A stretch of 64,000 nt of DNA from Octopus vulgaris (taxonomy: Eukaryota), in the NCBI GenBank assembly GCA_951406725.2, contig OX597839.1, positions 310,001-374,000 of the forward strand, read 5' to 3'. Below, in pieces: positions 1 to 64,000 of this stretch. Position 1 is the first letter of the stretch. Each line of letters starts with the position of its first letter. The translations under genes were made by a program, and so were the position numbers. Below the pieces are notes generated by a model. It did no database searches, was not told the origin of the DNA, and saw nothing but the letters and a program-made list of their open reading frames with translations.

Positions 1-1187
1 AAGATCACAATCTCTCCGCTCCATGTCGTAGTCCACCATCCAACCGGGAGAGCGCCTTGCTCGTCGAGATCTTCTCAAGCTGGGCTCCTCGTTCTCCCCC
101 TCTCCAGAATCGTCGTCCGTTGAAGCGACAATCCTGCGAAGGTCCAAGACGTGTCGTGGCGTTCCATCTACTGATACGTTGTTTCTGGAATTGACCGCCG
201 TCACCGTTCCTCTGCTCCATTGAGACGTACAGCGCGCCTTTGGTGGCTTGACCCAGACTTCCTCCCCTATTTTCACGCAAACGGGTCCCTTCTCTTCCTC
301 GTGATCCTCCGGCGCTTTGTTCGGGTGCCTCCATTCATATTTGAACACAGCTCTCTGCGGCACAGAATCTTCAGCTTGTCCGGATCGGGGAGACAAGTTG
401 TACCAAAAAACTGCTTCAAGCGGCGAAATATGCCCTCTTTCCGCTATGGCCTTGACTGTCCGATGGTGCCTCTCCACGATCCTGTTACCGCTCGGTCTAT
501 ACGCTGCTCTGAACAAGCGTCGCACATTCCACCGATCAAGCATAACCCTCAATACTTCTGAACGAAACGCCGCCCCGTTGTCCATCAGTAGTTCTTCCAC
601 GGGACCTCTCTCTAAGAATATCCCGTTCAGGATCTGCGCGATCTCGTCAGCAATGCCCGATCTAAACTCCCTGCAAATGGCCAGCCGGCCCTGCCCGCAG
701 TCGACCATGGAGAGGTACATTCGCTGACGGTAGTGTGTCACGTCCACAGCTAGCCTTTTCCAGTTCTGCTCCACGGAAAGGCTTCCCTGTTCATGCTTAC
801 ACGGAGCAGGGTCGATGGACTGACACCTGTCGCAGCTCCCGACCACCTTCCAGATGCTTCTCCTAGTGACGTCAGCATCAATTTTCTTCGCCAGATACAG
901 GGTCCTGTCCACACCCAGGTGATGCATAGCATGCAGTTTCTTCAGTTCAGAGTCATCCAACCGACACGCCGCAGCTATCCCTTTCCGGGCCTCCTCCGGT
1001 TCTTCCAACCACGCTCTTTTCACCCTGGTCAGTACGTCCACCCTGTTTTTCTCCGAAGGCACGAAAACCACGCTCAGCTTCAGTCCGAACTCGGCGATCA
1101 ATTCACCTAGAACTCCTAGACGGCGCTTCACTAACATCTCTGCAGTGCCTTTCGTCCGCACTCTCCTTTCACAGGTGATCACCGATC

Positions 1188-2683
1188 CTACCCAGCCAAG
1201 CACAATGGCCGGATTTCAATCGTGCGCAGCCCCCATTTCAAGGCCAAGTTCACCCCTTTCAGCACCGCGTCTAATTCGGCGACATTGATGTGGTTGAAAT
1301 AATCTGCTTTCCGAAGCCAGGCCGCGTCCTCCACCGCAGCGCCTTCGATTGCCAACACCACCCCTATCGCTATACTGCTGGCATAACACCAGACGGTCCC
1401 GCATTCCGTCTTGGGCACGTACCAGACCCCCCCTGACCGGGTTTTCCGCTCTCGGCCTCTCCGGGATTTCCTGTATCATCGCCACCTTTTCTCACCTTGT
1501 CGCCCCAACTCTCCCCTTCTGCTCGTCTCTTGGTGTAACTACACGCCGTGCGCAGCCATCCAGCGATCGGGTAGTGACCGACCAACTTCCCACACGCCGA
1601 GAACAGCTCTCTCCTGCTGACGCTGGAACTCAGCTCTGGGATCTCATTTCCTCTCCGGAACACCAATTCACCCGATCCATTTCTTCGCAGCTTCAGCCCC
1701 AGCGCGGCTCCCCCTTCAATCGACTCCGGTGGCTTGGCAATCAGTCCGAACTTTTCCAGATGTCTAACTACCTCGTCGGCTGGCACTACAGTTTCGTCCA
1801 CCAAAATGTTGTCAATGTAGGAGCTGGTGGCCTTTCTAATCTTGCCGTCTGCCGCCATAATCTTCGGAGCGGAATTCAGCCCGAAACCCAGCCTGGTTAG
1901 ACAGTACGTCCGGCCCTTGTACCGCACCAGCTGATATCGCCACAGTTTGTCGCTCACATGGAGCTGCAAGTATGCCGATCTCAAGTTGACAATCGTCGCT
2001 GCCTCGGTTGACTGTCTTCACTTACGTAACGCCTCGCCACAAACGTCTGTCGCCTCACCTCCCGTGTGACACGATATGTGCTGGTTTAGCTCCCTGAAGT
2101 CCAGCACCGGTCTGACTTTCCCCTTCGTAGGCTGCACCACCGCCATCAGGGGTAGCACTCCGCCCGCTACCTCCTCCTTCCAAGGGACAAGGACCCCTTC
2201 CTCGATCCACCTCTCCACCTCGTCTTCAAACTCGACCCTGGCGTGGCCTTTCAGGGTATGCTGGTAACAGCTCACCCTGTTATCCAGCGTCGGGGGCTCG
2301 TCCTTCCATCGCCACTCTATCGTCCACCGCTGATCATCGAACGCCGCCTGAAAGTCTTTGTCCTCGATGGTGTAAGCGGCGCAGTCCCTCGCGGAGCTCT
2401 GCTCTCTCTGGCGATCCTGACTCGCAGTGCACGACGCCTCCACGCTTCCGAACGTGACCTCATTTCCCACAACACTGACGCCACCGAGGCAGTTGATGGC
2501 GTCCATCCCCATCACCACATCAACTCCATCTATCACGCGTTCGGCCACAATTGCCTGCAGCCTTAGCGTCGCACCGCGCACCACTATCTCTACCTTGCTG
2601 CTGCCTCTGCAACGGATTTCGCTGCCGTCGACCGCCCGGACACTACTCACTCCGTTCCATTCCTTCGTCACCCTCGAAGTCAC
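1188..2683 (-). pseudogene. Gypsy pol fragments (protease/RT/RNase H), frameshifted
   Basis: ORFs 2018-2683, 1370-1984 and 1188-1418 carry successive RT and RNase H motifs in different frames; catalytic YxDD reads YIDN. Confidence 0.8.
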
Positions 2684-3507
2684 AAGGGTGGTCGTACAGC
2701 CGCATCCACGAGGGCCTTGAACGTCTTCCCCTCGGCCTCCACGTCAATCAATGACAGCGTCTCCAATAGCGCCTCTACTCGTTTGCGGGGAAAGTTCGAG
2801 AGGCAGCAACTTCCCCGCGGTCGTTGCCCTGTCTGCCTGCATCGATAGCAAACGGGCCTCGGCTGTGTACAGTCCCGCGCCATGTGCGGTCCCTGGCATC
2901 TAAAACACCGTCCTGAGAACGGCCGCTCTCGTTGCATGATAAGCTTCTGTACGTCTTTCTCGGGACGTCGTCCGTCTTTACGCGCCTCCGTCACCGCCAT
3001 TGCCTTCCACCCAGAGTGTCTCGTCAAAACGCAGGTCTGAGCCACGAGTTCGCTCAGCGCCATCTTTTTAATCCCGGGCAGTCGTTGTAGGTGAATCCCT
3101 ACATCGTCGGGGAACCCATTCACAAACGCCAGCCGGGCTGCTCTCTCCAGCCCTTCTCCCGCAAACCCAGCCAGAGTCGCTAACCTTCTAACTTCTGCTG
3201 CATAGTCATCCTCTTGGCTTCCCGTCCACCTGATTGCACCTAGCTTAGCAAAAGCTGTGTATTCGCATTCCGTGTAGGCATCCCGCAAGCGTCGCTCTAT
3301 GTTCTCCTTGCTGAGCCGTTCCTCTTCATCCATCTCAAGGTATAGCGTTAAGGCACTCCCTTCTAAATACAGCGCCATAAGACTTGCAACATCGCTTATA
3401 CCTTGCAGTCTTGCCACCAGCCTGATTTTGCGAATCCAGGCCACTACATCGCCTTCACCATTAAAAAGTCTGACGACGTCGCTGGCGATCCTAATTTTTG
3501 CAGACAT
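2680..3507 (-). pseudogene. Gypsy gag (zinc knuckle) running into aspartic protease start
   Basis: 275-aa ORF with a CX2CX4HX4C knuckle and a second partial knuckle; C-terminus resembles the start of a retropepsin (KALVD). Confidence 0.8.
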
Positions 3508-3522
3508 CGTGGCGACGAATCG

Positions 3523-3838
3523 TGTTGAAATGTAAATGTTTAAGAACTGCCGAAATAGCTTGTGGTGTGTGCACGATTTGAATATAAAGGCACCTACCTT
3601 CTCTTCCTCATGATGGAGACCCTTCTGTGGTAGCTAATCCTTCGACACAGCCCCGACCCGAACACTAAAGATAGCAGCTGCTCACCCAAACCCTTAGCAA
3701 CCGTCCTCACACGTCTTGTCACCTGGACGACCCACGTTGGAAAGGCCCAATTGACCGCTGCCTGCGCACGCCTGGCAGCTGCCCTTCCGGTTGCCCCAGC
3801 TTCCGGTCAACGCTCCCAGCTGCTGACGTCATCCCACA
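3523..3838 (-). repeat. Putative 5' LTR of the Gypsy element (~316 bp)
   Basis: On the minus strand it begins TGTGGG at 3838 and ends TTTCAACA at 3523 (TG...CA termini), just upstream of the gag ATG. The partner LTR is outside the window. Confidence 0.5.
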
Positions 3839-4516
3839 GTGTCTATCATTGGAAAGGCCAAATTAGGCTGAAATTATCTAATCTAGTAGTCCGAGCAGTG
3901 GAACCAATAGTGATTGTCTGCCAATGGCAATAGCTGTGGTATACGTTTACGCATGGCTTCACCACGTTAGAGTTTTATCCCTTGGTAAATATTGCAGTAT
4001 TTCTTTGTTCTCATGCAACATCCGCTTTTAAGTGGTGAATATTTTACCTTTGCATGTGTCATAAATTTTGACAAATTAAACGGAAACACGACCAAGGAAC
4101 AAGCAGAAAATTCGCTCACAAGACACAGATGTGCTAATTCCTCGTCAGTTATCGCTTCCCCCCGAAATCCTTGCAATGTCCCGTCTATAATGATAATATT
4201 GTTCATATTTTGGTGTTGTCGACAGCGAAAAGCTGCTGGAAATATTGGGCAAACGATGGTGACATTGATGAAAATAAACACAACACGTAAATGTAAATAT
4301 ACAAAGTAAACAATAAGCGTACTAAATATATATTTTGTAAACAAAGGAAGGCTCTAAATGGAGAGAAATGTTTGGGTAACACAAAGGAAAATGTCCAGTA
4401 GGTCTGGAAACAGAAAGGGGACAGGTGGAAAGACTTAACAAAAGGTGTAAAAAAAATAAATTGTGTTGAAAGTAGAGAAAGAAGTAAGAGAAACCCACCA
4501 AGGTATGCTCAACTAT

Positions 4517-4611
4517 CTACACTCGACAAGTCCACACTTGATAGGCTACACTCGACAAGTCCACACTTGACAGGCTACACTCGACAAGCCCACACTTGAC
4601 AAGCTACACTC
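4517..4611. repeat. 29-bp minisatellite (CTACACTCGACAAGTCCACACTTGAYAGG) x~3.3
   Basis: Directly visible tandem copies. Confidence 0.85.
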
Positions 4612-4663
4612 ACCATTCTCCTTATCTCTCTCATTCACCCTTTTTCTTTCTCTCACTCTTTAG

Positions 4664-7600
4664 GTCTCTTTCGAACCTCTAAAGACAAGTGTGAGTGTGC
4701 CTTTCACGTTGGTTACATAGAAACCGAAGACAAAATGTTCTGTCAAAAAATTGATCGCATATGTCAGCCAGGACTGGAATTAAACTTTCGAGGTAGGTCA
4801 CATGATTCCTTAATTTCCTTATTTAATTATTCTTTCACAGATTAATAAGTGCTTCTCTTCTTCTCATATGCCACCAGTGAGGTATGGAAATAACGGCAGC
4901 TGAATTTCCTTGAAAGTTGATCTCATAACCATTGTCATCATCAGCACCATCTTTACTGCCATCATCATCACCACCACTGTCATCATCCTCATCACTACTA
5001 TCACCACCACTACCACCATCATCATCACTCACACCAGTACTATCGTCACCACCACCACCACCATCATCTTGACACCATGCAATAGTTGTAAATGAGTGCC
5101 ACTGTCATACAAGCAGGGTCGTTTCATTTCCAATCTTCCATGGAAGCATGTCTAGCCATGGAGGAAATAAAAGTTGACCTCAACCGGAAGAAGAGTGGGT
5201 GTTTGGCAACACTGATGACAAGGACTACAGCAGCAGCAGCAACAAGGGTCATGATGACAATGGCAACTATAACAATGATGGTGGTGGTGGTGGTGGTGGT
5301 AATGATAATAACAACGATGATGATGATGATGATGATATATAAATATGTAATTCATTTTCTTTTCTCATCCTCCCATTTTTGTTTTTTCTTACAGGTAGAT
5401 GCGAGACTTGTGCAGACGACCATTACAAATACTGGATTGGACATGGTTATTGCATTAAACAAATGGAGTAAGCCAGCTTTATTCGTTTTGTTATTTTATT
5501 TGTTTGTCATTGGATTACAGCCCCAGCTGGGGCAATGTCTTGAAGGGTTTAGTTGAACAAACTGACCCCAGTACTTATGTTTTTGTATTGTTTTTTAAAG
5601 TTGGGAATTTATTCTATCAGTCTCTTTTGCCAAACTGCTAAGTTACAGGAACATAAACAAACCAATACAGATTACAATACATAGCAGTATGTATTTCAGT
5701 CTGTAGGCCGAGAGAATCTCCTTATGAAAGTGCCAAACTGAGGTGGGTTGGTCAGTTGGTGTGCATGGAAGACACTCATTACCTAATCAGCATTTCAATT
5801 CCATTTTCCATCCTGGCATGGGTTGGACGGTTGGACTGAAAACAGGTAAACCAGGGAACTGCATCAGGTTCTAATCTGATTCGAGATGGATGCTCTTCCT
5901 AATGCCAACCACTCCACGGGTGTTGTGGGTGCATTTTACATGCCAGTTACATGAGACCATCATCAGACACAACTATGATCGCACTTGGCTTGATAGGGCT
6001 TCTCAAGCACAGGATATATTGCCAAAGGTCTTGGTCACCTGTCACTGCCTCTCAGAGACTCAGTGTCCGAACAATGCTTGTTACCTTCCACAGGTGTCAG
6101 TCACATGCCACTGGCATCGGCCACAACAATTTCACTTGGCTTGACAGGTTTTCTAAAACCCTTCATCATGGTCAGCTTAGCTCTGGTGCTAGGTCCCAAG
6201 GCTGCCCACTGCTCTGTTGTAAGGACACTCTAAACACCTAATTCCTTCCAATATACCGTTGTTTAACACTGGCATAAATGTATAGTCCAATTTCTGATCT
6301 GTCCTTTCTCCTTTTTCAGTTGTTCTAAAATACGTCTCTCCAAAATACCTGGAAATCATACAATCCCTGCCACATGTCTTGGCTTCAATGATACATGTCC
6401 TCGTAAGTCCTTTTGAACTGCACAAATATTTATCCATAATGCATTTATATATCTTTCGTATTTTACTTGTTTCAGTCATAAGACTGTGGCCACCCTTGCA
6501 AGCTATGCAGATGATACAAAAGCCTCGCAGAAAGTACAGAACCCCAACGATGTTGCACATCTGCAGCAGGAGTTGGACTCAATTTACAGATGGGCTGATT
6601 ATAATAATATGCAGTTTAATGCTGAAAAATTCCAAGCCCTGCGCTACTAGCATCCAAAACTGAATGTGAAACTTACAGGGTACACCAGTCCACAGGGAAT
6701 TTCAATCCCAGAGCCTAAATCAGTGAGAGACCTGGGTATCGACATGAGTGATGATACCTCTTTCCAAGTGCACATTACCAGGCCATCCTAGTAATGTGCA
6801 CTTGGAAAGAGGTATCATCACTCATGTCGATACCCAGGTCTCTCACTGATTTAGGCTCTGGGATTGAAATTCCCTGTGGACTGGTGTACCCTGTAAGTTT
6901 CATATTCAGTTTTGGATGCTAGTAGTGCAGGGCTTGGAATTTTTCAGCATTAAACTGCATATTATTATACTCAGCCCATCTGTAAATTGAGTCCAACTCC
7001 TGCTGCAGATGTGCAACATCGCTGGGGTTCTGTACTTTCTGTGAGGCTTTCATATCATCTGCATAGCTTGCAAGGGTGGCCACAGTCTTAGACAAAGTGC
7101 AGACGACTGGCTTGATGGATCCTAAGAACATTCAGAACCAGAGGGAAACCATGATGGGCCTCTGGCGGACATTCGTCCTCAATCACCTGCATTACTGCTC
7201 ACAGCAATGGTCACTCACCAGTGTGAAATTAACAGCAGACCTTGAAGCAATCCAGAGAAGATGCACAAAGAAGATCGTCTCTTTGCAACAGCTCAGCTAC
7301 TGGGAAAGGTCAAATCAGCTAAAACTCTACTCCCTAGAAAGAAGACTGGAAAGGTATGCAGTAATATATATCTGGAAGATCCTGGAAGGAACTGTGCCAA
7401 ATTTTGGCACTGAAAGCTACACCAATGCCAGAACGAGATGACACTGCACAGTGCCCAAAATCCCAGCAATGACATCGCGCTTCAGAACCAGTTACTGCAA
7501 CAGCCTGGATTTCAAGGGCCCACAGCTTTGTAATATTCTCCTAAAGAGTCTGAGGAACTTGCACAAAGTAGATGTAAGGGTTTTTAAATCAAAGCTGGAC

Positions 7601-7781
7601 TGCTTCCTGTTAAGAGTCCCAGATGAACCTACCTCATGGCAAGAGGTGCAAATGAGGGTAGCTACATCAAACTCCATTCTTCACCAAGTTCCATGTATTA
7701 GAGGAGGCTCTTAATAATAACAGTGTAGCAAAACGGTGGTGCATCAGCATGGCCGCAGCTCTAAGCTTATAATTGGAAAGG

Positions 7782-7816
<35 letters not shown>

Positions 7817-8868
7817 TCATCATCATATATATTATGACCCAAAATGGTGGCGACTGTCAGGGACCCATTTATATATAAAGCAAGGGAAGGGTCTCTACAT
7901 GGTTGCTCTGTCTGCTTGACATAACAGCTAGATCTCCCTGAAATTACACCCCATCCTTACTATCTTTAACAGATGGGAAGGTCACATTGGATTGGACAAG
8001 TCCTATATATCCTGTTTGCAATGAGGGTGGCTGGGTGGGGTGCTGCTAGTTGTGGCTGTAGTGTGTTGGATCATAGGTAGGTGTGTTGGATCAGATCTAA
8101 CCTGGGGCTAAACATCAACATTAACAGTAACTACTATCACTACTACTAGTGCTGCTATTGCTACCACCATTACCATCACAGCCACCACTCACCATTACCA
8201 CCGCCACCGCCAGCACAGCAATTACTATTGCCATAACTGCTACAACTTCAAAATCTATAAATCAATTTCTTTTCTTATTTCTTACTTTTATATGCTTTAT
8301 TATTTATTTTTTTTCTTTTTTAATTGAAACCAAAAGAAAAATCGGAAGAGACATCACTGGAGATTACAACTAATAAACTTGATAAAAACCCTACAAATTA
8401 CTCTGGGTAAGTGGCAGATTGATTTGACACTCAAGCACATACATGGGTCCATGCACATGCACACACATACACATTTTATACATACAAATAGATAGATAGA
8501 AATAGATATATATAGAGAGATAGATACATATATATATATATTCTATACATATCTATATTTATATATATCTATATATATATATATAAGGGAGAGTTTACAA
8601 AAACAACAAAAGATGAAGACAAGTAGTGTACAAAACAAACAGATGTATTAGTATAACGCTCAGGAATAGAAAAAGTCTTTTATGTTTCGAGCCTACACTC
8701 TTCTACAGAAAAGGACACAGAAAAAACAAGGAGAGAAAAAAAATGTGTCGAGTGGCTAACGAGACAGGTGGATATATAAGTACATTTGCAAATATAAATA
8801 TATATATATGTTTCCATATATATATATATATATATATATAATTAGAAGGTTGTTTGTTACAGTTATTT

Positions 8869-8922
<54 letters not shown>

Positions 8923-9189
8923 AGCGCATTCAAGGCAATGAATAGTTGTATTCAAAGTAATGATTAGTACATTTACGAAACCGGTATGCTTCAATCTCTT
9001 TAATAATTTCACAATAATGACTTTTATTACTTTTATTCCTACCTCAGTTCATCTAACTGTATATATATCATTCGTTACTTTTCATAAAAAGCCTTTACTT
9101 TTTTCTGATTTACAATGTGCATTTTCGTTGATTTTTCTTACTTTCCCCTGTGTAGTTTCTATTGTCTTTCTGTAACATATTTCTATTAA

Positions 9190-9232
<43 letters not shown>

Positions 9233-9736
9233 CAGAGCTTGTCTTTATTTGATGGTTGCTGTTCTTGAGGAGACCTGTTGAGTCAAGTGCGTCAGCATCA
9301 AAATGGGAATTCAGGTGGAAGTTGTAGTTGGGACACCCGTGCCGATGACACGTAAAAAGCACCGTCCAAACATGGCAGATACTAGCGTCGCCTAACTAGC
9401 GTCCGTGTCGGTGACATGTAAAAGCACCAACCAATCGTGGCCGTTTGCCAGCCTGCTCTGGTCCCTGTGCCGGTGGCACGTAAAAAACACCCACTACACT
9501 CGCGGAGTGGTTGGCGTTAGGAAGGGCATCCAGCTGTAGAAACACTGCCAAATCAGATTAGAGCCTGGTGTAGCCTCCATGGCTTACCAGACCCCGGTTG
9601 AACCATCCAACCCATGCTAGCATAGAAAACGGACGTTAAATGATGAGGATGATGATATACAGGAATAAGATGAGAAAGCCAGCAACATTCAGACAAATGT
9701 CTCTTTGAACTGGAAAGTCAAAACAAACACAAGAAT

Positions 9737-9811
<75 letters not shown>

Positions 9812-9986
9812 CGACACACACACACACACTCAAAAATACACACCATCCACAAATAAAAATCGTGCAATATGGGCAATTTGTTTTCATTATCTTTTCAGTA
9901 TTAAATTTAATGTATATAATGAATATAATTTTAATATGCAATATAAATAAATAAATAATTTTAGTATGTATAAATAATTAATATAA

Positions 9987-10027
<41 letters not shown>

Positions 10028-12581
10028 TGTATATGGGAATATATTTGAGTTTATATATCTCCTTCACAGGAACCGTCTACGCCTGCATAGCAGTTATTTG
10101 TGTACTCTTTATAATTACCGTCATACTATTTGCTTGTAAGTATAATAATTCTATCTGTTGTTCATATTGTACTTGTGTGATGACAGGCAGTGATAGGCTA
10201 GGAGTGGTTGTTGTGATGGTAGCCGGTTGTGTTGTGGTAGTTGTCGATGAGGTCACGGCACTGGTGTTTGTTGTGATGCTTGTTGCGGTGGTGGTTGATA
10301 TTGTGGTCGCGGTCGTTGTGATGGTTATCCTAATTGTTGGGTTGCATCAGAATATATGATGCTGGTTGTTTGTTGTGGAGGTGGTAGTGATGGTGGTGGT
10401 CGTTGCTGTTGTGGTTGTCTTGATTGTGGTCATTGTGATGGCAAATAGTGACTGTGGTGGTGGTAATCAACTTGTTGTTGTGGTAGTTGTTGGTATGGCA
10501 GTGGTTGTGGTGGTAGTAGCTGTGGGTTTTGTAACACTTGTTGTTGTTGTTGTTGTTAAAACAGTTGATATTGATGTTGTTGTTAATGTTACCATTGTCT
10601 TATTCAACTCTCTCTCTCTCTTCTATTTTTCCCACACACAACAGACATTGTAAGAATAAAACGTAAGTATAACCTGCAATATTTTCCTGCATCAAAACTG
10701 TTCACAACCAACAAAAACTTGCCACACCCTACACACATATACAGCCATGTGTAAAAAGCTTTACTGGTCACTGTACACTCTTTAGGTAGGGTACCCCATG
10801 ATTTATATACACAACATAAAGAAAATAGCACAACAAAAACAACAAACTTTGGACATATTACAAAGGTCTCGTCTTCTGTCACATAGGAGGGCTATGTGTA
10901 TAATATCAAATAAGTATTTATGTGTGTGCATGTGTGCATGTATATAGGTTTGTATGTATGTTTTTGTATATATGTTTATATATGCATATACATGCATATA
11001 TATATATATATATATATGCATGCATATATATATAGAAACCGATGCACTTGATGCAACCCTCAGGCATCATTCTGACAACAGGCATCACCGTGTGAAGTTG
11101 AACAGCCACATGGTGTGTCTTTGCTTTGCAATGATTCTCCCCTCTTCATCAATTTTTGCAATTGCTGAAACAAAGCAATAGCGTGCTTCCATGAAATTCT
11201 GTTTTCTACTGAGGAAAACAGTGACCGAAACAGTTGTCTAGCTTCAAACCGCTTACAAGGATACTGCTATGAGCAAAACATGAATTTATGAATGCTTTTC
11301 ACATTTTATGAATAGTCACTTGTTCAGGACAACCGTCGACCTCCTGAACAAATGAAAACATCATGAAAATTCATGAACCGATCTTGGAGGACCGCTGCTG
11401 AATAATTGACAAGCTCGTTGATTTGATTGGTGTGTCCTGGAGCTCCTACCAACAAATTTTGAATGAAGAACTGCATATGAAAAGATTTGCAGCCAAATTT
11501 GTGCCTCACTTGCTGATGGAAGATCAAAAGCAGTGACATCTGAATGCATGTCACAAACTGAAAGAACAGCTAGAAGTTGATCTGAACCTTTTTTTTTTTT
11601 TTGAAGGTCATCAACTGGTGATGAAAGCTGGTGATACGGAATTTGCAGGAGAGGAAGAGGTGAGGGGGAAAAAATGACGGAAGTGATAAAAAGCATCATT
11701 TTGCAAAGAGTTGCAGCATTGCTTCCAACAGAGAAGAATGCATCTGCATTGATGCATTGCTTCAAATGGAGAATACTTTGAAAGCGATAAGAGTGAAAAC
11801 ATGTAAAACTAAGTGAATAAAATAATATTCCAAAATTCCAGTTTCTTTTGGATACCCCCTCATATATGTGTGTGTATGTATACACACACATACAGACACA
11901 CACACACATATTTATATATCATCCAATGTTCTGTAATTGGTGAGATCAGCAAAATAAAGACTCTGTTCAGATTAAATTCAAGCTATAACGACTTTCCTGT
12001 TGTTTACAGCACAATAATCTGACAAGCTTGTATAGCATGTCGTGGGTTTCCAAGCTATCATCCAGGTTTTTAACAGCGTGAAACTAATTAACAGATTGAA
12101 TATAAATCCTGTGTATAGTGGTTTCAAATTTTGGCACAAGGCCAGCAACTTTAGGAGAGGGATAAGTCAATCATATTGACCCCCCAGCATTCAACTGGTA
12201 CTTTTTTTATCAACCCCAGAAGGATGAAATGTAAAGTTGACCTCAGTGAAATTTGAACTCAGAACGTAAAGACAGACAAAATGCTGCTGAGCATTTTGCC
12301 CAGCGTGCTAACAATTCTGCCAACTGACCACTTCAAAAATCCTGTATGCACACACACACACACACACAAACTCACACACACACGCTCACACACATACATA
12401 CATATATATACACATATATATACATATATATGTATGTATATAAGTATGTGTGTATGTATTTGTGTGTATGTCTATGTATGTGTATCCTGTGTTTGTGGAG
12501 ATACGTCTCCCAACTGTTTACACTTGAACAAATGAGATATTTATATATGTATGTTTATATGTATGTATATATATATATGTA

Positions 12582-12626
<45 letters not shown>

Positions 12627-12637
12627 GTGTATATATA

Positions 12638-12676
<39 letters not shown>

Positions 12677-14057
12677 GAGTATATATATATATATATATAT
12701 ACATACATAAATATATATATATATATGTATATAAATGTACGTACAGATATATATATACATAAACCAATACACCTGTCACTAAGTGTTATGGCTGTTTATA
12801 CACCTTACCACTGAACTTAAAAGTGTGTTGGAGCTGGAAGGGTTTGTTGTGGGAGGGTGTGTAGATGTCTGCTGTAAATGGTAAATGCCAAATTTCATGT
12901 TTCTTCATTTCTTTCTTCTGCAGATCAAAGCCGCAAGAAACGTAAGTAATAACTTCTTCACATATTAAGACAAACTAAAGAGGGAGTCAACAAATGGTTA
13001 GTTAACCTGCTAGAAATAGCAAGTCAGATGCCCATCAAAGTGTACTTTTCTGACTTGAAAATATGAAGGACACTCTAGGTAGTGTATACACCGTGTCAGA
13101 GTAAAAGACATGACACATTAAATGATGTAGTCCTGGATACACTATGCCACAATAAAATACAGGATACATTTGATGATTTAGTCTTAGATACACTATGTCA
13201 GAATAAAGGAACAGGCTACATTAGATGATGTTGTCTTAGATACTCTATGCCAGAAAAAACAACTGGATACATTAGATAATGTTGTCCAAGATACACTATG
13301 CCTGAATAAAGACAAAGCACCTTCGATAATGTAACCCCAGGCCAAAACTGAATCAGTTGGTCTATTATTAGTTACGCACCATCGTACAACATTGGCAATT
13401 CTACAAGTCATCTTTGTCTTGAAGAAATGTATTATATAATTACCTGTAAATTAATTTTATTAAATTTTAATGGGAATTTTATAATGAAATGTTGTCACAA
13501 ATTTCAGAAGGCATTTAAATATTTCAATTATTAATTATAATTGATTTTAATATGTTATATAATAAGCACAATTTTTCTGAAAAAAAGTTTGCTATATTTA
13601 ATGAATAGATAACTATTTGTCATAGAATCTCTGTTTCTAACTATCAAAATGTAGAATTCTTATGTTTGGTTTTTATTCTTTTGTTATCCACTGGCATGCT
13701 TGAGAAAACCTGTTGAGTCAAGTAAAACCAATATCGTAGCCGGGGTCAGTGCCCCCTGACTGGCTCCTGTGCCAATGGCACATAAAAAGCACTATCCAAA
13801 TGTGCTCGTTGACAGTCCTGCCTTACTGGCTCCTGTGCAGGTGGCACATAAAAAGCACCAATCGAATGTGATTGATGCCAAGCCCACCTCACTGGCTCCT
13901 GTGCTGGTTGCACGTAAAAAGCACCCACTACACTCTCAGCTGTAGAAACTTTGCCAGACCAAATTGGAGTCTGGTGCAGCCGCTAGCTCTCCAGACCTCA
14001 GTCAAACCGTCCAACCCATGCCAGCGTGGAAAATGGATGTTAATCAATGATGATGAT

Positions 14058-14089
<32 letters not shown>

Positions 14090-14201
14090 ACACACACACA
14101 ACACACACACACATAAATATAGCAGAATAATAAAAAAAGTTCTTGGTACAGTATTATATATCTGAAAAAATTAGTAGAGATGGCATCCATATTTTTTCAA
14201 A

Positions 14202-14255
<54 letters not shown>

Positions 14256-15716
14256 GTAATATATAAATATATTATAATATAACAAACGAAGACAAAAACG
14301 ATTCCTTCAAAGGGATTGCCAATTGTATTTCTCTATTAATTTATTATTTGTAATTCATATATATATATATATATATATATATCTGTAAAATAATATGTGA
14401 CAATTATTCGGTAGCCAAGATATCACACCAAAGAGATGGTGGTGTGGATTTCCACCTCGCCATCCGAAACTCAGAGTTTTATCTTGGCTACCGAATAATT
14501 GTCACATATTATTTTACAGATAAATTTCCTCTATTTACAAAATATTGAGGTCTCTTTCTTTCTTTTGTTATCTTACCGTTTTACCAATATATATATATAT
14601 ATATATATATAGTGCTCAAATTTACAGAAAACAAATAATGAAGGCAAGTGAAGGAACAACAGGTGTATTAGTTTAATGCGCTGGAAGAATGGAAAACTCG
14701 TTAATGTTTTGAGAAGGGATTAAGAGTAAAAAAAAAAACTCTTAGACAGAAGGGATTAAGAGTAAAAAAAAAAAACTGAGAGAGAGGAAAAAGAAAAATG
14801 TGTAGGGATTAATGGTTTGACATGATGTTTGAATATTTTTTGAAACTGCCATTATTCTGTGTTATTTTTTTATTATTCCAGAAAAGCTAAACAACAACAA
14901 CAACAACAACAGCTACAAGAAAATTGGTGAGTCAAGATTCCAGTTTGATATTTTTACATTAATAGTTATGACAGCATGGTCGTGGTCAGAAGACTTTCAT
15001 CATAGGTTTGCAGGATCAAAGCTGACCTGTGGCTAAACAAGGAAGGGCACATTAGAGAACGTAATCCTAGATACATTATGTCGAAATAAAAGGTGACATA
15101 GTAACAACAGCAAAGATGTTGCCAAACCGTACAACCCATGCCAGCATGGAGAATGGATGGCAAATGATGATGATGTATATACAATGGGTTACTACATAGT
15201 TTCCATTTACCAAATTCGTTTGTAGGTATTGGTCACCCTGGGCCGTGTTTAGTGTTTAGCTGTCTTGTGGCTTAACCAAGAGAGGTTGTGTGGGAGAGTG
15301 GACAGGAAGGGCTGGAAACGGACTCCTCTTTTTCCCAAACCCACATCAACTGTTTCAAGTTGAACTTGGAAATGAAAGGGGAAGTCAATAGAGACTCTGC
15401 CCCTTCTGTGCATATGAAGCTGCACTGGGAGAAAAGATCCCTTATTTTAAAAAGGCAGGTATGAAATTGCATCAGGAAGGGCACACCCTCAACAGCATAG
15501 TCGTCTAATTCATACTAAGATGGGAAAATAGACAAAGAAAAGAAAACGTGAAGAAACACAGGCGTAGCAGTGTTGATAAGAAGCCTGCTTTGCAACCAAG
15601 TGGCTTCGAGTTCAGTCTCACTATTCAGAACTTTAGGCGAGCATCCATTGGGCTAACCAAAACCTTGTGAATGGATTTGGTAGGAGAGAAGTGTCAGTAA
15701 GCCAGTCATGTGTGTG

Positions 15717-15749
<33 letters not shown>

Positions 15750-17475
15750 TGGTGCTATATAAAATGCAGTTAGTAGACTCTGTTGAGTGGCTAATGTTAG
15801 GAAGGGTAGCCAACTGTAGAAATCAAACCAAAACAGACTCGGGACCTTTTGTGCCTTTTAAGGGTATTAATACCCAATTGTTTGCCGTTTTAATGGCAAT
15901 ACTGCACTTGAAAATATCACCTTCTTGTCTGTATCCTAGAATACAGATTGGAAGCTTTAAAGAAAAAACAAATGTAAGTTTGTTTATATACACATTATAC
16001 ATTTGCTTGTATGTGTGTGTGTTAGTCCCTGCTGCTGCTTGACAACCAGTGCTGGTTTGTTTACAGCCCAGTAACTTAGTGGTTTCAGCAAATAAAACAA
16101 AACAAAAACAAACTGACACAACAAGTACCAGATCGAAAAATAAATTGTTGGGGTTGATTTCTTCAACAAAACCCGATGCCCCAGCATGGCCACAGTCCAA
16201 CGACATAAATGAATAAAGAGCAAAAGATAAATAGTTGAAAGCTTTATACACAATTTTATATTTCAGATCCTCTGATCCCTTCCTCAGGTTAGCTAAACTG
16301 AAACACAATATTCATCCTACCCTTCCATCCATCCTTTCCACACAGTATTCCTGCGTATGTCTTGCTGGCAGAATCCTCAGGTCCTTCTTCCATAGGCTCT
16401 TACCAGAAGCAATCATCATTACATTTTCCTGCTGGGTTCCTGTTCTGAAAGGATTCCAACCACTCCTCAAGGAACTAAAAAGTGGACTGACTCATTGTTA
16501 TAAAACAAAGACCTGTGAGCGATTGGCAGTTTGGGTTGGTAGCAGTTCACTGTGAGCCGTTGATAGAGAGCAATGTGTCTTGTGTAAATAGTAATAGTAG
16601 TGCATTATCCAATGCAAGGATATATTAATTTCCCAAACATAACCAAATGAGACTATGGATATCATCCAACTCCCACATTCTTCGTCTTTTGCTGTGTCTG
16701 CTTCTGGTTCAGCTCAACTTGAAGAATTCGTCATGCGATTCTTTCCTGTGACATTTTAATTGCATGTCTTTGGTACCAGAGCTGTGACCTGTTAATGTGG
16801 AGAGAAGTAGCAACTCAACTTGGAGAGACCCCCTTCATCTCTGAGCTAAGCTACAAGGGAGTGTTGAAAAGCTCCTGGCTTTAAGGGTATCACGAAAGAC
16901 CTTGCTAGAGGCCCGACCTTCCAAGTTCTTTTACAGAGATTAGAAAAACTGAAGGACCACTGCAATAAGTGTGTGAATCTGGGAGGGGGATATGTTAAAT
17001 AACATCATAATTAATTGATCCTTTTCAACAGACCTTTGTATTCTCAGATACAATATAAAGCCAATGACAGTGATGATGATGGCTTTAGTGAAAGGGATTG
17101 TGTTGGGGACCCAAGAAAAAGGGCCGAAGACAGACTCCTTCCTCTTTAGCTGAACCCTCATCAACTTTTTCAAGTTTCACTTGGAAAAGGAAGTGGAAGC
17201 CAATAAAGACTCCCTTTGTGCATGGGAGCTGCATGGGAGAAAAGGTCCCTTAATTGAAAAAGGGAGGTATTAGTTTGCATGTGGAAGGGCTATGCAATGT
17301 TTCTCAAGGGACCCTTCAGAAGATCCCCATTTCAGTTTCTTGTATTCATGATTGTGCTCTATCAAATTTACAGTATTGAACCTAGTTAATTAACAATTTT
17401 TCTTTTCAATCTCTTTCTGTTAATGAAGGTCAAGGAAGCAGTGCATCTGGAAAAGAATTGGGCCAGAATTGTTGA
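4664..17475 (+). CDS. TNF-receptor-like Cys-rich single-pass membrane protein, 3' part; exons 4664-4792, 5395-5467, (8337-8406?), 10070-10135, 10645-10662, 12924-12941, 14882-14926, 16267-16287, 17429-17475
   Basis: All exons are bounded by pyrimidine-tract AG and GT donors. Translation: [66 protein letters not shown] (TNFR-like Cys spacing), then TM segment [21 protein letters not shown], then phase-1 exons joining in frame to ...GKELGQNC-stop. The phase link through the stalk exon(s) is unresolved, and the 5' exons lie outside the window. Confidence 0.6.
6190..7745 (+). mobile_element. Rearranged CR1-group LINE 3' fragment containing a ~300-bp-arm palindrome
   Basis: RT motif YADD and KFQAL...VRDLG at 6500-6780; C-terminal [19 protein letters not shown] (7076-7441); 6481-6778 is inverted-duplicated at 6792-7090. 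Confidence 0.8.
9265..9655 (+). mobile_element. Short interspersed repeat ending in (GAT)n; related copies at ~13700-14055, 36290-36450(-), 53340-53690(-), 58440-58800, 59070-59220, 63840-64000(-)
   Basis: Shared core GGAGTGGTTGGCGTTAGGAAGGGCATCCAGC...AACCCATGCTAGCATGGAAA...GGACGTTAAA(TGA)n repeated across the window. Confidence 0.8.
11040..11862 (+). mobile_element. Degenerate mariner (Tc1/mariner) transposon remnant
   Basis: Mariner-like HTH remnant ([22 protein letters not shown]), AAKFVP and VITGDESW motifs; terminal GGATACCCCCTCATA. Confidence 0.7.
12120..12330 (-). mobile_element. tRNA-derived SINE family B; copies at ~38040-38250, 44575-44790, 44795-44995, 54865-54990
   Basis: Repeated motif AATTTTGGCACAAGGCCAGC...AAAGGCAAAGTCGACCTCGGC...ATTTGAACTC; minus strand has a B-box-like GTTCAAAT. 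Confidence 0.7.
12340..12760. repeat. (CA)n/(TA)n microsatellite tract, one of many (also 7785, 8810, 9740, 14060, 27165, 60610-60860, 61670-62070)
   Basis: Simple dinucleotide and tetranucleotide runs. Confidence 0.95.
13060..13330 (+). repeat. Degenerate ~45-bp tandem repeat (ACATTAGATAATGTAGTCCTAGATACACTATG); second array at ~26315-26780
   Basis: Motif recurs several times in each array, with single copies elsewhere (e.g. ~47610). Confidence 0.65.
14383..14520. repeat. Hairpin with ~40-bp arms, probably a Penelope-like terminal remnant
   Basis: CTGTAAAATAATATGTGACAATTATTCGGTAGCCAAGATA pairs with TATCTTGGCTACCGAATAATTGTCACATATTATTTTACAG; embedded in (TA)n. Confidence 0.7.
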
Positions 17476-18221
17476 ATTGAATTAAATGAGCTGCTTTCGA
17501 CCCAGTGAAAGTTTCATCATCACCATCATCATTTAACATCATCATCATTAGTTTAAAAATCATCACCCCTGAGTTTAAAATCGGTGCATGCCCTACAGCA
17601 TGCCCTACAGCATTAATTTTCCTTTAGTTAACACTAGGTATCAGTCATTACAGATATAAGTTAATTATGTAAATAAACAATTTTTAGTTTTAAATACTTG
17701 AATTATTACATATTTTCTACAAATCTTCTCTATTGAAGTTACTAAGTTGTATATAAATACTTCATCATGATTTTAGTGATTAGGCTATTTTATATCCTTT
17801 TCTATGGTGTTTCTACTCTAACCGATCATTTTAATGCTTTATAATTGCCTTTAGACAAACCTAAATTTTTGTACCCCTATAAATCCATACTTAGCTTATA
17901 AAATAACAATATGGATATCTTCACAACTTAAAATTAAACTGCTTAGATTATAATTTAACTAATTTATAGTAAATTTTTTCTCTAGCCTTAATGATAAATC
18001 TTCCTGATTAACCCTAAATTTTAACTTTATACAATAACTAGCATTAAAGACCCGTCGTTGCCGGGTCATAGTGCTAGTGCATGTATATATGTGTATATAT
18101 ATGTGTACATATTACATGTACATCTATATATATATACATCTACACATAAAATGCAAAATACAAATTTAAATCTTGATATCGCTAGTGATAACATTACTCA
18201 AAATATATAACAGACTGGAAT

Positions 18222-20665
18222 TGATTTTTTATTACCCACAAGGGGTGAACATAGAGGGGACAATACGACCTGATGTGGGGTCAGATTTTCGGATGGGATT
18301 ACAAAAAGATGAGCTTTTAAAAGTTTACAAAAATACAAAAATATCAAAAAATCGAATGAAGAACAGACCGGAAGACATTACGGATGGAGTGGGGGCGGGT
18401 TTAGCTCGGACCCCACGAGCCCCGCCTCACCACTGATACTTTGGTTTCCGTCCTGTTTTACATTTATGTGGTATCATTCACACGCAACATTCGTGCTACA
18501 TCCTTCCATCTTTCTTCATACCCTTTCTTAGTCAGGCATTTTCTCTCCAGCCCTATCTTCCTTTTCAGGTGAAAGATGAAGTAATTCATCAAACCAGGGC
18601 CGGATATGAACTTGCCTGACCGTAAACCTTTCATTCTCGTCTTCCATATCACCTCTTTCACAATTGCAACTACAACGAGAAAACAATTCTTAGCTTCTTT
18701 CGCGAGGAAATCTGGTGGGTCAATTTTTATAATAGACTCAGTCGACAGCTGTACTCTTCATGTGCTTGACAACAGCTGTTCGGCATAAACCCACACCTCT
18801 GACACAACCGAACATTGAACAATAGCATGCGGGACGGTTTCCCTATCCCGCTCGTATCTTGGACATGTCGGACTGTCTTGGCCATAGTGCCTTGCGAGTT
18901 TATCCCGAACAAGTAGAGCTCCTCTGTAACATTGCCACGCCAGAGACTTCTGGAAGTTGTCCAGGGTCTTCGGCCCGAATATACGTTGGAACAGACTGGC
19001 CAGCTGATTATCGTCGAGACCTAGGGCTTCCCCTAAGGTATCTTCACTTTTCGCCTCTACCAGCCCTCTATAGAAGAATGTGGTGGAACCCCCACCGCAG
19101 GCGTTGCCCGAGCGATGGAATAGCCACCGCCAAGACCAGGTCTTGACTACTGCAGCCACCCTGCTCGATACCTCACCCCAGTTCTTCTCTATTTGGAGGT
19201 CTGGTCCAAACCAAACCCCTAGCAATTTAATCAGACCCTCCAGGTCCTCTTGCCTCTCCATGTGCCAAGCTGCAAGCCGACTGACTTTTCACAATTAACC
19301 TTTGCTCCTGTCACCGTCTCGTAAACCTCTATGGCCTTGCCTACCCTCTGTAGGTGATCCATTTCGGTTACGATGATGGTGATGTCATCCGCGTAAGCTG
19401 ACACCGATTTTCCACAACCTGGCTGTCTCGGGATGCTGCTCAGTTTTCGCAGTAATGGCTCAAGAGCCACCACGTACAAAAGCAGGGAAAGTGGACACAC
19501 TTGACGAACCGAGTGCTTGATGTTGAACGGCTTCTTTTCGAAGCTGTTCACCCGAACTACCGAGTCGATGTTATCGTAAATTTGAATAATCCACCTGAGG
19601 AAGCTCTGGGCCAGAACGGACACCAGGTAGTGATGGTCGACCCTATCAAATACTTTAGGTTGGTCTAAATGGACCAGTGCCCCACCCTTGCCAGAGACAC
19701 TATTAAACCCCTCTATAGTGTACCGCATAAGATGGAGATTATCCTGAATGGTTCTGCCGGGAACATCACATGTCTGTACCTCCCCGATCAGACCATCCGC
19801 GACATGCGCCAATCTTTTCGATAACACTTTGGCCAAAATCTTCAACTCTGTGTTTAGCAGAGTGATGGGCCTGAAATTATCAACGCACTCCCCCTTGTTC
19901 GGGTCCTTTCTGACGAGCGTCACTACTCCCTGCCGCACAGATCTGGGAATGAACCTGTTCTGCTGCCAGTTCGCATAGACCTTCGCCAGTAGGTGCCCGA
20001 ACAAGTCTGGCATACTCTTATATAACTCATAGGGTAGACCATCCAAACCCGGCGCCTTGCCCACGCCACAGTTCGCCATTGCCTCAGCCACTTCCTCAGG
20101 CGTGATTGGCCCTTCACAGCCCTCCGCATCTCACCCCGATAGGTGCGGCAGCCCGTCGAGGAGGTCCGTAAAGTCCCTCCTTCTATCCGGTCCGCCACCC
20201 CCACCAAAAAGCTGAGCGAAGTGCTCCTGAAAGGCCTCACACATCTCCTCGGGTTCATTTATCAACTTACCTTGTTGGTTCGTCAAAGATCGAATTGTGC
20301 TGTTCCCGGCAGAACCATTCAGGATAATCTCCATCTTATGCGGTACACTATAGAGGGGTTTAATAGTGTCTCTGGCAAGGGTGGGGCACTGGTCCATTGT
20401 GGCATCATTACCACGCTGAGCTTCCACCACTCAGGCCCATCTCGTGGCATTGATTCCCTCACAACCCACTGCGCGGATCCTAGCCCTGACAATGCAGCCC
20501 ATGTGTTTGGCCTCGAGGTGCTGGTTTAACGCCAGTCTCTTGGCCGTCACCTGAGCCACAGAGCCAGTTTTCATGGCTTCCTCTAATTCCTTAGCTAGAG
20601 TTAATTCCCTCCTAGCGTCTCTAGCCACTAATCCTATGCTATATCTAATAGACTCGAATTTAATG
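18222..20665 (-). mobile_element. 5'-truncated L1/Tx1-clade LINE (ORF2 RT and C-terminal region, 3' UTR)
   Basis: ORF 19231-20091: KAPGLDGLPYELY, FRPITLLNTELKILAK, FDRVDH, AYADD. Downstream zf-RVT-like CPR...ETVPHA..C. Minus-strand AATAAA near 18230. Confidence 0.9.
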
Positions 20666-21079
20666 GTTTTTTCTCAAAAACCCAGTTTTTTTTTAATAGG
20701 ACCAACACCCCACCCCCGCCGGTAGGACTGGCCGGAGAGAAAAACCTCTTATAGCCGTCAAACAGCAAATTCATCATTCAAATTTTACTTCATCATCATT
20801 CAAATTTTACCATCATTATTCAAATTTTATTTCAGCTTCTTTCGTGTTGAGTACAGTAACAATCTTTATTTTTTAAAATCTAAAGTGTTATTGCTTAACA
20901 GTTGTCCTACAGCGATAAACAAGGGATCATGGTATATAAAGTGGAAATTTACAATAAAATTCTTTATCTTCTATTTTAATGATAGTTTTGTTGCATTTTG
21001 AAAAATAAAAATTCATTTTATGGTTTATTGTTGTTTGTATTTTGAATTACATATACATGAGAGCACCAAAATCTCTTAA

Positions 21080-21900
21080 GTGCTTTGGGGTCCCTATGGG
21101 TCTTAATCTTGCCCTGCACTAGAATGACTTTGTTTCCAGCACTGAAGTTCTCAAAGAGGCTGAAGCCATGAGGATGGAGGCTAATCTATGCAAGCTGCAG
21201 GTCTGCTGGAGAGGGCTTGTTTCCAGGATGGTGGATCATTGCTTGTCCAAGATTGGTGTTGCATGGTGGACTCTCAACTGGTTTTCATGACAGAATGGCT
21301 CTGAAGAAAAGATACAAAGAAATCTCTTGGTACCAGTTACATTGTCCATTGTCAGTGGCTCACTGTAGGTTCCGATCATGTGGTTTGACAATATACTCTT
21401 GACCAGTCAGTCTACTGCTTTGAGAATATACGCAGGGTTGACTCTGAGGGCACCAGGAGATTGAAGAAGGGCATTGACACAAACACAAGGAACCCAGAGC
21501 AGAATTACCCTGTAACGCATCCCACATTACTAAAGAAAAGATACAAGGGGCACCCTAGGGATATCCCTTGGTACCTGTCACAGTGTCAACTGTCAGTAGT
21601 CTCCTGTAGGTTTTATATGTGATGCTTGATTATACACCTGTGGTCAGTGGGTCTTTTTTGATATTTGCATGTAGGGTTGACTTTGAGGGCGCCAGGAGGT
21701 TGAAGAAGAGCATTGACACAAACACATGGAACCCAGAGCAGAATTACCCTGTGCTTTGGGTCCCTATGGGTCTTAATCTGGCCCTGCACTAGAATAACTT
21801 TGTTTCCAGCACTGAAGTTCTCAAAAAGGCTGAAGCCATGAGGATGGAGGATAAACTATGCAAGCTGCAGGTCTGCTGGGGAGGGCTTGTTTCCAGGATG
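21080..21900 (+). repeat. Local direct duplications (21080-21230 ~ 21751-21900; ~21330-21510 ~ 21580-21750)
   Basis: Near-identical GTGCTTTGGGGTCCCTATGGGTCTTAATCT...TTTCCAGGATG blocks and repeated GATTGAAGAAG...GCAGAATTACCCTGT blocks. Confidence 0.75.
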
Positions 21901-21939
21901 TCAAAAAGAAACACTATCTTTCACCAGCACACCAGGGTT

Positions 21940-22435
21940 GGCACTGTGTGAACAACAGCGCATTCTCGTAACTTTGTGAAAGGCAGGAAAAAGCAGACTT
22001 CTCTTGACACGTTTCTAATGAAACGACCTGCAAGTGTAAAAAGCGAAGAAAGTGTGTCCAAAAAGTCTAAATTAAGCGAAGTGAGAGAAAACACCATAAA
22101 TTGTTCTTCCTGGAGTCTTAATGGAAGGAGATTCTCCTTCCAAACAGTAATCCTCCTTCCCGCTCTATCGCCTTCATGGCGCACAAATTGTCCCATCAAT
22201 TAATAAAACCAGTTTACATATTTCTTTTGCTTTCTCTTTTTTTTATAATTGTGATTTTACTTGTAACTACACCTTTTCTGTTTTAAAAGCCATAAAAAAA
22301 AATTATTTTTTGGGTGGTTCTGGTGGGGGTTGGAACGGATTAATTATATTTTAGTTAATTTCAATGGGGAAAATTGATTCGTAAGACAAGCTTGGTCATG
22401 GAACGAATTAAACTCGTACTGCGAGGTATTACTGT
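21940..22435 (+). mobile_element. pogo/Tigger-like DNA transposon 3' remnant
   Basis: KKQTSLDTFL C-terminal motif and terminal ...CGAGGTATTACTG followed by TA. Confidence 0.5.
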
Positions 22436-22439
22436 ATCA

Positions 22440-23290
22440 TAATTACATAAATACAAAATGTACCACCATGCATTTTGGGAGGAGAAACCCAGCGTCCACC
22501 TACTCCCTCCACAACACTAGTCTCAAAAAGTCTTCATGTGAACGTGACCTGGGTGTTATTGTCGACAGTGATTTGCGTTGGACAAAACACATCGCTAAAA
22601 TTGTCAAGAAGGCTGAGGGTGTCTTGGCATCACTCACCAAATCCTTTGTGAGCCACTCTCCGGCTATCTATCTGAGGCTTTATATAGCTATGGTAAGACC
22701 TCACCTGGAATTTGCATCACCGGTCTGGAACTGCTATCTTGCCCAGGACATCAATCGTCTGGAAGCTGTTCAGCGACGTGCAACCAAAAGAATACCCTCC
22801 ATCAGGCATTTGCCATATCCTGAACGCCTTACTTCCCTGGGCATGGACACATTGAAACTCCGACGTCTGGCAGCTGACTTGGCAGACACCCATAAAATTA
22901 TCAACCATCGCACAAACAATAACTCTGAGCACCTCTTCAAACTCCACCCGTCTAACACCCGTGGACATATTTACAAAGTAAGAAAACAGCACAGCTCCCA
23001 TGACTTCAGGAAAGATTTTTTCACGCTGAGAGTTGCTGAAGCATGGAACAAACTGCCGGCATCGGTTGTTAGTTGTCGGAGCACTGCATCCTTCAAAACT
23101 TCCATGCATCCTGAGATTCGCCAACACTACACTTGATTTTCTCCCCTCCATACACACACAAGCATGTATCTGATTCATACATTGTTCGCTTTCCAGACAT
23201 TTCTACATTACTGCATGTACTTTATATGCACTTTCTGACAAGTTGTGGTGCACCTGAGCACTGTATACAATAATTTCATTATTATTATTT
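22440..23290 (+). mobile_element. CR1-like LINE 3' end (ORF2 C-terminus, 3' UTR, (ATT)n tail); short 3' copy at 27562-27775
   Basis: ORF 22468-23136 has ERDLGV, VRPHLEFASPVW, FFTLRVAEAWNKLP; the tail is duplicated at 27562-27775. Confidence 0.9.
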
Positions 23291-24876
23291 TCATTATTAT
23301 ATATGCATACATACACACACATGCATACCGACACACATACTTACATACATACTGTTTGTGTGTGTCCCACAGTCATCGCCGGACAACAGGTGTTGGTTTG
23401 TTTTTATGTCCCCAACAAAAAATAAAGAGAAATCCCATCCTATGTGGGATAGCAATTCCAAAAGCCTGACCAGGGAACTTCTGCTCCAAATGCAATGAAT
23501 GTTCATAGCGCAAAATTCATCAAATTCCGTCCCATCCTCACCCCACAATTTCTTGTTCCTGATATATTTCTAAACGTTTCTTTTGTCTCAAGAAAATTAA
23601 GACAGAAGAAGAGGTAAATAATTTGAGCTCGAATGCTGCGATTTCATTGGTTAAAATTCTTAAAATTAAACTACGTTTAAGTTACGAATTACAATTTTGT
23701 TTTCAATTTTGTTTACAATAATGTTTTCTTTTGACACATTCTACCAGTATACGAAGTTTAAAATTTTTTAGTTAACTAGGAAAATCTGGCCTTCAAAATG
23801 AAAAGATCCTGGTCTTTTTCAACCATTTGTCCGTCCTTAATCTACTCTAGATTATTACGATATCGACTGCCCGACTTTACTTCCACCACCTCTTGTCCAA
23901 ATTCACACTCTATTTCTCTCGTACCTCTTTCTCCCTGTCTTCTCTTCTCGCTTTCTTTTTCACATTGCTCTCTTTCTCTCTCTCACGTTTTTTTATTCTC
24001 TCACTCAATTCATTCTCTCTCTCTCACTCACATCTCTTACTCTGACTCTCTCACTTTTCTTACTCTCCCCCCTATCTCTCTCACTCACAGCTCTTACTCT
24101 GACTCTCTCACTTTTTTTACTCTGCACCCCCTCTCTCTCTCTCACTCACATCTCTTACTCTGACACACTCACTTTGTCCTCTCTCCCTCTCACTTTTTTT
24201 ACTCTGCCACCCCTCCTCTCTCTCGATCACTTCTCTTACTCTAATTCTCTCACTCAATCCATGACGGATGTAAAGAATACATACACCTCCCGTTTTCGGC
24301 CTAACAAAAGCCCTAAACCCTAAACCCTCACCCCAACTCACTCTGTCCACTCTCTCTCTCTCTCTCTCTCCCTCTTTATCTCCATATCCCCCTCTTTTCT
24401 TCCACCCTTTCTTCCTCCTTCTCCACTTACTCTAATCTTTAACATTGAGCAAGATCATTGATCGAACTCACCAACCAATGCTTTAAAGAAAGCAGACACT
24501 AAAAAAAAACAATAAAACATAAACAAAAACAAAAACCCATACCAAGGGAGATAATTATCAGCTGAGTTTGTTTCGGTGTCGAGAAATTACGTTTGATCGA
24601 CGGAGCTGCCAGCGAAACACTGTAAGTTTTCACCTTAAATATATATACATATATATATATATATTTTAGAATTTTTTTGCGTAATAAGATAAAAAAACCA
24701 AAGGTGTGTAGATATTAGAGCATACACACGCTGACATAGAACCAACGTTGAACCCCTTATTCGCAAAATCACCGAACCTGGAACTTAACTATGGTCTGTC
24801 TATAGCACTTATTCAGCGTTACCTGACACCTTTGGGTCTCAATCACACCATTATCTCTTATATATATATATATATT

Positions 24877-25315
24877 TAAATATTTGGCGATCTTTCGTCT
24901 CTCGTAGACCTTTCCGTCGATTTCCGTAAAAATTTTTTTTTTTTTTTAGATATGGGCTTGCGGGAACTTTTGAAGTAATGAGAGCGAAAGAGACTAAGAG
25001 AAAGCGATTGTATGACGAGGGAAGTTCTTTTGAAGTTACCGTGCATGGCAAGCATTGATGTACATGTGTGTGTGTGTTTGATGGAGTGTGGGAGAGACAG
25101 TATGTTGTGTAAGTGAAGTGCTTCTGTTAGTGTGTGCGAAGAGACAGAGAGAGTAATGTGTGAAAGAAAGAGATAACTGAAATTTTTTACTCGGTGTATG
25201 TGTATATGTATGTATATTACTTCAAAAGTTCCCGCAAGCCCATATGTAAAAAAAAAAAATTTTTACGGCAATCGACGGAAAGGTCTACTAGAGACGAAAG
25301 ATCGCCAAATATTTT
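24877..25315. mobile_element. MITE-like element with ~100-bp terminal inverted repeats inside (TA)n
   Basis: AAATATTTGGCGATCTTTCGTCTCT...TTTTGAAGTAAT matches the inverted ATTACTTCAAAAG...GATCGCCAAATATTT. Confidence 0.8.
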
Positions 25316-25717
25316 AATATATATATAATGTGTGTGTGTGTTTATTTGAATGTCTTTTTAATGTTTCATTTAGAGTCTCTTTACCCTTCTCCGTTTTTAC
25401 ATTGATGTAAATAACTCGTCTTGGGTGTTCGTTGGGCCGTCCTTTGTCTCGTTAAACAGAGATTCGGGAGAATACACACCACATTGACAATCAGATCCCC
25501 TGGGATCGATGTGATCGATTAAAATCGTCAACGAAAATCAGTAGGAGAGTAAACCCTATGTTAAATTAAGCCTGGAAGATAATGACATCCGCCCCTCTCC
25601 AAGCAGTGTTCCTTGACCGTTTTAATTGCTATTTTACTCGGATGGTCCCCTATTGAGCCATTCGATATTTTTAAAGTTTTATTATATATTCTACTATTAA
25701 ATGTTATTAGGAATTGT

Positions 25718-26123
25718 GGATCTTTTCGGTTTGAACGGCAGTTTTTTTTAATAATTTCCGCGTAACTAAATACTTTTAAACTTCGTATACTGGTAGAATG
25801 TGTTTATAAAACATCTTTTTGTCTTGGCTTTATTGAGAAAATTCTGTAGTTTGTAAGCTATTTGTTGTTGTTTTTTTCTGCAATTTCAACCAATCACTGA
25901 CGTCTATTGAGGTGAAAACATTCTGTGCCGTATGAATATGTCCCTCGTTTAAGAAACAGATTGGGTTTATTTACATTTGTGAAGAAAAAAAGATACCCTT
26001 CCCCCTAACCCCTAACCCTAAAACAGATTGAAATGCAATAGATCGATACTAGGGTCATAATTATGGGTGACAATTTCATATGAGACCGCTAGAAAATAAC
26101 TGCCGTTCAAACCGAAAAGATCC
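25718..26123. mobile_element. 406-bp MITE, GG-starting TIRs, 8-bp TSD GGAATTGT (Merlin-like or hAT)
   Basis: TIR GGATCTTTTCGGTTTGAACGGCAGTT / AACTGCCGTTCAAACCGAAAAGATCC; identical 8-bp flanks. Confidence 0.9.
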
Positions 26124-27279
26124 GGAATTGTATAAAAACATTTATTAAAATATCTTGTGTATTGTAGAAGTATGACCAGTTTATTGGAGATAAATGTTAA
26201 AATATTTGATGGGCCTCAATCCATTGCCCTACGTTGCTGCTACGATCTGCTAGAAGCAACAATCAAACCTGCCTCAAAGTAAATCTCCCTTACTGTCTTC
26301 GGAAATGAAACGACCCATTGAATAATGTAGTCCTAAATACACCATGTCAAAATAAACTACAGAATATATTAGAAAATGTCGTAGACTCGCTATGTATATA
26401 AAATAGAATACAATAAATACATTATGTCCCGGACATAACTATTTTTATGCAAATCACATTAGGTAGTGTATCCTAGATACACTATGTATATAAAACATCA
26501 CACTGGTTCATATAATCCTAGATACACAATGTCCTTATATATGACATCATATTCTGTACTTTCGGGATGACAACAAACAAGATGAGGACACCTATCCCTC
26601 CATTGTAAATAATATCAGATAATGTCCTAGATACACGATATCTGTATAAATCAAAATACATTAAATGATGTAGTCTTCGATACACTATGTCCGTATATTA
26701 GATAATGTTTTCCTAGACATATTACGTTTGTATAAAAGGCAGAACACATTAGAATAATGTAGTCCTAGATACACTGTCTGAAAGATTGGACGGTCGTGAT
26801 TGAAAAAGCTTTGATCACCATAGATCTGCTCATTCAAAGTTGACATCGGGTTAAACCACTTCAACACGCACCAGCAAATGTGGTTACCTCTATGTGGTTG
26901 TTCGGCCTACTAGAAATAGCAGCCAGTCTCTCGCAAAGCTTACGTTTATTCTTTTCTCATTTATTTGTGTCAGTCATTTGACTGCGACCATTTTGGGTTT
27001 TTAGTCGAATAAATCGACCACAGTACTTATATTTTGTTATAGTCGGGTATTTATTTTATCGGTTTCCTATTGCCGAACTGCTAAGTCACCGAGGTCATAA
27101 ACAAAAGAACACCTGTGGTCAAGTGATGAGATGGGGTGGGGACAAACACAAACAGGGAGACAGATTAGATAGATAGGTAGATAGATAGATAGGTAGATAG
27201 ATAGATAGATTGGATAGATAGGTAGATAGATAGATAGATAGATAGATAGATTGGATAGATAGATAGATAGATAGATAGA

Positions 27280-27490
27280 TAGTGGGTTTGTGCATAATTA
27301 TTGCGGCTTTTTTTCAAAAAAATTTTATTCAACAAAAACATCTTTAAATGTCAGTCTGACCGTTTGCCAATCAAATGGGAAGCAGTAATTGAAGTAGATG
27401 GTGAATATGCTTCGGAATAATCATTTAAAGATGTTTTTGTTACATGCTGTTATTGTTTTGTTGAGTAATAATTATGCACCAACCCGATAG
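27280..27490. mobile_element. Small mariner-type MITE inside (GATA)n
   Basis: Imperfect TIRs GGGTTTGTGCATAATTATT / AATAATTATGCACCAACCC. Confidence 0.6.
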
Positions 27491-28916
27491 ATAGATAGAT
27501 AGACATAGATACAGACTGATAGACCGACAGATAGATAGGTAGATTGGATAGATACATACATACGGTTGTTAGTTGTCGGAGCACTGCATCCTTCAAGACT
27601 TCCATGCTTCCTGAGATTCGGCAACACTACACTTGATTTTCTCCCCTCCATACACACACAAGCATGTTCACTTTCCAGACATTTCTACATTACTGCATAT
27701 GCTTTATACGCACTTTCGACAAGTTGTGGTGCACCTGAGCACTGTTTACAATAATTTCATTATTATTATTATTATTTATACACACACACACATATATAAG
27801 ATAGATACATAAATACATACATACATACATACATACACACACACATATATATAAGATAAATACATAGATACACACATACAAACATTCATACAAAAACTGA
27901 CAAATAGAAAGATAGAAAGATAGAGAGAGAGAGAGAAAGAGAGATGAGGTAGGCAAGGAAGGAGATTTGAGTAATTCAATGCATTTATGTATAAATAGAA
28001 CTTTACAGTTTTTGGAATGTAGGCCAACGTTTAATGCAGTATATTGAACTCAATTCTAAATATTTGTCTATAGTTTCTGTTTTGTTTTGTTCCATCTGTT
28101 GTCTCTTATTTCTTTGTGTTAAGCCTTTAAGTGAATCTATACCTTGAGATATTTGCTTGATAGACTCAAAACAATATGCATCTATGCATTATGCATTAGT
28201 GTTTTGTATACTAACCTACCGAAGGCCACTCCTGATTCTACAATACAAACTTTTTGTCTTAAAATGATGGTTTAACTTTTTAGTATTTAAACCGGCCAAA
28301 ATATTTAATCTGTTTTATGTTCAAACTGACCAGATCCAGGCTCTCACACCTACCCTACAATGTTATTCTACATTAAGTAATTACACCATCAAGATCTTGA
28401 AGATATGAGATAATGCCTGATTAATTCAAATCAATGTGAATCAATAGGCATTATGTTTGATTGAATAATCTGAACACTAAAGGGTTAAATTAAAACCTTC
28501 TGGCAAAATTTCATGTTAATTTATGTTACAAACATCAACTTAATATTGGTTTCAAAATTTGGTACAAGGCCAGCAATTTCTGGGGAGGGGGTAAGTTGAT
28601 TACATCGCCCCCCCCCCCCCCAGTGTTTCACTGGTAATTAATTTATCGCCATATAGATACGACTGGCTTCTTTCAGTTTCCATCTACCAAATCAACTCAC
28701 AAGGCTTTGGTCGGCCCAAGGTGCCACACAGTGGAGCTGAACCCGGACCCATGTGGTTGGTAAGCAAGCTTCTTACCACACAACCACTCCTACATATACA
28801 TATACAATGGGCTTCTGTCAGATCTTTCCTTTGTGTGTTTTTTTAAAATTTTTCTATTTGTTTCAGTCATTGCTCTTTGGCCATCATGGAGCCGTGTCTT
28901 GAAGGATTTTAGTCCA

Positions 28917-29171
28917 GTGTTTCCCAACCATTTTTTACCTATGGGCCCACTTTGTTTCTTGCTTTCCTTGGATGTACCCTCTTAACCATTCCATGTTTTA
29001 AAATAAATCCTATTATAATTAAATATTATCAGGGATTGTATAAAAACAATTATTAAAATATTTTGTGCATTATACAAGTTTAACTAATTTATCGGGGATA
29101 AATTTTATCAACAAAATCTTATGTGGAACCCCATGGGCCATGGGCCATCTTGACCCCAGCTGAGAACCACT
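28917..29171. mobile_element. hAT-like MITE (CAGTG...CACTG) with near-perfect 8-bp TSD
   Basis: Ends CAGTGTTTCCCAAC and GAGAACCACTG; flanks TTTTAGTC / GTTTAGTC. Confidence 0.65.
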
Positions 29172-29945
29172 GGTTTAGTCAAACACATCAACCCCAGTAC
29201 TGGTGCTTATTCTATTGGTCTCATTTGCTGAACCACTTAGTTATGATAGCGTAAACAAATCAACACTGGTTGTCAGGCAATGGGGTTAGGGAGACAAACA
29301 CAAATATGCACATACATATATAAGGTGCTGTGCAGTGAGATTGAACCCAAAACCATGTGGTTGCAAAGCGAACTTCTTAACTGCACAGGTATGCCTTATT
29401 CTTGGTCTTATTTTGATTCTTAGTACTTTGTTTTCTTGTTGGGTAGGGATTCTCTTTTTTTTCTTCTCTTTGTAAATTTGTCATTCTGATAAATATTTTT
29501 TTTTTTGTTCTCCAGCCAAATTCTGATTTTAGCACCTTATATTATATTACCAAAAATTTACATCAATTTCCAGGTAGTTCAACGTTTTAATCATTATATC
29601 TTGTCCAGCTACTAGCCAGTTTTTGTAGAAGAGTGAGCTGTTTGAATTCAGTGCCTTGAAATCGCAGAACTACATCACGGCACCTGTGACATCAAGCTAT
29701 CCTACAACTCGACTATTTCTACTCCTAATAATAAACCTAATGGTTTATTAGCATTTGCTTGTGAACAGTGGATTCTACATCACTTACATTTTCTCTCTGT
29801 CCTCCTTGCTCTCAGACAGAAGGTAAGAATCTAAAGCATTAAATTCTTTACTCTTCACAGCAGTTGATGAACTTACCAAACCCTTCTGTGAATTCCTCCA
29901 ATGTTTATTACTGTATGACAATCAATTTTGCCCTAATATATTACC

Positions 29946-31433
29946 ATGGAGATTCCAAAGAACTTATCTGATGCCTTGATGGCTGTGTTCTTTCTCCTGG
30001 CTTTCATACTTTACCAAGCTTATCACTTCAAATTTTCTTTTGAACTAATTGTTCTCGTATCTTCAGCCAGAGAGAACTTTGACCACCGAACAATCATCAG
30101 AAATACGTGGGCGTGTAATGAATCCGGAGAACTAGGCAACCAAATTAAAGTGTTTTTTGTGGTTGGAGATAAATCATGTCCATTTCCCACAGAAGACAGA
30201 CTGGATGCATACTCGTGCCGTCCTTGGACACCTCAGACTACTCACTTGCAAATTACCAACCAAGAAGCTTTAATCAGCTCAGCATATGATGATAAGTCAC
30301 ATCGAGGTAACATCCTAGAGCCTCAACCTGTCGGTTTAGAATTGACTGCATCCAGATACCCTCGTTTAAAACTCTTTATAGCATTCCGTATTCTTCATCC
30401 AATCATTATTCGGAAATTTGGCCTTCATAAATCAATTAAAGCTGATGCCAGTCTGCCACGGATTCCTGTTGTGCTACTAAATGGTGGCAACCAAGAAGAA
30501 GTTGTCCGTGTTCACTTCAGTGACATTGACCCTGGTATTCCGCAAAACAATTTTTACTACCAACCCGTGGAGGCTTTTCTTCTTCCAAAAGACTTTGAAG
30601 GAATTCTAATGCTTGATATTCCCGAAAACACAGATATCTCGTATTCTGATAACATAAACAACATCTCAGCGGCGTTTTGCTTACCTCCAGATAGTAACAC
30701 TGTTATTTACTTTTATCAAAGCAACCCCGACATACGTTGCTGGTCGCAACTGGCTACGAATTTCATCTATGACATAGATGACTTTGGAGTTTTAGAGAGG
30801 CATATAACAGGTCGTCCTGAACGACACAAGAAATGGACTGCAGAAAAGTGGATAGAAGAACAACGTTTATTAGATGAGAAAAACAAATTTTCTGATTTAA
30901 TGGTTGTTCAACAGATAGATGTGTACAGAAATTTGCCAAACAAGTTACTTCTAGCTCAGAAAGAGCTGATGAAATGGCACAAATATTCTTATGTATTGAA
31001 AACTGACGATGATTGTTTTCTTAATTTGAAGCAAATTCTAAAGCATTTAGACAGCATCAAGTATAAAACATTTTGGTCTGGTAAATTCCGTTCCAACTGG
31101 GCAGTTGACAGATATGGCAAATGGGCCGAATGGCTATATGATTCTGTGGTGTATCCGAAATTTGCTTGTGGATCTGGTAATGTATTCACGTCAGATATTA
31201 GTCAGTGGCTCGCAAACTCTTCTGATTACTTGAAAGTTTATCAGGGGGAAGATGTGACGATGGGCATTTGGTTAGCAGCAGCTTTTGGTCCAGTCACTGT
31301 GGATGACCAGCGATGGCATTGTACAAAAACTTGCTCTCCCGACATGTTTTCCATGCCGGATCTCACCACTGAGGAGTTGTCACGTATGTGGGCTGATAAG
31401 ATGAATTGTGGCAACCCGTGCGGGTGTGAGTGA
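29946..31433 (+). CDS. B3GALNT2: UDP-GalNAc:beta-1,3-N-acetylgalactosaminyltransferase 2-like (GT31), intronless CDS, 495 aa
   Basis: N-terminal type II TM anchor; GT31 motifs SAR..R.IR.TW, KTDDDCF (DxD), YPKFACGSG, QGEDVTMGIW; C-terminal CGNPCGC typical of B3GALNT2. Confidence 0.9.
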   Translation: MEIPKNLSDALMAVFFLLAFILYQAYHFKFSFELIVLVSSARENFDHRTIIRNTWACNESGELGNQIKVFFVVGDKSCPFPTEDRLDAYSCRPWTPQTTHLQITNQEALISSAYDDKSHRGNILEPQPVGLELTASRYPRLKLFIAFRILHPIIIRKFGLHKSIKADASLPRIPVVLLNGGNQEEVVRVHFSDIDPGIPQNNFYYQPVEAFLLPKDFEGILMLDIPENTDISYSDNINNISAAFCLPPDSNTVIYFYQSNPDIRCWSQLATNFIYDIDDFGVLERHITGRPERHKKWTAEKWIEEQRLLDEKNKFSDLMVVQQIDVYRNLPNKLLLAQKELMKWHKYSYVLKTDDDCFLNLKQILKHLDSIKYKTFWSGKFRSNWAVDRYGKWAEWLYDSVVYPKFACGSGNVFTSDISQWLANSSDYLKVYQGEDVTMGIWLAAAFGPVTVDDQRWHCTKTCSPDMFSMPDLTTEELSRMWADKMNCGNPCGCE

Positions 31434-32339
31434 AATCAAATTTAAAGGTAAGCAGGAAATTTGGAGCAGAAATCTTGTGAGGCAGACTGAAATGATATTT
31501 TTTGTTGATGCTGTTGTTGTTTAGCCCTGGGTGATATACGACTGAGCAGAATCAAAGGCATTCCAACCATGACCATTCCTTCTACGGCATTGCTTGTTGA
31601 TAATCATATATGTGCATGTGTGTGTCTGTGTTTGTGCCACCTTGCATTGACATTGTGAGGTCGTTGTATGTGAGTGTCCCTGTCTTACAAATAGTGTTCT
31701 TTGTCTCCATTCTCCTGTGGAAACACATCTGAATACCCTACTTGGAAACTGGTAGATGTTGGTGACAGGAAAAGCACCTGGCCTTAGAAACCCACCTCCA
31801 ACGAATTCTATGTAACTCAGTGGTTCTTAACCAGGGTACATATGGCCCCTGAGGGTCCATATATGATTTTGGGGGCTCCATGCAGCAAAATAACAAATTG
31901 GGGATCCATAACAGTACTTTAAGGGCCCCAGAAAATATTCTGCTTTAGCTGTATGTATTGTAAGAAACCTCTGGGTTTCTTTCTCTAATATTTTACATTG
32001 TCCAACCTACACAAGTTAATGTGTGAAAACATTAATAAACAAATAAAGTTGATCACCACATCAAAGTGGCTGTTCCATGTTACTCCTAGTTTAACCCCAG
32101 GCAGATCTTCCACCAGCTGGTTATCAGTGCAGCCCCGCACCCTGTACATATATATTGCTACCCCCTACCATCCCCCAGCAGACGACAGGATCATGAGACT
32201 GACTCAGTTTTGAGCTAGTTTGCTCATCTTTGGTCACAAACACCTGATCACCAGAGTCTGCTCCAACTAGAAACAAAGCAATCAATTGATGTGATATGGA
32301 GCTTTACTTGTTAGTATACTTACTACTGTCATCTCTTGT

Positions 32340-32845
32340 GGAGGCACAATGGCCCAGTGGTCAGGGCAGTGGACTCGTGGTCATAGGATCATGGTTTCAA
32401 TTCCCAGACCGGGCGTTGTGAGTGTTTATTGAGCGAAAACACCTAAAGCTCCACGAGGCTCCGGCAGGGTGTGGTGGTGAACCCTGCTGTACTCTTTCAC
32501 CACAACTTTCTCTCACTCTTACTTCCTGTTTCTGTTGTACCTGTATTTCAAGGGGCCAGCCTTGTCACACTCTGTGTCACACTGAATCTCCCTGAGAACT
32601 ACGTTAAGGGCACAGTGTCTGTGGAGTCCTCAGCCACTTGCACATTAATAAATGAGCTGCGACGTCACTGGTGCCAAGCTGTATCGGCCTTTGCCTTTCC
32701 CTTGGATAACATCGGTGGCATGGATAGGGGAGGCTGGTATGCGCAGACGACTACTGGTCTTCCATAAACCTTGCCCAGACTTGTGCCTCGGAGGGTAACT
32801 TTCTAGGTGCAATCCCATGGTCATTCATGACTGAAGGGGGTCACA
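32340..32845 (+). mobile_element. tRNA-derived SINE family C; related copy 54285-54605
   Basis: A/B-box-like head (TGGCCCAGTGG...GGTTTCAATTCC); body CTTGTCACACTCTGTGTCAC...GAGAACTACGTTAAGGG shared with the 54285 copy. Confidence 0.65.
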
Positions 32846-33537
32846 AGACACAAGACTCTCATCTCTCATTGTGATTTTACAACCGGCTATTTTGCTTGTT
32901 GCAAATCAGTGACCGATGGTCACTTTGTTTACAACATATTGCTAGCTGGAGCGGGCTCTGGCCAGCTCTCTGGCGACCAGTTGTTCGCAACTGAAAATGA
33001 ACAAACCAGCTGGAAAGTGAGTCAGTCTCACAACTATGTTGTCTGCTGGAGGACGGTAGGGGTTCGCTTCCCTGCTAGCAATATACATGTACAGGATGCA
33101 GAGCTGCACAGATAACCAGCTGGTGGAAGATCCTGCTTGGAGTTAAACTAGTAGTAACATGGTACAGCAGCTTCGATGTGACGATTAATTTTTCTTGTTA
33201 GTATAGTCACTGTCACATTTCTTCTGGAGATTTTACAGCTAGCATCTTCTACTATAATAATACTCTTGTGTTTTTCTCCATCACAACATATGAATGAGAA
33301 AGGAAGGGGTGAAAGCAAAGTGATAGTGAGAGTGTTTCAATACTGTGTGAGTATATGTGTGTAAAAGGGAGGTATGTGAATGTTTGTGTGTGTGTAATGG
33401 AAGTGAGATGGTGAACATTCAACGCTGAAAAGAAAAATCAAACAGCGTTTCAACTATGTGTGAGTATCCATATTTATATATAAAAGTGAGAATTTACAGA
33501 AAAAACAAAAGACGGAGATGGGTGTGTAAACAACAGA

Positions 33538-33920
33538 GGCGCAGGAGTGGCTGTGTGGTAAGTTGCTTGCTTACCAACCACATGGTTCCGGGTTCAGTCC
33601 CACTGCGTGGTACCTTGGGCAAGTGTCTTCTACTATAGCCTCAGGCCAACCAAAGCCTTGTAAGTGGATTTGGTAGACGGAAACTGAAAGAAGCCTATTG
33701 TATATATGTATGCATATGTGTGTGTGTGTGTGTGTATGTTCCCCCCAACATCGCTTGATGACCGATGCTGGTGTATTTACGTCCCTGTAACTTAGCGGTT
33801 CGGCAAAAAGAGACCGATAGAATAAGTACTAGGCTTACAAAGAATAAGTCCTGGGGTCGATTTGCTCAACTAAAGGCGGTGCTCCAGCATGGCCACAGTC
33901 CAATGACTGAAACAAATTAA
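33538..33920 (+). mobile_element. tRNA-derived SINE family A; copies at ~37735-37910(-), 44128-44545, 45180-45570, 53745-53900(-), 55785-55895, 61508-61670, 63235-63640(-)
   Basis: Near-identical GGAGTGGCTGTGTGGTAAG...GGTTCAGTCCCACTGCGTGGCACCTTGGGCAAGTGTC heads with an internal (TA/TG)n tract. Confidence 0.9.
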
Positions 33921-35154
33921 AGATAAAAAGGAACTGTTGTAGCAATATGTGATTTTTTTCAGCTTGATGCCTTTGTTACAGCTCTAAGGTAACCTCTGTT
34001 TGGCTAGAAATAGAAGCTAATTCTCCCTCAAATCATAACCTTATATCTTACAAGCTAATGAACAGGAGCCTTGACATGGTTATTGTCTTACAAGAAATAG
34101 CAGCTAAATCTCCTTCAACTCACACCATACCATTTCGAAAAGAAGGACACACTTGATTTTGTCTTATGTATGCATTTGAATAAAAGAAAAGAAAATCACA
34201 GCTGGAATATCTTTGATCATAGGTCTGCCTGTTCAGGACTGACCTGGGGCTAAACAACAATGGTACCTTTAGGCAGTGAACTTTTTTGTCCTTTCTTTAA
34301 TCTTTCTCTAAATTATGACGAAAACATTGTGTGTGAGATAGAAGGGATTATAATGGTTTTTTTATATTTTATCATAAGACTAGATATTTTAGGGGGTGGG
34401 GGCGGAGTAAATTGAGTACTGGTGCTCAAGTGCTCAACTGGTACTTATTTGAATCAGAAGCAATGAAAGGCAAAGTCAACCATATTGTAATTTGAATTCA
34501 GAACATAAAAACTCAGAAGAAATATGGCTTAGAATTTTGTCAGAGATGATATCAATTCTGCCAACTTGCTGTCTATTGATAGGGATAATAACATTGTGTA
34601 AGAATTTTTTTTTTTTTTCTGTCTTTGGTCAGTAAGGGTTATTTCCTATTTGCCTCAATCTAGAAATCAAAGGAAGTGACTACTATTCCCTTCAAACTTT
34701 GCTTTTGTGATCTGGACATCAAAGTTTTGAAACTGACCTATTTTCCATTCCATTTCAGACAGATTCAGTACTGAGTTGCTGAAGCAGAAATATCATTATA
34801 GCAAATATTCTGCTCAATACCACAGATCTGCTTGTCAGTTGCTTGACCTAAACCACTTGAGCATGTCCCTTAATGGCTGACAATGTGCGCATCTCTGTTC
34901 ACATGCAGGAGCAGTGGGGGAGCATCATAGCCATGTGTTGAGAGGGATTCTTTGGGGGTTTGAATAAATGTAACAAAAGCAAGTTAGATTAAGAAATAAA
35001 GATAAAGAGACAGACAGTGTGTGTGAAAAAGAGAGAGAAAGATGAATAGAAAGAGAAAAAGAGATAGAGTTTGTAAAATCTAAATGAAATGATCTTTCTT
35101 AAAAATAATTCTTTTATCGGCCTAACTTTTCTTCTTCTGTTCCACATTTTTCAG

Positions 35155-35811
35155 ATGCCATCATCAGAAATACATGCTCTTTCGGAGCGCATTGACAAAG
35201 TTCTTTTGGAATTCTTCGATGTATTAGATAAATATTACCAATGCCAGGCCATACTGGAGGAGAATCTGAAGTCTGGTAACCTACACATGTCTCGTGCACG
35301 TTATATCCGTGGAGTGACATCAATAAGCTCCTTAAAAATCACAGAACGCGAAATGCAAGCATCCTCCCAAGTGCAGTGCTCTGGAAATGGCTTGGAAACG
35401 GTTTTTGCACTCATGTCTGATGTCAGCAGGGACGACACAGAGACTCACGCTACGGATACTTTGCGAAAACGTAATGTAGGAAAGAGCGGTAATGATGGCG
35501 CCAATGTTAATGAAGACAGCAACGACAATGAAAGACAAGAAAAAATGCCAGACGACAAGAAATCCAATGACAAGGACTCAACCAAGGACAAAAAACAGAA
35601 GTCCACATGTAAAGATCCTCTGAACTGGTTTGGCGTTTTGGTACCACAAAGCTTGCGTTATTCACAGAAAAACTACAAATCTGCCGTCGAGGCTTGTGTG
35701 GAACTGGCCAACCTCCAATTGATGATGCAGAAACTTCAGATGCAATACCAAGAACTGTTGCAAGAGAAGAACGTTTTGGCTCTGGCTGAGGTGAAAGTGT
35801 CCTCATCATAG
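35155..35811 (+). CDS. CCDC115: Coiled-coil domain-containing protein 115 / Vma22-like V-ATPase assembly factor, single coding exon, 218 aa
   Basis: Motifs G.L.MSRARY..G and DPLNWFGVLVPQSLR.SQ..Y..AVE..VELANLQ. The likely ATG at 35155 directly follows a branch point (CCTAAC), pyrimidine tract and CAG acceptor; the upstream ORF extension is intron sequence. Confidence 0.88.
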   Translation: MPSSEIHALSERIDKVLLEFFDVLDKYYQCQAILEENLKSGNLHMSRARYIRGVTSISSLKITEREMQASSQVQCSGNGLETVFALMSDVSRDDTETHATDTLRKRNVGKSGNDGANVNEDSNDNERQEKMPDDKKSNDKDSTKDKKQKSTCKDPLNWFGVLVPQSLRYSQKNYKSAVEACVELANLQLMMQKLQMQYQELLQEKNVLALAEVKVSSS

Positions 35812-37045
35812 GGCCTCACGCCTCAATGAAATACAGGACATTAAATCAATGACAGAGGGACCACTGTTGACATTTTTCCTTTTTATGTATATTATTTGTT
35901 ATAAATATATATTTTATGCAACCTGGCTTTGCTATGGATTGTTGTTCTTTATCCTTTCCCTCCTTTTACATCATCATTGTTTAACATCCGTTTTCCATGC
36001 TGGCATAGGTTGGATGGTTCGCCAGGAGCTGGTCAGGCTTCCTTTGTCTATTTTGACTTAGTTTCTGCAGCTGGATGCCCTTTTCTAACGCCAACTACTT
36101 TACAGAGAGTACTGGGTGTTTTTTATGTGGCACTAGCATGGGTAACTAAATACCCCAAATCATTTTGTTGGACATCCTAACAATTTTGCTAATCCAATCC
36201 ACTTTCTCTTTTTAGTTGACCAAAAGGTCTGCAGAACTTATTTTATTGATGTCTGTTTATTGAACTACTAAGTTCAATAGATCATCATCATCATCATCAT
36301 CATTTAGCGTCCACTTTCCATGCTAGCATGAGTTCGACGGTTCAACTGGGGTCTGGGAAGCCAGAAGTCTGCACCAGGCCCAGTCTGATCTGGCAATGTT
36401 TCTACGGCTGGATGCCCTTCCTAACGCCAACCACTCCGTGAGTGTAGTGGAGTCATGTTAGGGAACCAACACAAAGGGGTTTTTTTCTATCAAAACAATT
36501 GACCCCAGTACTTATTTTTTTAAAGCCTGTTATTCTATTAGTCTCTTTGCCATACCACTAAGTTACAGGGATGTAAACAAACCAACACTAATGTTCAAGC
36601 AGTGATGGTGGGACAAACATACATATATAATAAACTTCTTTTCAGGTTCTGTCTATCAAATCAACTCTTAAGGCTTTGGCTGGCCTGGGCTATAAGTGGA
36701 ACACACCTACTGAAGGTGTCACACATTAGGATTGAACCTGGAACCATGTGGTTGGGAAGCATTAGTTTTGGGGCCTGGTGAAAGCATAAACACTGTCAAC
36801 CCTAATTTTCAGCCATGTCACTCTCCTCTCACACTGTTATGAACTGACCCACCCCTTTGCTTTCCCCCAGATCCACTGTCCCTATTTTTCCTTATATTTA
36901 CCTTCTTGTTCCTTGAGAGTTCACTCTGGTATTTCATCACCACCATCGTATTTTAATGTGTATAAGGAACCCTTTTTAGTCAAAAATTAGGTAAAAAAAA
37001 TATGGGAGTTTCTTATACAAGGATATTATTATATTAAAAATATTG

Positions 37046-37378
37046 AATTTCTAAATGTCTCAGAGAGACATGAGCAGTGGTGGAGCGATATCGTGGTTGT
37101 ATACTGTCATCTCGACGTGACAGTCCCGTAATGGAATTACACCACCACCATTTAGCCCTAGGAAACATCGACATTTCCTGTCAGCCTTGAAACATTTTCT
37201 GTGTCCTTATATTTTCAAAGGGGAGGGCATGGGTGATTGCCTCCCCATTGCAAATATAAGGACACAGAAAAGGTGTCAAAGCTGACAGGAAACGTCAATG
37301 TTTCCTAGGGCTAAATGGTGGTGGTGTAATTCCCTTACGGGACTGTCACGTTGAGATGACAGTATACAACCACGATAT
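37046..37378. mobile_element. Fold-back element with ~125-bp arms and an asymmetric left extension; related copy at 51200-51511
   Basis: GTGGTTGTATACTGTCATCTC...GTGTCCTTATATTT pairs with AAATATAAGGACAC...GACAGTATACAACCAC. Confidence 0.8.
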
Positions 37379-38971
37379 TATTATAATCCCTTATAAAACC
37401 TTTTTTCCAAATTCCAAGCCCCCAAAATTAAGGAGTTCCTTATACATGTTAAAATATATCTTCTTTCCAGCTAGCTATTCCAACCTACCCTTATATGATG
37501 CATGGTAGCCATATACCTGCTCAATTATATGACACCTGTGTTTGTCAATCAATCATAGTTTAACCTTGAACATCTGACATAAAGCCATCTTCCACTCACC
37601 CAACCGTCTCACTGCACAGCCACACCTACTCTTTTACCTGTTTCAGTTATATATCATCATCATCATCATCGTTTAACGTCCGTTTTCCATGCTAGTATGG
37701 GTTGGACGGATTATATATATATATACATACATATATACGATGGCTTCTTTCAGTTTCCGTCTACCAAATCCACTCACAAGGCTTTGGTGGGCTTGAGGCT
37801 ATAGTAGAAGACACTTGCCCAAAGTGCCATGCAGTGGGACTGAACCCAGAACCATGTGATTGGTAAATTGGTAAGCAAGCTACTTACCAGACAGCCACTC
37901 CTACGCGCCTATGTATATATATATATATATATATAATAAATTATACCTGTATATATATATATAATAAATTGTACTCTACTATATATAGAGAGACGTTTCA
38001 TCTGCATTTTTCTCTTTGTTAACAACTTAATAACAATTATTTCAAATTTTTGCCACAAGGGCAGCTTGTGGGAGGTGAGGATGAGTTGATTGCACAGACG
38101 TCAGTGTTCAACTAGTACTTAATTTATCAACCCCGAAAGGATGAAAAGCAAAGTCAACCTTGGTGGAATTTGAACTCAGAATGTAGCGACGGGTGAAATA
38201 CTGCTAAGCATTTCATCCAGCGTGCTAACGATTCTGCCAGCTCGCCGTCTTAACAACTTAATAATAATAACCGCAAGTTAAAAATAAAAAACAATTTTTA
38301 CAGTTTAAATATTGAAATTGCAAAAAAAAAATATTTTTAATAATAAATAGATTAAATAAGTAAAAAAAAAAAACATTTCATTTGTTAGAAAATATAGAAT
38401 TTTTAGTTCATAAAGTCATTTCATCAGCATTATCATTATTATTAGCATTATTCATAATTTTTTTTTTTTTAGAGTTCAGATCAGTTCTTGAAATATTTCA
38501 AGGAGAAAAATCAAAATTTTAAATATTGATTTATTGGAAAAAAAAATATTTAAGTTATGTATACAGCTTTTTATTTATTTATACAATGTGTTGTTCTTGT
38601 TGTTGTTGCATAGCACCCCAGATTTAGCTCTGATCTACTGACCTTCAGTCCAAGATGTCCCAGCTGCGACAGTGCATCTAGGATTACATTACCTAATGTA
38701 CCATTCCTGGTTGTTATTGTTTAAAGCTTCAGCTTGGCTCAGCCAATTCAGCAGACCTATCACCAAAGACATTCCAGCTGAGACCATCCCGTCATCTATT
38801 CAAATATAACATGTCTAAGACCAGATTAATATTGTGTCCTTCTCTGTCACTGATTAGCCTCAGGTCAACTCTCTGATCATAATGCATGCCAGCTGTGGCC
38901 TTCCTGTCATTTATTCAAACATGGTCTGTCTAGGACTACATCATTTAATGTGATCTTCTTTATAGTTGCTG

Positions 38972-39116
38972 TTAGAGATGTTTTCGATCTAGTTCGGATT
39001 CTTTGCCATAAAATTTGATAGCAAAGAATTCAAATTTGAATTCCTTGCCATAAAATTTGATTGCAAAGAATTCAAATTTGATGGCAAAGAATCCAGACTA
39101 GATCGAAAACATCTAT
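38972..39116. mobile_element. Small palindromic MITE with hAT-like TAGAGATG ends
   Basis: TAGAGATGTTTTCGATCTAGT / ACTAGATCGAAAACATCTATA with internal repeated palindromes. Confidence 0.65.
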
Positions 39117-39442
39117 ATTAATCCCCCCAGATCAGCTCTGATTCATCAGTTCAAAAGTGTTCCAACTGGGACTAGCCTGTCTTTCAAACACATAGCATAC
39201 CTAGAACTACCATTAGCCTATGTGTCTTGCTTTCCTTTAAAGATGTTTAGGTGTGACCTAAGGGAACTTACTGCTTGTAGGTCGGTGAGTGGATCGTGGG
39301 GCTGTTTTTTTTTGGTTTTTTTTTCATTATTTACATTAGAAGGGGAGGCGATTCTCCCTCTATACCATGTAGAACAATAAACAACAAGAACAAAACAAGT
39401 TGGTGGTGTTGATGGCAGCATCTTTGGTTCCACTCTCATTCT

Positions 39443-42400
39443 TTACATCATGTTGAAATGTGAAAGCAGGATTAGAATCAAGATTACCGAAAAAACTATG
39501 AGGAAAGGCAGCCAAGTCTTCAGGAAACCACAAAAACTGAAAAGGAACAACAAGATGACTTGAATGGAACAATTTTGAAATGATATGATGAACAGAAAAA
39601 CAGTTTAACCTCTAAGCATTTCAGCTGGCCTTGCCCAGCATTGTGTTTGACAGAATAATCTGAATGTTAAAGGGTTAAAGTAGCCCCTATCTCCAGCCCA
39701 GATATTCCACCTGTTTTATAATATTTATAATGTTCAATCCAGCCAGATCTGGTTTCTCACACCAACCCTTCAGTATCATTAGAAAAGTTAAGTTACCCCA
39801 TCAAAATCTCAAAGTTATAACACACTGCATGGTATTTATCGTTCTTGTGTCTATGAACTTACTCCTCCCTTCGATGGCTATAGACTCTTTCACTGTCTCT
39901 TCTTCATCGCCATATAAAAGCACCTGTTATGTTCCAAATACCAAATCTATATATATAAAAGTGAGGTTGTGTGGTGTCTCTGTCTCCTACGATTAGATTC
40001 CTAACTACTCCCACATTTTGCGGTGCAGTTTAACCAAAAGCGGGTATCTTATAGTCGTGATTCATATTGAGCCCTTCTGGGTATTAGCGCGCATCTACGT
40101 TGAGTCTACGATTCAAAAAAAAATTTATAATTTTTCCACATTTTTAATGCATTTTCGCTCGGTTTATATAAGAGAAGTAACTCTATAAATGCTTATATAG
40201 TTATTTCCCTTACAAACCCAAGCAACGCTGGGCGATACTGCTAGTTGATAATAAAACAAAGTTATTTTACTAAATTCCTCATTATTTTTGAGAAAAATTA
40301 AATAAATTTCAATAGAAATATGGTAACAAAATGTTTAAAGTGATCTAAAAACTTTCCATCAAAATTTCCTGTTATATTCCAAATACCAAATTGATAGTAA
40401 AACAAAGATATTTTACTAAATTCCTCATTATTTTTAAGAAAAATTAAACAAATGAGGTGTGTTTCAAAAGAAATATGCTAACAAAAGTGTTAATAATATT
40501 TCTTGTCATCATGCTCCTTTTCCATGCTGGAAATTATGATTATAATTATAATAATAGTTTTAATTGCTCTCACCTGACATATCGGCTGTGTATCATCATT
40601 AGAAAACAAAGTTTTACCATGTTCCAACAGCTGCTGCCATCATATTTCATCAAGTTCAGTGCCATTGCTACATGGGAGTGGCAGTTGTCACAGAATAAAT
40701 TGTGCTGACAACAGATGAGGAAGAGAAAAAAAGCAAAGATAAATACAAGAAAAAAAAAGAAAAAAGAAATCTGTCCACCTCTCCCTCATCTACTACTACT
40801 ACTATTATTATTATTATTATTATTATTATTTGGCATTCTGTCTGTTATGACAGTGAGGGTTCCCCTTGATCCGATGAAGGGAACAATCTGCTTGTAAAAT
40901 TAATGTGCGAATGGCTGAGCACTCTACATGAGACACATGTACCCTTAACAGTTCATGGGGAGATTCAGCATGGCACAGAATGAGAGGAGGCTGGCCCTTT
41001 GAAATACTAAGGAGTAGATTCAATAAAATCACTATTGGCTCCAACCATGGACTCCTGATGACTTCAGATTCTCCTGCAACTCTTCCGGTTGGTCCCCTTG
41101 TTTAATGCTGCCATAATCCTTGCCTTCAGTTCATCTTTGGTGTTACAAGGAGTTTTGTTGGTCTCTCACTCAGCAGCACCCCACACATAATAATCAAGGG
41201 GGTTGCAGTCTGGGGAGTTAGGTGGCCAAATGTTAGGGGTGATGTGGTCACAAAATTGTCTGACTGCCATGATTGGGTTCTCCTACTTGTGTGGCATGGT
41301 GCAGAGTCATGTTGTCAGACACAGGGTCTCCCAGCAGCCACCCTCTTAACCCAGGGCAGCACTACCTCCTCCTCCTCCAGGCACTTGATGTAGGCTTCCA
41401 AGTTGAGTCTGAGGCTGTGTGGGAATATGAATGGGGTATAACATCACCATCATGAATGATCACTCCAAACACCATGATGCTGACTAGACTTTTGATTTTT
41501 ATCACTCTCGGTACATGTCCTCAGATTGACACACAAACACTCTGAAAAGTTCACATTAGAGTTTCTGGCATGAATGCCAAGCAGTACAGCATGTCGTTTC
41601 CAAATTTCTGGCAGAGTGAATTGCGTCATGGTGCCGTTTTGCTTACAGACGGTGCCCAACTGACCCTACTATACTGTGTAGTCAACAAAATCAAAAACAA
41701 TGGGCATGCATGAAATTAAAAATATAAAATGTTGTCCCCCCAACATCGCTTGACATCCGATGCTGGTGTGTTTACGTCCCCGTCACTTAACGGTTCAGCA
41801 AAAGAGACTGGTAGAATAAGTACCAGGCTTACAAAGAATAAGTCCTGGGGTCGATTTGCTTGACTAAAGGCGGTGCTCCAGTAACCCTCACTTGTCATCT
41901 AACGATGGGAGAGTCTGCAAACATGTGGGCGTATATACAATGAGCTTAAAATAGATTAGTTTAAATTTACCATTCTTTTCTTGTATTCTTCAGAAGCTTC
42001 AGCAACAGCCCAATCCCATGTGTCTTTGCTTACTTTACTGGGATCTAATGTCCAATATCTGAAAATAAATAATATACAATATGTAGGGAAGGGGTCTGGA
42101 TTTAAAGCACCCTAACCATCGTCATCATTATCATCACTGCCACCACTACAATCCATGACCACTAACATTTCCATCCTTCCTCCTTTTCCCATCCACCCAT
42201 TGTCTCCTCCCTTCCTCACACTCAGGTCTCAATATTAGTCACTATTCCTCCCTTGCTCCCTACAGCAACAGTACCCTAAGGAATCTCTCTCAAATTTAAG
42301 CTTTTTCATGCAACAATTGTCGACTTGCAGTTGTTCAATATAAACATCAACAGAATCAGATCTAGAGCTGCTGCTAACAATTCCACATATGAATCTAGTT

Positions 42401-44298
42401 CCCTGAACGAGGAGTTCTGTCGGGACCATGCCCAGGTTCTTTCCTCTTCACAAAGGCAGTGGAAAAAACAAAATGTCACGAAAGAGAACGGGAGGAACTG
42501 CATCATAGAAGGGACTGAGGTGAAAACGACAGCCATAGAGGCATTGTCAATAGTGTAGTGTAGTAGGGATGAGTGAAAGCTTGTTGATCAGTTTAACAAA
42601 AAAGATATAAATGTTCCTCTTCGAGCCATGCCAGGCTCATAAGGGTCGGTTTCCCGGTTTCAGTGGCATAGAAATTCCCCACCTGGATGGGACGCCGGTC
42701 TGTCGCAGGATTACTCACTTTTGCCAGCTGAGTGGACTGGAGCAACGTGAAAATCAAGTGTTTTGCTCGAGAACACAACGCATCGTCCGATCCAGGAATC
42801 GAAACCACAACCTTATGATCAAGAATTCAACACCCTAACCACTAAGCCACACGCCTCCACGTTGATCAGTTTAGATGCTTCTTGGTTCTACATCATGCAA
42901 TTTAGAATGAATAAATTCAATTTATAGAGGATTCCTTACTTTGTAGGGTTTCCAAAGGCCATTTCATCTTCCTGAAAATCAAAAAAGAAAGTAATTAACC
43001 AAATATAAATGAAGCATAGTTGGAATGAGTAAGACCACTGCTTAACCCTTTCGTTACCAACCTGGCTGAAACCGACTCTGGCTCTGAGTACAAATGTCTT
43101 GTTTTCATAAGTTCCGAATTAAAATCCTGCACCAAACCTTAGTCACAATTTATGCTCTTAACACTAGGTGAATGATAACTAAGTTATTTTACTAAATTCT
43201 TTGCTATATTTAAAGTAATTGAAAGAAACACAAAGCAACTCAACAGAAATATGGTAACAAAATGGATAAAGTGATCTAAATTAACCGTTTCATTACCAAC
43301 CTGGCTGAAACCACCTCTGGCTCTGTAGTACAAATGTCTTGTTTTCATAAGTTTTGAATTTAAATCTTCCACCAAACCTTAGTCACAATTTATGTGCTTA
43401 ACACTAGCTTAATGATAACTAAGTTATTTTACTAAATTCTTTGTTATATTTATTTAACTCTTTAGTATTTAAACCGGTCATATCCAGCCAAAATATTTAA
43501 TCTGTTTTATGTTCAAACTGACCAGATCCAGGCCCTCACACCTGCCCTACAATGTTATTCTACATTAAGTAATTACACCATCAAGATCTTGAAGATATGA
43601 GATAATGCATGATTAATTCAAATCAATGGGAATCAATTGGCATTATGTTTGATAGAATAATCTGAACACTAAAGGGTTAAAGTAATTGAAAGAAACAGAA
43701 AACATCTGAAAATAAATAGTCACGAAAGGGTTAAACTTGGTATGTCTGTGTAAGCATTCAGAAAGTCCAAGAAGTTCCTCTGCATCAATTTGAGTGAAGA
43801 AGGTGTTGTACAACACAGAACCCATTTTTTGGTGCAGTCAGCTATAAAACCATTGGCACAACAGAGGTTAAGACGACCAGAAACCAACTGCACTTCAGAG
43901 TTTTTTCTTTTATTTGAGTTTACCTTCTCCGAGAAAGAAATCATACTAGGGGTCATTGACTCCCAGTGGCTCACATACTAGTTAGCCCACAGCTGGGGCC
44001 CTAACAGGTGCTACTACTCTGGGTCAGAAAAGACCTTGCACAATAATGGCTAAAAGGTGGTACCATACTCTTCAAAACCCTGGACCTCCCATCTCAGGGC
44101 CCCACAACTGGATGAAGTTAAAAGTCATAGGAGTGGCTGTGTGGTAAGTAGCTTGCTAACCAACCACATGGTTCCGGGTTCAGTCCCACTGCGTGGCATC
44201 TTGGGCAAGTGTCTTCTGCTATAGCCCCGGGCCGACCAAAGCCTTGTGAGTGGATTTGGTAGACGGAAACTGAAAGAAGCCTGTCGTATATATATATG

Positions 44299-44333
<35 letters not shown>

Positions 44334-45142
44334 TTATGTGTCTGTGTTTGTCCTCCTAGCATTGCTTGACAACCGATGCTGGTGTGTTTACGTCCCCGTC
44401 ACTTAGCAGTTCGGCAAAAGAGACCGATAGAATAAGTACTGGGCTTACAAAGAATAAGTCCTGGGGTTGATTTGCTCGACTAAAGGCGGTGCTCCAGCAT
44501 GGCCGCAGTCAAATGACTGAAACAAGTAAAAGAGTAAAAGAGTAAAGAGAGTATAACAACAACAACAACAATAATTTCAAAATTTTGGCACAAGGCCAGC
44601 AACTTTGGGGCAAGGGATAAGTCAGTTACATCGACCCCACTGATCAGCAGGTACTTATTTTATTGAACCTGAAAGAATGAAAGGCAAAGTTGAACTCGGC
44701 AGAATTTGATCTCAAAACATAAAGATGGACAAAATGCCACTTAGCATTTTGCCCAGTGTGTTAACGATTCTGCCAGCTCATTGCCTGAATAATAATTTCA
44801 AATTCTGGCACAAGGCCAGCAACTTTGGGAGAAGGGCAAGTCAATTACATTGGCCGCAGTGTTCAACTGGAACTTATTTTATCGACCCCGAAAGAATGAA
44901 AGGCAAAGTTGACTTCGGCATAATTTGAACTCAAAACGTAAAGATGGACAAATGCCACTAAATATTTTGCCCAGCATGCTAATATTTCTTGCTGCTTGAA
45001 TAATAATTATGATAATTTGATACTTACTGAAACAAAGTAAGGTCCAGCGAAATCTCTGATAATTCCTGATGAGGTAGCAATACCCATGTGACCAATGATT
45101 GGGAAAAACCATCTGAAAGAAGAAAACAAAAACATACACATT

Positions 45143-45178
<36 letters not shown>

Positions 45179-45342
45179 TAGGCGCAGGACTGGCTGTGTG
45201 GTAAGTAGCTTGCTTACCAACCACATGGTTCCGGGTTCAGTCCCACTGCATGGCATCTTGGGTAAGTGTCTTCTACTATAGCCTCGGGCCGACCAGAGCC
45301 CTGTGAGTGGATTTGGTAGACAGAAACTGAAAGAAGCCGGTC

Positions 45343-45384
<42 letters not shown>

Positions 45385-45569
45385 TTGTGTGTTTGTGTTT
45401 GTCCCCCCAACATCGCTTGACAACCGATGCTGGTGTGTTTACATCCCAGTAACTTAGTGGTTCGGCTCGGCAAGAGAGACCGATAGAATAAGTACTAGGC
45501 TGACAAAGAATAAGTCCTGGGGTCGATTTGATTGACTAGAAGCATTGCGCCAGCATGGCCACAGTGAAA

Positions 45570-45614
<45 letters not shown>

Positions 45615-45902
45615 GGTCTTTCCCGTCGTTAGACGACGTATGGACGAATGAGTGTTTGACAATTTCTTACGAAACAACCATACAGATGATTTGTTTATAA
45701 TGATCAACTGTCTGTGTAGACATCAAATCGACATTACCTGTACAGGTGCAACTGGGTGCCACATGTCAGATGTTGAAATGATCGCAGTGCAACATGAAAT
45801 GAAGTCTTTGCTCAAGGACCCAACGCAATGCCCAGTCTGGAAATCAAACCCACAATCTCGCAATTGTGAGTGCAACACCCTAACCACTAAGCCATGTGCC
45901 TT

Positions 45903-45946
<44 letters not shown>

Positions 45947-46136
45947 GTTAATCCAAAAAAGAAAGCACAAAAAAACACAACAACGCGAGGACGTGGAACA
46001 AATATAGTATTATTGGACGCTCAGGAAAGAAGGAGGGTTTAACGTTTCGAGCGGAGCTCTTCGTCGGAAACATAGAAGGAAAGATCCAGAGAAGGGAAGA
46101 CAGAGGAAAAAAAATCGCCAACGGTACACACGAGGT

Positions 46137-46167
<31 letters not shown>

Positions 46168-47414
46168 GATAATAAATATTAGGGAATAAATCCAAATTTA
46201 CAGGGAAAAATCAGATTTAGGATTGAATCCAATTTTATAGTAAAATATAATATAATATTAATTAGAGACAAAACCACTATTATGCAAATCAAACAAAGAA
46301 AGACTTAATCCAATACATAAAAAAATTTATATAAATTAAATATAATTAAGATATCCACTACGATCGTTTCTTGTCACTTCTATGGACATTCATCAGGTGG
46401 TTTCTAGACCTAAAATATAATCAATATTTTTAAGATATAAATTTGAAATGACTAATATATATAAAATATAAAATTATCAATGAAAATATATATATAATCA
46501 AGAACTAAAATAACCTCTATAAACGATTGTATATAATGAAACCTAGTATTTAAATTCACATATTTAAAGATGAAATAGCTAATTTCAAAAAACACCTGAT
46601 GAATGTCCATAGAAGTGACAAGAAACGATCGTAGTGGATATCTTAATTATATTTAATTTATATAAAATTTTTTATGTATTGGATTAAGTCTTTCTTTGTT
46701 TGATTTGCATAATAGTGGTTTTGTCTCTAATTAATATTATATTATATATATATATATATATACATACATGTATATATATGTACCAGAGGGTAAAGACCCC
46801 TTTGGTCATGATTGATCATGAAGCTGCACCTAGAATGTTACCCTCCGAGGTACAAGTCCAAGCAAGGTTGTTTTTGGAAGACCAGCAGCCACCCATGCAT
46901 ACCAACCTCCCATCTCTATCCAAGCTTGGCACCTGTGATGTCGCAACTCATTTCTACAGCTGATTTAGAGAAGGGGTGGGGATCATACACAAGTTTTAGG
47001 TTTTTCAAAAGTACAGCCCCCTAAAAATCCCCTACTCAAGAGCGGATTATACTCGAAGATTTACGGTATATATAATTACAGGCTTCTTTCAGTTTCCATC
47101 AATCAAATCTACAAATGACGCTGGTCTGCTTTAGCAAATAATTAGTACAATATCTCCGTAATGTGGAATAAATTATTTTGTTTTGAGGATGAGAAGTGTA
47201 ATGATTCACGCAGTTCGAGACAGTTCTTTATTGTTTCGGGATAAAACCGTGAGAGATTTCAGCGCAGAATAGGAATCAAGAAAGGAGCAGGCACATAGAA
47301 GCCCTGTTTTACTCGATCTTTTCAACCGTAGCGAAGTAGACTCGATAAGAATACACTTATAAATTATAGCGCCTGATGACTCCTTATTGAGAATCGAAAC
47401 CGTGTCCAACATGT

Positions 47415-47446
<32 letters not shown>

Positions 47447-48105
47447 TGTATGTGTGTGTGTGTGTGTGTGACGCAGAGTTTATCAAGTAACATTCTCGAA
47501 TTAGCAAGGGAGCCTCTACGAGGCTGCTCAACTTCCAAAATAACAACCAAATTTCCGTCACATCGCACACAAATCACATTCTTAACAAAAATATATAAAT
47601 AAGAAGATGCATTAGATAATGTAATCCTAGATACACTATGCCCGAAGAAAATTTCAAATAAAGTGGTCAGAACTAGAACTTATTTAATCATAGATCTCCC
47701 TCCTTGGTCGGGGTTGACCAGAGCTAAACATCAACACGGAAAATATTTTAAAATGATGTAATCCAAGATGCATAATGCTTAAAATAAAACAAGCCCAAAA
47801 CCCCAGGACGGTCACGGCTTAAACGCTTCTAAAGAGATGGAGAGAATGCAGGGATGTAATAGAAAGAGGAGAAGAGATATAAAAAGGAATATTTACGTTA
47901 GACAAGGAATCGGGGTCCATACAATACTATATGGGAATCGACTGTTGCGTATATCAATTCGAACACTGTTACGACGTCCGCCCTTCACGGTCGGCATGGT
48001 TGATATATCTGGGGGATGAATGTCGCCTGTGGTCGTCTGATTTATATCTGTGTAAGATTTGTTGATTGCCGTCTTTTCAGAAGGAACTTTTGCACCTTCC
48101 GCCAT
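39443..48105 (-). CDS. TMEM222: Transmembrane protein 222; exons 48105-47897, 45112-45028, 42971-42940, 42058-41971, 40704-40574, 39536-39443 (212 aa)
   Basis: GT-AG exons join in frame: RFPYSIVWTPIPCLTWFFPIIGHMGIATSSGIIRDFAGPYFVSEDEMAFGNPTKYW...HNLFCDNCHSHVAMALN...FLKTWLPF, the RTE1/TMEM222 family signature. Confidence 0.95.
39946..40244 (+). mobile_element. Non-autonomous Helitron (5' TC, 3' hairpin + CTAG, inserted A|T)
   Basis: Begins TCTATATATATAAAA and ends ...GCAACGCTGGGCGATACTGCTAG between A and T with no TSD. Confidence 0.8.
41045..41715 (-). mobile_element. Tc1/mariner-superfamily (maT/DD37D-like) transposase remnant
   Basis: Minus-strand WPPNSPDCNPLDYYVWG...NTKDELKARI motif. Confidence 0.75.
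43043..43734. mobile_element. piggyBac-type MITE(s) bounded by TTAA, with internal duplication and a nested element (43455-43680; second copy ~28272-28488)
   Basis: TTAA-CCCTTTCGT...ACGAAAGGG-TTAA ends; 43050-43270 is repeated at 43285-43450. Confidence 0.65.
46246..46746. mobile_element. Penelope-like inverted terminal repeat pair (~154-bp arms)
   Basis: 46246-46399 is the reverse complement of 46593-46746; each arm contains a hammerhead-like core. Confidence 0.7.
46592..46637 (+). ncRNA. Minimal type I hammerhead ribozyme-like motif (antisense copy at 46355-46399)
   Basis: CAC-CTGATGA-a-TGTC(n9)GACA-a-GAA-ACGATCGT-A-GTG: conserved core, palindromic stem III, GUA cleavage triplet, 3-bp stem I. 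The stem II closing pair is mismatched. Confidence 0.6.
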
Positions 48106-48897
48106 GCTAGGTGGGGAGCATTCAGTTATTCAAACGTCACAGAAAAATCAAAACAGTTTTAAACGCAGCAAATGGTTTTAGCTCAGTAGAGGCCATCAAT
48201 TGGTTAAAATTGGAAAAATTAAACTACGTTAAACTAACAAATTACAATTTTGTCAAGAAAGCCAAAAGAAAAAGATGTTTTATTTTGACACATTCTACCA
48301 GTATATGAAGTTTAAAAGTGTTTAATTAACTAGAAATTGTGTTGAAAACTGCCGTTCAAAATGAAAAAGTCCCTTTATTTTCAAATACTAAAAGATTTTC
48401 TTAAAATTATTTTTCAACCTTTTCTTTTCTCCAAGTTTCTACCCTAAAGTTAAGTTAAATGCATTACACTGAGACCTCCCCCAAAATACGAAACTTTCCT
48501 GTTGGATATTTTACTATAAAAAAAAATCACATTTTAATCGTGAAAACTTTAGTTTAATATATGGCTTTTAAAAAAATATTAAATTTAATATAGAAGCCAT
48601 AAATTGATTAAAGAAAATGTATGTGGGAGTTAGATTAAAATGTGTAACGTTAATACGCGGTTTCGTCATATGTATGTGTATATCTATGTATGTATGTGTG
48701 TGTGTTTTATGTATGTGGTTGTAATTTAGAAATTCAATAAAATCATAGACAAAACAAAATAGGGGAAAATTAAAGTGTGCAGAGTTAATGCGCATTTTAT
48801 TTATATTTATGTATATGTATATATTTGTATGGACGTGTGTGTGTTGTACGAAACTAAGCGTTGTTTGTGAGGAGACATCGTGACGCGGTGTTGTGAA
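48106..48897. promoter_or_regulatory. Putative bidirectional promoter region between TMEM222 and the FHA gene
   Basis: Head-to-head ATGs about 790 bp apart with locally more CpG dinucleotides. Confidence 0.5.
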
Positions 48898-51800
48898 ATG
48901 TTGGAGGAAAGTTCGAATCTCATTCTCCGTCATGTTGGACCCAAAAGTATCGATGCTTCCACATGCCCTCCTCTTATGACGTTAGTATTTACAACCCTGC
49001 TTACATTGCTTCTAATAATGTTACTCAATCCGATTACTTTATTTAACAAAATAACATTGGAGCTTTTATTCATTCATTTCCTCTGCCAAATTGTAAAAAG
49101 AAATGACTTTATTTACATTTTTTATCCTTTTTATTTAGAAATTGTTTTTTTTTTGTTCTTCTTAACTTTGCCCCACGATCAGACGTCTACCATCAAAAGC
49201 TAATAACCAAAGGCGTTCCAACGGCGACCGTTCTTTCTGTTTCATTTTATTTTTTCTTTGCTTATCCAAAGAGTTATTCATTCTTTATCAAAAACAATGT
49301 TTTTTTTTCTCTCTCTCTGTTTAAATAAGTCAGTATATGATTTAAAGGAGATTTAGCTGCTGTTTCTGGCAGACTCAGTTAACCACGAAACAGCTTCCTT
49401 CTTAGATTTATCTATGATGTGTACGTATGTACACGCATATATATATATATGTCATTCAGTTTCATTTCAAAATTTCTTGCCATTAGAGAAACATCTGGTT
49501 TCTAACATAGGTCCAAGGCTCCTTCATTGGAATTTCAGCAACACGAACAGGGTATTTTTGCAAGTATGTATCTGGAGTCAGTACATATGCAGATTTCAGC
49601 AAAGGTAAAGAATACGCACAACCGGTGTTTAGGGTTAGGGTTACGCCGAAACCGGGTGGTGTGCGTATTCTTCACCTCCGCCGCAGATTTGTATGTTTTA
49701 TTTAATGTACTTATGTATGTAAGTCTTAAAACGGCATCTATTGGTAGGTTTTGCGAAGAGTGTGGGTGTAACCACGTCTTGGATCTTTTCGGTTTGAACG
49801 GCAGTTTTTGACATAATTTCTAGGTAACTAAAAGATTTTTAGCTTCGTATACTGGTAGAATTTGTTTATAAAACATCTTTTTCTCTTGGCTTTATTGAGA
49901 AAATTCTATAGTTTGTAAGATATTTGTTGTTTTTTTTTCTGCAATTTCAACCAATCACTGACGTCTATTGAGTTAAAAAGCATTCTGTGCCATATGAATA
50001 TATCCCTCGTTAGAGAAACAGATTGGGTTTATTTACATTTGTGAACAAAAAAAAATACACCCTTCCCCCGACCCTAACCCTAAAAGAGATTGAAATGCAA
50101 TAGATCGATTCTAGGGTCATAATTATGGGTGTCAATTTCATATGACACCGCTAGAAAAAACTGCCGTTCAAACCGAAAAGATCCCACGTCTTTGCTACTG
50201 TTTGTTCCGAGGTCTACTCGAATCAGGAGTAATAGCACGTTTCAAGTTTCAGCTATGATTCAACAGGCATATATGGTGACAATCCATCTGAGTATGGGGC
50301 TGCAGAAATACCCTTGTTTGGTGTCAGGGTGCACAGTAAAACTAACAGGAACGACGACACCCACCCCCACCCCCAAGCGCTTGTCACATCATCGTTCTAG
50401 GAGAGGGACACTAATGTAAAAAGCTGCAGATTATTGGGCATCACGCTTCGGTTTGTCACAAGGTAGTGATCAGAGATAGTGGTAATAGTGTTGTACAAGC
50501 GATAGTAAAATGGCAACGTGTATAGACCTAATCAGTTGGAAGCGTTTAGTAAGTTACAACTGCTGTCTGTCAACTACGCCCCAAACAACGGTACTGAATA
50601 GTGGTGATCAATCGTTATTGGTCTCAGATCTGTCAGTGTTTGCAGCTCCTTGTTCGTTAATTTCCATGAAAGATTTTTTTGTTTATTCACTTTTTGTTTT
50701 TATGACATGGACAAAGCTGACATTTGCTTTGAAGTCTGTGGAAAGAGACGGGCGTGTATGTACATGTATATGAAAAATAATGGGTGTACGTATGTGTGTG
50801 TGTGTATTTATGTGTGGACTCTCATATACATTTGTATATTATGATGGGCTTCATAAAGGCAAAGTCGACCTCGGCGGAATTTGGACTCAGCATGATAACG
50901 TTTCTGCCAGCTAGCCGCCTTATCTGTGTGTATGTTTCTGTCTGTGTTTGTCCTCCACCTCTGATTGACAACTGATGTTGGTGTGTTTATGTCCCTGTAA
51001 CTTAGCTGTTCAGCAAAAGAAACCAACAGAATAATTTTCAGGCTGAAAAAGAATATAGACACTGGGGTCCCTTAGTTCAAATAAAATTCCTCAAGGCTGT
51101 GCCCCCACCACAGCCAGTCTAATGACTAATACAAGTAAAAGATTAAAATATGTTTGTGTGTTTTATATTGAATTTTCTCTTCTTTTTCTGAAATATTAAA
51201 TTTCTAAATCTCTCATAGAGATATGTACGGTGGTGGGGCGATAGAATGGTTGTATACTGTCAATCTAACGTGAACGTGACAGTAGGGGGTTACACCACCG
51301 CTGTTTAGCCCTAGGAAGCACCGACGCTTCCTGCTGGCTTCGACACATTTTTCCTGCTGGGAGTGTTTGTCTCCCCTTCGTAAATGTATATAAGGACACA
51401 GGAAAAATGTGTCGAAGCCAGCAGGAAGCGTCGATGCTTCCTAGGGCTAAACAGCGGTGGTGTAATCCCCTACTGTCACATTCATGTTAGATTGACAGTA
51501 TACAACCATTCTTCTTTTTCTGTTTTTCCATTTCCTACCAAAGGTTGAAGAAAGGTAAAACGACATTCGGACGTCATCCGCGTAATGATTACCTGATTGA
51601 TTCTTCCACATTCAAAAACTTTATTTCCCGGTGGCACTGTAAGATCGAACCCTGTCAGCTGGCTGACGGCAAGATTGTCTATAAGATATTCGATTGCAGT
51701 TTAAACGGCACCTTTGTCAATGACTACAGAGTAAGTATTGTATCGCCTCAATAAATACTTCATGTTGTTTTGCTCTGTGTTTGTTTCACAGCTTAATAAT

Positions 51801-54800
51801 GACATCTCCTACCCCATATATACATTTTTTTGACTAATGAGTATATGTCAGTTAGTGTGTTGAGTGGAGCACTAGCATGGTTTGGGCAACCTGGTATGAT
51901 CCACAGTTGGGGCATATTTCCATTGGATCAAATTATGGAATGTACCTGACATGACCTGGGCTGAAAAATTGATGCTGCACAGTATGATACACGTCATCCC
52001 AGACATAAAGGACAATTTCAGATTGGGTCAAAATGATTCTCACCTCTTTTTACATGAATCGCTACCCTATTATCACCTCACATTTTTCAACCCCCCCCCC
52101 CTTGGAACTATGCTTTGCTCCCAGGGGATCAATACTGCCCACTTTGGGAACCACTGGTTTATGGTCTTTCATTTTCTATATTATTAGCAAGTGAAGGCAC
52201 ATAGCTCAGTGGTTTAGAGCATCAAACTCAATCATGAAGTAGTGAGTTCGATTCCTGCACCAGGTTGTGTTAATGTTTTAAATCCGGGTTTGTCCCCATT
52301 AATGGGGGTGGCCAGATCTACCTCACGCTTACAGCAATCGCTCTCACACCATCTTTCCTGGTTTTGGGCATCCTCCCTCCTCATCCCAACCCTCTCAATC
52401 TCCTCCTCCACCTGTCTCATCCACGTTTTCTTTGGTTGACCCCGCTTTTGCAGTTCATTCTCTCTAAAGCCAAGCACTCTCCTCGGAACATGATCCTCAT
52501 CCCTCCTCAACACACGTCCATACCACCGCACTCCTTTCGCCCTTACCAGCTGTTCCACCGATTCCTGCAACCCCAGCATCCCCATCAAGTCCTCAGCCCT
52601 CCTTTTGTCCAGTTGTTTCACACCACACTTTGCTGCCACGGTCCTTCTCCTTTCCCTCAGACACCTTGTCTCACTCCCATACAGCATTGCAGATCTCACA
52701 CAACTCCGTTAAACCCTTCCCTTCGACTTCAAGGAGTATAATAATCGCTATAATAAAATTGTACCCGAGTTAGAATTGTTACTCAGGAAGGGCTTGTCCC
52801 CAGTGACTGGTATAGCAGCATCAGTCAACTGCTGAAAGGTAAGAAAGATACCTTAAATAGAAGCAATTACAGAATTATACCCGTGTCTAGATTTATATCT
52901 TTTATCTATAAATCTATATATTTTTATTTTTATATTTATTTATTTTCGCTCCTCATCTTTTCTTATTATTACCAAGGTTAGCCAAGAAGGCTGTGTTTTA
53001 AGTAACGGGGACAAAGTCATATTTGGCCATTTAAACGGTTCAAACATCACAGCGGGCAGCTTCGCTCGACAGCCAAAATCAATATTCCAATATGTAGTAA
53101 GTATTGCTATTCTTCCATTCTGTTATTCTTTTGTACACTCTTGTGTTTTTTTTTTTCTTGTTTCAGTCATCAGACTGTGGTCATGCTGGGGCACCACTTT
53201 GAATTTTTAATCGAATGAATCAACCCTAGTACTTATTTTTCCTTAAGACTAGTACTTACTCTATCAGTCTCTTTTGCCAAACTGCTAAGTAATGGGGCTG
53301 TGAACACACCAACTCTAAGTTGTTAAGCAATGAGGATCATCATCTTCGTTTAACGTCCACTTTCCATGCTAGCATGGGCTGGACGGTTCAGCTGGGGTCT
53401 GGGAAGCCAGAAGGCCGCACCAGGCCCAGTCTGATCTGGCAGTGTTTCTACAGCTGGATGCCCTTCCTAACACCAACCACTCCGTGAGCGTAGTGGGTGC
53501 TTTTTACGTGCCAGTGACACAGGTGCCAGACGAGGCTGGCAAACGGCCACGATCGGATGGTGCTTTTTACGTGCCACCAGCACGGAGGCCAGTCAGGGTG
53601 CCGCTGGCTACGGCCACGTTCGGATGGTTCTCTTACGTGCCACCGACACTGGTATCACAGCTATAAAATCCATTGATGTTGATCGATTTCGATTTTGATT
53701 TTTGATGGGAAGACAAACACTGATGCAAAGATATGTACACACTCAGACAGGCTTCTTTCAATTTCCATCTATGAAACTCACTCATAAGGCTTTGGTCAGC
53801 CTGAGGCTATAGTAGAAGACACTTGCACAAGGTGTCACGCAGTGGGACTGGACCTGCAACCATGTGGTCAGAAAGCAAGCTTCATACCACACAGCCACAC
53901 CTTTTTAATATTTTTGCTTTCATTTTTTTATTTTACTGGCTTCAGTCAATAGAAGAACAAAAGTGGGAGGGTATCAGGGTAGAGGATGTAAGATCTGCTC
54001 TCAGGAAGTCAAAGAAATGGAAGTTTCCAGGAAAGGATAAAATTCCTAACTTCTGGTTGAATGCCTTCCCAGAGAGCCATGAATTGCTTACAAAACTTTA
54101 CAACAATGTTTTGCAACAACCTAGTATGATTCCCTCTTGACTAGTTAACTGTGTTACATTCCTACTTCCAAAAAAAAAATGAAGAAACAAACAACCCCAA
54201 AAATTATCGACCCATAACCTGCTTAACAACAATGTATAAAATACTAACATCTGTCTTGACTGAATATACCTATAGTTTTTTAAGGTGAGGGCGTGTGGCT
54301 TAGTGGTTAGGGCATTCGGCTCATGATCGTAAGGTTGTGAGTTCGATTCCCGGCGACGCGTTGTGTCCTTGAGCAAGACACTTTCTTTCACGTTGCTCCA
54401 GTCCACTCAGCTGGCAAAAATGAGTTGTACTTGTATTTCAAAGGGTCAGCCTTGTCACTCTCTGTGTCACGCTGATTATCCCCGAGAACTACGTTAAGGG
54501 TACACGTGTCTGTGGAATGCTCAGCCATTTGCACGTTAATTTCACAAGCAAGCTGTTCCGTTGATCGTATCAGCTGGGACCCTCGTCGTTGTAACCGGCG
54601 GAGTCTTTTTTAATAGTTTTTTAATAGAAAGTGGCATGTTCTTTTATGAGCAAAAAGGATGTAAATGTGGGTCCTATGATTGTAAAGATCAGCTACTCAT
54701 CAATAAGATGATCTTGGAAGATTGTCACAAACGACACAAAAACTTGTAGATAGCCTGGACAGATAATAAAAAGGCTTTCGATAGTCTACCATATAGCTGG

Positions 54801-55528
54801 ATTAAGAAATGTCTGGAAAGTATAAAATAGCACCTTCTCTGTAAGTTATGAGATCATGGAGAATTTGTTGACCCTGAAAGGATGAAAGGCAATGTCGACC
54901 TCGGCAGAATTTGAACTCAAAACGTAAAGACAGACGAAATACCGCTAAGCATTTTGCCCAGCATGCTAACGTTTCTGCCAGCTTGTTGCCTTCTGCTAAA
55001 TATTAATAAAAATACATATACTCATGTTTTGAGTTCTATTTTTCCTGTTTGTGTCACCAAACCCTGTGTTGTTTGTTCCTTCTTGAGGCATGTCTGGCTC
55101 ATAAGGGCTGGTTTCCCGGTTTCATTGGTGTACAGGTTCCTCTCCTGGATGGGATGCCGGTCCCTCAGAGGTGAACTGCTAGGTGCAGGACGAAAGAGTG
55201 AGAGAAAGTTGTGGCGAAAGAGTCAGCAGAAGTTCGCCATTTCCTTCTGCCAGAGCCATGCGGAGCTTAGGTGTTTCACTCATAAATACACACATCGCCC
55301 AGTCTGAAATTCGAACCCGCGATCCCTTGATCCCGAGTTCACTGCTCTAACCACTAGGCCATGTGCCTCCTCATGTGTATGTATGTATGTGTGTTTATAA
55401 TTACCCTAATGTATATATGATTTTTTTTCCTTGTGATTCTTCAGTTTCAAGATAACAGCGACAGTTTTGCCAAACTCTCTAAAGAAGAACAAAGACTACA
55501 AAAATATTTGGTCCAGTCCATGTTGTAG
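48898..55528 (+). CDS. FHA-domain protein, TCF19-like; exons 48898-48980, 51544-51730, 52977-53096, 55445-55528 (157 aa as assembled)
   Basis: Exons join in frame: [15 protein letters not shown]...[15 protein letters not shown]...FISRWHCKI...[14 protein letters not shown]...[10 protein letters not shown], containing the FHA GR, SRxH and NGT motifs. The 3' end is uncertain. Confidence 0.8.
49781..50184. mobile_element. Second copy of the ~405-bp MITE, 8-bp TSD CACGTCTT
   Basis: Same TIRs and body as 25718-26123 with a different perfect 8-bp TSD; degenerate fragments at ~23640-23810 and ~48205-48372. Confidence 0.9.
51200..51511. mobile_element. Fold-back element related to 37046-37378, ending ~30 bp before an FHA exon acceptor
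   Basis: GAATGGTTGTATACTGTCAATCTAAC...TTTTTCCTG pairs with CAGGAAAAA...GACAGTATACAACCATTC. Confidence 0.8.
52275..52705 (-). mobile_element. RTE-clade LINE 3' fragment
   Basis: MLYGSET...[10 protein letters not shown]...RGQPKKTW motifs. Confidence 0.75.
53950..54850 (+). mobile_element. R4/Dong/NeSL-like non-LTR RT fragment interrupted by a SINE (54285-54605)
   Basis: [36 protein letters not shown]...[17 protein letters not shown]; the SINE is flanked by repeated ATAGTTTTTTAA. Confidence 0.7.
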
Positions 55529-56053
55529 AAAAAGGTAAGAAATGTTTTGTAGTACTTGTTTGTTGGTGGGTGCAGGATGCAGGCGTGGGTGTGTGGTCAA
55601 GAAGTTTGCTTCGCAGTTACATCATTCCTGGTTGGCGTTAGGAAGGGCATCCAACCATAGAAGCTATGCCAAAACAGACATGGATCCTGGGTAGTTCTTC
55701 AGCTGGTCAGACCCTGTCAGTCTGCCCAACCCATGCCAGCATCAAAAATAAATAATGATGATGGGGTGATATGTATATATACATGCAGGAGTGGCTGTGT
55801 GGTAAGTACTTTGCTTACCAACCACATAGTTCTAGGTACAGTCCCACTGCATGGCACCTTGGGTGAGTGTCTTCTGCTATAGCCTCGGGTCGAACAAGTC
55901 CTTTTACATCTTTCCACGTTATTGAATAATTCCTAAGGTGTTCTATGGAATTTAAATCCCATCTTTTTTAATGTTTGTAATAGAGTTTTTCCACGGACAA
56001 TGTTGTTAGAATATTAGTTTGGTTCTGGTGACGCTGATAGGGTTTCAGAAAAT

Positions 56054-56455
56054 ACTTTCTTGTATGTCATGTTTCCCTTCTCAATGTTGACATTGTTTGC
56101 GATTGTTTATCACTATGTTTGTGCTCATCTTATACCATTACCATTGACACCACCAACACCATTTAAATTTAGCACCATCACCTGCGCATCACACCACCAC
56201 CACCACCACCACCACCTTCTCACGTCACCACCACCTTTATCTCACATCACCAGCACCATCGTCTTAATCTCAAGCCATCACCACCATTATCTTCATCCCA
56301 CACCACGGCCACCATCTTATCACCAACAATGCCACCATCATCACCACTTTTACCACAGCCATCAGTGTCATCGTCATCATCATCATCATCATCTCCACAC
56401 CAGCAGCACCATTATCACCCTCAGTACATAATTACAACCACCACTTTGCCACTAC

Positions 56456-56488
<33 letters not shown>

Positions 56489-57060
56489 ACCACCCATTCC
56501 CGCCACCACCACCGCCACCACCACCTCTGTCACCAACCATCACAACATTGTTCTCATTATTTTAAACATTTCTATATTTTCAGTGATCAAGTTGGATCAA
56601 GCAAATTTATCATTAGAATATTTTGGTGACAGCGATGTCTTTGACTCTAGTAAGTAGTCACACACACACACTTTCTTGTATGTCATGTTTCCCTTCTCAA
56701 TGTTGACATTGTTTGCAACATGCTTATCACCATGTTTGTGCTCATCTTATACCATTACCATTGACACCACCAACACCATTTAAATTTAGCACCATCACCT
56801 GCGCATCACACCACCACCACCTTCTCACGTCACCACCACCTTTATCTCACATCACCAGCACCATCGTCTTAATCTCAAACCATCACCACCATTATCTTCA
56901 TCCCACACCACGGCCACCATCTTATCACCAACAATGCCACCATCATCACCACTTTTACCACAGCCATCAGTGTCATCGTCATCATCATCATCATCATCTC
57001 CACACCAGCAGCACCATTATCACCCTCAGTACATAATTACAACCACCACTTTGCCACTAC

Positions 57061-57093
<33 letters not shown>

Positions 57094-57285
57094 ACCACCC
57101 ATTTTCCCACCACCACCACCACCACCACCACCTCTGTCACCAACCATCACAACATTGTTCTCATTATTTTAAACATTTCTATATTTTCAGTGATCAAGTT
57201 GGATCAAGCAAATTTATCATTAGAATATTTTGTGTGACAGCGATGTCGATGTTGACTCTAGTAAGTACAGTAACACACACACACC
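56054..57285 (+). repeat. ~615-bp tandem duplication (CAC/CAT-rich) including a putative exon
   Basis: 56054-56670 is repeated at 56670-57285 with few differences. Confidence 0.9.
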
Positions 57286-57307
57286 TGCATATGTTATATT
57301 TACCTTT

Positions 57308-58058
57308 ATAAGGACACAGAAAGTGTGCCTAAAGCCAGCTGGAGATGATGTTCTCCTAAGGCTACAAGATACAGTAACACCCACCCTTAGTGGTTAAATA
57401 CCATAAGGACACAGAAAGTGTGCCTAAAGCCAGCTGGAGACGATGTTCTCCTAAGGCTACAAGATACTTAACACTCACCTTATGGCTAACCACTAAGGGT
57501 GGGTGTTACTAAGCCAGCCTCAGGAGAACATCGTCTCCAGCTGGCTTTAGACACACTTTCTGTGCCCTTGTGGTATTTGCAAATACCATAAGGACACAGA
57601 AAGTGTGCCTAAAGCCAGCTGGAGACGATGTTCTCCTAAGGCTACAAGATACAGTAACACCCACCCTTAGTGGTTAAATACCATAAGGGCACAGAAAGTG
57701 TGCCTAAAGCCAGCTGGAGACGATGTTCTCCTGGGGCTACAAACTACAGTAACACCCACCCTTAGTGGTTAAATACCATAAGGGCACAGAAATTGTGCCT
57801 AAAGCCAGCTGGAGACGATGTTCTCCTAAGGCTACAAGATACAGTAACACCCACCCTTAGTGGTTAAATACCATAAGGGCACAGAAAGTGTGCCTAAAGC
57901 CAGCTGGAGACGATGTTCTCCTAAGGCTACAAGATACAGTAACACTCACCCTTAGTGGTTAAATACCATAAGGGCACAGAAAGTGTGCCTAAAGCCAGCT
58001 GGAGACGATGTTCTCCTGGGGCTACAAACTACAGTAACACTCACCCTTAGTGGTTAGC
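57308..58058. repeat. 95-bp tandem array (~7 direct units plus one inverted unit at ~57487-57580)
   Basis: TAAGGRCACAGAAAGTGTGCCTAAAGCCAGCTGGAG... units start at 57309, 57404, 57589, 57684, 57779, 57874 and 57969. Confidence 0.92.
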
Positions 58059-59025
58059 CATATCGAGATGGCAAGTATACCTCACATTGCCGTGCAGTTA
58101 CTGTTTATACCTCGTTCAGAGATTTATTATTGATTATAATTGGATAGCTGTGTTAATTTATTCATATATTTTGCTTGCTTTTTGCTTCCAGTGTGTTTGT
58201 GACTTTATGGTTTCGTTTCATATTTTCTCTTTCATGTTCTCTTCCTTTTTAGGTGACATCGCATGTGACGATGATGAAGAGACGGGATATTCTACAGACT
58301 TGTGATACCATGTAGAAAGAAGAAGAAGAAAAAGATGAATGCTAGTCAAACCAAAGAAAACGTAAGATTTGCTTGAAATAACAGTTAACAGCATAATACT
58401 TAGCTCATCATCATCATCATCATCATTGCTTTAATGACCACCATTCGAAATCGATCAACATCAATGGAAATTGCAGCTGTGATACCAGTGCCGGTGGTAC
58501 GTAAGAGAACCATCCGAACGTGGCCGTTGCCAGTGCAGCCCCGACTGGCCTCGTGCCGGTGGCACGTAAAAAGCACCATCCGATTGTGGCCGTTTGCCAG
58601 CCTCGTCTGGCACCTGTGCCGGTGGCACGTAAAAAGCACCCACTACGCTCACGGAGTGGTTGGCGTTAGGAAGGGCATCCAGCCGTAGAAACATTGCTAG
58701 ATCAGACTGGGCCTGATGCAGCCTTCTGGCTTCACAGACCCCAGTTGAACAGTCCAACCCGTGCTAGCATGGAAAGTGGACGCTAAACGAAGATGATGAT
58801 TCCATGCTGTGCTTACATGCACTGGACAGAATTCTTTGAGGTAGATTTCCTATGGCCAGATGTCCTTCCTGTTGCTTGATGATGATGGTGGTGACAGCAG
58901 TGAAGTCGACTTTTGCCTTTCGTTCTTTCAGGGTCCATAAAATAAGTACCAGTTGAACACTGGGGTTGATATAATCAACTTAGGCCCTCCCACAAACCTG
59001 CTGGCCCTGTACCAAAATTTGAAAC

Positions 59026-59067
<42 letters not shown>

Positions 59068-59583
59068 CTCGGAGTGGTTGGCGTTAGGAAGGGCATCCAG
59101 CAGTAGAAATTTTGCCAGATCAGATTGGAGCCTGGTGCAGCCTCCTGGCTTCTCAGACCCCGGTCAAACCGTCCAACCCATGCTAGCACGGAAAACAGAC
59201 GTTAAAACGATGATGATGATAATGATGATTATTATCATTATTATTATTATATAAGAGAGTAGTGCATGCCATCAAAGTGACACTGGGGTGCAAATACTCG
59301 AAGCCCAATATACTCATCATGACTACCCATCTGATAAGGGTACACCAGGCACATGCATCACAACCATATGTGCCTGACATGGTAATCTCATATCAAGATA
59401 AACAGTGCATGACTTTGCAGGTGGGACCTAGTTATACTTTTCTTTAAGGTCAAACAACTGACAAACAAATCTGTGGTATGTATGGATGGTAAGTCAGGGA
59501 TTATCCTTAAATAATTTTCAATTCCTTTTTGATCATTCCAAGTGCTCCTACAATCACTGGTCTTGTTTCTCATGAGATGCCAC

Positions 59584-59614
<31 letters not shown>

Positions 59615-60617
59615 TTATTATCACTATTATTATTATTATTTAATTTTATATTTGAATAGGGTCAGTGGATTGGCAGAAACAGTAGAGCAGAGGAAAAAAT
59701 ACCTTGAAGTATTCAGTTACAAGTTCAAATCCAGCTGACAGCCGATGATATCATTTGTGTTGAAATTTCAGTTTAAGGATGAACACTTTGGTAAAGACCG
59801 TCCCAGGTGTGTGTGTTCTATTTAAGGGTTGTATGGGGGGATTAAATTATGTTTATTTACTTTAAATTGTTTAGTCATGGGAGGCAGAAGGGGACAGAGC
59901 TTGGACCTTTACCATATCCTCCGGCACCAAGGAGAATGGTGCTCCACTGGTTCAGCATCTATGGGGAGAGGTGGAGGAAAAAAATGTGAGTATAGAGATT
60001 CCAGGGGGATGTAGTTCTGGAGAGAAAGGACTGGGCATTGTATTTTGTGTGAAAGCTAGGAACTGAAGGAAGGGAAGGAGAGGAGATAAGGCCATTGGGT
60101 TGGGTGGTGTAAGGCCTGTACAGGTTGTGGTTCAGAAGAGCAGAGACCATTGTAGTAACAGTTGAAAGAATTTATGGAGTGGACTGTGTACTAGGGGGTA
60201 AAACTTTTGCACTAGTCAAACATATTGTTATTTTTTTTTTTAGTGGGGAGCGGCAAATGTGGCCCAGGATGTTCCTGTGTTCTAGTCTTGACTGATTAAG
60301 ATTAAAGTATTTTCTAGGCTTTATAAGAAAAAAAAACAAAACACTAGTCCCTTGGATGGGCTCCGTGATGTTTGTATATGAAATAGCATCATCGGTGACC
60401 CCCCTCAGATATCTAAGCAATACTGTAATGTGGTCTAGAATGTTTGTGTATGTGTGGGTGTGAGTGTATATCATCATCATCATCATCGTTTAACGTCCGC
60501 TTTCCATGCTAGCATGGGTTATATATATATCAACAACAGTTTAATGTGATTTAATATGATTATTGTAACAGGTAACATTGTCCCATATATATAAGCAGTA
60601 GTGTAATGTGGTGTGTG

Positions 60618-60648
<31 letters not shown>

Positions 60649-61476
60649 ATGTATGTATGTGTGTGTATATATATATATTTATATATATATATTTATTTAT
60701 ATGTATATATTTATTTATATATATATATTTATTTATATATATATATTTATTTATATATATATATATTTATTTATATTTATATTTATTTATATATATTTAT
60801 ATATATATATTTATTTATATATATATATATATGTGTGTGTGTATATATATATGTATGTATATATTTGGTGATGATGATGATATATATCCTTTAAGATTGT
60901 TTATGAGAAACACCTTTGAGCATGCTCATAAAAGGCTCCTATACTATTTTTTTCCAGCTACTGCTTATTATTCCCATCTTCCAAAGTAATTTTATGGGAT
61001 GGTTATTAATCTGGTGCTGCTATAGCGTAGGACGAATATAGTAACAACACAAACTTTTAGATGGAAATTCATAAATGGTTTAATGCATTGCTATGCACGT
61101 TTCCACAAACCACATGCAACCACAAAAATCAAAAAAAAAATGTGCTTTGTGGAAACATACGTAGCAATAAATTAAAGAAGTTATGAATTTCCATCCAAAA
61201 CTTCTTGTTATTATTATATATATTATTATGCCTGACCTTCGAAATGTGGAGTAGATGAAATTAAGGTGACTGAAGAAGGGGAATTTTCCTTGTTTGTACG
61301 TCTTGTACTCTATTTTTTCGTTGTTTAAAAAAATGTCCATTTCCTCGGTTTTGTGTTTATGTTTTCGTTTCTCATTGTGTTCGACGTTTTTTTGGTGTCC
61401 TGTACCCATATATGCATGTATATATACATGTAGAGGTAAGTATGTACATATATATATGTATATATGCATATGTTTT

Positions 61477-61507
<31 letters not shown>

Positions 61508-61684
61508 GGTGCAGTAGTTGCTGTGTGGTAAGTAGCTTGCTTACCAACCACATGGTTCCGGGTTCAGTCCCACTGCGTGGCACCTTGGGCAAGTGTCTTC
61601 TACTATAGCCTCGGGCCACCAAAGCCTTGTGAGTGGATTTGGTAGACAGAAACTGAAAGAAGCCTATCGTATATACACACACAT

Positions 61685-61719
<35 letters not shown>

Positions 61720-62300
61720 CGTACATATATATGTAAATATATATATATATATCACACACACACATATATATACACATATATATATATATACATACATATA
61801 TATATACACATATATATATATATATACACATACATATATATATATATACGTACATACATATATATGCTTATATATGTACATATAGTACATTATATGCATA
61901 TAAATCTATATATATATATATACATGTATATACACATATACATGCGTACATATATATATATATATACATATATACATAGGTATATACATTATATACATGT
62001 AAATCTATACATATACATCACATATATATATATATATATGTATATATATACATTATATATGTATTTATGTTCGCATGTATATATGTTATATAATAGTTTC
62101 AGTATTTATAGTGTAAGAGATTGCTTTGGGCTCACGTTGGGCAAGAAGTTAACAATTTCTGTTTTGGCCATTGACACTGCATGGGCCCTAAGTAAATCAT
62201 GTGTAAAATTTGAACGAAACCGGTTGGGTAGTTCTCAAGTTTTATTGATGCACACATACAAACAGACACACACACACACGTTCTCAGTTTTATATATATA

Positions 62301-62817
62301 CTAGCAGTATCGCCCGGTGTTGCTCGGGTTTGTAAGGGAAATAACTATATAAGCATTTTTAGAGAGTTACTTCCTTTATAGATGTCAATTCGGGCTTTCT
62401 TAGCCATTTCTGTTTTGGTGTCTTCAAGCCATGAAGTCGTTGTTCTAAAAGAACGCTGGTCTCCTTGACAACGCATTACGACGTTGATTTCCTTACACTC
62501 CCTTCCCCACAGCTTCACGAGGGAGGGAAGAAGGAGGAGAAGCAAACACAGGTGCAGGTGTTTGAGCGTGGACGCCAACTCCGCCGCCATCGACACACGA
62601 AAAATTATGCATTAAAATGGAATAAAAAATGATGTTAAATTATTTTTAAAATCGTAGACTCATCATAGACGTGCGCTAATAACCAGACGGGCTCGATATG
62701 AATCACGACTATAAGATACCCGAATTTGGTTAAACTGCACCGCAAAATGTGGGAGGAGTTAGGAATCTAAATCGTAGGAGACAGACACTCACACAACTAC
62801 AGTTTTATATATATAGA
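62301..62817 (-). mobile_element. Non-autonomous Helitron, same family as 39946-40244
   Basis: Minus strand starts TCTATATATATAAAACTG and ends GCAACACCGGGCGATACTGCTAG; it abuts a second Helitron-like 5' end at ~62230-62300. Confidence 0.8.
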
Positions 62818-63447
62818 TATGAGCAATATTGTAATGTGGTTGAAGATGACTATCATATACAGCAGCAACAGTGCCCCAGATATGTAAGCAGTTCTGTAAA
62901 GTGGTCTGTGATGTTTGTGTGCATAACAACATTAACAATGTATCAGATGTGTGGACAATACTGTTATGTGATTTCACCCAGATATGAGATTACTTCGTCA
63001 AATGTAATACTTACTTACTCACATTGTTTTGTATTAATCATCCATCATCTCATAGCTTCGAGATTTCATTGATGTGATTATGATAGGCCAGATATGGGTG
63101 CTTTGAACATAAGATGGGTAGAATATTTGGGCTGGATATGGATAGTTTAACCCTTTAGCATAGAGATTACTCTGTCAAATGAGATGCTTTTTCACATTGT
63201 TTGGAATGAATCATGCATTATCTCATACTCTTTACTCTCTTTACTTGTTTCAGTCAGTTGACTGCGGCCATGCTGGAGCTCCGCCTTTAGTCGAGCAAAT
63301 CAACCCCAGGACTTATTCTTTGTAAGCCTAGTACTTATTCTATCGGGCTCCTTTTGCCGAACTGCTAAGTTACAGGGACGTAAACACACCAGTATCGGTT
63401 GTCAAGCGATGTTGGGGGTACAAACACAGACACATACACACACACAC

Positions 63448-63482
<35 letters not shown>

Positions 63483-64000
63483 GCTTCTTTCAGTTTCCGT
63501 CTACTAAATCCACTCACAAGGCTTTGGTCGGCCCGAGGCTATAGCAGAAAACACTTGCCCAAGGTGCCACGCAGTGGGACTGAACCCGGAACCATGTGGT
63601 TGGTAAGCAAGCTACTTACCACACAGCCACTCCTGCACCTCATAGCTACAAGATTGTGAGAAGCCAGATAATAGCAGGTCTAAACACAAGTTGGATAGGA
63701 TATTTGAGCCAGATATGACTGGTTTAACATTGAGATTACCTTGAGATGGAGATGGCTGGTTTCCTTCTAGCATTGAGATTACTTTGCCAAATGTATTTCT
63801 TATTTTCTCACATTGTTTTGAATTAATTATGCATTATCCCATCATCATCGTCATCATTTAACGTCCGCTTTCCATGCTAGCATGGGTTGGACAATTTGAC
63901 TGAGGACTGGTGAACCAGGTGGCTGCACCAGACTCCAATCTTGATCTGGCAGAGTTTCTACAGCTGGATGCCCTTCCTAACGCCAACCACTCCGAGAGTG

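Follow-up and report, generated by a model that had tools for sequence, protein, structure and literature searches.

Choice of splice donor probably decides between B3GALNT2 and CCDC115 at a shared locus of Octopus vulgaris

The question raised by this locus is how two separate proteins, B3GALNT2 and CCDC115/Vma22, are made from reading frames that follow one another on the same strand. We analyzed a window of 64,000 nucleotides of Octopus vulgaris DNA (contig OX597839.1, positions 310,001 to 374,000; coordinates below are those of the window), in which the original prediction, made without RNA or database searches, had seen a bicistronic mRNA translated by termination-reinitiation and possibly switched by alternative polyadenylation. 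The reading frames, the B3GALNT2 stop codon (TGA, 31431-31433), the spacer, donor, acceptor, branch point and AATAAA positions that it described were all confirmed. The upstream frame matches the Pfam domain Galactosyl_T (E 4e-20), its named homologues are B3GALNT2, and its full-length grouping with B3GALNT2 in a tree predicts that it is the B3GALNT2 orthologue (GT31); mollusc and annelid orthologues each align to it as a single full-length tblastn piece. The downstream frame matches Vma22_CCDC115 (PF21730; E 2e-17, 64.7 bits against a cut-off of 28) and is 92% identical to the CCDC115 of O. bimaculoides.

Table 1. Features of the B3GALNT2-CCDC115 locus, in window coordinates. A slash within a motif marks the splice site.
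Feature	Position	Strand	Basis
Candidate promoter-proximal first exon (start approximate), donor ACT/GTAAGT at 24621/24622	24480..24621	+	donor motif and CpG count
Shared non-coding exon, 249 nt, alternative acceptor 29608/29609	29574..29822	+	contig pieces, AG acceptors
Donor A, AAG/GTAAGA at 29822/29823	29820..29828	+	splice joint in RNA contigs
B3GALNT2-specific 5' leader, retained when donor A is passed	29823..29945	+	RNA contigs
B3GALNT2 ORF, intronless, 495 aa, start context ACCATGG (strong)	29946..31433	+	ORF, Pfam, homologues, tblastn, tree
Spacer from B3GALNT2 stop to donor B, 14 nt	31434..31447	+	sequence
Donor B, AAG/GTAAGC at 31447/31448	31445..31453	+	inferred from contig geometry
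Intron B, 3707 nt, repeat-rich, CpG-poor	31448..35154	+	contigs, CpG count
Long inverted repeat, arms ~32038-32256 and 32968-33199, containing the AATAAA at 32042	32038..33199	.	sequence, contigs
Common acceptor: branch-point-like CCTAAC (35121-35126), pyrimidine tract, CAG	35115..35154	+	motifs; used in 29822-35155 joint
CCDC115/Vma22 ORF, intronless, 218 aa, ATG at first base of last exon	35155..35811	+	Pfam and homologues
ATTAAA, likely common poly(A) signal of both mRNAs	35840..35845	+	motif

We found 24 sequencing runs, 14 of them RNA by guess and none on record as RNA, and mapped four: X1, X3 and X5 (RNA by guess; X3 and X5 are independent studies) and the DNA-like X15. The RNA evidence consists of assembled contigs, from which single full-length molecules, RNA ends and levels cannot be read. 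A GT..AG joint from 29822 to 35155 is present in all three RNA-guess runs and in none of the one DNA-like run. This joint, from donor A to the CCDC115 exon, removes the entire B3GALNT2 frame, and shows that a monocistronic CCDC115 mRNA exists; it appears to be the more abundant form, several-fold by contig depth, which is a poor measure. The exon that precedes donor A is represented in X1 and X3 by contig pieces 29574-29822 and in X5 by 29609-29822, with AG acceptors at 29573 and 29608, and holds one 3-codon uORF, at 29740. In all three RNA-guess runs this exon continues along two routes, through the joint to 35155 and directly into B3GALNT2: the B3GALNT2 contigs start at 29793, the branch point for donor A, and continue unbroken into the reading frame. 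The B3GALNT2-specific leader adds three more upstream ATGs, at 29867, 29901 and 29915, two of which open a frame overlapping the B3GALNT2 start. The whole B3GALNT2 frame lies, as a single exon, within the spliced intron 29823-35154, a 5' intron of its host. The original prediction had overlooked donor A, the shared exon with its two alternative starts (29574 and 29609), and a region at about 24.5-26 kb that is rich in CpG and resembles a promoter.

The observed/expected CpG ratio is 1.4 in 24450-24950 and 1.0-1.4 across 24.5-26 kb, compared with 0.31 in intron B, and a search by CpG for a promoter signature in intron B (31.5-35 kb) found none, in keeping with the earlier view that no separate promoter lies between the two frames. 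A promoter of CCDC115's own in intron B is unlikely on this count and from the 5' ends of the CCDC115 contigs, which derive from 29822. Stretches of intron B that lack RNA cover are not counted here as signs of absence. The shared-exon contigs bear 47 and 145 extra upstream letters from outside the stretch mapped with contigs, where the candidate first exon (24480-24621) also lies. We consider it likely that one promoter and shared 5' exons serve both genes. At the other end of the locus the DNA contig continues to 35959, whereas pieces of the RNA contigs stop at 35822, 35850 and 35871; this is a weak hint only that the ATTAAA at 35840-35845 is a poly(A) signal, since the end of an RNA cannot be read from contigs. 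Outside the CCDC115 unit B3GALNT2 seems to lack any transcript, which in cephalopods would confound work on either gene by gene-level RNA counts, knock-downs or CRISPR edits.

The second route into the CCDC115 exon starts at donor B. Within 24000-36000 the + strand has the 7-mer AGGTAAG at two places only, donor B and 29821, with about 0.27 expected per 3.7 kb. In X3 and X5, unbranched contigs of 1682 nt with 29 left-over letters contain the whole B3GALNT2 frame; donor B alone among 547 GT/GC positions fits this length, which simulation reproduced. Simulation with both junctions gave unitigs of 249, 57, 1682 and 435 nt, of which 1682 was observed in X3 and X5 and 435 (its far end set from the data) in X3, and the single left-over letter of the CCDC115 contig in both X3 and X5 fits the same model. 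A read-through simulation gave 2044 nt, matching X1, whose contig crosses donor B unspliced, reaches 31836 and bears no trace of the 31447-35155 junction. This joint is not among the joints listed, 427 others having gone unlisted, and we infer it from contig geometry in two of the three RNA-guess runs; on that basis it is likely that an RNA in which the B3GALNT2 frame is spliced at its end to the exon of CCDC115 does exist. Relative to the total or to the shared exon, the B3GALNT2-containing form has a contig depth of 0.17-0.30, a rough measure, and the two-ORF mRNA looks like a minor form, about a fifth to a quarter by this poor measure. It would be dicistronic in the FlyBase sense, a processed mRNA with two non-overlapping ORFs of separate genes, as judged from the contigs. 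The predicted two-ORF transcript probably stands, but CCDC115 has a monocistronic mRNA of its own, whose 5' exon lies upstream of B3GALNT2. As had been predicted, the two frames do not agree across the junction (offset 2), and we rejected a B3GALNT2-CCDC115 fusion protein; read-through of the stop would add 3 codons only.

A different arrangement would be one in which B3GALNT2 mainly ends within intron B, as VAChT does inside ChAT's first intron, with the 31447-35155 splice as a second 3' end used in some tissues. The unspliced X1 contig speaks for this, as do the six AATAAA motifs in intron B, where 1.9 are expected and at least six occur in 8 of 500 simulations; however, the dinucleotide model used under-counts A-rich runs. 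In X3 and X5 the B3GALNT2 contig exits at donor B and no read-through branch survives, X1 cover at 31864-32139 is almost nil (0.82), and the depths near the AATAAAs (4.9 in X3, 4.1 in X5) are those of the intron-1 background (~4-6). Nor do the contigs show the separate acceptor exon of a ChAT/VAChT-type nested gene, as they are unbroken from 29793 and leave at donor B in X3 and X5; X1 would allow B3GALNT2 a 3' end of its own. We regard this arrangement as unlikely. The same data leave the polyadenylation switch of the original prediction, placed at the AATAAAs of 32034 and 32042, unsupported: the second of these lies in an arm of the inverted repeat, and the A>G changes listed in the intron in the RNA-guess runs, 8 of 8 of which fall in the two arms, hint that RNA runs on past it. 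The switch is probably a choice of splice donor rather than of polyadenylation.

A working operon, in which meaningful amounts of CCDC115 come from the two-ORF mRNA by termination-reinitiation across the 14-nt spacer, would draw on the likely reality of the junction, on a short spacer that contains no ATG, on the A at -3 of the CCDC115 ATG, and on cellular mRNAs that reinitiate without TURBS, some of which are described in excerpts of PMC5972666. That A stems from the donor consensus, however, and is identical in both mRNA forms. We searched the last 148 nt before the junction (31300-31447) for the TURBS core UGGGA and found no TGGGA, and one TGGG at 31389; the motif 1 expected upstream of a stop-restart site is thus missing there. 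Because the B3GALNT2 frame contains 34 ATGs and UGGGA is lacking, both leaky scanning and TURBS are disfavored as routes to CCDC115. A quantified cellular case gave ~82-fold less downstream protein, according to the same excerpts (PMC5972666), and the short spacer can be explained otherwise (see below). Since a monocistronic CCDC115 mRNA exists and is apparently several-fold commoner, the termination-reinitiation proposed earlier is not needed, and we hold the operon to be quite unlikely. It is highly improbable that the donor-B junction is misread contig geometry or functionless rare splicing noise: the joint goes unlisted, is absent from X1 and is known from contigs only, but the exact 1682 nt recurs in two independent studies, only one possible donor fits it, the entire depth of the B3GALNT2 contig exits there, and the consensus donor occurs just twice in 12 kb.

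Another candidate concerned the start of CCDC115 itself. Exactly 6 codons are open at the B3GALNT2 stop, which had suggested an overlapping start-stop there as the origin of the 6-residue N-terminal extension of CCDC115 isoform X1 of O. bimaculoides (P0143). We rejected this, as the residues do not match the frame; nearby sequence agrees at 4 of the 6 residues at best, at 31540, before a GC.

Taken together, these observations make it probable that an intronless B3GALNT2 sits inside the 5' UTR intron of CCDC115, that the two genes share a promoter, 5' exons and 3' end, and that the choice of donor decides which protein is likely to be made. Where donor A is spliced to 35155, as the contigs show, B3GALNT2 is excised and the CCDC115 mRNA results. 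Where donor A is passed, contig geometry argues strongly that the exon is extended by 1625 nt through B3GALNT2 and that donor B joins the same acceptor. Scanning ribosomes would then pass the weak upstream ATGs, start at the strong B3GALNT2 ATG, terminate and leave, so that the message probably yields B3GALNT2 alone, with the CCDC115 frame acting as a 730-nt 3' UTR that would provide the poly(A) site. The spacer may be short because, under the mammalian rule, a stop less than about 50 nt from the last junction escapes junction-dependent NMD (PMC2896932, in excerpt); 14 nt would place the B3GALNT2 stop inside this safe zone, by analogy with a rule that may not be that of molluscs. A 3' UTR of 730 nt could in itself sensitize an mRNA to NMD. 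The locus offers a compact natural test of the 50-nt junction rule in molluscs and of reinitiation after a 495-codon cellular ORF.

Comparison among relatives bears on the age of this arrangement. In all three cephalopod genome assemblies (that of the window, O. bimaculoides, and a 249348-nt ENA contig with proteins that group in the sister clade of cephalopods) both proteins lie on equal-sized contigs, while in all six other molluscs they lie on contigs of differing size. The adjacency that the original prediction proposed to compare is thus suggested to be common to cephalopods and not to other molluscs, on the basis of matching contig sizes rather than DNA. No Argonauta CCDC115 was among the matches listed (12 of 12; best 120 of 155). 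For O. bimaculoides, RefSeq accession XP_014780875 carries the name B3GALNT2-like in its version.1 and the name CCDC115 in its version.2, which would follow if a single transcript model touched both genes; annotation pipelines already exchange both names on one accession. A processed B3GALNT2 copy may have settled in the 5' UTR intron of CCDC115 in the cephalopod stem and hitchhiked on the CCDC115 promoter since then; such an event would be so old that neither a poly(A) remnant nor a target-site duplication would be expected to survive.

Metagenomes searched for DNA of cephalopods yielded 78 loci, of which none resembled a cephalopod; the best full-length match had 34% identity, and no CCDC115 match was better than E 0.48. 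B3GALNT2 falls into 3-4 pieces in four of these non-cephalopod loci (L004, L005, L008 and L011) and is a single piece in L001. This single piece, and the fact that CCDC115 is intronless too, count against an origin as a retrocopy.

A bolder reading is that the two genes were already one transcription unit in the ancestor that octopods share with the sister clade of cephalopods, that a regulated choice of donor has since tuned the ratio between dystroglycan-glycan synthesis and V-ATPase assembly, and that the two-ORF mRNA gives CCDC115 as well, through TURBS-independent reinitiation over a conserved short spacer. We think this quite unlikely; if true, it would make the locus a natural animal operon, splice-switched and translationally coupled, built from two unrelated secretory-pathway genes.

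We found no description of a shared-exon or dicistronic B3GALNT2-CCDC115 cephalopod locus in the literature searched. The class to which the locus belongs, dicistronic and with shared exons, is already well documented in flies and is not new. Excerpts of the FlyBase 'Rule-Benders' paper (PMC4528330) give 159 dicistronic pairs in Drosophila, state that some monocistronic forms come from alternative splices disrupting one coding region, and take the downstream ORF as translated from the dicistronic mRNA. Going by these excerpts, flies usually have a separate promoter for the downstream monocistronic mRNA, whereas in the octopus this mRNA arises when an alternative donor lying upstream takes out an entire ORF of 1.5 kb; the host is a mollusc, and downstream translation from the dicistronic mRNA is probably unneeded. 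The TURBS systems of caliciviruses and influenza B, and the cellular CASQ2 and GAD, resemble the locus in that the first ORF is long and another start lies near its stop (excerpts of PMC5972666), but the octopus lacks the UGGGA core and an overlapping stop-start, and its second protein has its own mRNA. As in ChAT/VAChT (PMC7524744, in excerpt), a single-exon ORF lies in the first intron of its host and products arise from a shared first exon by alternative splicing. VAChT, however, has an acceptor exon to itself, and the cholinergic pair works in a single pathway, whereas octopus B3GALNT2 is reached by passing a donor, as an exon extension, and is spliced onto the last exon of the host to give a two-ORF mRNA. 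A parallel in origin may be the 'hitchhike' retrogenes, such as mouse Taf9 using exons of Ak6, described in excerpts of PMC5408686 as intronless copies near the 5' end of a host whose promoter and 5' UTR they use; in contrast to Taf9, octopus B3GALNT2, a putative retrocopy, seems also to borrow the last exon of its host as a 3' UTR.

The two open reading frames (table below) have as their nearest named relatives B3GALNT2 and CCDC115 of Octopus bimaculoides (92% identity), which identifies the window as octopus DNA; B3GALNT2 has a role in the core M3 glycan and CCDC115 in V-ATPase assembly. A scan of the sequence placed the B3GALNT2 stop, the 14-nt spacer, the donor AAG/GTAAGC at 31447/31448 (donor B) and the acceptor that precedes the CCDC115 ATG (35155) where the original prediction had put them, and found the frame offset at the junction and the two AATAAA signals likewise as described. 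A second, equally good donor, AAG/GTAAGA, lies at 29822/29823 (donor A), 123 nt 5′ of the B3GALNT2 start, and these two donors are the only occurrences of AGGTAAG on the + strand in 24000-36000.

Features of the locus, in window coordinates
Feature	Position	Strand	Remark
B3GALNT2 ORF, intronless, 495 aa	29946-31433	+	Galactosyl_T domain match
CCDC115 ORF, 218 aa	35155-35811	+	Vma22_CCDC115 domain match
Long inverted repeat, intron B (31448-35154)	arms 32038-32256 and 32968-33199		

Fourteen of the 24 runs listed contain the stretch and are guessed to be RNA, none being recorded as such. Over region 28000-36270 we compared X1, X3 and X5, one such run from each of three studies, with the large DNA-like run X15, all four as assembled contigs. 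A GT..AG joint from 29822 to 35155 is present in all three RNA-guess runs and absent from X15, and is the sole GT..AG joint among those listed. This splice excises 5332 nt, the whole B3GALNT2 ORF included, and CCDC115 therefore possesses an ordinary monocistronic mRNA, formed through donor A; the reinitiation of the proposed operon is thus not needed for CCDC115. The non-coding exon upstream of donor A (the shared exon) starts at 29574 in X1 and X3 or at 29609 in X5, with AG preceding both starts, and its contigs extend 5′ with letters of a further exon beyond the examined stretch. A strong acceptor-like tract at 29480-29515, used by none of the RNA contig pieces listed, may offer this exon a third 3′ splice site.

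The predicted 31447-35155 junction is not itself among the joints listed (427 further rows follow), and it is implied by the contig pieces of X3 and X5. In both runs the B3GALNT2 contig is 1682 nt long and covers 29793-31445 with 29 surplus letters, and the CCDC115 contig has exactly one surplus letter ahead of 35153. For a k=31 graph of both spliced forms, the expected pieces measure 249, 57, 1682 and 435 nt (the far end of the last being set from observed data); an unspliced acceptor would give pieces of 58 and 434 nt instead. Among 547 GT/GC positions in 29830-35100, only 31447 fits the contig geometry. X1 has a 2044-nt contig that crosses donor B to 31836, as a read-through model predicts, and so this run bears no trace of the junction, a short link of the kind that assemblers may lose. 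The junction probably exists, and, since contigs do not represent individual molecules, we regard a full-length mRNA with both ORFs only as likely. By contig depth, a poor expression measure of which only the direction of the ratio is used, the B3GALNT2 form accounts for 0.27 (X3) and 0.17 (X5) of both forms, and for 0.24-0.30 relative to the shared exon. In O. bimaculoides CCDC115 isoform X1 (P0143), four of six extra N-terminal residues match the window at 31540-31559; the match ends at AAG followed by GC, 110 nt 3′ of donor B, possibly a third, non-canonical donor.

The long mRNA carries four upstream ATGs ahead of the strong B3GALNT2 start, ACCATGG. Those at 29867 and 29915 open one frame that crosses this start out of frame (29867-29971), on the long mRNA only, and could dampen B3GALNT2 translation. 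Escape from NMD would be a simpler reading of the short 14-nt spacer than reinitiation, the rule being a mammalian one: NMD spares stops that lie within the last 50 nt of the penultimate exon (PMC2896932). UGGGA, the core of TURBS motif 1 (PMC5972666), is absent from the last 148 nt before the junction; cellular reinitiation without TURBS occurs, about 82-fold under the upstream product in the single quantified case (PMC5972666), and a trickle of CCDC115 by reinitiation on the two-ORF mRNA is therefore conceivable. Leaky scanning through to CCDC115 is implausible, since the B3GALNT2 ORF contains 34 ATGs.

CpG observed/expected is 1.0-1.4 over 24.5-26 kb versus 0.31 in intron B, and a motif scan finds a donor, ACT/GTAAGT, at 24621/24622; these features suggest a single transcription start for the unit near 24.5 kb. 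Just 3′ of the candidate first exon that ends at this donor lies a near-perfect, MITE-like inverted repeat (24865-24979 and 25216-25327; arms of about 115 nt, 96-98% complementary). By eye, ORFs in 1-3500, 18758-20400 and 22468-23136 resemble remnants of an LTR retrotransposon, with a gag-like zinc knuckle, a reverse transcriptase and an integrase, and remnants of LINE reverse transcriptases. At the other end of the unit, RNA contig pieces terminate at 35822-35871, near ATTAAA at 35840, while the DNA contig continues, a weak hint that both mRNAs share this 3′ end.

A poly(A) switch at 32034-32047 had also been proposed and is unsupported: the AATAAA at 32042 sits in an arm of the long inverted repeat, and contig depth near the signals is at intron-1 background in X3 (4.9) and X5 (4.1), with almost none in X1 (0.82). 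Intron B has a mild excess of AATAAA (6 observed versus 1.9 expected; at least 6 in 8 of 500 simulations). All eight intronic A>G changes listed for the RNA runs (11 further rows follow) fall inside the two arms, which hold one quarter of covered A positions, and lie in or beside long-range pairs; one of the changes also occurs in X15, and alleles and repeats can imitate editing. They give only a hint of A-to-I editing of a pre-mRNA hairpin, for which the RNA must extend beyond the AATAAAs. Two opposite-orientation copies of a high-copy SINE-like repeat (28653-28821 and 33543-33728; 78 nt at 90%, 69 nt at 86%) flank the shared exon and B3GALNT2, and could pair in the pre-mRNA and influence donor choice.

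Linkage in relatives was judged from the lengths of records carrying each protein, not from DNA. The records that carry the two proteins match in length for the window's assembly (41231014), O. bimaculoides (26644807) and an ENA record (249348; P0006, P0125), and the Logan proteins P0137 and P0145 have a common longest contig size of 3186 nt, possibly by chance. In two trees of 19 and 17 selected rows, these four proteins fall in a clade sister to octopods within the cephalopod group (support 100/100 and 100/99). Record lengths are unequal in all six named non-cephalopod molluscs (Gigantopelta, Haliotis asinina, Pecten, Mya, Mactra and Saccostrea cucullata) with both proteins among the best 120 of 243 and 120 of 155 matches. 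The name of RefSeq XP_014780875 changed from B3GALNT2-like (version.1) to CCDC115 isoform X2 (version.2), which we read as a single transcript model spanning parts of both genes.

Among loci from a metagenome scan, B3GALNT2 is split into 3-4 pieces in four (L004, L005, L008, L011) and is in one piece in L001, so a retrocopy origin of octopus B3GALNT2 is plausible, yet unproven. The L001 copy (2186-3637), unbroken and non-cephalopod, lies on an 8.6-kb contig without a CCDC115 match; B3GALNT2 genes may have lost their introns on more than one occasion. Four proteins of the sister cephalopod clade (P0136, P0141, P0126, P0149) are predicted to begin with N-terminal extensions in which F, L, V, C and S abound, and which look like translated pyrimidine tracts just 5′ of both start codons. 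Speculatively, acceptors would lie near both ORFs in that clade, with B3GALNT2 as a cassette exon.

Taken together, our data indicate that the two genes probably form a unit with a shared promoter whose output is split by donor choice, rather than a reinitiation-dependent operon. It is undescribed in the literature found on the gene pair or on octopus bicistronic or polycistronic RNA, mostly outside subscription journals, and in the available text of PMC6279123. The type of locus is already known among dicistronic and shared-exon loci; this octopus instance is new. The available text of PMC4528330 gives, for FlyBase, 159 dicistronic pairs, 69 of them with one gene also monocistronic, some via alternative splicing, and 130 genes that have promoter and 5′ exons in common; its supplements may contain exact equivalents. 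Closest in anatomy to the octopus locus, as far as the accessible parts of these sources describe them, are ChAT/VAChT, where VAChT lies inside the first intron of ChAT (PMC7524744), and the hitchhiking retrogenes (PMC5408686).
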